Shown here piece after piece: positions 1-64,000 of a stretch of 64,000 nucleotides of DNA. The notes under the pieces were generated by a model that was given only the letters and a program-made list of their open reading frames with translations, was not told the origin of the DNA and made no database searches. A program made the translations under genes and the position numbers. Each line of letters starts with the position of its first letter. Positions within the stretch are counted from its first letter, which is position 1. Source of the stretch: Calcarisporiella thermophila CBS 279.70 (taxonomy: Eukaryota; Fungi; Calcarisporiellomycota); NCBI RefSeq assembly GCF_041956535.1, contig NW_027192195.1:242336-306335 (forward strand). The letters are read 5' to 3'.

Positions 1-411
1 TTTTTTAACGGTTTTTCTCTTGAGAAAAGTACCGCTTGATACAATATAAACACTCCCTCCTCTACATGTGCCGCGACACTTAGCTCCCAACCCATCCTCT
101 CCCCTCCCAATCGCGAAAAGAAAACCACACCAATCGCTTTTCATCGGTGATGGGCTCATGACAGGCCCTGATCAAGTTTTGGAAACACTCATCAACCAGC
201 CGTAAATCACATTCACTACTTCAAAATCCCTCGTTTCCCCCATGTTCAAATCAACATGCATGTTACTTCTTTTACTCATTATCTCTTGCTCCATAACTAC
301 TGCGCTCTCTAGCCCACTCGGGCGCCGGAAGGATGCAGTAAGGCTGAACGAATCTCAGAAAACGTATAGAATACCGTGGTAGCTTCTTTCTCTCTATCGA
401 GTTTACCCCTA

Positions 412-888
412 ATGTCTCTACCATTTAGTCTAGGTAACAGCCTGACTGCTTCCCAGCGTGACGAATATACCGATTTTCTTGAGACTCTAGAGCTTGAGGC
501 TCGCTTACTCTCCTCCCTCATTAATCGGCAATGTCCTTCGGCATCCGAGGAACAATGGCACTGGTCCGTATTCATTCGGTATCTCAAGAGAGAATTTCCT
601 TACTGGGCGAATGACCTCGATGCCTGGACTCGTGTCACGATGGAGCTTGACTCATTCGAAGACTGGGAAGAGTTTTTGAGGCAGCTAGCGGATCAAGTTC
701 AAAAAGCGGAGACTCTATACAATCTCGATGTCAGACACAGGCATCCAACCAACGCAGTGCACCCGGCGCCGTGTCTACCCGCTGGAAACGTAAGTGATGC
801 GACTACAAAGCAAAGGATAAGCGAAATGGAACAAGAGCTAATGGACGTGATGGATCGATGTCGAAATGGAGGGGGCGAATGTCCTTGA
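412..888 (+). CDS. Hypothetical protein with weak resemblance to retrotransposon Gag/capsid; upstream exons possible
   Basis: Open frame 376-888, first ATG at 412, followed by an AT-rich 3' region; pattern FLETLE..A / SEEQW..FIRYLK..YW / DWEEFLRQL. Confidence 0.45.
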   Translation: MSLPFSLGNSLTASQRDEYTDFLETLELEARLLSSLINRQCPSASEEQWHWSVFIRYLKREFPYWANDLDAWTRVTMELDSFEDWEEFLRQLADQVQKAETLYNLDVRHRHPTNAVHPAPCLPAGNVSDATTKQRISEMEQELMDVMDRCRNGGGECP

Positions 889-1163
889 CGAAATGGAATA
901 TCGCAATATTTATTGCTAATTTATAAGTAATATATTTGTAAATATCAAGTTTTTGCTTCCTTTTTTTTCCCTTTAATTGTACCATTATACCACTGAGTAT
1001 TATAATTGGCCGAAATAAATATTTTCTATTGATGATATCGGATATAAAGCAAAGTGACCATTGAGAGAGGATGTAGAAGGATGTAGAAAGAAAGGTTGAA
1101 CCAGTATATACAAGAGCCATTCAATAAGGTGAGGTGGAGATATATATCAGGAGAGTACGGCGG

Positions 1164-2544
1164 TTAAAAGTTCAAAATTGGGTACAAGATGAATAGAGAT
1201 GCCATGAATAGAATGTTTGGGGCGAGTCCCATTGCAGAAGATTTTACGAAGCCTGAAGGCAAATTGACGGGCAGCGGTTGATCCCTGGTTGAGTACCCCA
1301 TAGAGCTCAGCACCTGCATCAGCTTTGGTCCGATGGGGCCAGAACCTCCGCCTCGACGCACCGCCTCTTGAAGCGTCACGCCCTGGTCCTGGATGAACCG
1401 CATGAGAAAATCGGCGGTATTTGTATAGGTCCTATAGTCCACGTGGGAGATGCTGGAGCCATCGCTGAAGGGTTTAATCGAGGTTTCCAGAACGACTGCG
1501 TCCTGGGTTGTCGACTTTCCTTCGGGAAGGAATCCAAGACTGTCGGGGGTGGTTGCGATATTCATCATCTGCGTTCCAATCCGGACCAAGTCCGGGGATC
1601 CCTGTAAGATGGAGTTCAGGTCACTTGGAGAGATGAAATCAGAAGGAGCCGATGAGACGGCATTGTTGAGATCCTGCGTGTTTTGAGTGGTATGCTTAAG
1701 GTCGGGGAGGGTGACGGCATACCGATCGAAGACATACTCATAAAATTGGCTGATCCTGACCTGGCCAAGCCTGTTTTCAGAGGCGGTCAAGTCTGGAGTG
1801 AGCAAGGAGGAAGTGATGTAATCGGACCAGCTATTAGATAGATCAGAACAGGGTTAGATGGGGTCAGTCTAGCTTTAAGTCGGCAAGTAATGCCTCTAAC
1901 ACCATCGTCGTGTTTTACCTTGACGTGAATCCTAGCCCATGCATCAATTCGTGCAATACTACGAACAAAAAGTCGCTTTGGTTCTCTCCTATTGGCGTGG
2001 CGCCGTTAAACCAGAACGGAGCATCTGCATTGAATGCCGCTTGGATATCATATTGGCTGTATTGAGGGTGCGCGGAGAAATTCATTTGCTTCACGAGAGC
2101 TTGCGGATATAGCCTGGTCATGCCGTCGTTGTCTTTGAGCGGATGCATCCTTGCCGGTCTTGCACCGCCCAAGACTAGAAACCCACCATTGGTGCAGGCA
2201 CCTTGCTCACGGCAGAAAGAGTAGTAGGAGGCGTTGACCGATACGGGCTGGGAGAGAATGAGGGAGGCGGATATGATCTGGCCAGCGGTTTCAAAGGCAG
2301 CCTGAGCTTCGGCGCAGTTTTTATCGGTCCTACAAGCGAAGTTGATGGAGAATGAATTGTTGCTCGAGGGTTGGGTGGCAACATCCAAGAACAATCTCGG
2401 TTTAGTTTGAAGCGGACAAGGAACGGCATGACGCACGGGTATCAGAGGGTTGGGCTGGTCATAACAGGTATAGGAGGTAGGCGAGGGCGCAGCGAAAGCC
2501 AGTGCCGGCATCAGGATGAGTAATAGAAGGTAGAGGAGTGTCAT
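1164..2544 (-). CDS. Secreted, probably GPI-anchored zinc metalloprotease (HEXXH), 2 exons
   Basis: N-terminal signal peptide; HELMHGLGF zincin motif; downstream SISHVD as candidate third ligand; GT-AG intron 1831-1918 joins GFTS|SWSDY in frame; hydrophobic C-terminal tail. Confidence 0.8.
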
Positions 2545-3389
2545 GCTTAGTTAATGAATTGTCAGGTACTTCGGCAGACTTTCTGGGTGTCTTTGTTTTT
2601 ATATAAATATTTCTATGGAAAAAAGAAAAATTTGCTTGGCGTTTCCGTTAATATTATTGAAGGTGTTTAATTCTTTTACTAAAAACAACGGGGATGCCAA
2701 GATATATAAGGCAAAGAGATACTTTATTTAGAATATTTTACTCAAAGTTTACCCGTCCGCCTGCCCCTGAGATTTTAATTTTTGAATCCCCTATCGAAAA
2801 CAGAATAAATATGCGTTTAGTAAACACGGCCAACACAATCAATTGACGGCGGAAATCGCCCGCAAAAATAGCAAAACAATACAAAAGAGAATGTCGATGT
2901 TAAAGCGTCAGTCAAATCAGAACAGGTGGTTACCGTGACAGACTTTTTGCCCACATCACCATTAGAAATGGTGTTGGTTTAATTTTGGGTTATACTAGCA
3001 CAGAGGAGTCATCCCAATATGTATCCACTGTGACTCTGTATGCCCGTGCGCAAAGAGAAAAAAAAGTGAAGATGGGCAGGAGATGAATCGTTTTACTTAC
3101 TTTTGCAGACAGGGGGCTGGAACGGAAGAGTGCAAGTTTGAAAGAGGTATAGGCTAGGGCCGCTTTTTAAAGTAAACAAGCGACTTGGAATCCTACTCTG
3201 ATTCGTCCAGTGCCCAAAGAACCTAACCTAGCTCTTGTTAAAAACAAATTTGAGGAACGAGGCTTGTGGCACTAATTGCACTAGTGTATTCATCGAGGCC
3301 ATTTCTCTTTCCAAGCTATTTCATATAATATACCGTATGAATATTTATTCCAGGTCCATTTATCCCTAATAATACCATCCCGTATAAGC

Positions 3390-4580
3390 ATGGATAGAGC
3401 AGCACCAGAGCTACAAAAAATTAAATTTGGCCTCTTCGATGGCATCTGCGAGAGAGTCTCGCTTCCCCTTTGCCCCCTCATCGGCCCTCCAACTGCGGGC
3501 TTTACACCGCCTCAATATGATGGGGTGGAAGCCCTCTGTTATAGCAGAAACATCGAGATAGCCAGCACGCTCATTTTCCAACCTGCAACGCTCATTATCC
3601 ATTTCGTATCCCTCATCATGACATCCATTATGATATACCACATCAAGTCGAAGTACACTGCCGTCGGTAAGTGGTGCTTCTGCTCAACGATGCCCTGCGT
3701 TTCTATTTGACCCGGCCTCGGGTCACTCTTGGCGTGGTTCGTCCTGACGGTCTAACTATTTTCTAGGTCGTAAGGAGATCGTCATGTTCTTTTACCTGTA
3801 TATGCTCACCACTTTCCTCGAGATGCTCCTTGTCAGCGGCATTATACCCACTGCTTCCGTAGTATATCCCGTGAGTATATCGATTGCATCCTTCATCTTG
3901 ATATCGCGTAGCCAGTGTTCTGACGATTTATGGTTAGTATTTCGCCGCTGCCCATGTGGGGCTAATAACAGCAACTCTGTGGTGCTTGATGTTGAATGGA
4001 TTTGTCGGGTTCCAGTTTGCGGAGGATGGCACCCCATGGTCGCTTTGGTCCATCCGATTGAGCTCCTTCTTCTTCTTTGCGGTCTCCATGTTTATTGCCG
4101 TGGCCACCTTCCGCCCCATTCCTCCGTTCAATCCCACCTTCCCCACAGCGTTGTGGATAGTCTATTTCATATTTAATGGTCTCCTCTTGCTCATCTACGT
4201 TGTATCGCAAATCGTGCTGGTTCTCAACACGCTTGAGGATCGCTGGCCACTCGGCGACATTTCTTTCGGGGTTTTGTTTTTCACCATCGGCCAGGTCGTG
4301 TTGTTTGTCTTCTCGCAGATGATTTGCGACACGGCAAAGCACTATATAGGTAGGTGCTGCATCCAGCCTGTGCAGATGGCCAGGGTGCTTATCTTGTTTT
4401 CCTATGATAGATGGCCTATTCTTTGGCACTATTTGCAACCTACTCGCCGTCATGATGGTGTACAAATATTGGGATTCGATCACCAAGGAGGATCTCGAGT
4501 TCTCCGTGGGTAGCAAGCAAAATGTATGGGAGATCAAAGAGCTGCTTGGAGATGAGGAGCAGTCGCACTACCATTATTAA
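3390..4580 (+). CDS. CHS7: Chitin synthase export chaperone (Chs7 family), multi-exon
   Basis: [57 protein letters not shown] motifs across spliced ORFs; stop TAA 4578-4580. Confidence 0.93.
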
Positions 4581-5286
4581 TGCCTGAGCCTAGTCTCTTC
4601 ACTTATATATACACCTATTTCATTTTTTATATCACTGATTTGAATTCCTTGTTTCCTTTATTTTTTTTTTCCCTTCTCTCTCTCCTCCCTTCTCATTCGT
4701 ATTCACACATATATCGCTGCCCAAACACAACAACTAACTTCAGAATGAAAAAAAAATATTAGTAAATAAACTGGCATAGAGTTGCAACGAGGCTGGGGAA
4801 TAGTGGCTGAAAGGTAGAGCTTCTGTATAAGCGGAAGTGCGAAGGGCAATTAATATGCTGCATAGGTTTCCTAATAGTATTCCGGCACAAGTATACGATT
4901 TAGAGTTTAGTATGGAGATCCTAACTCAAATGAACTTTAATTTTGGTAGTTGAGCATTTTTTATTTGAGCGGAAAGGGAAAACCCTTTCACTCAACCCTT
5001 CTTTTACTCCCTTATCCTTTTATTGCTTTTTATTATCGCCTGGCCCATAGACGACAGTAGTTTTTTTTTCTAAAAAAAAATACGCTGCCCACGTTCAAAT
5101 CGATCTCCACCACCACCATCTAATTGAGATCGCTCTCCTTTCCTTCCTTTGTGTTTCTCTTATTATCCAAATCACCCATTTCTTGTTTGAGTGTCATCTT
5201 AGAAACTAATCCGATCTGCTCTTCGCCTTCTTTGCACCGCCTTACTGAAATAAGGAATCCATCTGTAATCAATCACTCAACTGAAG

Positions 5287-7246
5287 ATGGCCGACGCTCG
5301 TATCAGCCAGTTATTACCGATGATAAAGTGCTCCGACTGCGGGGAGGATGTGGAGTTCCGCAAACTGGGAGACCACATTTGTTCAAAGGCTCCTCCAATG
5401 CCTGAGCTGCCCGCCTCTCTGCGGAAGCCTTCAGCTAGAGGACAGCCCCCACCTCCCGTCTCTACAGGTACATACACATGGGATTTTGATTGAGAATTAT
5501 TTGAGTTCATCCGTATCCTTATGATTATGTCATTTTCTTCTGTGCGATCCCTCTCCCTTTATCCCAGATTCGCTCTATGAAAATTCCCATTCCTTCAATC
5601 AAGGCTCTACTCGCTCGCCGGTCGATCGCATCTCTCCACGCTATCGCGAGAGCAACGACGAGTATTCGCGCTCCACCATGGAATCCCACCGTGAGCAAAA
5701 ACCCTCCCTCCCATTCCTAGAAAAGTACACCAAACAACGCAGCCCTACCAGCACCACCTCGTCCACAGATTCCGATTTCTTCATTGGCAATGGAAAGCGC
5801 TCCCCAGCTGGTGGTCGTGCTCCCCCATCGGGGGCACGCGATTTCGACGATGACGACGATGAGGGCTACGGATACAGTAAGTCCTCCGCGCCGAAAGGCT
5901 ATCGACGAAACGATTTTGATTATGGCGGAGGGGGGCGGACGAGGGAGAACAGTATCAGGGATATGTCGGAGCCTTTTCGGAATAACTCGTATGACAATCA
6001 TAGCTTTCTATCCAAGCCTGGGCTAGAATATGAGAGTATACAGCGCAGTCGGTCACAGGACGACTATTACCCTCCCCGTGGGGAGAGCCGGGGCCCGCGA
6101 GACACGAATACAAGTGCGGGCGGGGGTGCATTCGACGCCCTGATGCAGGATTTGATGAGGGAGATGGGAGACACTTCCCTGGACGGCGCTGGAGGCGGAG
6201 GGGGAAGAGGAAGAGGGCCGGCAGGGATCAAGGGGGGAAAGTGCGCCAGGTGTGGAAACGGAATCGAGCGGGAGGAGGGGTTCCGTGAAGCTCTGGGCAA
6301 AATGTTCCATACGCGGTGCTTTCACTGTTCGGTGTGCCGAAAGCCCCTGGCAAAGGATTACTTCGAGCTGGGCGGGGACCTGTTTTGCGGGAGGGACTAT
6401 CCCGGGAAGAACGGTGCCAAAGCTCGGGAAATGTGTGCCGAGTGGTAAGTTCCTCTCTTGACTTCCCCCCCCCCCCCCGGGTGCGATCCCGAGATCAGAG
6501 ATCTCCTACTTCACTAATCATTTGTACTCGATTGTTTAGTCATTCCCCCATCCTCTCGGATGCCGTCTTTTCCAACGGAAAGCCTTACCACCGTGAGCAT
6601 GTTCGTTGCTATCACTGCCGCCTCCCGATCGAGCGCGCTGCTGGGGGGCCAGTAGAGCACCGGGGGAAGATCTATTGCCGCGAGGATTTTGCGGACCTCT
6701 TTCTGCCAAAATGTCGGGCATGCGGGTTGCCCGTGGAGGGTCAGGCGGTGTGCGCGAGCAAGCTGGAGGGTAAGTGGCACACCCACTGTTTTGGATGCAG
6801 GACTTGTCGTAAGCCGTTTCCCGACGGGAGTTTTTACGTGTGGGAGAATGCCCCCTATTGCAAGAGGCACTATCATAAGCTCAACAACTCACTGTGTAAA
6901 AAGTGCGACGATGCCATTGAAGGCCCTTGTGCCCAGACCATTGAAGGGTGGAGATTCCATCCTCCGTGCTTTACGGTAAGTGCTAACAATGGCTTCAGTT
7001 TAACTTTTCTCTCCCCTCCCTTCTGATCTTCACTTTCCCATTGCTCCACCCTCTCCGCATAATTCGGGTCCCTAACCGTATCTTCTTGTTTTGCGGTTTT
7101 TTTTTCACACTACTTTTTAGTGCGTTGTCTGCAGAGCACCCATCACAGATGTGTATTACATGGTCGACAAACGATTCTATTGCGAAGCGCATGTGGAGAG
7201 ACAACGGCGAGCTGAGAAACGCCGGACTATGTTTAAACAGATTTAA
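5287..7246 (+). CDS. Paxillin-like LIM-domain protein (Pxl1-like), multi-exon
   Basis: N-terminal CSDC..DHIC knuckle, low-complexity middle, tandem LIM domains (CARC..H..CF.C..C; CRAC..WH..CF.C..C; CKKC..FH..CF.C..C); last exon 7121-7246. Confidence 0.85.
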
Positions 7247-7631
7247 TAGTATATATGTTTGTTTGTTTTTTTTTTTCGCTTGTTTTTTTATATAGTTGTT
7301 AATTACTTTTTTGTTTCCTTTTTTTTTCCCCTTTACTTCGTTTAAACATAATTCTATTCTCTTCAAACTAGTTCTTCTTCTTTTTTGGTGGTTAGTTTTT
7401 TTTTTCCTTTCCTCCCTCATTTTCGGCAGGGTTGAGGTTTAAGGTGTGTGCGTGTGTGAGAGTGTGTGTTTGTATAAAGCTCAATTTTATTCAGTCGTGT
7501 TTGTACAAACCTATTGTCACGATCTAGTAATAAATAGGCGAGCAAGTGAGGTCAAGATTATCGAAGCCACTGAGCCTTAATTCGATTTCCCTGCTTGCCT
7601 ATTCCTACCCAATATCGTAACATCGCTCATC

Positions 7632-8843
7632 ATGATGCCTCAGAAATCTTCACGAGACGACTCGCCCACTTTACCGCGATTCTCATCCATGTAAGTTTAT
7701 TGTCCGAGAGGAGGGAAAAGAGGGGAGAAACAGGAGCAGGGGGTGTGAAAAGAGGTCTGCGGAGGAGAGGGATAAGTTTGCTCCCCGTCTTGACCAACCA
7801 TTAGCTAACCTCGTTGATTACATTTGTAAAAGCTACTCTCCTAATCCCTCACAACCACCTGGGCCTGCAGCAACACCATCTCACTACCATCAGAACTCCT
7901 TCCCCACGTTGTTAGATGCATCCACTGTATCGCTTGAATCCAACGAGAGACAGGCTCCCCCTTCGACTCTTCCCTCCATCTCCACATTTTTTCCGCCGGC
8001 AAACCAAATACCCTACTCCAATAGCCCGATGCGGCCATACTTGGGGCAAAACAGCCCCTTCAACTCGAGAGAGAGCAGCGTAGTGAACAATAATAATGAA
8101 TCACCGTCTCCCACACAAGGACCCACGGAGGTTAGAGCCCCCGGAAATGAGATGGAGAGTGTAAGTCGACTGTTCCTTTTTTTATTTTTTTTCTCTTCCT
8201 CCTCCCACACTGGCCACGCCCCCCCCCCCCTCCCATCCTCTAAGATCTCTACTCTATTTTCCTACTCGATTTCAAGTCCAATCCCGCTGACCCCCTCCCA
8301 TTTGGTTATATGTATAGGTTTTGAATAATTGCCACGAGCTCTCGCAATTCGCCACCCATTATATTCAAGGCGGCTCTCCTTCTGAAGATCAGATATGGGA
8401 TATGGCAAACAAATCCTATGATATTTTGAGATCGCTTATGGGCATGAAGGCGGCGTTAGGCACTAAACAGGCCATGGATGAGAAACGGGCGGGGGAAGCT
8501 GAGGTGGACGCTATTCGAAGCAAACGCTTTAGCTACGAGTCCTCTGCCCCATTCCTGACCAAGTTTCGGAAACGAGCGGTAGGTAGTCCATGGAGCCATT
8601 TTTTTCTTCGCGCTCTTGGGCATTCCCCCTTTTGGACATTGGGTCTTAGGATTCATCCGCGGCTATTTCATTTTTGCTTAGAAACGAACCGCTTCTCCGG
8701 GGATCTGCCACAGCTGCAACACAACCGAAACTCCGGAGTGGAGGCGCGGGCCCGATGGCGCACGAACCCTATGCAATGCTTGTGGCCTTGTGTATGCCAA
8801 GTTGACGAAGAAGCGAGCGGAACAGAACTATCCCCATAAATGA
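7632..8843 (+). CDS. GATA zinc-finger transcription factor (NsdD/Gat2-like), 4 exons
   Basis: Last exon 8682-8843 reads [32 protein letters not shown] (C-x2-C-x18-C-x2-C); donors at 7691, 8161 and ~8579; start codon inferred. Confidence 0.88.
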
Positions 8844-9466
8844 GACCCACCTGATTTGGGCGGCGGGCCTTTGTCCTCACCCTCCGTTCCCCCTTCCCCA
8901 CCCTCCCCCCCCCCCCCACTCTCCCCACTCCCAAGAACCATACTTCGCATCTTTCATGTAAAAGAATAGGGCTGTTCCACACTTCTTGGCACATAATATA
9001 CCGTGAATAGTCTTTTTTTTTGTATATATTGATATATCTATTTATATATATTGCTTTTCTCCCCAACCCGCTTCTCCTTTTTCTTTTTGCCTCCTTTGTG
9101 GGTCTGGCGTCTAGGTTGGTTATTTTGCTGCCTTTTTTTCCGATTTTTTAGACAGCGGTTGTGAGTGAATTGGCTGTTATCTTGATGCTGCCAATTCTCT
9201 ATTTGTTTCTCTTTTCCTACTATCTCTCTGCGTCCTTTCCTTGCTGTTCTTGTTTAGTGCTCTTCCCGATTCATCATAATAAAAAATGCATCAATATATA
9301 TATTAACATGACAGAGAAAGAATTAAAAACAAAAACTAAGTGGCGTTTGTATTGTACAAGTGAGTGTATATGTCTTAGTCTGGGAGAGAGTGGTGCATGT
9401 GTGGGGGATGGAGGGTGGGGAGAAAGGACGGACAAAGTGACCACGTAGGGGAGCAGGGGAGTGAGG

Positions 9467-10717
9467 TTAGGAGAGTGGGTCGGATTTGGAGGAATCGTCC
9501 TCCTCCTCGGTGAGGGATGTGCGTGAGGTGACGAAGGACTCCCGGACCATCCCCCCTCCTTGCGCACTGTCGAACTTCCTTCCGACGGCAACGTAGTATT
9601 CGATGTAGGGCAAGACTCGCTCGCCGGCACTCAGTCTGCGCTTCACGGCGGCCAAATCCAGGTTCACGCCTTGCACCTTTACGAAGGGAGCCAGCGCCCC
9701 CCAGAACTGCAACCAGCACGCCTTTTGCAGGGCACCGATGCGGCCGCCCCAGCGTCCGATCGGGACGCTGCGATGCGCGGTGTGGGTGGCTTCAAGGCTC
9801 TCCTGGAGGAGCTCCCCGAGCCTCCTCCCGACGCCGAGGTCGAGATGGCGCGACTTTAGCGCATCGATCACGGGCGGGCTGATGACATCCCTTGCTCGCC
9901 TCAGCTCCATGTCCGGCTCCACCAGCTCGACGTAGCCGCCCGGCTTGGTGACTCGCTGGAGCTCGTGCATGATGCGGGCCCACTGCTCGGTGGTGTAGGC
10001 GAGGCCCATTCCCCGCTGATAGACGAAGTCGAAGGTGTCGTCGGCGAACGGAAGCCCGTTGAGGGCATTGGCGGTGACGTATTGCACGTTGGGAGGGACG
10101 GGCGGCTCCGCCTCTCCTCCCTCGCTTTTGCCCTTGCCCTTGACATCCTGCCCACTCCCATCCGAGGCGGGCACGGCTGGGCTCACGTCCAGGCCCACGA
10201 ACTCGCACTCGGGGAAGTGCATGGCCATTTCGCGCATCCAGAATCCGGCCGCGCAGCCCATCTCCAGCACCTTGGCCCCTTCCTTGCGCAGCATGGGTTC
10301 CACGGGGGCGCTGAACAGGCCGAGCGTTTGCCGGACGATCTCGTGCTCGTGCTGGAGCCGCGTTAGCTCGAGGCTGTCGATGGGGAGCGGGTAGACCGTG
10401 TTGGGATCGTCGTAGTACATCCGGCCCTCCCACCAGACGTAGGGGCCGTCGAGGGCGTCGAGGGCGTCGTCGGCGGGATGGAATGAGTCGGCGGCGTTGG
10501 GGGGCACACTCTTCTCGGAGGGGGGTGGGGTTGCGTTGCGCGTTGTCTCGGCGGGGGGCGGAGAGGGAGCGGTGGTCTTGTTGTGCCGGGAGGAGAGGAC
10601 ACTTGCGACCATGCTTAAGCGGTTGCTCTGTTTCTTCTTTTCCTTGTCGCCCTGCTTCTCCCTGAGAGGGGTCTCGCTCGGGATACTAGGTTTCTTTTTG
10701 CCGAAGAGGAATGGCAT
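9467..10717 (-). CDS. Class I SAM-dependent methyltransferase (LaeA-like fungal family), intronless
   Basis: YPLP.D..E..RL..EH, VLEMGCAAGFW (motif I), FVGLDVS, LPFADDTFDFVYQR, RVTKPGGYVELVE. Confidence 0.9.
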   Translation of the reverse strand: MPFLFGKKKPSIPSETPLREKQGDKEKKKQSNRLSMVASVLSSRHNKTTAPSPPPAETTRNATPPPSEKSVPPNAADSFHPADDALDALDGPYVWWEGRMYYDDPNTVYPLPIDSLELTRLQHEHEIVRQTLGLFSAPVEPMLRKEGAKVLEMGCAAGFWMREMAMHFPECEFVGLDVSPAVPASDGSGQDVKGKGKSEGGEAEPPVPPNVQYVTANALNGLPFADDTFDFVYQRGMGLAYTTEQWARIMHELQRVTKPGGYVELVEPDMELRRARDVISPPVIDALKSRHLDLGVGRRLGELLQESLEATHTAHRSVPIGRWGGRIGALQKACWLQFWGALAPFVKVQGVNLDLAAVKRRLSAGERVLPYIEYYVAVGRKFDSAQGGGMVRESFVTSRTSLTEEEDDSSKSDPLS

Positions 10718-11740
10718 GGGGGGCGAGGAGAACAGGGGGAGGGGGAGAGGGGAGATGAGGACAGTGGGTCAATCAAGAGAGGCTGCTGTAAATGAGACGG
10801 GAGATGGAATGACAGGCTGGCCTGAAATATAAGGGGAAGAGGGGGGGGGGAGGAGGAATCCGGAAAATGAATCCGAAGCAAGAACAATGACTAATTTGAA
10901 CCAAAGCGTGCGAGAGAAGAGCTCTGTGGAAACGACGGCAGGATAAAAGCGCAGCCGCCCTTGACAAAGCGGAATATGCAGGCAATAAGAGTTAGCACGG
11001 AATAAAGAAAGAGACGGAATTTGAAGTGCGCAGGTAAATAAACCAAAATTCAACGCCCTCCCGGCCAACCTGTGATGTGCCTGTTTCGGGCTTCACAAGG
11101 AATTTCTCCTCTTTGAGCGCAGGCTCTTCTAGGTTTTATCGCTACTCGGGTCGATCATCGGGTGAGGCCTTGCCTCGAGGCTAGATAACCAAGAGCGCCC
11201 CGCCATTGGCTGCGGAGTTTTGCAAGCTGATTGGGTCCAAGGGGGAAATAGGGAGCGTAATTACGTAGGCTTCAAGTTAGATGAAACCTTGATTCACATC
11301 AAACACGTTTCCACAATGTATCGCTGCAGCCCTGCCCGCGTGCACCTTCCAAGGTCGCTTCTCGAAGAACCTTGTTCCCTGCCGGCTCAGAGCGCCCGCC
11401 AAATCCGGCCGCCTAGCCTTCCGCATGGACCAGATCGTTTGCCCACGCGGGCGATAAGCAAGTCTGGGTCGGTGGAGCCAACCGGTCGCCCGGGCGGCTC
11501 CAATTTACAAAGCGGCCTCAGAATTGGGCCCTGCTGATGCCATTCACCCTTCAGCCGAGCTATTGGGGCCGGGAAAAGAAGCCCCATTCTATTCAGCGCT
11601 ATCTTTTATTCAGGGAGTCGAAAAATGAGAGGCCAGGGGGGCTTGTACAAAGTATGTGCATAGGGGACCCCCCTCAAGGGATCCTTCCACGAGGTGTTAT
11701 CTACTCGCTATTAGGTCTCGGCGACAGTTCACAAAGCTAT

Positions 11741-12270
11741 CTACAGATCACAAAACTGCCCCTTCAAAATCGCATCTCCCATGGGTGATTTCGGCCCCCG
11801 CTTCCGACCATCCGCTTCCGCCCTGCCCCCATCCTTGGCATCCCCTTTAATCACAGCGGCCTCTTGTGCGTTGCTAACAATTTTGTTTGCTCTCAATGCC
11901 GCCTCTAGCACTACATCCTTGTGCTGCCCCAGGATGGGGCCCCCCATAGTTTCATCGAGCGAGCTCTGTCGAGATCAAGTCAGACCATTAAGGTTAGGCT
12001 AAGATGGAATTCTAAATTCTAAATCACCTGCAGCCTCGATGACAGGACGGGTGCTATATCCACCGTGGCCCGCCGGTGCCGGAGGGGCGGATTCCTAACC
12101 GTGGAAGAATCGCCACAAGGGGCGCCGGTAACGGGTAAGACCGAAAATGGCGTGGAGCTGAGAGGGGATGGAGGCGCCCCTTTCCCCCCCGCCACGGAGG
12201 CTGGGAGGGAACCGCGACGAACGCCATCAGATTTAGAGGATTCGTGGGTTACATCACTTTGATCCAACAT
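11741..12270 (-). CDS. Small hypothetical protein, 2 exons
   Basis: ORFs 12019-12270 and 11741-11947 are joined in frame by GT-AG intron 11966-12027 containing a CTAAC branch-like site; ends SPMGDAILKGQFCDL. Confidence 0.6.
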
Positions 12271-12596
12271 GATGACTCATGGGATAAATGGTGGATCAGG
12301 CATGGCGTGGGGGGAGGGAGTCTATATTTATGAAGGAGGGGTGGTTGTTTGCTGCATGAGCGCATCATTTATTGCTCAGGGTCTATCTGACCTAAAAGAG
12401 TTTAGCTCCGAATTCTCCAGACGTCGCCGCCTAGATTTGTAGATTGGTGTTTTAATGGGATTAGGGAGAGGGAGAAACAAGAGTGGGGAGAACAGCGGGA
12501 ACAAAAGGAAGAGTATATTTTAATAAAGGAACATGAAATTCATCATTGTTCTCGTGAATTTTCTCTAGACAGCGTGGGATGAAGCGGCCGTCCCCA

Positions 12597-13729
12597 TCAC
12601 TCCGTCGCTAACTGCATCTTCATCTGTGCAATGGCCCTGCCAGGGTTAAGCCCCTTGGGACATGTTTTCGCGCAGTTCATAATTGTGTGGCAACTGTTGG
12701 AGATGGAGGGAGAGAAAGAGAGAGAAAGAAAAAAGGGACGGGTTAGTGAGTCGATTCCAGCTTGCCGAGCTGAAGCACTCGGCGCCTCCCATCCCAACCG
12801 CACTTACCGGTACACGCTCATGTTGTTGTTGAGCTTTTCTCGGCGCTCGGGCCCAAACTCGTCACGGCTATCGGCCATCCACCGGTACGCCTGCATGAGC
12901 ACGGCAGGACCTAGGTATTCGTCCGAGTTCCACCAGTACGACGGGCAGGAGGTGGAGCAGCAGGCGCAGAGAATGCACTCATACAGCCCGTCCAACTTCT
13001 TTCGGTCCGCAATGCTCTGCAGGTTCTCCTTCTCGGGGGGTGCGCTGCGCTGCTTCAGATACGGCTCGATGGACTTGTACTGCTTGTAGAAGTGGGTGAG
13101 ATCGGGCACTAAGTCTTTGACGACATACATGCGAGGGAGGGGGTAGATTTTGACGGGCTTAGCACTACGCTCGATCTTGCAAATACAGGCGAGGGTGTTG
13201 GTGCCGTTGATGTTCATGGCGCAGGAGCCACAGATACCCTCACGGCACGAGCGCCGGAAGGTTAGCGTTGGATCATCCTCATTCTTGATCTTGATGAGCG
13301 CGTCGAGCACCATAGGGCCACATTGATTCAGATCGACGGTGTATGTCTGCATCCGGGGCTTCTCCGTGGGCTTGTCGGGATCCTAGAACCACGGCGCCAA
13401 TGAGAAGAAAGTGAGAAAGCCAGTGAATAAAAACATTAAATAACATCCATCCTAGCCCTACCCAGCGATAAATCTGAAAGGTTTTCTCGAAGCGGGGTTT
13501 GGGCTGGGAATTCAGGGGGGGTGAGGCTTCCACGGCCATGTTGTTTGCTGACGTGGTCTTGATGGTACGAATGGCAGCAAGCTGTGTCAAAGCATTTCCG
13601 CAAGTCAAAGCAATCAATTACACGAAAATAGAATCTAGTTAGCCATCGAGTTCCAACAAATTAGTCACCGGTCACAAGGACCGATCAAGGACATACCGGA
13701 GCTAGGCGGGGTCGAATGCTCATCAGCAT
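12597..13729 (-). CDS. SDH2: Succinate dehydrogenase iron-sulfur subunit, 4 exons
   Basis: [49 protein letters not shown] Fe-S motifs; basic mitochondrial presequence in exons 1-2. Confidence 0.97.
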
Positions 13730-14176
13730 GACCCGTGAATTTGTTAGCAGCGACATGGTTTTAGTGTCTCTCGCCCTTCGACAAAGATTGAGAAGTGAAA
13801 ATCACTGAGTAACAACTCGACCCCCGTTTTCCTCCGTACTTTATAAAAAAACGTGACGTCACATCTGAAGGATCTTATACTCCTGTCATTGGATAATGTT
13901 GACTTTTTTGACTGGCCTCGCAAATCGGAAATCCCCCCAAGAGCTTGCCCGCGCCATAAACACACTTAGTGAAGAGGGATTTGGAGGTCATGGTTGGCTG
14001 GCCTGTGGCACATCAAGCATAGGGGTTTTTTTTTTCATGCATGATAGATGCCAAGTCTACCAAGAGGATCGATTCCTTCCAGAAATTTCCCAAAATAACT
14101 CTAATGTCAAGTATAAAATGGGGGATGGCAAGACTCTAAAAAAGCTCTCAACTCTAAGACTAAAGCCAAAAAAGAG

Positions 14177-14704
14177 ATGCGCTTGCCTTCTTGTGTCCTT
14201 GCTTCCCTTCTCCTCCTCCATAGCCTCGGAGGCTCCCATGCCCAGAGCGCCACCACGCCCTCGGCTCCCGCCCCCAGTTTTCCCGCGGCTATCATCACGT
14301 GTCTACAGTGCGAGCAGAATTATTCCACCTTCCACACTTGTATGGAGAAATCCTCGCAACTTGCCAACATCACGTCGATTGCCGACGCGCCCAAGATCCT
14401 GGATGTGGCGAAATGCCTCTGCTCCCCATCGTTCCTGGGGGTGTACTCGCAGTGCCTCAAGTGTTTCCAGGAAACGGGCCAAATCCAACAGCAGCTGGGC
14501 ACGTTGCCCTTCAATGTGTCGGATTTTGTGAACGGGTGCAATGCCGTCACTGGAGTCTTGGAGCCAGTCACGTCGATTATTTCGAGTGTGGGGGGGAATA
14601 AGCCGACTGTGCCGACGAAACTACGGAAGAGGAGGCTGGAGATTGAGTCTTTGGATGCGTTGCAGAGCAAGCGGGGCAGGAGAAGAAGAGCCCGTGAAAA
14701 TTAA
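14177..14704 (+). CDS. Small secreted cysteine-rich protein
   Basis: Signal peptide; 8 Cys in the mature part (CxxC, C, CxC, CxxC, C); basic C-terminus with KR/RR sites; TATA-like TATAAAA at ~14112. Confidence 0.7.
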   Translation: MRLPSCVLASLLLLHSLGGSHAQSATTPSAPAPSFPAAIITCLQCEQNYSTFHTCMEKSSQLANITSIADAPKILDVAKCLCSPSFLGVYSQCLKCFQETGQIQQQLGTLPFNVSDFVNGCNAVTGVLEPVTSIISSVGGNKPTVPTKLRKRRLEIESLDALQSKRGRRRRAREN

Positions 14705-15382
14705 ACACCCAATTTTATTTAGTTTCACTTTTCTGTATTCGAGTGCATTCGTCAACTTAACGGCCATGGGTACAAATATTATTCCTAATATCTCATGTAA
14801 TAATTCTATAGAATATCGAAACAAGCAATTTTCGACTACTCTCTGTGGTTCGCAAACTACTTTTTATTCAAGAAATTTTTCAGCGTAGAAATAATTGAAG
14901 TGAAAGCTTTGCGATATTATTCAGATGGGTATCGGTCAGCCCATCCGGAGGATATGGAGCTCCTTGAAGAAGAAAGACGTAGAGGATATGCTTGTTAGGC
15001 AGTGAAACCTTGGTTTTCATTTATGGAGGAACTATACTCGCTCCAAAGTTGATTTCATGCACCAGCGCATTAACAAATTTAGCGAATTTTATTATGGTTC
15101 AAAATAGGCTCTTAAAATGGGGAGGGGGAGGGGAGAAGCTTATTAGGCTCTCCGGGGAGCAGCAAATCTTCCGAGAATGGACGCCTATGATGGCTGCAAT
15201 CATTTTTATTTTTCTATGCTCTCTCAGAGAGGGGATCGATTGGATATCATCACAATAGTAGGTTGGAATAATTTTACGCCAGTACAGAGGATACAAGGAA
15301 AATATACAATTGCTTCAATCACTGAAAAATGGACTGTCCTATCGCGCTTAGTATGATTCATGGACGTGTACCGCACCGCCAT

Positions 15383-17063
15383 CTAATCTCTCCGATACTT
15401 GTAAGTGATCACCGGACGAAATGTGGCGACCACAGAAATGATCCCCAGGTCGACCAAATCGCTGATGACCGTGTCGATGGATTTGTACGCTTCCGGAGCC
15501 TCCTCTAACAAAAGCTCCCGGTCCTCACATATAACCGTGCTTCCAAGCGGGGTAGTCTTGAGATGATCGACGTTGGCCCGGTATTTTTCCTTAAGGCGAG
15601 AGCTTGCTTTCGAGCGCGTTAGACGGCGGCCAGCTCCGTGCGCCACGGAATATCCTATACAATATATTGGATTAGGAGAGGCCATGAACTCAGGTTATTG
15701 TAGTAACCTAGGCAAAAATTAAAAACAATTACCATTATGACTCTGGTTGCCGCGACTTTTTACCAAGTAGCTGTAGCTGCCTCGTGACCCAGGGATGACC
15801 ATAAAGCCCATATCAGAGGGGGCGGCGCCTTTCCGGTGCAGCCATAGCTCGCTCGATTCTGAATCGGAAGTTGGGTCGGTAGAGGAATCGAGGGAGACCG
15901 TCTTGCGGACGATGTTATTATGCCAGAGATCCAACAACTTAGGTGTGACGGCATCCGAAGACTCCACTTGAAGTAGAGAGAATATGCGGTGTGCTATGAG
16001 GTCGCGATTGGCCTTGGCCCACATACAGGCATGGTCGTGAAGCTTCATGTAGGCGTCAAATTCTTCGGAGCCCACCGAGAGCCCCTTCGTTCCGTGGGGA
16101 GCGGTGTGTGCTTCTAGAATAGATTTGCCGTAGCCCCGAGATCCGCTGTGCACCAAAAGGAAGAGGTGGTCCTGGTCTACCTCGGCCCAGTCGCTCCAGG
16201 CTTCTTGGTCCTGTATACTCTCCACGGCCAGAAACTCGGCAAAGTGATTTCCGGCGCCAATCGTGCCAAGAGACCCATCAAAAGGCGTGGTTTCTATGTT
16301 CCTTTGAGCCAACCACTGCGATGTATTGCCTTCCCATGGGCGCTCCAACCCAACCAGCCTCTGCGCCAAAGTGGAGGGCTTCACCGTAGCCGGAATGGTG
16401 GTACAATAGAAAAGCGCCATCCCACAACCTATGTCGCCACCTACCAAGGCCGGGTAGATAATACTCTGTGTCCCGAATACGGCACCAATAGGATGGGAGT
16501 TGCCCGGATGCAAATCAGGCATTCCCAGCGCTAGACGCACGCCGGGGAGTTGAGCGGTGCTTTCTAACTGCTGGAGAGCCACTGGATCGATTTCAACCTC
16601 TTTGGCAAGGATGCGCAAGTCGACGGGCTGAGACAAATTGGGAGCGTGTGTCGTCGATGTTGAAGCAGTTTTCGACGGCCCAATAAAGTTTTCGCCGCAA
16701 GAAATTAGCAAGACACTAGATAGGAGTAAAAATAATTTTTTGTGAATAAAATCTCAAAGCGCAGGATAGTAATAAATGGCCCTTGTCGGCCGTGTCTTTA
16801 TCAGCTTACCAATCATCGTGTAGGCCTTCGGTGTATGCATTTCTATCCATAGTGTCGAACAGCTCCTTCCCGGTCGATTCGAAAATCCGAGTCGGCTTTT
16901 TGAGACGAAACTTTCTCTTGGCCAGCTCCAATATTTTGGTGTGAAACTGGATGACAGATACATTCTGATCATCGTCTAGTGGATCTGGCGACTCGACGAT
17001 CACCACGGTCCTGATGGTTTGATTGCAATTGCTGACTAGCGTGAGTCGTATTTTAGCAGGCAT
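15383..17063 (-). CDS. rtcB: RtcB-family RNA 3'-phosphate/5'-OH ligase of the release-factor-H-coupled (RtcB2-like) type with N-terminal KHA/ubiquitin-like domain, 3 exons
   Basis: MPDLHPG, GGDIGCGM, LGTIGAGNHFAE, VHSGSRG, WHN, LHRKGAAP, IPGSRG, SVAHGAGR, EEAPEAYK; in-frame GT-AG introns 16716-16809 and 15655-15732. Confidence 0.92.
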
Positions 17064-17947
17064 GCGGATTCTTGTGAGTGAGCTAGAGACAAAGCAAGCC
17101 AATGTAGTGAAATAAAATAAGAGGCTGCCATGGAAACTCTGCGTCCTTTATGCCCTATTTATAAGAGCAACCGCGATGGTGGATGGGATGGTTTAAAATT
17201 AAGATTATTGCTTCACTAGGCATGGCTAGACAACTCCACGTAGCAACAATAAGGAATATTTACCTAATGCAGCAATTCGCAGTCTTGCGAGTGATGTATT
17301 CATAATTCAACAGTCATATTAATTAGAATTACCAAAAGTACCAGGCTTACGGAAGCTGGCTCCTACTGCCAAAGCCAGCCAAAAATGATCTCATCCAGTT
17401 CTTCAATAATCTTAGTTTTTTTCTTTTTTTCGACGATCTATCCTCGAACTATGTGTTAACCGAAAATTATATCCAGAGGGAGAGACGCTGGTACAGCTAC
17501 AAGGATCTAGTGTCCATGGGTCCCCCCTGCAGTAACTCTACATCCAAACCTGCTTTCTCAGAATACGGCCGGGAATAATTTAATGCGTCATACAGTCCTT
17601 TATGGTTGGCCATAGCCTTCTAGGAAAAGAGTCAGGGATGCAACTGTGTTGGGGTCCCGTCCTCCTCGATGGCCTATGGCGGCAAAGAAATCTAGTGAGA
17701 GGTATACATGGAAAATGCGGATCCAAAAAAGGATGGAGCATTGAGATATTAATCTAGGTTATAATGTAGGTTAGGGGGTGCGGGATTATATTTTTAAATA
17801 TCCGTGCTAAGAATAAACACTTAAATTTCCGTTACACGGCCCGTTGCCACCCCCTTTAATATTAATACCTTAATATCCTGATTTCTCGGCATGGCTCAAT
17901 TTTAGTCAAGTCTCATAACTCGATCTCCCTCCTCTTTAAAGTGTATA

Positions 17948-18632
17948 ATGACATTAGCAACGCACCTAATAGCGACACTCTTTTTCCTCTCCGCTCTTCT
18001 CTCATGCTTGGCCGCTCCACTCAATACCACGATCGGCACCAGCCAGTTCACGATGGAGAACACATGCAATGCTGGTAAGTCCTTGCTTTTGTTTTTCGGG
18101 CTCATTATACTATGTTCTTGTAACCCATGGCCTCATCCGCCCCCTCCCCCCCCCCTCCCTCCAACCATTAGATGTGACGACCATGGATGCCAAAAAGAAA
18201 TTCGGAAAGCAACGAGATCTCGGCGTCACCTGGTCATTTTCTCTCCCCTTTAACAAGTGGCAACCGGCCGGACCACCCGTCCCTATCATAGTCGATGGCC
18301 ATATGCACAAATTCAACCACCTAATCATTATTGCCACTACTCTTTCCCTCGATCACGTTGGGCAGTGGGAGATTCCTGGCCCGGGTTTTGCGACCGTGGA
18401 CGATTGCCAGGGCGGAAACAAGGGGGCTACACTGGTCACAACCAACAGGACCGAGTTGGGCCCGCAGGTGCAGTTGGTCTGGCATCCACCCAAGGAATCG
18501 GACTTGGGGGTGATCCAGTTCTTCAGTTGCGTAGCGTCGATTGAGCTGGAGGGATATCAGTGTTGGGCATCGGACGGAATAGAAGAGGAAAAAGTGAGGC
18601 CGACCATCGATTTATTAGACCTGTTTCAATAG
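17948..18632 (+). CDS. Secreted Reeler-domain-like protein, 2 exons
   Basis: Signal peptide; intron 18075-18171 in frame; HVGQW...C.G...ATL.T.N......V.LVW.PP...G.IQF pattern typical of Reeler domains. Confidence 0.65.
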
Positions 18633-18964
18633 AATCGGATAGAGAAAATGCCCAAACTACTGTTCCAAGTTGTTGTATATTTATTGTCTGTAATTATTTT
18701 ATTGTATAAAGATTGTTTGCCTACTCTTTCAGCCGGAGGAACATCAACTACACTCTTCTGTCTTCTTGTGGGAGAAAGCGTTTCAAGCGTTATAGGATAA
18801 TCTTGTTGGTTATAGGCGACACTGTGAGGGAGAAATACATTTGTACAAAAAAAAAATAGCAATGCCATTAGCGTTGATAAAGAAAAAGACTTCCACGTTG
18901 ACTCGCTAAATGATAAGCCGGACCGCTCCCATTCTTTGGTGCTATAGCCTATGGGAGGGAGATA

Positions 18965-20278
18965 TCACCTTCGCGAAGCAGACCGTTGGATCTGCGACCG
19001 CGTTTTTCTCGCAATGGGAGTTTCATCCTCGATCATCTCCTCCGTATCCGCTGTCGACATTTCTTGGGTTTCTCTTGTCGATCTTCTGGGCGTGTTCACC
19101 GCAGCAGACGTGCTTCTTCTTGAAGTGGCCTCTCCCAGTGGCGGATGGTTTACTTGGGTAGCTGTTGAGTCTTGCTCTTCTTCAGCAGGAAATACTATGA
19201 GGGTAGGGTCAACACCGACTCGGAGGTTGAAATCCCACAGAGAATTACACTGGGGACATCGGGGAGTTTGATTCCCAGTGCGATTAAAATATGCAGAGGA
19301 GCAAGGGTGGTGGATACGGACCGGACACTGAAGAGTAGCACATCGCTGACCCTATGCAAAGGTATGGATAAATGTTTCGTTATAAGACGCTCTGCTGGAA
19401 GGGAGAAAATAACACGTCTTACGATAGTCACGTATTCATAGCAAAGCGTGCACTCTCGAATATATCCCTCATAATTATCTTTAAAGAAACTCTGCAACTC
19501 GAGTATACAACGCGTGCTCATGGCATATTTCCCGTCACTAAAGGCCAGAGAATGAGCGTGCTATAGATTGTGACAATAAAAACCAATTTCTACCTTGTTT
19601 TGATGAGCCACCCATGGTCGACAAACCGCTGCAGCAATTCCTCTGTGTCATTCCGAGATATCGGCACCTTTTGGTTGGTTCCTTCACGGACCGCCACCAT
19701 GGATCCTACTGAGAATTCCTCGTCTTCATTGCAAATGATGATTTCAAGCTAGCATATGATAAGGAAACGGATATCAACATCGACCACGGCCAAGGGTTGT
19801 TTAAAAAACACTCACAATTTTCTTGAAGTATGCCATTTCATTTGGTGTAAACTCCGTGGCTAATTGCGCTATCTCATCTCCCTTTCGGTTAACCTACAGT
19901 GATATCCATTTGAGAATTCAATGATGCTGACATAGGAGCAAAGACTTTATGGCGCATACTAATGCATAAACCACTCTCCCTCCCCTTGCTTCACTATGCC
20001 CCCGCCGCAACTCCAGCCCAAGGGAATCCAGCCCTTGATTGATATCGCTTATCCACGAAGATATACTGTTGCATTCTTCATCAATATCCCTATCTAACAA
20101 GCACCACTACTGTCACGATTTCTTTTCCAGCACAGAAAAAAAGACTTCAAGTGTCAAGTATACCGGTTGTAGAGCGGTAGGATTGACGTAGTAGATCAAT
20201 TGCGTCCTCTTCAGTGACGATTCGGCGAGAGACACAGGCTTGCAGGAAGAGCCGATGAGTGTCAGTGAATCTAACCAT
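18965..20278 (-). CDS. NSE1: Smc5/6 complex subunit Nse1 (winged helices + RING-like), multi-exon
   Basis: N-term HRLFLQACVSRR; LVN..GDEIAQLATEFT.NEMAYFKK; LLQRFVDHGWL; STRCILELQSF; C..C...H..C..CPQC RING-like finger. Confidence 0.88.
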
Positions 20279-20475
20279 CTCCTAGATTTTCATCGACTCG
20301 CGTGTGCACGAAAAAAACTCGTTTTGCTTGCTGAGGACCGGATGGAAGGGACAACCGTTGCCCTGTTTTCTCGTGTCTCTATTTTTCTCGTCGCGTGAGG
20401 ACTGTCTTTTTTGTCGTACTTTTTTCCATTCGGAGATTCTATTATATCTGTTCCGGTTCACAAACATCATACATT

Positions 20476-21634
20476 ATGTTTATAGGCATCACTGGGATGC
20501 CATTTTGTGGCAAGCACACGGTGGCCCACTTCCTCGTGCAGCAGTATGGATTCCATTTTCTGGCGCTACGGCATGGAGTCACCCATAATGCGCGCGACTT
20601 TGGGGATGTCGAAGAGTTTGAAGCAGCAACAGACATGTTGAATTACGTGACGAAGCGATGGACGGAAAATTTTGTCACATGCGATGTGATTGATTTAGAG
20701 ACATTGAAAATTTTTCGGTAAACATCTCATGCTGTCCCGGTGGAAAATTGAGGAAACAAAAGCTGATCCTAGTGACTTTAGAAAACGGCCCTTTTTTTTG
20801 CTGATTGCAGTGGAATGCCCCGTAACAATACGATACCAACGCGCCATTGAAAGGTCTGAATCAACCACTGCTCTGCTTGCTTGTGTCATAGAAGCGCGAT
20901 GGCTAACGCTGCATGATATTCAACTATGAAACAGGTTCCGTTCCACTGGAAGAGAGGAGCCAACCTTCGAGTCTTTCGTGACCACCTCGGACGCAGCCCT
21001 CTTCAATTTGCACCCCACCAACCCCAAAGAGCCTAACTCTACCACCCCGCTCTATACCTGTCAAGCCTCTGCCGATATCACCGTCGTGAACCGGTATACC
21101 ACCCTGGCTCCATTGCACGCAGAGCTCTTAGAGCTCGACCTCGCCAATCCCGAAAGAATCAGACCGAGCTGGGATGCCTACTTCATGCACCTGTCGGATC
21201 TGGCGGCACGGCGATCAAACTGTATGAAGCGGAGGGTAGGATGTATTATCGTGAAGGACGGTCGCGTCGTCGCGACCGGATACAATGGGACGCCGCGTGG
21301 ACTGCCCAATTGCAACGAGGGAGGGTGCCCGCGTTGCAATGCGGGAACAGGGCAGGGGGCTGGTCTCGACAAGTGCCTTTGCCTCCACGCTGAGGAGAAT
21401 GCGCTCTTGGAGGCAGGGCGCGAGCGGGTTGGCGTAAACAGCATCCTCTATTGTAATACGTGTCCTTGTCTTGGGTGCGCAATCAAGATCATACAGACGG
21501 GTATCCATGAGGTGGTGTTCGCCAGGCCATTCCACATGGATGAGGAGAGCATAGCCTTGTTTCGCAGAGCGGGCGTCGTGGTTAGACAGCATTTACCCCC
21601 AAGCATGAAACTAGAGACGCAAAGGTTTATATGA
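20476..21634 (+). CDS. DCD1: dCMP deaminase with N-terminal P-loop-like domain, 3 exons
   Basis: MFIGITG...GK; RPSWDAYFM; RSNCMKRRVG; TGYNGTP; CLHAEENAL; PCLGC zinc-site motifs. Confidence 0.95.
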
Positions 21635-21988
21635 GGGATAGGGACATCCATGGGTATGGCAGGGACATTGTATTTCTTGTTTGTCAATATTATCTGAAAA
21701 TAATCGATACTATAAAAAATTGAAGAGATAGAGAGAGAAATGAAAAATAGAAGGGAAAAAAGAGAAAAGCCCTTACAAAAAGCAAATAAGCTAAAAGAAA
21801 AATGGCTTCTAGAAAGAAAAAAAACACAATAGAAACAATCGACTATTATCAACTCCACCATTTTCATTCAAGAGATGTATATCCAAATCATCCAACCAAG
21901 AAAAAAGAAAAAAAGAAACGGCAACAAAATAAAGAAATAAAAATCAAACGGCATCATGAAATGGAACAAGCGTAGTCAATAAACAGCT

Positions 21989-24900
21989 TCACGTCGACAA
22001 CACGGTCCCCACGGAAATTGCGTTCATATGCTCCAAATACTTGCGCTTTTCCTCCTCCTCTTTCTGCTGCTGCTGCTGCGTCTGCTCCTCAATCTCTCTT
22101 CGCTCGGCCTCCACCTCCTCCAGCACCTCTTCTTCTGTGGCCAAACTTGGCAATGTCGTCCCCTTGCCTCCCCCTGAATTCAAACCTCCCGTGGATGGGT
22201 GGTGGCGGATCCGACTAAATTCCGCCGGGGTCGAGAGCGAATGCTGCCGACTGCGCCGGAGCGCGGGAACTGGCCGACTTGGGAGCATGGGGGGAGAGCC
22301 GCGCAGTTCTGCGCGCGGCGGAGGTGAGGGGGGGCTAAGGTTAAGGGGGAGGGAATCCGGCTGGGAATTTATTGCCGCAGAGGTGGTGTCGAGAGAAAGG
22401 GGGGGTGAGGATATGGTTGCCGATTTGGAGTACTGGTGCCGGGGAGGTTTTGCTGGTGTTGACGATGCCCCGGTGCTGAACTCGGAACTCCTTCCCTTCC
22501 CCTTGTTTTTCTCTCTCTCTCCCGCTTCGGTTTCTGCCCAATCTCCTTCCCTCTCTTCCAAGCCCTTGTCGTCTGCTGATGTCCATTCCCCCCACTGGGA
22601 TTGTGACTGATCAGCGGAAGATTGACCATTCGGTATTCTCGCCCCTGAGACTCCCTGGCTCGACGAGGTAAACAAGTTTCGCGCCGTCTCCGTTGAACTC
22701 CCCCATGAATGACTCGAGCTGCTCCCCGCAGAACGCCGCCAGGATTGTTTGATATAGCGAGAGGCCGAAACAACGGCGGATGCCGCCGTAGTCAACCGAG
22801 AATCTCGCTCCTCCCCATTCTTGTTTCGACCGGCCAGAATCCGGACCGCCATGTCCATCATCGGGCGGGATTTTTCGCGCTGTTGCTGAAAGCTGCCGCC
22901 GGACCACCGCTTGCTATCTTTAGGGAATTCGATCGGCCTGCCTCTACCCATTGGTCTTCCAGGTGTCCCGGGTGGTTTTGCCGACGCCGAAAATAGAGAG
23001 GAATCAGTCATGGTAGAGGGTGTCAGCGACGAATCATCTTCCTCATTAGCGTCTGCCTCATCTACCGAGACTAGCTGCGGAGGCGCAGTAGCAGCATCGT
23101 CCGAGTGTTGTTGATGTTGCGTCAAGGAAGACAAGGCGGGCTCACTGCCGCTTCTAGGGATCTCATTGTTCTTTTCGTGACCTTGCTGCCGGTTCACCTC
23201 CAAGGAGTCGCTGCTGTGCTCATGGAGAGCAGACTTGGCGGGCGAAACGGCGTCTGCTGCCTCCAGCGCCTTACTGGCTACACTTGTTGCGATGCTTGAG
23301 TTCGGGCGCGTGTTTGGAGTGGAGCTAACTGTGTCGGCGGAGATGTGTGTAGTGCTTGCCGATTTCGGCATGATTATGGAGGAGTGCCGCGAGGTTGGAG
23401 CCGAGGGAGAGGATTTGTGGCCCGCGGATGAGATGCTCGCAGGGGTTGACTGGGAGAGCCTCTCGTGCTCCTCCTTTTGTGCGGCTCTGGGAGTTTTTTT
23501 ATTTTTACGACGGCGCAACTCCCCATGTGCTAATTGTCGCTCTGAGGTGGATGCCTGCTCTGTTGCATCTTTATCTACATCCTCCTCTTTATTCCTCTCT
23601 TCCTTACCCAATTTGACTTTACCACCGCGGGCCTTTTGTCCCGGTTTGTCTCCCTTCTCTTCCGTAGTATTGTTTGCCGTGTCCACACGGCTGCTCGACG
23701 CCGCAGAACTTTCCGTAGAGATTGGAATGCCACTTTCCGCTGGAACAGCCTCGTCAAATATTCCACCAAGCCCTCCTGTAGGGAAAAACGGAAAGTCGTC
23801 CATATTGGGAAGGACCATAGCCTCCTGAATCATGTCCCGTATCCGCGCCTCAATCACGCTGATAATCGTGGTGGAGCGGACCTGTTTAGCAGACACGACC
23901 GGCTCGATCTCAAGATCCAGCTCAGGCATGTCGTAGAAGCCTAGCCAGAAGCGATTAGTTGGAGGGGCTTTGATACGGAGTTGCATTTTCCCGCTTAATT
24001 GTCGGATCACCACTGCAAGCACAAGTGTCATCTGGATCGGCTTCATGCGCGACGAATAACTGAAGGTTGCCACCGTTTGAAACACAACTCGGAACCCGCC
24101 TCCATACACCATGTTGAACTCGGCTGTCAGATCCCCGGTCGGCTGAATCTCCAGCAGCCGCGGATGCGTGATGAAAGGGAGACTGTCCCCTACGTGCACT
24201 TCACGCACCTGAAACTTCCCGAGAAACGATGGCCTCTTTATTTTGGTCGACTTTTTCACGATTTTTTTGACGAAATAGTCGCGCACCGCCTCCGTCTTGT
24301 AGATTCCCAGGAAGATCCGGCCCAAAATTGCGTTGAGCCATTGGGTGTGGAAGTGGTGCTCGTCCGAGTGCACCGTCTGGATCAACTCCTGGATGGCGGC
24401 CTGGTCGAATCTCGCACGTCCCCCAAGCCCCTCCACCCCCACCGAATCCTCCTGAGACATCGTGGAGGCCCTGAGCAAAGCAAAGTACCAGTCTTCTTTT
24501 TCAATAGGCCTGTCGCAAAATATATAGTAGTCGTTGCTTATCCGCGGGTCCAACATATCCTCGTCCTGCTCCTCCCTCGTCAACCGTATAGAGTTGGGCC
24601 GAAGAAAGACCTCATTATCCGGCAGATGCTCCGGATACAGCGAAACTTTGTGGAGGGATAAAACTATGACGCCCTTACAATCCATCTGCATCTCACTGTC
24701 GTATAGAAAAAGAGTGTTGAATTTGAGCACGGCGAAAAATGCATCTTTTGGACGTTTTGGGGCGGCTGGCTTGTTCTTATCCATGAAAGACTGAATTCCT
24801 TGCATCATAAGACCGCTGAGATAGCCGCCTTCCAAATTGGGTTTTGGAAGGTATTCCCGACTAACACGGATCCAGCCAGACCGGAAGCTCTGAGCATTGG

Positions 24901-25087
24901 GCGAGTCAAGAGTACCGGAATCATGATCCACGTAGTCATTTGGAACTTCGGTTTCCTCTATAGAAAAAGTTGCGGGCGGAGCTTGCAGCCAGAGTATGAA
25001 AAGGTATGCAGAGGCACAAAGGAGAAGGATCGGAATAAGCGTGAGACCGCCGAGCAGGTAAATGGCCAAGAAAGAGAGCCATCCCAT
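21989..25087 (-). CDS. NVJ2: Membrane-contact-site lipid transfer protein (TM-PH-SMP; Nvj2/TEX2 family), intronless
   Basis: N-terminal TM YLLGGLT; PH-like domain (AVLK..TLFLYD, KEDWYFAL); SMP domain WLNAILGRIF ... IKAPPTNRFWLGF ... MVLPNMDD; long disordered tail. Confidence 0.88.
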   Translation of the reverse strand: MGWLSFLAIYLLGGLTLIPILLLCASAYLFILWLQAPPATFSIEETEVPNDYVDHDSGTLDSPNAQSFRSGWIRVSREYLPKPNLEGGYLSGLMMQGIQSFMDKNKPAAPKRPKDAFFAVLKFNTLFLYDSEMQMDCKGVIVLSLHKVSLYPEHLPDNEVFLRPNSIRLTREEQDEDMLDPRISNDYYIFCDRPIEKEDWYFALLRASTMSQEDSVGVEGLGGRARFDQAAIQELIQTVHSDEHHFHTQWLNAILGRIFLGIYKTEAVRDYFVKKIVKKSTKIKRPSFLGKFQVREVHVGDSLPFITHPRLLEIQPTGDLTAEFNMVYGGGFRVVFQTVATFSYSSRMKPIQMTLVLAVVIRQLSGKMQLRIKAPPTNRFWLGFYDMPELDLEIEPVVSAKQVRSTTIISVIEARIRDMIQEAMVLPNMDDFPFFPTGGLGGIFDEAVPAESGIPISTESSAASSSRVDTANNTTEEKGDKPGQKARGGKVKLGKEERNKEEDVDKDATEQASTSERQLAHGELRRRKNKKTPRAAQKEEHERLSQSTPASISSAGHKSSPSAPTSRHSSIIMPKSASTTHISADTVSSTPNTRPNSSIATSVASKALEAADAVSPAKSALHEHSSDSLEVNRQQGHEKNNEIPRSGSEPALSSLTQHQQHSDDAATAPPQLVSVDEADANEEDDSSLTPSTMTDSSLFSASAKPPGTPGRPMGRGRPIEFPKDSKRWSGGSFQQQREKSRPMMDMAVRILAGRNKNGEERDSRLTTAASAVVSASRYIKQSWRRSAGSSSSHSWGSSTETARNLFTSSSQGVSGARIPNGQSSADQSQSQWGEWTSADDKGLEEREGDWAETEAGEREKNKGKGRSSEFSTGASSTPAKPPRHQYSKSATISSPPLSLDTTSAAINSQPDSLPLNLSPPSPPPRAELRGSPPMLPSRPVPALRRSRQHSLSTPAEFSRIRHHPSTGGLNSGGGKGTTLPSLATEEEVLEEVEAERREIEEQTQQQQQKEEEEKRKYLEHMNAISVGTVLST

Positions 25088-25584
25088 TATAGAGCAACAG
25101 GAAAATAGTTTTTTTAATAAAAAAAGAGTAATTAAAGGAGATTGATAATGATTTAGGAACAAATAAATAATATATTATGGCTGCCGGTTGCGGAGCATAT
25201 TTCAACTAGCATACTAATGGGATGGGGCTGCTAATCTTTTATACTTCAGCGAAAGTTATGTAAAGAGAGAAAGGTGGCATAGGAAACGGTGCCAAAACTT
25301 TCTATCCCCGCACGGTTGGCAAAGAAAATTCCTGAGCCCTTTGGGCAATTTCAAATCGGTTGGGCAGACCATGATCAAAGAGTTTATCAGGTAAAATGGA
25401 CAACTTATATAATATAATACAAGGAAACATTTCCACGAGAAAGCGGGATAAAGATAGGAATAGACAGAGACTAAAGATACGGATCTAGGGTGGTTAGGGA
25501 ATTGTATGAAAGAGGTATTATGAAGTAAAATTTTAAAGTGACTCCCCTTAGAGTGACTTATAGAAACATAGAGGATATGCGCTC

Positions 25585-26160
25585 TTAATCATGAGCTTGG
25601 CTCAACATCTGATCTAACACCTTCAGTCGCTGCACTGTCTCTTCAGTGCCCTGTTCTATTTTTCCAATCTCGCCTTGCACCTTTTCTATATCTCCTCCCA
25701 AACGTCGTGCCTCTTCTTTCATCCGTTGTAAATCATACATCACTCTTGGCATATTTTTGAATATTTCCCCTGTCTGCTGTGTTAGCCTCTCTGTCACCTC
25801 TTTACTCAATAGCTGTAGTCGCATCACAATCATCGTTGCATGTTGCTCCAGGCTCACCCCCTCGACCATATCTTCGCCTTGGGAGGATGTTTGTGATTGG
25901 GGATGCTGTGATTTTGATTCACTCGATGGATCAAGAAATTCTTCGGCCTCGGGGAGACTTAATGTAGAGCCAGAGCGAGAGAGTTGCGCGGATGTAGAGG
26001 AGATGGGGACTGCGGAGAGTGCATCGTTAATCCACGTACGAAGATCGAAGTTATCAGAGAGGAAATCTGTATAATCAATCTGTGAGAAGTTGGAGCTGAT
26101 AGATCTGCCTTCTGAAGCCGCCATGGGTGGTGATTTGGGAGTAGTCTTGACTTCGCTCAT
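25585..26160 (-). CDS. COG7: COG7-like protein, N-terminal part only (short or truncated)
   Basis: FLSDNFDLRTWIN ... MIVMRLQL ... NMPRVMYDL ... LKVLDQ matches the COG7 N-terminus; stops at 191 aa. Confidence 0.7.
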   Translation of the reverse strand: MSEVKTTPKSPPMAASEGRSISSNFSQIDYTDFLSDNFDLRTWINDALSAVPISSTSAQLSRSGSTLSLPEAEEFLDPSSESKSQHPQSQTSSQGEDMVEGVSLEQHATMIVMRLQLLSKEVTERLTQQTGEIFKNMPRVMYDLQRMKEEARRLGGDIEKVQGEIGKIEQGTEETVQRLKVLDQMLSQAHD

Positions 26161-26464
26161 TGTTATTTCAACTCGTTATTTAGATGCAGTGTGGTTTCAA
26201 CTTCTACCAAGAAAGCACTGAACTCGTCAAGTTATAATCCAAATCAGAATATCTGAAATCATATATAAAGATTAGATACTTCACTTACGCGGTTATAATA
26301 ATATTTTATTTACAGTTCGAAGATGCAATGAGATCGAGGAATTAAACCATATCCAAAGAAAAATGAAACACAAAAAGGAAAAAGAAGAAAGAAAATTTAA
26401 GTCGCTACAGCAATCGAAGTAAAAACACTAAAGAATGAGAAAAGCAAAGTGGTTGAGCAGAAGT

Positions 26465-27735
26465 TCAAGTAGATTTAGACAAGTTGATATAGCTCGATGA
26501 TGCAGCCTCGTATTCTGAAACGAAGAATTCTTTTTGGTTTTTCTGCATGAATCTGGTTATATAAGGAGCGGGGGAGGAGAGGGAGGTTAGGCATGCAAAA
26601 AAAAATTGTAACAATTCCAGATTTATTACTTCATGAACTCGATAAGGTATTCTCGCAAGACGTCTACCGATTCCTGATCCATGCTTGTTTGTGCGATTAG
26701 TTGCGGAAGTTGAACAAAGAGTCGAAGTAAATGCTCTGCACCATAGACATCCGCAGGTTCCTTATCAGGCGAGCTCTTCCGGATATCACCATATTGATTA
26801 CGTTCAAAGCGGTAGAGGAGCAAATTGCCAAGTGCTTTGTTGAAATAGAGCCGTATACCATCGATAACTTCACCGAGAATCCCATCAGGTTGACCACTGA
26901 ATTTCACAAATATAGCATAAATACAGTGGAAATATCGAAGCAGAAAATAAAAGAGAGCTCACCTTGTATTGCCTTTTTTCGAGTCCGCAAACAAATCTAA
27001 TATCTTGTTCACGCATGGCTCACGAGGTAACGGAACAAGCTATTAAAAGCAGAGTATATGAAAAATACTTTACTTTTGGGTGCCTAATTTTGACATATTA
27101 CCTGTTGATTTTTTGTTACGTTCTCCCAGTCATCAACCAATTGAATCTTGAGCGATTCGGGAATAGCCACCTGAATTTCTGGCCGTTTCACATTCTCATC
27201 CTCCTAGAACAGGTGGCAATATTAACGAACTTGACAAACACCCAATAATTATTGCAATATACCGTTGTTTGATCTCGAGTCCTCTTACGACCGCGATCCG
27301 ATCCGGCATCGGATGTAGTCTCTCGTTTTGGAGCTGATTTTTTCCGTGTATGCAACTCTTTCAACTGCTGCTGTTTTGCTAAATTTTCATCATTCCATTT
27401 CAGCACGCGCTCTTCGTGCACCCATTCGTCCCATCTATCCAATTATTGAAAGAAAATGAGTGGATTCGCGTGTAAATATAATTGATGGACATTACGAATT
27501 CTTCCAGCCACGGTAGTGCACAAAATAATGCGGGCCTTCTCTCTCCTCTCCCTCTTGCTTTTCTTCGCTTTCCTTCGTCCGGAATTCTGCCTTGAGTATC
27601 TGTGAAAATAATTAATAAATTTAAAGATTGAAATTAATAAGAAAAAAATGCTACCTTAGCCTCGTAGATCAGAGGCCCATGAAAGCATAAAATCCTCTCT
27701 CCTTCTTCAAAATTGAGCTTTTTGTCTTGGGGCAT
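26465..27735 (-). CDS. EAF3: Chromodomain/MRG protein Eaf3 (MRG15), multi-exon
   Basis: FEEGERILCFHGPLIYEAK; HYRGWKNSWDEWV; LYFNKALGNLLLYRFE; YGAEHLLRLFVQLP. Confidence 0.95.
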
Positions 27736-27925
27736 CGTTCTGTCCTCTCCGATCGAATACGAGAAATAAATTGTTTTAAAAAGAAATACATTGAATTTCG
27801 GATGACGTTGACGTTGTTTACCGCGTTTTTTATAATTTAACCCTATTAGCGTTTTACGTTCGATCTCGCTGCATCTTGTATATAGTCCCTAATACAGAGA
27901 CGTCTCTGCTGAGGATCCAGGTCAA

Positions 27926-30900
27926 ATGTTCCTCTACAATCTCACCTTGGAGCCGTCTGCGGCCATTTCGCAGGCAATCCTTGGGAACTTCTCCGGAACG
28001 AAGCAACAAGAGATCATCGTATCTCATCAATCGAGCCTCGAGCTTCTTCGGCCCGATCCTAACACAGGCAAAGTTCATCATGTTCTCGCACACGAGGTAT
28101 TTGGTATAATAAGATCGCTCTCACCATTCCGATTGACTGGTGGATCTAAAGGTAGGCTCACCTTTCACTTTTTCTGAGTATGCTCAAACCAGATAATAAT
28201 ATGCCTCTCCATTTATAGATTATATAATTGTGGGCTCTGACTCGGGAAGAATTGTGATCCTGGAGTATAATCCTGAGAAAAATCAGTTTGATAAAGTGCA
28301 TCAAGAGACTTATGGCAAGACGGGATGTCGGCGTCTAGTCCCGGGACAATATCTGGCAACAGATCCGAAAGGAAGAGCTGTCATGATTGGTTAGCTGACA
28401 ACAAATTGGCTGTTTAGCTATTTTTCCCCCTCCCTAACTAAGACAAATTATGACTATAGGTGCAATTGAAAAGCAAAAACTAGTCTATGTATTGAATCGC
28501 GATTCTGCCGCTAATCTCACAATCTCCTCACCCCTCGAAGCACACAAATCGTATACGCTTGTTCATCACCTGGTTGGTGTCGACGTAGGTTTTGAAAATC
28601 CACTGTTTGCATGCATCGAAATCGACTACTCTGATGTGGACCAAGACTCCACAGGAGAAGCGTTCCAGAATATGGAGAAATTGCTTACATATTATGAACT
28701 TGACCTTGGACTCAACCATGTTGTGCGCAAGTGGAGTGATGCTATTGATAAACGCTCTAATATGCTCTTTGCCGTGCCTGGTGGAAACGATGGGCCTTCG
28801 GGCGTGTTGGTTTGTTCAGAGGGCTATATCACATATCGGCACCAGGATGTTCCTGAGCACCGTGTTCCAATTCCTCGAAGGAATGCTCCGCTCGATGGCT
28901 CGCAAAGAGGGCTGATGATCGTCTCTGGAGCTATCCTGAAAATGAAAGGAGTTTTCTTCTTTTTATTACAGAGTGAATTGGGGGACTTGTATAAGGTATC
29001 GATTGACTACGAAAAGGGGCAGGTCACCAACCTCCGTATCAAATATTTTGACACAGTGCCGGTTGCCTCGTCTTTGTGCGTCTTAAAGAGTGGCTTCCTC
29101 TTTGTTGCTTCTGAGTATGGAAATCACCAGACTTATCAGTTTGTAAGCCTCGGTGATGACAATGAGGATACGGAGTATAACAGCGTCGACTTTATGTCGG
29201 ACGACATTCAGTCTTCAGATCTCCCGTCGGTCTTCATCCACCCACGAGCCCCCAAAAATTTATATCTTGTGGACGAGCGCGAGAGCTTGTCCCCATTGCT
29301 GGACCTAAAAGTACATAATCTAACGGACGAGGACACACCGCAAATGTATGCGCTCTGTGGACGGGGCTCCCGCTCTACTTTCCGCGTACTACGGCACGGA
29401 TTAGAGGTGACGGAGGTGGCCTCATCGGAGCTCCCGGGGAAACCCAATGCAATCTGGACAACTAAACTGCGTTCCACGGATCAATTCGATTCCTACATCG
29501 TGGTGTCCTTCTTGGATCAGACCTTGGTTCTCTCTATCGGCGAGTCAGCGGAAGAAGTGACTGATTCCGGATTCACACAAGATGCTCCAACCCTGGCGGT
29601 GCAACAGCTTGGCGATGACGCCCTAGTGCAGGTATATCCCCATGGCGTTCGGCACATAAGAGCCGACGGTCGAGTGAATGAGTGGAAGACGCCTAGTAAC
29701 CGCACCATTGTGCGCGCTTCTACGAACACACGCCAAGTTGTCATCGCTCTATCAAGTGCAGAAATAGTGTATTTCGAGCTGGACAATTTGGGACAGCTGA
29801 ATGAATTCCAGGAGAGGAAGGACATGGCCATGGGAGTGACAAGCTTGAGCGTGGGGGTGGTTCCAGAAGGGCGCCAAAGATCGAAATTCTTGGCGGTGGG
29901 ATGTGAGGATTTGACGGTCCGAATCTTCAGTCTCGACCCGGAGAGTTGTATGGAGCAATTAAGTGTGCAGGCTGTCAATGCAGTCCCTACTTCTCTCTGC
30001 ATTGCTGAAATGATGGATCAGCCTGGACTTGCTATAGGAACTACCTACCTTAGCATTGGCCTACAGAACGGTGTGATGCTACGATCGGTGCTTGATGATA
30101 TCACGGGTGGCCTCTCAGAAACACGCACACGCTTCCTTGGTGCACGTGCAATCAAACTCCACCATGTGAAGATCCAAGGGAACCCGGCTGTCCTGGCACT
30201 ATCAACCCAACCCTGGCTTATTTATACCTTCCAGGGAAGACTACATACAACGCCTCTTACGTACCACGCGTTGGAGTTTGCCTCTGGATTTTCCTCGGAA
30301 GAGCACTCGGAGGGAATCGTGGCCATTTCTGGAGATACACTGAGCATTTTGACACTGGAGAAGTTGGGAACGGTGCTGAGCCAGTCGAGCATTCCCCTGA
30401 AGTACACGCCACGGCGTATGTTATTGCACCCCGACACGCGGAATTTCGTGATTATCGAATCCGACCACAATACATATTCATCAGACGAATTAAGGAGAAT
30501 AAGGGGAGACGACGTGGTGGATGGCGAGGCCGAGGAAATCCCCCCCGAGATCATAGGACTACCGCGAGCACCGGCTGGAAGGTGGGGGTCCTGTATACGC
30601 ATTCTGAACCCCTTGCAGGGTGAAACTGTGTCGATGCTTGAGCTCGAGGGAAATGAAGCAGCCTTTAGCATGGCCATTGTACAGTTCCAGAGCCAAGGCG
30701 GCGAAGCTTTTCTGGTGGTGGGAACAGCTAAAGATCTGATTTTAGCGCCACGATCCTTCTCTGCCGCCTACATCCACATCTACCGATTTACCGAGGAGGG
30801 CAAGACTATCGAGCTACTGCATAAGACACAGGTCGAGGACATCCCTTTGGCGTTCGTGGGCTTCCAGGGCCGTTTGCTCGCTGGTGTCGGCAAGCTCTTA

Positions 30901-31711
30901 CGAATTTACGATGTGGGTAAACGCAAGCTTCTCCGAAAATGCGAGTGCAAATCCATCCCCACTTGCATCGTTGCTCTGCACACCCAGGGCAACCGAATAG
31001 TAGCTGCCGATATCCAGGAGTCCATGCACTTCGCCGTCTACCGCCACGCGGAAAATCGAATTCACGTGTTTGCCGACGATACCACACCCCGCTGGATGAC
31101 GGCGAGTGTGATGCTCGACTATGAGACGGTTGCCGGGGGCGATAAGTTCGGAAACGTCTTCGTGGACCGGTTGCCCCCCGGGCTCAGCGAACAGATGGAG
31201 GACACCACCTTGGGCGGAAATTTCTCGGTGCAAAAGTCGTATTTGAATGGGGCGCCTAATAGAGTAAGCTCAATACGGAAGACCTAAAAATCACTCCATA
31301 TGCTGACCGCCGTTATTGTAGTTGCAAAATCTTGTCCACTTCCATGTTGGCGACATCGTCACCTCTATCCAGCGTGCAACTTTAGTCCCTGGTGGCCGCG
31401 AGGTCCTGGTATGCGCCACTCATCTTGGCAGCATCCGTGTGGTCATCCCGTTCGCCACCCGCGAAGATGTGGATTTCTTCCAGACGCTGGAGATGCATGT
31501 GCGTCAAGAGACAGCATCACTCATTGGGCGGGACCAACTTGCATACCGAAGCTACTATGTTCCTGTGAAGGGGGCTGTAGACGGGGATTTGGTCGAGCTC
31601 TATAACCTGTTACCGCCCGAGAAACGACGAGCCATTGCCGTGGAAATGGATCGAACCACCGGCGAAATACAGAAGAAAGTAGAGGATATGAGGGTGCGCG
31701 CTGCATTTTAA
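27926..31711 (+). CDS. RSE1: U2 snRNP splicing factor SF3B3/Rse1, 4 exons
   Basis: MFLYNLTL..., [55 protein letters not shown]. Confidence 0.97.
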
Positions 31712-31883
31712 TCACTTTTAATTTGACTCTTTGTTTTTTATTTCCTAACTGTTTCTCAAGGTTCAAATAAAATTTTGGAAAATAACGTGTTTTTCGTTGA
31801 CAGATTCTCGTGTTCTCTTCGTTACACTTGAAATTATCGTTAAGCTAACGTCGGTCGACATTCTTTTGCATTGCACCATCAAA

Positions 31884-32660
31884 ATGTCTATGGACAAACT
31901 GATTAATGTTAGATCTAGACTGTGTTATCCATCGGCGGAAAGAACCAAAGGCCCAATCGTCGAGAATCTTAAATTGCTCTTTGATGATTCATTTCAAAAT
32001 GGTAGGCAAAGGAATGGAATTGAATATTTGGAATCTACCCATTGAATTAATTTTATTTTTTGTTTGGACATTGGAGTCCTTGAGGTCTGTTCCGGCACTG
32101 GTCAGCATGTTGCCTACTTTGCTTCCAACTTCCCAGCCATTACCTTCCAGCCATCCGAATATGACAGGACTTTTTTTGACTCCATCAAGACCTACTTACC
32201 CGGTGGTCCCGCACCCATTTTCCTCGACGCTGGCGACGCATCGTGCTGGAGTAGTTTACCACGGAAGACCTACGATGCTGTGATTGCTACCAATCTCACG
32301 CATGTGGCTCCATTTTCCGTCACAAAGGGGCTCCTGGAGGGGTCCAGTGAGGTGCTAAGACCGGAAGGGCTACTTATAGTTTACGGAGCTTTCAAAATCA
32401 ACAATAGCTACACGGCAGAGAGCAATCGAAAGGTATGCCAAGCCTTATACTGTCATATAGGATGCAGGCCTCTTCTCGCCCAATACGCTGACGCTGGACT
32501 TGCTATCTAGTTTGACGAGGCTCTCAAGGAAAGAGACCCCGATTGGGGACTTCGAGATATCAGCGAGGTGGATTCTATCGCTGAACAGCACGGCCTGCTT
32601 CGGACGAGACTCTGGGACATGCCGTCGAATAATTTTATGGCCGTCTTTAAGAAGACCTAG
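31884..32660 (+). CDS. DUF938/METTL26-family methyltransferase, 3 exons
   Basis: PSAER.KGPI, VLEVCSGTGQH, FQPSE, YGAF, SN..FD..LK.RDPDWGLRD, MPSNN motifs. Confidence 0.9.
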
Positions 32661-33370
32661 TTTGCTATCAATAAACCGTCCAAGCGGACCCTGCCCTAGA
32701 CTCCTCTCCGGCAAATGCTCCGATGATGCGGAGTCTATGGTCGCAGTTTAATTTATACAAAGAGGCATTCAAAGTCATGCAATGAATTCCCGGTAAATGA
32801 AACGGAGAATTATCCGAGTTTTGGTTTGACTTTCATAACTTCCTATTTCTGTCAACACGCGATTTAACCCAGGGCCGCCAAAAAGATATACTATTAAAAA
32901 ACATGTCGTATGAATTTGGTAGAGAAGCTCGAAGTAGAATGTGGATTGAAAAAAAAAAGAAAAAAATCAAATTAAAAGAAAAAAAAATTATACAATTGTT
33001 TGTCTAATATAATTAAACAAAAAAGAAGAGATAAAGGAAAAAAAAAAAAGAGCACTGCAATAATAGATAAGAAAAAAAATAGATAAAAAAGTTATGTTCG
33101 TAGCATAAAAAAAGTCCTTGGAAAAATGAAGAAAAAAAAAGCGATGAGAAAAAATATAAAATATAAAAGAATACATAATTGGATTCATAAAGGATACTAT
33201 AACAGATTTGAAGAAAAAGTATTCTTCGCGCCCCCTATCCCACATTACAACAAATGGATGCTAAAGGTCGGCAAGAGCCAGCCCTCTTGTACAAGAAAGC
33301 CACAGAACCACTTGAGAAGTGAGGGAGAGTAAGTTGATCGGCTAAACAACCCCGCATGGCCCATGTTTCT

Positions 33371-34851
33371 TTACTGTTCGCTGTTTGTCACTTCGCTGAA
33401 GTACTGATCATATTGATCAAGATCCGCCGCCGAAATCTTCTCCGGGTCGTTCAGGTCGCCCCAGTCTGGCAGCTCGTCGGTCCCAAAATCCAACAAGTAT
33501 CCTGGGCGGTCATGTACAATGGAGTCAGCATCGGGAACCCATGAGGACATATGGTCGTGGGAGGTGAAAGACACAGAAGCACGATGCAGCGGAGGAAGTG
33601 TCTTGTCGGCGGCAAGCAAAGAGGGCTGGCGTGAAAGAGGATCAGGCAAAGCGTTAGCTGTGGTTATGGAGCTAGAGCAGGGTCGTTGTTCGTTCTCCGC
33701 AGCAGCACCGGCCGAGTTTTCTTGGATCGCGGTGGAGGTGGAGGTGATGGTGGCGGTAGCAGTGGCAGTAGTGGTGGTTGGTTGGTAAGGCAAAAAGTCG
33801 TCGTCGTATCCCAAATTACCTTGCATCATTTCTTCGTAGTAGTCTGAGTCTTGCATGTCCGTGTCGCCTGAGGTGCGGTCGTCCAAAGAAGCAGCAGGCG
33901 GAGGGGATGAAGAAGGGATCTTAGGGCGCTGGTGGGTTACATGTTGAGATGCAGAGGAAACCGAGGAGGAGGGCGACGAGGAATCGGTAGCAGATTGCTG
34001 AAGTAGAGATTGCGATGCAGATTTTTTAAATGGATGCTGAGGCAATCTTGAGGTCTCCTCGTCGTCGCTGTCTGAGGCCTCTTTTTCGTGGTCATCCTCC
34101 GAGGTGTAAGGAAAAGAAATATCCCTTCGTAAAATTCCCCGCTCCCGCTCCTCTTGTTCCCTTTGCACCTTGTCACTGTACATGCGCGTACGGCGTTTAT
34201 TCGATGGAGGGGATGGAGGCGGTGTGGCAGGTCGCTTGCGCGAAGCAACCGCGTGTGTATCGTCCGTATCACCATCCTCCTCGCCGTAGGCTGATGCAGA
34301 GGTATTGACTCGTTCTGAAATTTTCGATTTTTTGCTGGTCGGCCACTTTTGGGTCGACTTTTGCGCAACGGGCGCAGTTTCATGAAGCGTGTCGGGCTCC
34401 TGGGTTTGAGAGGCCGCCTTCGAGGCAATAAAATAGATATACTTCTTTCCTCGTTGTTCGTCCTGTATTTTTCCAAGCACGGGCTGTCGACGCTGTGCAG
34501 CCGCTCGCTTGTAGTGCTGTGAAATACGGGAGGATACGGTCGCGTAAGGGGTTTGGCCTCTAAATAATGAGCATAGAAAGACGTAAAAAGGAGTCAGTAC
34601 ACTATTTCAACCCAATGAGAACAGGAGCGACCGCATAGAGTTGCTCTTCTGTAGAGGAAAACCGCCTACCCTAATTGCGTAAGTCCATGCTTCAGGATAT
34701 AACTCGCTAGTTGCCGTGGAGACGAGGGGCGATTCCCCATTTCCAAGAGCGCGCGGAGGACTGCGGAGAACACCTTGTCCCGCGAATCCTCCGGGTGTAA
34801 ATGTGCTTTAATAGACGCATATTCGGTCTCAGCATCGGCCGGGTTAGTCAT
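33371..34851 (-). CDS. Gds1-like / HARE-HTH winged-helix protein with long disordered C-terminus, 2 exons
   Basis: DKVF.AVLRAL..MGNRPSSPRQLA..I.K.GL.QLGGQTPYATVSSRISQH across intron 34560-34669. Confidence 0.75.
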
Positions 34852-35238
34852 GGCAATCGCAGTACCCAACGAGTCAAAAAAAGAAATCGTGACAAAAATG
34901 GCTAGACTTCGCACAGAAAGATAAAATGAACTAACAAGCTAAATGAAAAACGGCAAATATGAAGGGGGAGGGAGAGAATGACTCTGGCGGCAGGGTTTGG
35001 AGTAGAAATGAATAGAAAACAGGGATAAAGAAGCCAGATTTCCTTTGTTTTCCGCAAAGAAAAAAAAAATCGGGCAAGCACTGCAAGACAAAGGGTGACG
35101 TAGCATGGACCAATGGTCATGTGGAAGAGTTGTTCTCAGACACTCGCGTCAAAAAAGTGAAAAAATATGAAACAGTAAGACCTCAGGGAGAAAAAATTCA
35201 TCACTTTTGCATACAAATAGATTCTTCCATCGGCATTC

Positions 35239-37711
35239 ATGTCACTCAAGGCAATTGACCCGAAATTCAAAACTTGATGTAATGAACCGTATGGTTAACG
35301 CCTATTCTTCCCATTTCCTTAGTATGAACTTGAACAATGGCAGCAGGCCCTTGCCCAGTTCGAGTCGAAGCAGTACGAAAAAGCCATAGACACATTTAAG
35401 GTTACTTTTCATGCTCCTTCACCTGGCTTCCGGCCTATCCCCATGTCTCGAAACTAATGTTGCTTGTGTACTCCTTCAGACGATAGCCGACACGGCACGT
35501 ATCAATTTCAATATCGGGATGGTGTTTGCCAATATCTGCGATCAGCGTGAAGCGGTATTTTCATCTCGGATTTCCATCCGTGCCTCCTGACGATTAACCT
35601 GGCTTATTTTTGCAGATATATTGGTTTGATAAAGCGGTGGAGATTGACAAATTCTTTGCCATCAGCTATTATCAACGCGGCGTGTCGAATTTTCTTTTGG
35701 GAGAACTTGCTGACGCCGAGAGGGACTTTGACCTTAGCTTGAAAAACCTCAGGGGCAATCAATTGATCGACTATACTCAGCTTGGATTGAACCACAAATT
35801 GTTTGCCTGTGAAATACTCTTCAACCGCGGCCTTTGCCGAATATACAGGTATGAAAATCGGAACAATTCCATAAAATAGGACTCTCTTGTCTAAGTAATA
35901 CCTTTTCCATCAGCGGTCGAACTGATTCCGGTGTAGATGACTTGAAATATGCGAGCACGCAAAAGCGGATGAAGAACCATGATGTTATTGACGATGCCAT
36001 TGAGACGGGTGGCAAGGTGGCATTTCCTCTTTTCAATATACTATTGAGCTATTTTTCAATGCCTTGCTGATGTTAACTCCATCTGTGTTGGGCTCTAGGG
36101 CTTTACGGTGTTTTCTATACCGCCGGGAGTGCTTTATCGGCCGTTAGACTTCAAGTTGAAAAATTCAAAAATGATGGAATATTTTGGCACATCCAAACCA
36201 CCTAACAAAGCTGAGATGAACACAGCAGAGTCAGACAGCAGCATTCTTCAGGTAAATGGCTGCACAGACGTGTTATGAATACAAGAGACTAATTATTTGT
36301 CTATTCTATAACAAGACGATGGACTCCTACCGAAGAGAGGATTTGGATTTCTCTTATAACAACTCCGACTTATCCTACCTCTCCTCGGTATCCTCACAAA
36401 AACACGATCGATCCTTCAATGAACCCTCCAATACTACATACACAAGTGGCGGTTCCCATAATACGCTTGGCTCACCAAAATCTCCCAGCGCCCAACAGAT
36501 CCAGCCCAAATGGCCAAACAGCACTTCTACCAAAATCCAAGCTGCCCCTCCGTTGCCAAGCGGAGAGAAAAGTCGCCCTGAGGGGCCAATCGGGCTAAGC
36601 GATTTGGCCCCTACATTTGCCAACAGCATGCGCTTAACCGATGATGAACGGTTCTCCAACGACCGGCCTTATGCAAACGACAGCTTTGAAAATAGAAAAT
36701 ACATAAACAATGGAAATAACGCACGAGCCCCCGACCGAAAGGAATACCATGGAGAGCCAAGGAATCAATATGATGAATATTCTCTCAGCTATCCATTCGA
36801 AGATGAGAACTCGCTGTCAACGAATGCCTCGCAAAATCACTATGGGTCCCGAAATGATCGATCTTTTACCGATCACCACCCCACAATGACAAGCGACATG
36901 CACCCGGTTCTTGTATCGAAGCAAGATGGCCACCCGCCCCAGCCCTTTTCCCCTCGAGAGGAACCGGCTTCCTCTCGTCGTTACCCTGATTCCTCGCCAC
37001 TTTTGGCCGGTGATGGCCAGGCTCCTGTGGTTGAACTACAGCGGTCTAGAACCCTGGATTATTTTGCACAAGGACGCAGTAGACAAAATAACCACGGCCT
37101 TTTGCCACGCAGTCCCCAAGGATATTCGCAAGGTTGGGCACCCAGCCAAGCCTCGGGCTTCCCACGTCAACTGAACGAGTTGGCAGAGCAGTCGTCGCGG
37201 GAGCCATTCCCCTCACTGCAGCGCTCTGCCACGACGGCCTCCCCGAATTTCGCACACGGCCGCGTTGGTGCACTGAAGAGAAGCGGAACCGATCCCTCCT
37301 TCAAGGGGAGAAAGCCGATGGTGGATGTGGCGCGGCAGGATTCAATTCGCTCTCCAAAGTTAATTAACAAGGTAGACCCCCCAAGCTTAAGATATCAACA
37401 GCGACTTCCTCTCTAACCCTTTTTGAACCCCACCCATTTGCCCATAGATTAAAATAAAATGCCACCCGGTGTCCGCCCCCGACGACACTCGTGTGCTCCT
37501 CATGGACAAACAGTTGACCTTTACCGACCTCCTGCGCCAGGTAAAGGACAAGTTTGGGGTGGCCTCGACTCCCCTTCTCAAATATCGCGATGAGGATAAC
37601 GAGCTGGTCATGATGATGGACGACGATGATCTGATGGTCGCGCGAATGCTGGTAGAAGCCGAGACCGGAGGAGAAGTTGGGATGGAAAAGTTGGACATCT
37701 GGGTGTTTTGA
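35239..37711 (+). CDS. noxR: NADPH oxidase regulator NoxR (p67phox-like: TPR + PB1), multi-exon
   Basis: MSLK.ELEQW start; INFNIG; SYYQRGV; LRGNQLIDYTQLGL; GFTVFSIPPGVLYRP; C-terminal PB1 (IKIKCH...LKYRDEDNELVMM.DDDDL). Confidence 0.9.
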
Positions 37712-38281
37712 TGAGTTCGATCAACAATAACGCTTTCTAATTTGCACTGTATTTTTTTTTTTTCTATTTTCTTTTCTTCACTTGGTATGCTTCTTTCTCC
37801 TTTATTAATCAGCCTCATTCGTAGTTTTCTCTCTCTTTCTCCCCTCGCTCACCCTAATTATCATCTTGAATCTGTATATTCCGAAGTGCTCTCTCTATAT
37901 ATCTCCACACACATATATAATATTTATATTTATCACTCTATTTCTTATGCTATATATTCTTTTTTTTTTTCCTACCTCTTGCAAAAGAAAATACACTCTC
38001 GGTCTGAAAGCATCTCATGGCTCTTTTTTTTTCGTTTTGTTTTCTTTTTCTTGTCTTTTCCCCCTCTCTTTCTTATAAATAATCATTTCCTCACATTGGT
38101 GATATTACGAAACACGTGAGATATACAACAAGGATAATCCAACAACAACAAAAAAAGAAATACGATGATAAATAGTAGTGTTAGCAAGAATAAGAATAAG
38201 AGTAATAATAAGAGTAAGAAACATGTATGGTACGAATACAACACTATAAATAGGTAGCAGCCGGAGGGAGGGAGTTCGGTA

Positions 38282-40285
38282 TTAATCTTTGTCGGCATTC
38301 ACTTCTAGTACGGTAGCCGATCGCACGTTCCCCTCCTTCTCCACGCTGGATTGCGAAGCCACGCTTCTCCGGTCGCCGTCGCTCTCCTTCTCGATCTCGA
38401 TCTCCACCCCTTCAAACTCCATCACCTTCGACTTTGGCTGCTTTCGGATGAATCTTCGGCGCAGGTAGGGATACCACGGCGGCTGCGCCTTGACCCCTCG
38501 CTGTAGCCACGGCTCCTTATTGCTCTTGTCGCATATCATCTTGCCGCAGCTGAGCTTCTCGATGGCCCAAACGCCCACGTTCAGCACGACGTAGGTCGCC
38601 ACCCCGCCAATCACGCCGTAGGCAATGCTGTACGTCAGGGGCATCAGAGCGATGGTCACGTAGGAGGGGATGGCGTCGCCGATGTGCTCCCAGTTGATCT
38701 CGCGCCCCGCTCGACACATCAGCGAGCCCACAATCACCAGGGCGGGCCCGGTCGCCCACGGCGGGAAGCTGGCAAAGATGGGGGCCAGGAAGATGGACAG
38801 GAAAAACATGATCCCGATGGTGATGGCGGTCAGGCCGGTCTTGCCGCCCTCAGCAATCCCCACCCCGTTCTCTCCGTAGGCAGTGACGGGCGAGGTGCCG
38901 AAGAAGGCCCCGACCATCACGGCGAGTCCGTCGGCCATGAAGGCCGCGAACGAACCGGGGAAGTCTCCCCACTCGTCGACAAAGCCGGCCAAGTTCACGA
39001 GAGTATACATTCCGCTCGTGGCCTCAAGGATATCGACGTACAGGAAGGTGATCAGCGCAACCCAGACATCGTTGCCGTGGAGCGAGAAGCTCAGCACCGA
39101 CAGAATCCTATGGTGGGAGGCACGGAAGACGCGATTAGTCGGATGCATTCGAATCAATTTGCATTCGATTCATCGTCAGATGAAATCTTGAATCGGCTAA
39201 GCATAAGCCAGCACGTCAAATGGAAGGAGAGACCTACTTTTGAATCGGATGGAAGGTGACCACCTGCTTGAAGAATTCGAATTGTTTATCGCCAAGCTCT
39301 GTGTTCGGGAAGTAGGTGACGGGTGTGTTACGCGGCCAAGAAATGATAGACACCAGCAGGATCCCCATCAGCGCAGCGCCCTTGACCCGGAACATCATCA
39401 GGATGGAGATGACGGCGAAGCCCAAGATTCCCAGCCACATGGTGGGCGACTCCATGGTGTGGCCCATGCATTCGTTCGTCTTCGGGTCCAGGTACTCTGG
39501 CGGGCAGCCTGCCAGGCCCACAAGGGTCGCCGGGTTGAAGCCGACGAGGCCGATGCCAGCGGTGCGCTGCAGTCCGATGTGAGCCAGGAAAAACCCGACT
39601 CCGACGGACATGGCATTCTTGATCGTGTTGGGAAGCACCTTCACGAGGTACTGGCGGATGCCGAAGAAGGTCAGGAGCATAAAGATGATTCCTTCGAGGA
39701 AGATGGCCGTGAGGGCAGACTGATAAGAGACCTTGCCGCTGCCGTGGAAGCCCACCACCGTGTATGTGAAATAGGCATTCAGCCCTACGGCCCAGAGTCA
39801 GTTAGCTAGGGGAGCAAAGGAGAGGGGAGCGTCAAGCAACCATACCCATTCCGGGGGCCAAACCCAGGGGCAAATTGGCCAGCAGCCCCACCAAAATGCT
39901 GGCAATTCCTGAAATTGCGGCCGTGCTAGTGATAAGATCCTTGCGCACCTCATACACGCAGGCTTCGTACTGCGGCTGACCCACGCAGAGGCGGTCTCCC
40001 CCGGGCGAGGGGGTGCAGACGCAGGTGCCGCCGGTATCGCTGATAATGGCCGGGTTGACGGCAATGATGTACGACATGGTGACGAAGGTTGCTAGAGTGA
40101 GGGGTGCGTTAGTGGGGGGAGGTTCCATGGGGAGCAGAAAGGGGGAATTAATCACCGAGACCGGCACGTAGTTCCGTGATGAAGGTGGTGTTGCGCTCGC
40201 CGTCGACACCGGAGCCGCGCAGCTTGAAGTAGCAGCCGACGACGGACTTTGCTACCCGTTGGTTCAGACGATCGATCCAGCCCAT
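38282..40285 (-). CDS. azgA: AzgA-like purine permease (NCS2/NAT family), 4 exons
   Basis: TELRAGL.TFVTMSYIIAVNP; LANLPLGLAPGMGLNAYF; GVG.FLA.IGLQ; SPVTAYGE..GIAEGGKTGLTA; PLTYSIAYG. Confidence 0.92.
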
Positions 40286-41130
40286 TGCAGAGGAGAAGAG
40301 AGCAGAAGAAGAGGGGGCGATAAGGGGGGAAAGCGGTGAGAATTCTAATAGTGAGCGAGGAAATTGTCAAAGCACAAAACACTCGTGATAGTAATTAATA
40401 CGGCCAGGATTAGGGTTCGAGGGGGGACGGGTGGGGGCTGCCGCTCGACAAAGCAATAAACTTTAGGTTGAACGGTAACTTATTTTCGTTGAGTTTCACA
40501 CAAGATATGCAAAATCAAAACAAGAAATTGCAGACAGCTCACCCAAAGATTCCTGTGCCTCGCCACCAATCACGTCGCCCCACCCATCCAATCCCTTCTC
40601 ACCCATCCAATTACTCGGAATGACCAGGATCGCCAGCGGCCGCATGCGATGCGCGCTGCGCGGCAGCACGGCTGCGGCAGCGCGAGAGCGGTGCTGCAGG
40701 TGGCCGGCCGAAAGAGGCAGTTATGACACCGCCACCGCCTTTCCTGCTTGGGTAAGTGGTTTAGGACGGAGCTCTGATAGCTCGGCACGGATAAAACGCC
40801 AAAAAAATTTTTTTAATCTTTCCCGACTAAGGTACATTGAGATCCTGGTTTCCTCATCCCGTCCTGGCTCCAACCACGACAGAATCGAGCTTGACAGATG
40901 CGTATATATATTCCTTCCGTGAGCCTCAGTTCTGCTCTTCTTCCCCCCCCTTCTCCTGCCTCCCCCTGCTCTACGCTGTTTGCTCTTCCTGCGGCCTCCG
41001 CCTCCGTGCTTTGCTATTATTCATATCAGCATTCTCCCACTCCGGCGCCGGCCCCCCAGTTTATCAATCTCGGAAAGCCTTATCAAGCTCCCCTCGCCCC
41101 CCCGCCGCTCCCCCCTAAAAATCACTCAAG

Positions 41131-42105
41131 ATGAAGCCTATCGGCGTGCTCATGCTGACCCTCCAGGGTGCTACCGTGGCGCTCTGTACTCACGCGCTTA
41201 TCTACTGTCTTCATATAGGCAGGCCCGCCACCCTGGCAAATATCGCCAAGGTCGTGCTCTCCGTCACCCTCGGGATCAAGGTGATCGGGTTCATTACCTT
41301 CTCGCTTCCGCTCTTTGGCGCGTGCTATGGCGTCGCAAAGGCCGCCGATCTCCTCTACCATTTGTCCATGGTCGCAGCCAACCTGGTGCTGCTCTCGAGG
41401 GCAACCACGATCTGGAACAACACGCGCGTCTTCAAGGCGATCGAGGCGGCCTTTCTGGCGGTTCGCCTGGGGCTAGGGCTGTGGGATGTGGCTGTCACTT
41501 ATGCCTACCCCGTCGAGGGCTCCCCCGATAACGTCGACGCGCGCGGAACATGCTTTTATGTCGAGAATTTCCACTCGGTGAGTATATTCAAAAGACGCAG
41601 AACGCCAAGGCTGAAGAGGCCCCCGCTAACCACACAGCTCTCCCCTCGATAGGGCCTGGCCTACCTCTCCATGGATCTCCTCACCGACTTGTACGTCACC
41701 ACCAGCATTTCCATCCGCCTGTTCCAACACCACCGCCACATGAAGCAGTCCGGGGTCGGAGCAAACTCCCTCTACAGCGCCATCATCTCCTCTAACCTGC
41801 TGCGCACCGTGATCCTCCTTATGATCAACATCGTCAGCATCGTGCTAATTGCAATACCCAACTTGCACACGGGGAGCGTGTTTGTATGGAGCTTCGCTAA
41901 TATAGCCTATGTGATCACCGTCGTGTACGACTCCGATATGGTGCGCTTCTGCCAGCAACTGCAGGCGGAGGTGATGGGGATTCGTTCCTCACGGCTGAAC
42001 TCCAAGGGCGGAAGCCGGGTCGAGCACCACAGCGGCGAGGGTGCGTACGCCACCAAGGAGTCGCTTGCGGAGAAGCTCAGCGAGGATATGCTCGATAGGG
42101 TTTAG
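41131..42105 (+). CDS. Seven-transmembrane, GPCR-like membrane protein, 2 exons
   Basis: Intron 41578-41652 joins two ORFs in frame; seven hydrophobic segments; Cys at the top of TM3 and in the TM4-TM5 loop; Arg at the cytoplasmic end of TM3. Confidence 0.65.
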
Positions 42106-42466
42106 CCCCCGCACCTCTCCCCAGTATATTTAATATGTTTATTATCAACGTATATACGCTGTAATTGTTCGCTAGTGCTGTATTTAATCGTCCATTCCTT
42201 TATTTAAATCCTCTTGCCCGCCATGACACTCTATCTTACTATTCACCAGTTGGGGAATGGGAATATTTGGTTTCAACTAGAACGTAATAAATCCGAGTTT
42301 GTATGTGAATGGGTCAGTTTGTGGGGGGGTGGAATCGGGGTCCCCCTCCTCCCCCCCCCCCCCAATTCTCGGGAAGAAGACTGGAAGATTCGGATCACAA
42401 AATTTTATGTATATGCAGGTATAAAATAAAAAGGGTCACACCAAACCACTCCTAGCAGAGATCCCC

Positions 42467-44236
42467 CTAGTATGCGTCGAACTGCATGAGGTACCTTTAT
42501 GAAAGGGAGCAAAGGGGTAAAATAAGCATCTGCTGCCGGTGTAGGCGGGGATAGATAGGCACTTACTTTTTATACACGCACATCACCTTGGCGACGAATG
42601 CCTCCAAATGAAAAATGGCCTTTTGACCGCATTGCAGCTTGTGCTCCTATTATTTTTTTTTTATAAAAAAAACATTGGATCAGAAAGGGGATCAGTTGCC
42701 ACGGATAGACTAAACCAGAGCATACGTAGGCAGCCGCTTGTTTTGTAATTTCTCCCTTGAGCTCCGTGTCTACTGTTGCTATGAGCTCAAAAGCCAGTGT
42801 CTAAGAAATCGACGGGAGGGAATTAGCTATTCGATCAAGATAAACAAGTGGTCTAACGAGGTGTACCTTTAAAATGATATTGGGAGGTATGCAATGGCAC
42901 AATAATTCGTATAATTTTGCTCGCACCTGTGCTAGGCTATCAAACAAACAAACATTCATCAACATGATCGTATAGAGGGCTACTTTCAGGTTTCACTCAC
43001 CGTGTTGGGGACTGCTCTTTCACAATCATCTGTGCAATTTGCTTCACAAACTCTTCCCAGTCGTAGGGAGGGATCTCAGACCCGGGCTGGAGAACGCCGC
43101 TATATCGAATAATAAGTCATCGTTAGAGTGAGCGGCGAAGTACGGGGCAAAATCGAGGGCATAAGCAAACACATACTGTTGCACTTTGGCAGCCTCCAGT
43201 GTCAGAATGGCCCGTCTTAAATTACGATCCGAAGTCTCTGCGATTTTATGGGCCACCTCACTGGGTAGTTTGAACCCCTCCTTCTTCGCCACTTGCTCGA
43301 GTACGGCCACAATCTATTCAAACAAGATAGATACACTGTATTAACAGGCATGTAAAAGAAAGGCTTTGCTTTAATTTCACTAATTACATCGGGCACTTCG
43401 GGGGCCGCCACTCGCACTAGGAGACACCGACTCCGGACCGGAGCAATTATCTTGCTAGTGCTGTTGCAGCAGAGAATGAGGCGCATATTGTTCATATACT
43501 TCTCCATGGTACGGCGAAGACCTGCCTGTGCATCGCGTGACAAACAATCTGCCTCGTTAATGACAACCACTATCAAAAAAGTGTAAAATCATCAGCATTC
43601 TGATCTGCTGTGTGTGAACAGTGCCAGCTCAGATCTCACCCTTGAATCTCCTTGAGGCACTTGCATCAACTTGCTGAGTCTGAGCCATTTCCTTGATCAA
43701 ATCCTGGACTACCACGCGATCATAAATACCAACATCACTAAAAGAAGGAATAATGAGAGTCATTACTATTGATTCTAGCACTGGAATCGAAAGAAAAATC
43801 TACCTCGGGTTGACTTCCAAGTGATAATTGCTGGTCACGATATTCAAGTTAAGCTTTTTGTTGGAAGGGGTCACGAACACTCGTTGCTCTACTTTTAACT
43901 AAGAACAAACGATGTCATGTTAAACAATTCATTCTCTATTATGAGAAAACAATGCAAACCTTTTCCGCACCGGGTCCAAATATTTCACGTAAAATGCATG
44001 TGATGCGCGTCTTTTTACCTGCACCGGAGGGGCCGTACACAAGCATATGCGGGAAATCCCCGGATGCTGCCTATATATCGTCAACATCACTCTATTAAAT
44101 GCCCTACACACGATGGAGATCGTGATCAAATCAAGAGGGATAGGCTTACCAATCTCTCCAAGTGCTCGGAGAGATGCTTATGGTAGTTAAGATCCTTTAA
44201 TTTTGTCGGACGGTATTTGTCTACCCAGAGACTCAT
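42467..44236 (-). CDS. RFC5: Replication factor C small subunit (yeast Rfc5 / human RFC3), many introns
   Basis: [10 protein letters not shown]; [16 protein letters not shown]; [22 protein letters not shown]; RSRC; [11 protein letters not shown]. Confidence 0.95.
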
Positions 44237-44269
44237 TGCAATGGATCGCGCCGAAAAAGACAAAATAGA

Positions 44270-44301
44270 GCGCGAAATTTTAGCGAAGCCGCTGGACGCG
44301 T
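44270..44301. promoter_or_regulatory. G1/S-type promoter motifs upstream of RFC5 (E2F/SCB-like GCGCGAAA and MCB ACGCGT)
   Basis: GCGCGAAA at 44270-44277 and ACGCGT at 44296-44301, within 70 bp of the RFC5 ATG. Confidence 0.5.
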
Positions 44302-45194
44302 CTTTTTCCTTTTTCCTTTTTCCTCATACAAATTAAGCCACTAAAGTAGAATCGCGACATAAATCATAGGCCAAAATATTACCACAGATGCTTTAGAAGA
44401 CCTAAACTTGGATAAATCCAATGGTATGTTTCTATAAACCAAAAGTTATCCGCATATGCATGTTATGTATATATATATATATATACGCATCCATAAGATG
44501 TCTATATTCAAAATATTGCAACCGCAAACACTATGTGGATTGAATGTGCATTATATTCACCTATCGATGCGATGAGGAAATAAAACAACATGCTTATTAT
44601 TTGGAGGAACAAGTGCCTAATAATAACTCTCTTATTTTGAGATGGACAGATATATACAGAGAAAGATCTCATATGACTCTATGATAATGATTTAACCGGT
44701 GGTATTCAAAATGAACTCTGTTCGACCCACTTTAGGCTCCAACTCTTCATTTGAAGCATGTCACCCCAAGAAAACTTGGTGCTAATGAAGAAAAGCTTCG
44801 CCAAGACCTCAAGATGACTAGAGTTTATTGAAAGTTAAAGGCAAATAAATTGGGTCGGATTTAATGTTAAGTTAGTACTCTTGTGTCTTTTCATCTCATG
44901 ACTGTGCAGTTGTCGGGAGCTTTGTTCACAAAGTTACCAAAAAACACATGCTAAATATAGACTATTTTCATCACGCTTAGCAGCTTAATTATACCGGAAT
45001 GGGGGATGAATACGAATATTACTTTTTATAGATTGGCCGGTATCTCTGGTGTTGATTCCTCTCCTCCATTTCCGCCTTGAATCGAAGCCGGTCTAATTAA
45101 AATAGATTGGTTTGGAAATAAACCAAAATAGAACTGTGCTATTACAAAAATACAAACAATGGCTCAACAAGGGTATTGTGGTATAGGTGTACAA

Positions 45195-46618
45195 CTATTT
45201 CTCTAAAAGGCATGCATCCAAGTGTTCGTTCATAATTACAATAGGCACCTGCTTCTCGCATACCGGGCATGCGCCAGTTTTCTCTTCTTTCTTTACGTTC
45301 TCTCCTTTCTTTACGTTCTCTCCTAAGTTCACCACATCTGTCCTTGAATCCTCCAGCACTCTTTTACCTTGCCCTTTAAACTCCTCCTCGTCCTTCTTGT
45401 TTATTTTTACCCTCCCTATTAAATATTTTTCCAGTGGCCCTACTCTCGAATTAGAGGGCAAAGAAGCTGCCGTGGGCGGATCTTTGCGTTTCTTGTTCTG
45501 TAAAGCAAGTGTTTTATCCGGTCCCGAGATTTTATGAAAATTGCCGCCACACGCGCTTTGATGTTCCGCATACCAGGAATCGGCTGGTTGCGGCGGACGA
45601 TTCATGGAGCGCTTGCAGATACCATAGTATGGTGGCTTGTTCCTACACGGTCCGTCGCACTTCCAAACGTGAACACGGTAATGATCCACCTCATCATGAA
45701 AGCTAAATGAAGGCTAAGATCACTGTTCTTCTAACCAGGTGACAACGGTCTGCTTCAACTTACTTATGATGGACGGTAATATTGACGCCTGCCTACATTT
45801 CAACCATCAGTTAATAAAGATACGGTTAAAAATTGGCAGTAACAATTCGGGCTTAGAGAATTATATCTACTGCTTTATTGATACGCTCGGCATGCCTAAG
45901 AAATTCGGGCCCATGTGAATCTAGAAGGTAAAGTTATCGCAATTCATTAAGTGGTTTTTGAAGATGGTTTAAGAGGGTCGGTGTACCATGATCTGCGTCG
46001 TTGCGCGTTACAAAGAGAAACGCGTGAATCATCTCATGCAAGAGCGTTTCAATCATATCGATCCTGCTACGGAATTTTAGAAGGGGCTCCGAGAGCCTGA
46101 TCGAACAGTAGCCACCAGACTGGTAGTAGCATTTGCCGGCACTAGAGATGTGGTAAGCGCGATCAAAAATGCGGATATAAGAGAAAGCTGCTGGAAAATA
46201 AAATTTACCAAAGTGTCATTTTATTGGACCAGCGTACTTCTATGCTGTCTAGTAATCCATCGAAATAGAGTCGGTTGAAATACAGGAAAAGCTCATGAAG
46301 ATCTGGGTTAGGATCAGCCAATTCTAGGTCAGGGGCTTGAAAATGTTATTTAGACCAACAGCACATGGGTTAAAAAACAAGAAAAATACCAAAAGAGTTG
46401 ACGGGAATGGGATCTTTCGTAGATTCTACTAGCTCTTTCATTTGAAGTTTCCGGGCTAGGTCTTCATCCATATGCTTCTGGTCTCGAAAGGGGAACTCGA
46501 CGGGGAGCTGGGGTAGAGTGGAATTAGCGGAAAAATTGCTGCTTTCCCCCATGTTTTTCGATTCTTCTCCCTGTAAAAGCTGAGCTAATTTTTCATCATC
46601 GCTTATCGAAGTGTGCAT
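45195..46618 (-). CDS. SPRTN: Spartan/SprT-like DNA-protein crosslink protease, multi-exon
   Basis: VRWSNKMTLCAGKC; SIRLSEPLLK; TLLHEMIHAFLF; HGPEF; WKCDGPC..PPYYG...RSMNRPP...W...H...CGG.F.K; SHP-like FKGQG; C-terminal UBZ CPVC...NEHLDACL. Confidence 0.92.
45288..45323. repeat. 18-bp tandem duplication within SPRTN coding sequence (GENVKK x2)
   Basis: ttctttacgttctctcct repeated twice. Confidence 0.8.
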
Positions 46619-46811
46619 TCCGTTTTAAATTAATCGAGAGATTCAGAATAAAAGTTAAATCTCATATAGAAATCGGAATGTTATTTCGCCACCACCTGTG
46701 ACTTTCAAACCAATTTAACAGTGCAACAGTACAAAGTCGTTAGGAACTGGAAAAAAAAATACAGTCCAAACTTGATGGGGTTTCATTGAACATTAAAATT
46801 GGGTACAGGGT

Positions 46812-47999
46812 TCATCTACTCAAAGAAAACACACTTTCACTCACGCGGACATAGTAGACTATTTCTCGAAAATCGATCCAATGTACTGCGAACTTGTCAT
46901 TGCTTACATGAATTACTAACAAAAATAAAGTCAGCACTGGCTCAACCTCTTATAATCTACTCTAAAGAACTTGTTTGAACCTACCCTCAATATTCAAAAA
47001 GCATTCATCGATAAAATGAGGTTCCGCACATTGCCCTCGGCCTTCATACACATTCATCCCCTCAAATTCTTTCTCACTTGCAACTCGAAGCGGTTTGTGC
47101 ATGAAGGCTATCCAGCTGACTTCCCCACGAGGTACGTTGATATCCCCAGTGATCTTTGAGGCGTAGAGTTTCTTGCTACCCTCATAGTAAGTCATCAATA
47201 AAAATTCCATTCCGTGGCCATCGTAATCTCCTACAAACAGGCCTTGAAACATGCAGTCGGGTTGGGGAAGTAATCGTTTGAGATCTAATCGGGCATATCG
47301 TTCGTGTCGGACAAATGATTGTCTTGGCGATCGTATGGACAAGGCGAAGCAATCATTAATAGGTTGCTTGTCGCTACCCTCATCGCACAGTTCGTATTCG
47401 TCCCTAGCTGAGTAAGACTCTCGGCTAATCCATAATTCGGTTTCTATGTTTGAGTAGAATTTCGCTCGCCGAATAGCCACATTGCCCTCTTGTTCAAGCA
47501 TTGGACGTGTATTGCAAACAATCTGACCCGTAAGCGGGTGTAATCGGAGAAAAAATCGAGGTAATTGTCCATACTGGACATCCACGTGCCTAATTCTGAC
47601 GCCTGGATCCAAAGACCATGGCGTGGATCCATGGACTTCATTATTGGCAACTAATCTCATCCCGGTAATAGCACCTTTCGTCATGTCCCACACGACAAAT
47701 AAAAATTCACCTCGGTATTTTAAGTCGCCACACCAATGACCAATTAAAGAGCCGTATCTATGCAACAGCTTGGCGTAGAACTCTCGAAAACATTGGAAAG
47801 GAGGCCCAAGAGTGTTGAGAGTGGGGTGCAATTTCTTACACAGCTCAGCCCAGAGTGTGTCTGTGCGAGTGAGGTAAGAGAGATGGCGACACGTACTTGA
47901 CATTTGAACTAGAGAGGAAGCATCGAGGAGCGTGAGAATATGATAAATAATCTCTTCCGGAAGACATAGTAAATTCTTTTTTATATCTGACGTTTCCAT
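46812..47999 (-). CDS. F-box protein with FBXO31-like (cyclin D1-binding/DUF3506-type) C-terminal barrel, 2 exons
   Basis: F-box LLCLPEEIIYHIL..L....L..MSSTCR; GLFVGDYDGHGMEFLL; ASKITGDINVPRGEVSW; last exon ends TGA at 46812. Confidence 0.82.
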
Positions 48000-48177
48000 T
48001 AACAAATGTCGAGGTGGAGGACTCTCGTGGGGGAAAGAAAGCCGGAATCCATTTTGGTAGAAAATATTCAAAATGGAATTGCTAAGCCACCTAATGTCGT
48101 CTTATTTACACTCTTGGTTTTCATTTGATTCAGCATTGAAGTCTTCCGAGTAGATCTTGGCCAAGTTTGAATCCAGC

Positions 48178-48589
48178 ATGGTTGTTCGCATCCGTTTTGC
48201 TCGAATTGGTGGACGCCGGAATCTACCTCATTTTAATATTGTAGTAGCCAATAATCGCGCACGTCGCGATGCAAAACCTCTGGAGACCCTAGGATCGTAT
48301 AGCCCCGTGCCCGATCAACAAGGAATAAAGCACGTTCGACTAAATATGGATCGCACGCGCTACTGGGTGTCCGTTGGAGCACAGCCTAGCGAAAGTGTTG
48401 CGCGCCTGCTGGCAAAAGTAATTTCGAAAGCCCTTTTCTCATTCACATTTGTACTGTATGGCTTATTCATCTGCCATTTTGGCTTCATTTTTTTTCTTTT
48501 TCCTTTAGGCTGGTATTCTGCCCACTCCACCTCGCGCGACTGCTCCAACTCCCTCTCGCTCCACATCAGAACAACCAAATTCGACATAA
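48178..48589 (+). CDS. MRPS16: Mitochondrial ribosomal protein bS16m, 2 exons
   Basis: [11 protein letters not shown]; [21 protein letters not shown]; [12 protein letters not shown]; exon 2 AGILP after intron ending 48508. Confidence 0.93.
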
Positions 48590-50125
48590 ATTGGCTTGCT
48601 GTTTTATATCTTCATTTCAGTTGTTTCTCCTAATTCCTGAACAATATTTCTTTTTATTTTTTCCTATGTATCTTTAATGGTTATATAAAACATGATTATA
48701 GACTCTATTTTTATGTGAGAAGAGAGGATGCAGCCGAATGCGCGCAAGGGTTCTGTTAGGGCTAGATATGGATTCGACATTGTGTCGATAATGAAAATGA
48801 AAATTATATCTGCAATAACTCATGGGAAGAGATTCTCTTCAACAATAAAAAAGTAACAAGAGCAATTACAATCGGGGAGCACCTCAAAGTCGTTTATTTT
48901 GAACCGGGATCGAAATATGGATGAATATTATGCATTTTTTTTTTTGATCGAGATTTGGTAGAGTTATATGAAAAAAAAATTTTTTTTGCAGATTTTGATG
49001 GTGAATATGCTAAAATAATATTTGGAATAAATATTATTATAGGCCAAGCCGCTTCATTTCTACAGGGATTTTCTTCTAGCATTCTTATTCACTTATTGCA
49101 AAAATGAAGCAAAACACACTACATAGTAGATATAATGGATTTGGTAGGGAAAAAAAAAACTGTCCGGAATGATGATGCGTTCTTAGACGGTGATCTTAAC
49201 GTGGGGAAAATGGAAAATTTGCTCGTGCGAGCCGATCCCTGACCTTCTATGGACCCAAAGTTCCATTCCGGTTGCTAATGAAAAAAAACAGTCTAAAACT
49301 TTGATTTTGGGCTAGAATGATAGCGCGGATAGAGAAGCATAGCCGGAGTCATATAAGCAAAGAATGCATGTAAATTGTAATCTCAACAAATATCCTCTCC
49401 ATAGCATCTAGGCCACGCTTATTCCTAAAGCTGTCATGCGATAATCCTTTTCATGTTGGCATATTTCAAAAAAAGGATACCCTGAAATCATTCCCGTACT
49501 TTTTGGGATACATTTTTATATAAAACCTCTTGTCTTGGTCACTTTTTTTTTCTGTTTTTCCTCCTTCTGCTCTCTCTATTTTATATCGCCATCGAACGTT
49601 GTAATTATTATTATAATCACTCTCCTAGGTGTTAAGGGTGCCGTATCGCTATACATTGTGTTCCCCCCCGCTCCTCCCTCTTCACCTATCTGAACCAACG
49701 CGCTCCTCCCTGGTTCATATTAATTCTCATCCTCCCTACCTATTATCGTTGCAGATGGCCATCGTGTTTATTTTATCATAGGATATTTTATTTCTTAATA
49801 CTCTAATTATTTTTTCTTATTTCTTTAAATTTCAAAAGGGCACTCCCAAGTTTTTTTTTTTTTTACTATTATATACCCTCAAACAGCATACCCTCACTTC
49901 GTTTTTGAGCATTGATTATCCAAGGTATACACATCTTATATATATATACTTTTTCTTTTGTTTATTTTTAGAGCATATCTTTACTCATTATATAGAGTTT
50001 TTTTTATACACATTTTCATAAAAACCTCTCTAGAACCTCTATCATATTCGTTTTCTTTTTTTTACATACCCCCTCCCCCTTAAGTGTATCTTTTCAAGAC
50101 GGAACAACTTCGAGAAAAAAGATTC

Positions 50126-53100
50126 ATGCTTGGCGCAGTCGGACACCCACAGCGACTTACCGCTGACCACTCGCACCAGCAGCAACAAGGAGCCAAACCT
50201 CCCTACATCAAAAGCTCAAATCCGTCTGCACCCCTCTTCGGCGACTCCATCTCTACTTGCAAGGATTCTCTTCTACGCCACCGCTCATCCTTCCCCGATC
50301 TTAGTGGCAAACCGCCTCCACAGCCGCAGCAACCGCAATCCATGGAATGCCTTCCTCCCCCGCCGCAACAGCAACCAAACCGACGATCCATTGACGTCGA
50401 TCCCTACGCATTTTCCCTTCTGCCCAGCCCCGTCGTGGGCGATGAACAATACTCGCCTTTGTTCACAAGTGAATCGTTCTCACGCTCTCCAGCCGCAACC
50501 CCCTCTACCCCCACTCTTCCCACCTCTGCTGACCAAATGGTTCATCCCCTGCAGTCCCATAATCATCCAGAGTCCACCAAGCCTCCACTCTCCAAACATC
50601 TGAGTCTCCTTCCACGAGTGGATCCCGAGACCATTGTCAACAGTCTCGGAATTGCCACCCAGGAGGGGATTCTAGGGATAGGACGCCGTCGAAGTGCCGA
50701 CTCCTTCCGGTCATTCTACTCCAACGAAAGCAGTGGAGCCAACAATGGAGGCATGGGTAGTGGAGCTTTTGGGGCAAGTCCGAGTAGCAGATCCCCCTCC
50801 GTATCCTATTTTCCATACATGGCCAGCACGCAGGGATCCACTGAGCCATCGACTCCCAATCTAGATTGTGGTGATTTTGATACCCTACCCCCCAATGTTG
50901 CTCGGATGAAGCTGGTGGAGAGCATGAATACGGTAACACAGTTGCGTTGGCAACTCAACACCGTCAATGTCGAGTTGGAAAGGGTAAATATTTTTCTGTC
51001 TCGAGCTACTCTTTGATCAATCTCAGTTATCAAACTAATCTATCCTTTGTGTTTTAATAAACCATCGTAGTATCGCCAGGGATGCTCCACATTGAACCAA
51101 ACTCTGCACTCCAAAGAAATGGAACTGCGTGACCTTCAGGCTCAATTTGTGATCGCCCAACAACGTCACGAGAAAAATACTTCCCTTCTCACCTTTAAGG
51201 AGAAGGAGATCACAGTATTACAAAAGCTGCTGGAGAAGAGTCTCTCCCGTAACAAGGGTGGTGAGAATACCCAAACACCAGCAGATGATGAGCTGGAGGT
51301 GGAAGAAACGGAAGCCATTCGGCAGCTGCGCCAGTTATTAGGAGAGATGAGCAACATTGATGCAGCAAGGAATGATTCTGAGTTGGAGCGAGAGATCACG
51401 CGGTTGAGACAGGAACTAGCAGATATGGGAAAGCGAGCAGGAGCTCAGACTGCTGAAATTGAGGAAATGAGAACTAAACTTGCGCGAGCAATGCAAGAAG
51501 TGGGGATGCGCGAAAGAGAGGTAGAGCAGCTTCGAGCAGAGCTGAGCCGAAGAGGAAGTGCTCCGACTCAATCCTCGTCAGTTTCCTCTGTCCCGACTCC
51601 TGTAGGTAGAGGAATGAACACATTGAGCACAATCGGAAGATCAGTTAGCGATTTTGGAGAAATGGACACATTTGCCGAGCCAGAAGTGCTCACGCGCTCA
51701 AAAAGCGGACGGTCGGCATCTACAATCAGCACTGAAGAGGTAAGTTTCAACATACATAGAATTTCGGCAGGTGTCTAATTTTTGTTGGATCTACAGCTCT
51801 CTACAAATCGATTGTCCGGTCCGATTTCTGCTTGTCAACAAGAGCGAGGTCACTTCCGTAAGGCGCTGGACAAGCATACTAACGCGGACTGGCAGGTAAT
51901 ATTTTCTGTTCTGTTGTGACGAGGCAATGTTCAAGCGCTTATACTTTCTTCTCCCATATTCTCACATGTCCAGTTATGCGTTGACCGCATCATCAATCAA
52001 ACTGACCAGCAAGCGTCCATCTTTCTTCAGCAGAAGCTCAAGTGTGTTCATGGAGAACAGAAGCAAGCCATTTTTGATGCTATTCTTTCTCAGGCATATG
52101 GTCTAATGACGAATCGGTTTGGGAACTTCCTGGTGCAGCGCTGTTTCGAGTTCGGCAATGAGCAGCAGGTTCATGCAGTTGCCAATTCGATGCGTGGCAA
52201 TATTCTCTCTCTCGCATGCGATCCATTTGGATGTCATGTTGTGCAAAAGGCCTTAGACAATGTGGATGAAGCAACGAAAACTAGCATGGTGACTGAAATG
52301 TTCCGCAAGATCCCTGAGACCATTACGCATAAGTACGCAAGTCATGTGTGGCAAAAAATATTTGAAATTCGGTGGTCTTCGTCGCCACCAGCCGTCATGA
52401 CCTACGTGAATAATGCGATAGCAGGTTCTTGGCATAAGGTCGCGTTGGACGAGACGGGGAGTTTGGTTGTTCAGAACATTTTCGAAAACTGCTCCGAGCA
52501 AGACAAGGTAGGCAGTGCATCTGACTATTCATATCGAGATGATTTTTGATTTACCCCAATATGTCTCTTTCTATAAGCGCTCTGTCATTCATGAGGTCCT
52601 TAATCACATTGTTTCGATTTCTAAAGGCCAATGGGGCAATTGGGTTATCCAGCACATCATCGAGCACGGGGCAAATCAAGATCGAGAGAAGGTGATGCAG
52701 ACCATCCTGGAGCAAGTTGTCTCGCTTAGCATGGACCAGTATGCAAGCAAGGTGGTCGAGAAAGCGCTCAAGACCGGGAGTGAGAGCGTGATGGAAAGCT
52801 TTATCCAAGAGGTATTGCGCCCTTCACCAGACCGGTAAGTCTACACTCTAATACCATCTTGCTGCAATCGAATACTCAAACGTTTCATCTATTCTTGCCA
52901 GTCCGCGTATTCCCCTCATAGATATTGCCTCCGACCAATACGGCAATTACATTGTGCAGTTTATCCTCAACAACGCCAATGAGCGCCAGCGTGAAGTGTG
53001 CGTGCAGCAAATTCGGAAACATATGGTCAGTTTACGTGGAAGCAAATATGGCCAGAAGGTTGCATTTGTCGTTGAAAAGCTACGACAGATGGGGCAACAA

Positions 53101-53139
53101 TTGCCCAGTGGTGCAAGGACACCAAGTGATAATGTTTAG
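50126..53139 (+). CDS. Pumilio/PUF-repeat RNA-binding protein with coiled coil (Mcp2-like), multi-exon
   Basis: Low-complexity N-terminus, coiled coil, then eight PUF repeats (DQQASIFLQ, FGNFLVQ, FGCHVVQ, YASHVWQ, TGSLVVQ, WGNWVIQ, YASKVVE, YGNYIVQ). Confidence 0.9.
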
Positions 53140-53609
53140 AGTATGCCCAGTAGTTAACCTTTATTTTCCTTTCAGCTCTTTTTTTTTTTAAGGCTTCACT
53201 AATTTTGCTGGATCTCTTTCTTCTATTGCTTTTTTTTATCATTGATTTTTGCAATACCTAAATTTATTATTTTTTTCGTTTTCTCTTGCTTTTAATCAAT
53301 AATTTTATCCTAGTTTTTTTCTCTATTTTTTTTCTTTATTCAAACATTTTTTTCTTCATTTTATTCTTTATTTTTTGAATTTTATTTTCCATTGTGTTTG
53401 AAGGAGAAGAAAAAAGAGGAGCTCTATTGAAATAAAATAAAGGTGTTTTTTAATATGCAGTTTATTGGCTATATCTGATGGCACAAGATTTGGGGAAAAG
53501 CGAGTTGCCCGATTTTTCCGAGTGTCATTTTTACTCAACAAATATCGAATAGTATTTCACTTCATGGCGAATTCTCAAAAGTTTTAATAGAACCACTCAT
53601 TGGATAATC

Positions 53610-55752
53610 ATGCTTCTCATTCCCAAAATTTATCAACGCATTTCGCCCCACAGTGCAACTGCACATTTCTTTAGGAGTACTGGCCGTCATTTTAACACTC
53701 GTAGTTCTAGAGTACTTGCGCAATCCACGTATGAGATACTCGATAAGGGCTCGGGTGAGGATGGGATAAGAAATTCAAAAAACATTTGTCCATCACCTTT
53801 TTACAACCAAGGTAAAGACCTAGCGCCGTCTCCTGGCGTGTTTCCCCCGAGAATAGAAAATTTCATATCGTTATATCTTATCACTTTCTGAGTTGTATTA
53901 ATAATATCTTTAATTCGCGTTGATTTTTTTTAGGCACCGCCACTCCCATCCACTTGCGGTCCCACTTTCGACTTCATGGACACCTCACTTCAAAAATTGA
54001 ATCCCCCGCTCTTCAAAAGGAACGTGCCCGAGAATTTCTCAGAACAAAACCTACGGCACTAGAAAAATACGTATTTCTCTCGTGGCTTCGCAATACTAAT
54101 ACGCATCTTTTCTATCAGTTGCTACTCGAGAATTTCGAGGAATTGCTGCCAATTGTCTATACTCCAACAGTGGGAGAGGCTTGCTTGGAATTCTCACGCG
54201 TTGGACCTTTTTTGGCCCCACCAGGAGTGCCCGATGGCCTATTTCTCTCGCTCAAAGATTTACCAAACCTCCGGGAAATAATACGAAATTACGCACCGTT
54301 TCCCCCAGATCCATCTCTCACACCCCAGATTGCTGTGATAACGGACGGTTCGCGTATCCTCGGTCTAGGCGACCTGGGCGCTAATGGAATGGGGATCGCC
54401 GTAGGAAAACTTCAGCTTTATGTTGCAGCAGCGGGAATCGACCCTAGACGGTGTCTACCCATTTGTATTGATGTCGGGACGGATAATGAAAAATACTTAG
54501 CCGATCCTCTGTATCTTGGGCTTCGTCAGAAAAGGTAGACTAGCTCAGCAATGCTATTTGTTTATTTTTGAAATCACTAACATATCTACTATTATTAGGC
54601 CAAATGATAAAACCTTCCATCATTTCGTTGATCAAGTATTGAATGAAATCTACGCGGCATATCCTAATATCTTAGTGCAATTCGAAGACTTTTCCTCTGA
54701 ACACGTAAGTCTCCTTTATATGTTTAACCCCCACCTTTGATTTCCCATTTTCGACGCATTTTCTACTTCTCTAGGCATTCTCCCTTCTTGAAAGTTATCA
54801 ACACAAACACCTCTGTTTCAACGACGACATCCAGGGAACTGGCGCAGTCATCCTTGCAGGGTTTTTCAACGCCGTTCAAAACGTTGCCTCGCACGTTTCC
54901 CCAAAAGATCATCGTATTCTCTTCTTCGGAGCCGGCTCAGCAGGAGTGGGCGTCGCAAAACAACTTCTCACCATCTTTGAAAGCCAGGGAATGTCAGAAC
55001 AAGAAGCACGTGAACGCATCTGGCTCGTCGACTCCAAGGGGCTGGTTACAGTGGAACGTGGAGACAAGCTTGCGGCTCATAAAACCTATTTTGCAAGGAG
55101 AGAGAGCATCGGAAAGCAGGTGCGTAGCTTGTTGGAGGCTGTGGACTATGTCAAACCCACAGCGTTGATAGGCCTCTCGGCGGTGCGCGGTGCTTTCGAC
55201 AAAAGCATACTGCGACGCATGGGAGAATTAAATGAGAAGCCGATCATCTTTCCCCTGTCAAATCCACTTGAACGTGCCGAATGCACCTTCGAGGAAGCCA
55301 TGAAATATACAGATAACCGAGCCGTGTTCGCATCAGGTACCAAATTCCCACCCTATCGGGTCCCAGACACAAAGCAGGAGCTCATCGGGGGTCAAGGCAA
55401 TAACCTGTACCTCTTCCCCGGCTTGGGACTTGGGGCCATCCTGTCCAAGTCGGTCCACATCTCCGATGGAATGATTAATGTCGCGGCAAAGGGCCTAGCA
55501 CAGTCGTTGACACCTGAGGAAAGGTACCAGAAGGTCTTGTTCCCCTCCCTCACCCGAATCCGCAGAGTCTCTGCCGAGGTTGCCGCTGCAACCTGTATTG
55601 AATCGGTTCGCGCAGGTTTGGCGAGAGATCCAGAGATACACCGCCGTGTGCAGGGGTTGCTGGAGCGTCATACCGAGGCGGCGTGGAATAGCCTAGTAGA
55701 GTTTGTAGAATCAAAAATGTGGAATCCATGGGACGGATATGGGATGAATTAA
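53610..55752 (+). CDS. NAD(P)-dependent malic enzyme, probably mitochondrial, 4 exons
   Basis: LPIVYTPTVGEAC; TDGSRILGLGDLG; VQFEDF; FNDDIQGTG; GAGSAG; FPLSNP; GQGNN.YLFPG; Arg/Ser-rich presequence. Confidence 0.95.
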
Positions 55753-55852
55753 GTGTGTGAGCAACCAAAAGAATGGGGCTCAAATTTAAATTCAAGATAT
55801 AATTCAATATGTAATTAAAAGAATTAAAATAAGATTTTTCATCAAAATGAAC

Positions 55853-55926
55853 TGCTCGTGACAGGGATCGAACCTGTGACCTTGGCGTTATTAGCGCCAC
55901 GCTATAACCAACTTAGCTACACGAGC
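55853..55926 (-). tRNA. tRNA-Ile (anticodon AAT)
   Basis: GCTCGTG/CACGAGC acceptor stem, D-arm, TGGCG-CT AAT AA-CGCCA anticodon arm, GTTCGATCC T-loop, discriminator A. Confidence 0.95.
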
Positions 55927-55994
55927 TCGTATCATATTACTTGTTGAAGGAAGTTTAGTATAATATGGATCAATGGCGCAGTTTGGGGATGGCT

Positions 55995-56210
55995 TGGATT
56001 TAGTGGCTTACGCGTCCTTGAATAGCATAGTTAAGAGCTCCGGAGCTTAACCATTGTGTGTTGGGATCGATTCCCGGTGACGGCACCCGTCCATGAGAGT
56101 TTGCCGGGTTTTTCTCAGGACTCAACCGCTAGGCTATAATGTTGCCTAGAGTTGTGGTAACGATATATCATATTAGTTACTTATCTGATGGGCCAAATAC
56201 TGTCCAATAA
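55995..56210 (+). ncRNA. tRNA-like Pol III element (pseudo-tRNA, tRNA-derived SINE head or structured ncRNA)
   Basis: A-box-like TGGATTTAGTGG (55995-56006), T-arm/B-box TTGGG-ATCGATT-CCCGG, tRNA-like end TGACGGCA, additional hairpins, T5 run at 56109-56113; no proper acceptor stem or anticodon arm. Confidence 0.5.
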
Positions 56211-58651
56211 CGTGGTAGATCTAAATTTCTTCTCTATGCAATCCCTAATTTCCACAAAAATTCCCTCCGTCTTTGTTCAAGTGGTAATGAAATTGGGAGG
56301 CATAAAATGCGAATGTACATTCCGTTGCTACATGCAATATCGATAGTCCAAGTCGCCTCCTAGTCTTTCCTGAATTAGCAATACTAATGGATAATGGACA
56401 ATAACAAACCTACAAATGCGATATGTTGGAACCCAAATCCGGCTAATAAAATAGATTGACATATACTTGAAGACAATCGAAATCGTCAGCCCATCAATAC
56501 CGTTTGAATATCTGCTTCGAATTATACATTGAATAATTCCTCTGTTTAACAGCTGTTGAAATAATTCCTCTCCCATCTAAAATACTCATAAATGGTAAAT
56601 TGATCCCATCCGTTCCCAGATTTCGAAAAGGGATATGATGTCGGCATCTGGCACACTTTAATTGGAAACCATCATCTTAGCAAATTGAACATTATTTATT
56701 GACTAGCACTTCTGGGCCGGAAAAGCAGGCGCACAGAATTGAATAAAAAGAGTCTGAAAATAACAAAAAATAAAAAATAGTCGGATATTTCTAACGAGTA
56801 GTGAACGTGTAATTCATTTTATGATGTTAGGAAGAAAACACAGATTGTCATAAGTTCTCGTAAGATCTTATGATATGGACATGATATTAATAAAAACCCC
56901 TATGTAATGTATTAATTTGCTTTGTTTTTAATATATACTTATCGAATTCGGATCGATGGCGCTGTTGCAGCAGTTAGCTTGGAGCAGGAACATACATTTC
57001 AGATGCAAAAAAAAAGTATGTACAATAAATTAAAAGAGTAAAGCGCATTTTGTCAGTGATGAATGCGCCTTAATGTGGATGCTTGAAATACAACCTAGTG
57101 ACTGAAAGAATGAAAATGAACTCATATGAGAAATCACACTTCTTCGGTGGCTCGCATACAATTGAATATGAAGCCTAGAAAAAATGGCTCTGATTCAGCC
57201 GCTCAGCTTTTTAATCAGAGGAATACCTAGGCCGTGTAATCTTCACATGATAACATCAGCATTCTATTATCACGAGAGATCAACATAATTTTTTTCTAGC
57301 ACTTTTGCCTATGAATATACGTAAGGAGCTTGACTGAACATCCCAGATCATCTCAGTCAGCGCCTCATCCATCAAACTTATCACCAAAACATATCAAGTG
57401 GCCAGATTTGTGTCCTGATAGCCAACATTGCTCTAATTGTGTTTAGAAGCACTTTTTGTCACTCCAGATATCACCAGCTTCGATTCTTCCCCTATAATTC
57501 GGTAGGAAACAGAATCGCAGAGATTGACTCAATAGAACTGATCTAGATACGTTATATGCTTGTTGGATTCTAAATCCTCTATTTTCATTCAACTTGGTAG
57601 ATTGCATCCATTTCTATAATAAATGACCTAAAGATATTCTTTTAAATAGATATTGAGGCTATCAGTAAAAATGTCGATTTTCAATTAATGGGGTACAGAC
57701 TGAATTGAAAATAGTCGCCATTAGCAGCTGAGCCAACGCTAGCCTCTCGCCTAGAGTTGGCCAATTAACAATGGACAAAATTAGATATATTTTGTCCAAT
57801 GTAATTCATCTGCCTTCTACAATAGGATAGCTCTATTACTGGAAGATCCTGTGTCCATGCGCATTCTCGATCTAATGAAGGATACAAGTGCACGCCGATC
57901 CTCTTTTTTCTAAGCTTGATGCACAGTCATTTTCATTCACTTAAACTGGAGCAAATATGGAATGAGGCAATCCAAGTTTCATTTCGAAAAAAAAAGGTGG
58001 CGGAGAGAAAGAAAATGTACAAAAGAGATGTTATGATCAGCTAGGTTTAACACTTCTCCTGGATGTAACCCTGGTAAGAATATGAAAGACAATAATAATA
58101 AAAAGAAGGCTGCGAGCATTTCTTCGTACTAAGTCATCATTCTAGCAAGGTTTTGGTACTAGGAACATTTTGTGTATTCTGAAAGTATAAAGAAAAGCCC
58201 GGGAGATTGAGCCTCTTCATCGCTATAATAGCAAACTTAATGCAGACATATTATAGGCTATCCTTTAGCCAACTTAGATAGAGACCCGATGGCAAAGGTT
58301 CGCTATCTATTAGCAACAGTGACACTAGCCCTATAAACAAAGGATGCAGAGAGCTTGTCAGGGCTTCAAGTAGTATGGCTGGTTTAAAGGATGATCTAAT
58401 AGGCATGATTAATACGGATTGGGTCCCCTGGTGGCGAGTGGCCTAGTTTCAAAATTTACCCCATAGTAACCGACCATGCTAAGCCACAGTAAAAGTACGC
58501 GTTTATCCAATCGAAACCTGACACACAAAAAAAAAATATCAGCGAAAATAGAGTCTTTAGGATCGTGTTTTAAAACAACATCCTTTAACTCCATTCTTTT
58601 CTATAACTTGTGGGCAACGATCCACTCTTTTTCAATTTCAACTACGTGGAA

Positions 58652-60071
58652 ATGGACAAACCCGGTATATTCGTGGCCTATAGTGCCCTGGGTATAATGG
58701 CCGTTGCGCCAATCTACTACGGATCCCTCTATGCGCTTAGGAAGGCGAAGGTCTGAGCTGAGCTTTGAGTAGCGTTAGTCATTGGCTTCTTACTAAATTC
58801 TCCCTTTTCTCTTGCAGCTTCCGAAGGGCGTGAAGGCACCTAAACCCGCGTCCGATTCCGAGGATGAAGATGTCACCCCTGAGTCGCTCTCCTCCTCTGA
58901 CGCTTATTTGTTCCCAGTGTTCGGATCCATCGCGCTCTTCACGCTCTTCCTCGTGTTCAAATATCTTGATCGCTACTATGTTAACCTGCTTTTGACCGCA
59001 TACTTTGCCGTGCTCGGTATTGCCTCGGTTACCCATGTTGGCGCGCGTTTTATCCGTGGAGTTACTGGCTTGCGCCTTTCGCCCTATAAGCTCTCCCTAG
59101 TACACAAACACAAGGTGCTGTATGCGAGCCGCTTCACGGAGCTCCACTTTGTTGCGGGAGCCGCCTCGCTCCTGTTGACGGTGTATTACGCCTGGACTAA
59201 GAACTGGATTGCCTCTAATGTCTTTGGAATCTGCTTTGCCATGAACGCAATTGAACTGCTTTCTCTCGACTCATTCAAGACGGGCATCATCTTGCTGTCG
59301 GGCTTGTTTGTCTATGACATCTTCTGGGTGTTCGGTACGACGGTCATGGTCAGCGTTGCCACGAATTTCGAGGCGCCCATCAAGGTAGTTTTCCCCAAGG
59401 ACTTGCCTGCTCTGATTGCCGGTGAGGCCCCCGGATTCACTCTGCTAGGCTTGGGAGATATCGTCATCCCTGGAATTTTCGTTGCTCTGTGCCTGCGATT
59501 CGACTACCACTTGGCGGCGCACAAGGACCCCAGCAAAGCGGTGGGCTACCGCCGAAACGCCGGGTTTATCAAGCCCTATTTCACCTCGTGCTTTGTGGCT
59601 TATGTGCTCGGCTTGGTGACCACTATTACGGTTATGCACGTTTTCAAGGCTGCCCAGCCCGCACTGCTCTACCTTTCGCCCGCCTGTATTCTTGCCGCTG
59701 TGGGGACGGCCGCGGTCCGCGGGGAGCTGAAGGAGCTCTTCAAATACACGACGGAGGAGGAGGACGAGGAGGCCAAGAAGAAGGCAAAGGGGAAGAAGTC
59801 TTCGGGCAAGAAGGGCAAGAAGGAGGATGGTGACGTGGAGAGGGAGCACACGCCCGAGCCCGACGCTACCAGGTCCGCTGAGCCTCAGACCCCCTACAAC
59901 CTGCGCCGTCGCCAAGCTTCAAAGGAACCCGAGGTCGAGGCCGAAGATGAGGAGGACACCCCCACAGCCGGAGATGAGGACGAGGGCGAGAAAACCGCCA
60001 AGAGCGCCAGTAAGAAAGGAAGAAAGAAGAAGAATGGGGGACGAAAGAAGACCGGCTCTCCCTCGCCTTAA
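58652..60071 (+). CDS. Signal peptide peptidase (GxGD intramembrane aspartyl protease), 2 exons
   Basis: LFVYDIFWVF, LLGLGDIVIPG, AQPALLY motifs; intron 58751-58817; Lys/Glu-rich tail. Confidence 0.95.
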
Positions 60072-61746
60072 GTAGAAAACATCTTTTCAGTGTTTTTGTT
60101 CTTCATTCTTCCCCTAGTATATTTCTTTTTTATATTATCATGGATTTACGGATTTTTTTTTTTTGTTCGCTACTGTCCTGTAACGTGTGAATTTGTTTAC
60201 TTTTTTTTTCGCTTCCTCGGGCAATCCTTTATTTTAATGTGATTTTTCCTCATTTTACTTTTTTTTTCTCCCCTCCCCCTCCCCTGTTACTTTCCGTGTC
60301 TGTTCTATAGAAACATGAAGCGATCAGTATGTTTCGGAGCGATACACTGGAATTTCCTTGGGCAAAGGATCCTCCTGATCTACCGTCGGCAGCCAGATTT
60401 CATCCTGCATAAGACATTATTAACATGAAAAAAGAAAACACATACAAAAAATATAAAGCCAAGTAGGCCGAGGCCACAAGGAGCGAGGCCGCCGCTTTCC
60501 TACCCGTTTCTTCTTGAGATCCATGTCAGCAGAGATCGTAGCCGCATTGTGGATTTCCCTTTTCATTTATGGTTTTCATATAACTCTAAGTGACTGCAAC
60601 GTGCCATAAATAGGGATAAGGTCATGCGCCCGGTATGGTTAGCGGTTGCAGCAACGCCTTGATTTGGAAAGTATTTCTCTGGGAAAAGTCTTGGGTGCAC
60701 GAGCATCGACTCCCTCCTCTCACCTCGTCTTTGTTCATGATCTTGCATCTGCCGCCTAATGATTGATGTATCGGGTGATTCATCTTAGTGACCCGTCCTT
60801 GTTCAAGCCAAAAAAAGGAGGCAAGCGAGAAAGAGGGGCTGCATAGGTCTCATTATTTTTTCTTCACCTTGAAGTCACAGGCGGGTGAACGATAGAGCGA
60901 ACCCACTTTTCTGCTTTGGCTGCGGGTGAGGAAGATTGGGGAAGGGGGAGGGGGGGAGCCTAGAACAGTGGTGCAGGGAAAAATAGAAAGAGGAGCGAGA
61001 AGGAGGGCGCGGATGGAAGAAAATCCAGTTGCTCGTCCTGGACAAATCCTCGTCCCGCACGGCTGGAACGGGCAGTTGGGAACAGGGGGGTGTTCGCCAG
61101 TTTAACCTTAAGGTCTTTATTTTTGATTAAATTCGACTGTGATCTCCCATTGCCGTTCATGAAACTCTAAAGAGAGTTTCGTCATCCAACCTTTTCAAAG
61201 TGACAATCCGGTCTTCATTATTACCGCCTACTCTGCTTACGCTTCCGTATCAGCAGTCTTTCCTTATTCGGCCGCATTCCAAACTCTGGATCTCAGCCCG
61301 ACCGTTAGGCAGCAGCGGGTGGCTTGCAGCGGCAGAACTGAGCATGAGAAGGCCAAAGGGGAGAGAGGCAGGGGGAGAAAAAGGCAAGAGGCAGCGCGCG
61401 GCCCAATTTATTTTTTTTTTTTCCATATTGCTCTGCTGAGTATATTGGCCTTGGTACTCGTGCAGCCAGCCACCTTTTTGCTGCTTGCGCAATTTCTCTT
61501 TTTCTGAGGAAACCCTAACTGGGCCCCTCTTCCTTTCCTTCTCATTTTCCTTATTTTGCCGGTGGTCTTCACAGATGCATGGAGCACTATGCACGATGGC
61601 GACAAAACCAGGACCTCCTACTTTGCATTGTGACGTTCGGGCCATCCCCAGACGTTTATCCTTTCAAGTTGTTTTTCTTTTGGGCCCACTTTCTTTTACA
61701 TGCTGTACGCTCCGACGAATGAGTGGGATCGTAGAGGGGAGCGCCT

Positions 61747-61754
61747 TATAAATA
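61747..61754 (+). promoter_or_regulatory. Candidate TATA box upstream of the C2H2 transcription factor gene
   Basis: TATAAATA followed by a ~500-nt pyrimidine-rich leader before ATG 62259. Confidence 0.35.
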
Positions 61755-62258
61755 CCGTCCTCACTTAGGACGCGTCTCACCTCCCTCGATCGATTTCTCT
61801 CGGCTATGGTCTAACCGCTTTCTGGGCTCTCCACATATTTGCGCATCTGTGTTTCTCCCCCTCCTCTCTTCCCCCTTCTGGTGCTCGTCCGCTTTCTGTT
61901 TATCTTTTATTTCATATCATTTTTTTTTCCCAGCCAACTGCTCCCCCCCTTGCAATAGGAAACTTTTTTTTGGGTCTCGCATTTATTGACGTTTATTTTT
62001 TTACAAAATCGTATTTATATTCCTTGCTTGGGCCGATTTTTTCTTTGCATATCCCCTCTCCCCTTCCCTCCTCCCCTCCTCTTTATCTCTTCTTGGCTCT
62101 CCTCTAGCTCTCCCATCCGTTATATTGTGGACTGTCGTTCCTCCCTCCTCCCACCCCCCCCCCCCTCGCGCCTAATATATCCAACCCATTAATTATACCC
62201 GCTAGCCTATTTATATGTCGTTTAGCTTGTATCTCATTTGTTTTTGAAAAAAATTATA

Positions 62259-63502
62259 ATGCTTTGTGAAGCTATTGCTCCCGCCTTCTTATCTACCTGG
62301 TCTTCTTTCGAACAGCCTTCCTTTGAGGATATTATCGCCGTGAAACACACCCCTTCCATGGACTATCCCACGTCTACTGCTGACCTACCGAGTGCACCCG
62401 TTTTGGAGAGTTGGGGCGGGGATTATACAGAGGGGCCGCCGATGCCGCCAGAAGGTTTTCTGGCCACCACATCCAGTGAACGGGCGGACCAGGCAACGTA
62501 TGGTGCGGGAGGAGACCTGTGGTCCATGCAAATGCCATGCTTGCCCTATTCTGTGCCAGTATCACACTATGCCGCAGGCACCTATCCATCCACTCAGCCA
62601 GCCTCGTTCAGGCAGATGATGGAAACACCCGACGGTGGTATAAGCGATCTCCCCTCAACTCCCCAAGACTCTCTCTCGCCCATCCAAAGCCTACAGCAGC
62701 AGCAGCATCGGCAGCCACAGCCGCAACACCCCCCAACCAGCGATCACACTCTTCTTGAAGATGTTCCTACCGTGCCGAGCACACCTTCCTCCACCAGCTC
62801 CTGGGCCCCTCCTTTGGTTCCATCCCAAATAACTCCACCCTCCCAGGTCACCCCTCCCGCCCATCCACATCTCTTCGATCCTTCTCAGCCCCCCATCACT
62901 CCGACCCGCACTGAATCCGATCCATTCACCGGAGGCCCCGACCCATCCCCCTACCTTACCCCCCCGACCCCTTGGACGCTTGCACCCCCTCCCTCCTTCT
63001 CTCCTTTCCCGGCCGCCCCCTTTCAGCCCCCACCAAGCTGGGATTCGCCCGCCCTTGGGTACGGGATCGCGTTCGGACCGCTAAGCGGGTCACCATTTCC
63101 TATGCCACTGGCATATCACTACCGAATCCCCGTGGTGGAGCGCCCGTTCAAGTGTGACCGCTGCCTTCAGAGTTTCCATCGAAACCACGACCTGAAGCGC
63201 CATGAGAAGATCCATCTCTCGGTCAAACCCTTTAACTGTGATGTGTGTCGAAAGCAGTTCTCTCGAAAGGTAAGCTAGGATGCCACGTCCCAGCATCAAG
63301 CTACTTGTTCCCCCGTCACCAAAGGAGCTGACCCTTATTAATTTACTTTTAGGATGCGCTTAAGCGCCATCTAATGGTGAAAAAGTGCGGACGGACACCT
63401 GCAAGTTCGCCCAAAGAGGTGGAAACCCCTGCAAAACAGGTGGAGAAGAAAAAAGTGGACGCGGAGGTCAAGGAGGAGAAGCCAAAAGACGTTGAAGAGT
63501 AA
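62259..63502 (+). CDS. C2H2 zinc-finger transcription factor, 2 exons
   Basis: Pro/Ser-rich N-terminus; RPFKCDRC..SF.RNHDLKRHEKIH; KPFNCDVC.KQFSRK|DALKRHL...C across intron 63270-63352. Confidence 0.92.
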
Positions 63503-64000
63503 AAAAAAAAAAGAAAACATATCAGTATATATCTGTCTATATCTATACAAATATCTACACATATCTATTTTCTATGCGACTCATTTCTATTGTTGCTATC
63601 CTATTCCCCCCCCCTCCTTTTGTGCTGGCCACATCGTTTTGATGTAGAACTCTTTTACCCCTCTTATGTTTCTTTCTCGTTAGGATTGTTCGTGAGCGGA
63701 GGGTGTGAGATAGTCGTATACCTTATCTAATTTGAACTTTTGGCGTTCTTATTTACTATGTATGAATATTATGTTTTATTGCTGTATTATAGCTTTAAAA
63801 AGCATCCTACATCCTTAATGTTTCGCTTTTTTTTTTTCCCCCCAATAAACCAGGCTATTCAATCTACCTGGAAGCAGGCTGTCGAAACCGGATGACGTGA
63901 ATATGAGAATCAATACATCTCGATGGGCCGAATAGGACTCGCCACACGCTCCGCGCCAGCTTCCATCCAGGATATTAACGGATTCCCATATGAGTTAAAT

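Follow-up and report, generated by a model that had tools for sequence, protein, structure and literature searches.

RtcB ligases use GTP and Mn2+ to join RNA ends with a 3'-phosphate or a 2',3'-cyclic phosphate to 5'-OH ends. To our knowledge, direct repair of rRNA has been shown only in bacteria, and the only RtcB2 whose substrate specificity has been measured is that of E. coli, which is 43% identical to the protein that we describe here. E. coli RtcB2 is encoded in the rtcB2-prfH operon (Tian et al. 2022, PMC9304027; Maviza et al. 2022, PMC9223846; PMC13166195). According to Tian et al. (PMC9304027), it mends 16S rRNA that carries a cut in the decoding centre, and it repaired fewer than 2% of the tRNAs that had been cleaved, while RtcB1 has the opposite preference. 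Repair of rRNA by E. coli RtcB2 is possible without PrfH (PMC13166195). Tian et al. also list 98 eukaryotic RtcB2s, mostly from fungi and plants, and predict that these repair the 40S subunit without PrfH (PNAS, PMC9304027). The idea of ribosome repair by eukaryotic RtcB2s is, then, already published as a prediction.

We analyzed a member of this eukaryotic group from the fungus Calcarisporiella thermophila, to which the same functional prediction applies. The passages of Tian et al. 2022 on this group mention neither an additional domain nor gene structure nor an experiment. We add a conserved N-terminal domain, shared introns, and the genome-wide lack of both PrfH and archease beside a complete Trl1. 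The gene is on the minus strand at positions 15383–17063 of the window (the whole stretch of DNA that was analyzed, 64,000 nucleotides). As read from the sequence, it has three exons and two GT-AG introns and encodes a product of 502 amino acids (Table 1). An earlier, sequence-only reading had claimed that three exons join in frame into an RtcB, and this is what we found: the spliced product is identical to the stored protein P0001, which NCBI annotates as [quoted passage not shown]. The start of exon 1 agrees with that of the orthologues, where “MP..R.TL” is conserved, and intron 1 interrupts the last strand of the N-terminal domain. Transcription and splicing in C. thermophila are predicted from the annotated model, the conservation of the introns, and the transcripts of homologues.

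Table 1. Features of the RtcB2-type gene of C. thermophila, in positions of the window.
Feature	Positions	Strand	Remarks
Exon 1	16810..17063	-	ATG at 17063; codons 1-84 and 2 nt of codon 85; most of the N-terminal beta-grasp domain
Intron 1	16716..16809	-	94 nt, GTAAGC...AG, phase 2, within codon 85
Exon 2	15733..16715	-	end of the beta-grasp domain, linker, and RtcB core to residue 412 plus 1 nt
Intron 2	15655..15732	-	78 nt, GTAATT...AG, phase 1, within codon 413; CTAAT branch-like site
Exon 3	15383..15654	-	C-terminal part of RtcB, including the AHGAGR motif; TAG stop at 15385-15383
N-terminal CAD/DCX/KHA-type beta-grasp domain, residues 1-98	16676..17063	-	span includes intron 1
Linker, residues 99-116	16622..16675	-	low complexity, predicted to be disordered
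RtcB2-type ligase core, residues 117-502	15386..16621	-	span includes intron 2
Cys182 codon, DIGCG motif	16424..16426	-	aligns with C78 of E. coli RtcB1; invariant in 66 aligned homologues
His418 codon, AHGAGR motif	15638..15640	-	aligns with H337 of E. coli RtcB1; nearly invariant
Candidate TATA-like box TATAAATA	17156..17163	-	about 100 nt upstream of the ATG; read from the sequence

The ligase core belongs to the RtcB2 type. Pfam's RtcB model (PF01139, cut-off 27 bits) matches exon 2 at 155.4 bits (E = 3.6e-45) and exon 3 at 63.3 bits (E = 3.3e-17; profile positions 345–425). The NCBIfam model NF007153 matches exon 2 at 296 bits (E = 3.2e-88) and exon 3 at 118 bits, and TIGR03073 matches exon 2 at 266 bits. 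The full-length protein passes the cut-offs of both of these RtcB2 models, with scores of 425.3 for NF007153 (cut-off 407) and 366.9 for TIGR03073 (cut-off 271.8). E. coli RtcB2, whose gene adjoins prfH, scores 642.8 and 618, respectively, whereas E. coli RtcB1 fails both models (173 and 144). Similarly, the core is 51% identical to the bacterial RtcB2s P0073 and P0065 and 43% identical to E. coli RtcB2, as compared to 29% for E. coli RtcB1. The gene next to that for P0073 is prfH (227 bits for TIGR03072, with a cut-off of 166.65). The match to any solved RtcB sequence is only 78–91 bits, and to human RTCB it is 77.9 bits. These scores and identities bear out the earlier assignment of the protein to the RtcB2 or PrfH-coupled type and not to canonical eukaryotic RTCB.

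All 10 of the catalytic residues that we aligned are kept. D75, C78, N167, H168, and H185 of E. coli RtcB1 correspond to D179, C182, N241, H242, and H274 of the C. thermophila protein, and R189, H281, H337, R341, and R345 correspond to R278, H350, H418, R422, and R426. In E. coli RtcB1, D75, C78, N167, H168, H185, H281, and H337 are the residues involved in metal binding and guanylylation, H337 being the guanylylated histidine. The sequence-only reading had listed a set of intact motifs, and all of them are present, but it placed the metal-binding aspartate in PDLH: the equivalent of D75 is D179 in the DIGCG motif, not D152 of PDLH, although D152 is invariant in the family. The AF2 model of the full-length protein has high confidence (pLDDT 92.7) and an RtcB fold; Foldseek's top match to it is RtcB-GMP/Mn from P. 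horikoshii (4dwq_A; E = 7.3e-29, TM scores of 0.64 and 0.67). Judging from its sequence, the C. thermophila protein is an RtcB2-type ligase with a complete catalytic core, and it very likely has ligase activity.

The closest characterized relative, E. coli RtcB2, matches the same NCBIfam models and shares the compact core of about 380 amino acids and all of the catalytic residues. Unlike E. coli RtcB2, the C. thermophila protein has an additional beta-grasp domain of 98 amino acids and a linker, and its gene is nuclear, contains introns, and has no prfH anywhere in the genome. Canonical RTCB (HSPC117 from humans, or its archaeal counterparts) and E. coli RtcB1 have the same fold and catalytic residues. 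The C. thermophila protein differs in its low similarity to both, and its genome lacks archease and has Trl1 to cover tRNA splicing.

The RtcB locus described here is the only one in the C. thermophila genome, and no canonical RTCB is found there. PrfH has no match above the cut-off of TIGR03072, either in the window, where the sequence-only reading had seen no PrfH-like gene, or in the whole genome. There are three weak matches to TIGR03072 in the genome (71, 65, and 30 bits), which, judging from the translations of their open reading frames, resemble RF1-, RF2-, and C12orf65-type release factors. The earlier reading had also proposed genome-wide searches for archease and Trl1. We found no archease in the whole genome, while Trl1 is complete, with its ligase, kinase, and CPD domains (C1:409230-411550). 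Because a complete Trl1 is present and PrfH, archease, and canonical RTCB are not, the ligase most likely works in RNA repair and not in tRNA splicing.

The N-terminal domain (residues 1–98) is modelled by AF2 as a five-stranded beta-grasp with the order strand-strand-helix-strand-strand-(helix)-strand (pLDDT 87). Its best structural matches are CIDE-N domains (Z = 9.5, 9.4, and 8.8) and DCX domains (Z = 8.3, 8.2, and 8.1). DCX domains bind tubulin and CIDE-N domains pair with one another; we know of no ribosome binding by any of the closest folds. The domain is conserved in about 50 homologues, and an alignment of 34 orthologues shows this conservation.

The model and the structural matches agree with the earlier description of this region as a ubiquitin-like beta-grasp, while its more specific label of KHA was only partly right. 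Pfam's KHA model (PF11834) does not match residues 1–110 of P0001 even at E = 10, and none of the Pfam models scores above its cut-off for the N-terminal domain of the C. thermophila protein. Weak matches to KHA are found in 5 of the 34 orthologues (best E = 5.3e-5), as are weak matches to Ubiquitin_DCDC1 in 11 and to DCX2_DCDC1 in 8. On the other hand, hhalign matches the profile of the domain to residues 15–105 of P0122 with 97% probability (E = 8e-11), and Pfam identifies residues 24–86 of P0122 as KHA (59.9 bits, cut-off 29.6). The best hits from searching with the profile are DCDC1-like multi-doublecortin proteins (E down to 3e-33). These proteins have 1300–2150 amino acids and 5–9 matching stretches each, and Pfam names their domains DCX2_DCDC1, Ubiquitin_DCDC1, and DCX. 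Since the profile links the domain to KHA but the structural matches favor CIDE-N (CAD) and doublecortin, the accurate label is the CAD/DCX/KHA group of beta-grasp domains. CAD and doublecortin domains have been grouped together before (PMC1949818). The domain shares its fold with the described members of these families (PF02017, PF03607, PF24478, PF25510, and PF11834), but it falls below every Pfam cut-off and is fused to an RNA ligase. We did not find any paper that describes the conserved domain or its fusion to an RNA ligase, so the fusion appears to be undescribed. As leads only, an Atlas search gave KHA as the first feature match (0.80) and a KCTD9-like model with a TM score of 0.66.

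The linker between the two domains is probably flexible. In the full-length model, pLDDT drops below 50 at residues 103–110, and the span of the orthologues that aligns to residues 98–117 of P0001 varies from 11 to 62 amino acids. We found no second copy of the N-terminal domain in the C. thermophila genome, which rules out pairing with a partner that has a paralogous domain, as in CAD/ICAD.

The fusion of the N-terminal domain to RtcB is shared by many fungal phyla and is also found in Nuclearia, the amoebozoan Arcella, and the lycophyte Selaginella. In Nuclearia, an open reading frame from the transcriptome (P0026) contains both domains on a single mRNA. Intron 1 is at the same alignment column and in the same phase in the mortierellomycete Lobosporangium (P0035) and the chytrid Spizellomyces (P0163), and the same is true of intron 2 in Punctularia (P0055). 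In a phylogenetic tree, the bacterial sequences lie on one side of a branch (SH-aLRT 99%) and all of the proteins with the N-terminal domain lie on the other. The breadth of the fusion and the intron positions shared with distant fungi contradict the earlier suggestion of a recent acquisition by fungi; they indicate that the eukaryotic RtcB2 clade with this domain is old and has persisted from before the divergence of the fungal phyla. The root of the tree falls among the eukaryotic sequences, but this placement is unreliable as a guide to the direction or the donor of the ancient transfer, as E. coli RtcB1 is the sole outgroup and has a branch length of 8.4. Most Dikarya lack the family, as reportedly do the Mucorales (PMC10946435), so its function is dispensable.

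Our best explanation, which we consider reasonably probable as a whole, is that this gene encodes an old eukaryotic RtcB2-type ligase for RNA repair, with the beta-grasp domain tethered to the N-terminus of the core by a flexible linker. A repair role is likely, and Trl1 would handle tRNA splicing. By homology with E. coli RtcB2, the most likely substrate would be small-subunit rRNA after cleavage by a ribotoxin in the helix of the decoding centre, which is universally conserved; 18S rRNA of the 40S subunit is plausible as the substrate, at best an even bet. As a guess, the beta-grasp domain could act as an adaptor and guide the ligase to a target or a partner. PrfH in bacteria has a different job, as it frees the damaged ribosome of its peptide, which makes repair faster. 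Colicin E3 is reported to cut the 18S rRNA when ribosomes isolated from eukaryotes are exposed to it (Turnowsky 1973 and Suzuki 1978, as cited in PMC4639596). Against this reading, no ribotoxin is known that cuts the decoding centre of eukaryotes in vivo, as PMC9304027 states.

This gene family gives a handle on the question of whether cut ribosomes are mended in eukaryotes or only degraded. Its RtcB2-type core is intact and is present in organisms whose tRNA splicing does not depend on it; the bacterial partner PrfH is missing, and a conserved ubiquitin-like module is carried in its stead. A bolder proposal, possible but doubtful, is that many eukaryotes (several fungal phyla, nucleariids, amoebozoans, and a lycophyte) keep a cytosolic RtcB2 that works independently of PrfH and reseals 18S rRNA of 40S subunits after cuts in the decoding centre, with the beta-grasp domain recruiting the ligase either to damaged subunits or to factors by which stalled ribosomes are split. 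If true, this would give eukaryotes their first dedicated pathway for rRNA repair, and undiscovered ribotoxins would have to act on the decoding centre of eukaryotes. The domain fusion offers a testable way of finding the partner or the target of the ligase.

Other roles for an intact ligase can be imagined. It might join or cap other ends, such as those of mRNA, other non-coding RNAs, or DNA with a 3'-phosphate, or it might act in RNA granules that are linked to the cytoskeleton via the doublecortin-like domain. The N-terminal profile does match DCDC1-like multi-doublecortin proteins best, DCX domains bind microtubules (PMC1949818), and substrates are known to differ among the RtcB paralogues of bacteria (Maughan and Shuman 2015). 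We consider this unlikely, as no particular alternative substrate is indicated and the protein scores above the equivalog cut-offs for RtcB2. Quite unlikely, in our view, is that the ligase backs up Trl1, either as a second, direct-ligation enzyme for splicing tRNA and HAC1 mRNA or in repairing tRNA, for instance after attack by anticodon-nuclease killer toxins. RtcB enzymes can splice tRNA and HAC1 in yeast (Tanaka et al. 2011, as cited in PMC10946435), fungi encounter toxins that cleave tRNA (PMC10946435), and the catalytic site is intact. Yet the genome has a complete three-domain Trl1, the distribution of the family is patchy, and the protein passes the models that RtcB1 fails; it is RtcB1, not RtcB2, that prefers tRNA in E. 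coli (PMC9304027).

The ligase could instead repair the bacterial-type small-subunit rRNA of mitochondria and not the cytosolic 40S. The enzyme is of bacterial type, mitoribosomes retain a bacterial-like decoding centre, the genome encodes the organellar RF1-, RF2-, and C12orf65-like GGQ proteins, and the first 23 residues of the protein include three basic residues and no acidic ones. However, the N-terminus (“MP..R.TL..N..Q”) forms strand 1 of the beta-grasp (pLDDT 89–95), and in nearly all orthologues its conservation begins at residue 1. Because the extreme N-terminus is part of a folded strand, there is no room for a cleavable presequence, and we regard a mitochondrial role as very improbable. 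Finally, the closest non-eukaryotic relatives are bacterial, at 51% identity, as might be expected of a bacterial contaminant or a very recent transfer, and a decaying pseudogene could also be considered. We see next to no chance of any of these. Two spliceosomal introns interrupt the gene at positions that are common to distant fungi, and the gene lies among fungal genes on a fungal contig of 1.3 Mb. Its reading frame is intact, all catalytic residues are kept, and the tree separates the bacterial sequences from the proteins with the N-terminal domain. As far as sequence evidence reaches, the introns, the contig, the intact frame, and the tree reject a contaminant or a pseudogene, and the RtcB2 locus of C. 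thermophila is a genuine nuclear gene.

The surroundings of the gene are not conserved: we found no shared neighbour, and unrelated genes flank three orthologues. In the window, the neighbours encode a methyltransferase, SDH2, a small protein without a Pfam family, a Reeler-domain protein, and a deaminase.

The sequence-only reading had proposed a three-exon gene, and its coordinates proved exact: the ATG, the TAG, two GT-AG introns and in-frame junctions can all be read. We searched this splice model one exon at a time. A word search with exon 2 returned the stored 502-aa protein P0001 (NCBI "uncharacterized protein VTP21DRAFT_9196"; 100% identity, on a 1.34 Mb contig) of Calcarisporiella thermophila, an early-diverging fungus (phylum Calcarisporiellomycota). 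P0001 is identical to the three-exon product, including both junctions, so we used it for all whole-protein analyses.

Four indirect lines of evidence support exon 1 as part of the ligase gene. Because intron 1 lies within the N-terminal domain (N-domain, residues 1-98), exon 2 encodes the last strand of this domain as well as the linker and the ligase. Dozens of species have independent annotations or assemblies with this architecture of N-domain plus ligase, and a transcriptome-derived ORF from Nuclearia (P0026) has both parts. Also, the "MP.." start is the conserved start of the family. We consider it next to impossible that the gene is an artefact.

Features of the ligase gene, its surroundings in the window, and related loci elsewhere
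Feature	Location	Strand	Remarks
Sequence TATAAATA	17156-17163	-	about 100 nt upstream of the ligase start codon
Exon 1	17063-16810	-	ATG at 17063
Intron 1	16809-16716	-	GT-AG, 94 nt
Exon 2	16715-15733	-	between introns 1 and 2
Intron 2	15732-15655	-	GT-AG, 78 nt
Exon 3	15654-15383	-	TAG at end
ORF, 175 aa	14177-14704	+	flanks the ligase gene
ORF, 187 aa	18069-18632	+	flanks the ligase gene
Deaminase-like ORF	20978-21634	+	zinc-binding domain, 87 bits
Trl1	C1:409230-411550		C. thermophila contig C1
RF1-like gene	L004
RF2-like ORF	L005:1450-1848 (G000 C11, near 290350-290676)		"SPF"-type motif (RISPFD...) beside GGQ
C12orf65-like gene	L006
Selaginella moellendorffii P0012	L017:3001-4425 (scaffold GL377630.1)		474 aa, N-domain present, intronless

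Exons 2 and 3 both match Pfam's RtcB family, at 155 and 63 bits, respectively. We compared the whole protein to two NCBI models for the compact PrfH-linked type of RtcB, NF007153 (cut-off 407) and TIGR03073 (cut-off 271.8). P0001 scores above both (425.3 and 366.9), as does the RtcB that adjoins prfH in an E. coli O103:H2 genome (RtcB2; 643 and 618); RtcB1 from E. coli K-12 is below both (173 and 144). In BLASTP alignments, identity over the core is 51% with two bacterial homologues, P0065 and P0073, 43% with E. coli RtcB2, and 29% with E. coli RtcB1. The P0073 gene shares 4 nt with the gene that follows it, whose product passes the PrfH model (227 bits, cut-off 166.65). Because the best scores of P0001 against all solved structures are only 78-91 bits (77.9 for human RTCB), it lies outside the canonical eukaryotic RTCB group; together with the two models, this bears out the proposed assignment to the RtcB2 type.

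The metal-binding and guanylylation motifs had been read as intact, and every residue that we checked against E. coli RtcB1 is retained in the alignment (D179, C182, N241, H242, H274, R278, H350, H418, R422, and R426). The full-length AlphaFold model (pLDDT 92.7) has Pyrococcus RtcB with GMP and Mn2+ as its top Foldseek match (E 7e-29). That P0001 is a GTP/Mn2+-dependent 3'-phosphate/5'-OH ligase is a prediction that is hardly in doubt.

The N-domain had been described as a KHA domain with a beta-grasp fold. Modelled alone with 34 orthologues (pLDDT 87), it has the order strand-strand-helix-strand-strand-(helix)-strand, as in beta-grasp proteins. In an exhaustive structural comparison of this model, CIDE-N domains came first (Z 9.5, 9.4, 8.8), then doublecortin domains (Z 8.3, 8.2, 8.1), with PB1 and ubiquitin-like domains lower (Z 7-7.7); Foldseek was consistent with this ranking. 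So the fold was right. A direct match to KHA did not hold, as a Pfam search with residues 1-98 found zero families even at E 10; the KHA assignment stands only in the wider sense of the CAD/DCX/KHA group. CAD (CIDE-N) and doublecortin form one group within the ubiquitin-like superfamily (Burroughs et al. 2007, PMC1949818). Across the 34 orthologous N-domains, the weak Pfam matches were to Ubiquitin_DCDC1 (11), DCX2_DCDC1 (8), KHA (5), and CIDE-N (5).

Among 120 listed homologues, phmmer matched the N-domain in 37 and an HMM built from it matched 49. Conserved motifs are "MP..R.TL..N..Q", "AKNKLRLKK", and "VS.GE.(F/Y)VG". Against 1.8 billion representative proteins, the N-domain profile found 424 at E <= 0.001. 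Most single-stretch matches, in proteins of ~440-650 aa, are N-terminal, and all four of these proteins that we scanned have RtcB after the match. The proteins of a second set are longer (1300-2150 aa) and match the profile over 5-9 stretches each; Pfam names their domains DCX2_DCDC1, Ubiquitin_DCDC1, DCX, and KHA. The profile's best match within P0122 (residues 23-96) is a Pfam KHA domain (59.9 bits, cut-off 29.6), and hhalign gives the pair a probability of 97%. Another protein, P0123 (1665 aa), is IQGAP-like (CH, RasGAP, RasGAP_C) with several doublecortin/KHA-type domains mid-protein. In P0211 (925 aa) and P0195 (946 aa), the N-domain and RtcB are preceded by a histone-deacetylase domain or by a weak match to Arrestin_N; these are probably merged models of neighbouring genes, but they could be genuine longer fusions.

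Residues 103-110 of the linker are disordered in the full-length model (pLDDT < 50), and the orthologues have between 11 and 62 aa in the span aligned to residues 98-117 of P0001. Given this predicted disorder and variable length, a tethered module would be a better fit than rigid docking.

Among fungi, we found the fusion in chytrids (Spizellomyces, Chytriomyces, Cladochytrium, Synchytrium, and others), Hyaloraphidium, Basidiobolus, many Mortierellomycota, Basidiomycota (Rhizoctonia/Ceratobasidium, Punctularia, Jaapia, Botryobasidium, and Phenoliferia), and one pezizomycete (Discina/Maublancomyces). Outside of fungi, it is found in Nuclearia, the amoebozoan Arcella, and Selaginella. We mapped intron positions on four homologues with a script that walks annotated proteins along their own DNA. 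Lobosporangium and Spizellomyces each have an intron that agrees in alignment column and phase with intron 1 of Calcarisporiella (codon 85, phase 2), and Punctularia has one that agrees in both with intron 2 (codon 413, phase 1); two more positions are common to Spizellomyces and Punctularia. These shared positions indicate that the ligase gene with its N-domain is older than the split of the fungal phyla that carry them.

We built a maximum-likelihood tree from 120 sequences. In it, a branch supported at 99% by SH-aLRT separates 57 short sequences without the N-domain, plus E. coli RtcB2, from the rest. All named bacterial sequences fall among the 57; on the other side are all N-domain proteins and a few N-terminally truncated gene calls. 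This topology fits a single fusion and a single ancient transfer between the bacterial and eukaryotic lineages. The sole outgroup is on a very long branch, so the tree is best read as unrooted, and the transfer may have gone in either direction. Selaginella P0012 is placed among fungal sequences and has no introns, versus 2-4 in the fungal genes; it may be a fungus-to-plant transfer or come from a foreign scaffold.

We checked the content of the C. thermophila genome by six-frame searches. It has a single RtcB locus, no second copy of the N-domain, no archease, and no PrfH-like GGQ protein above the cut-off. From their ORF translations, three weak GGQ matches resemble RF1-, RF2-, and C12orf65-type factors and are presumably organellar. 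Trl1 is present in full: its ligase, kinase, and cyclic phosphodiesterase domains follow one another.

We propose that P0001 is an RNA-repair ligase, and its likeliest substrate would be cleaved small-subunit rRNA. We prefer this reading because Trl1 is complete, so tRNA splicing has no need of P0001; because the target helix in the decoding centre is universally conserved; and because of the reported activities of E. coli RtcB2 and colicin E3. As described in PMC9304027, E. coli RtcB2, the one enzyme of this type to have been characterised, reseals 16S rRNA cut at the decoding centre by colicin E3-type toxins; it repairs <2% of cleaved tRNAs, and RtcB1 does the reverse. RtcB2 can work without PrfH on vacant ribosomes or free subunits; on translating ribosomes, PrfH makes repair faster (PMC13166195). 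With isolated eukaryotic ribosomes, cleavage of the 18S rRNA by colicin E3 has been reported (PMC4639596, citing Turnowsky 1973 and Suzuki 1978). With Trl1 present and bacterial RtcB2 so poor on tRNA, a back-up ligase for tRNA or HAC1 seems unlikely. There is a somewhat better, still small, chance that P0001 acts on another substrate altogether, and repair of the mitoribosome we consider quite improbable. In rRNA repair, the beta-grasp domain could be a tethered adaptor; this role is a guess, as the known relatives of the domain either bind tubulin or pair among themselves.

The central idea of eukaryotic rRNA repair by RtcB2 is already published: Tian et al. (2022) reported 98 eukaryotic RtcB2s, most of them in fungi and plants, and predicted 40S repair; they noted that PrfH is confined to bacteria and that a eukaryotic ribotoxin of the matching kind is not known (PMC9304027). 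Public records auto-annotate orthologues as "release factor H-coupled RctB family protein", and a 2024 study found no RTCB homologue in Mucorales (PMC10946435). In the literature covered by our search, no paper connected RtcB to a domain of the KHA, doublecortin, or ubiquitin-like kind. What we add is the recognition that a conserved CAD/DCX/KHA-type N-domain marks the eukaryotic RtcB2 clade, the dating of the fusion by shared introns, and the genome-wide picture of a complete Trl1 without PrfH, archease, or canonical RTCB. The function of P0001 is predicted only, and the gene is a good experimental way into eukaryotic rRNA repair.

Across the window and three orthologue loci, there was no conserved neighbour gene; the neighbours are unrelated housekeeping genes. 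Of the two flanking ORFs, the 175-aa one starts with a stretch resembling a signal peptide and matches no Pfam family, and the 187-aa one has a Reeler domain (E 2.4e-6). The deaminase-like ORF, with its cytidine/deoxycytidylate deaminase domain, could be either a dCMP deaminase or a subunit of a tRNA adenosine deaminase.
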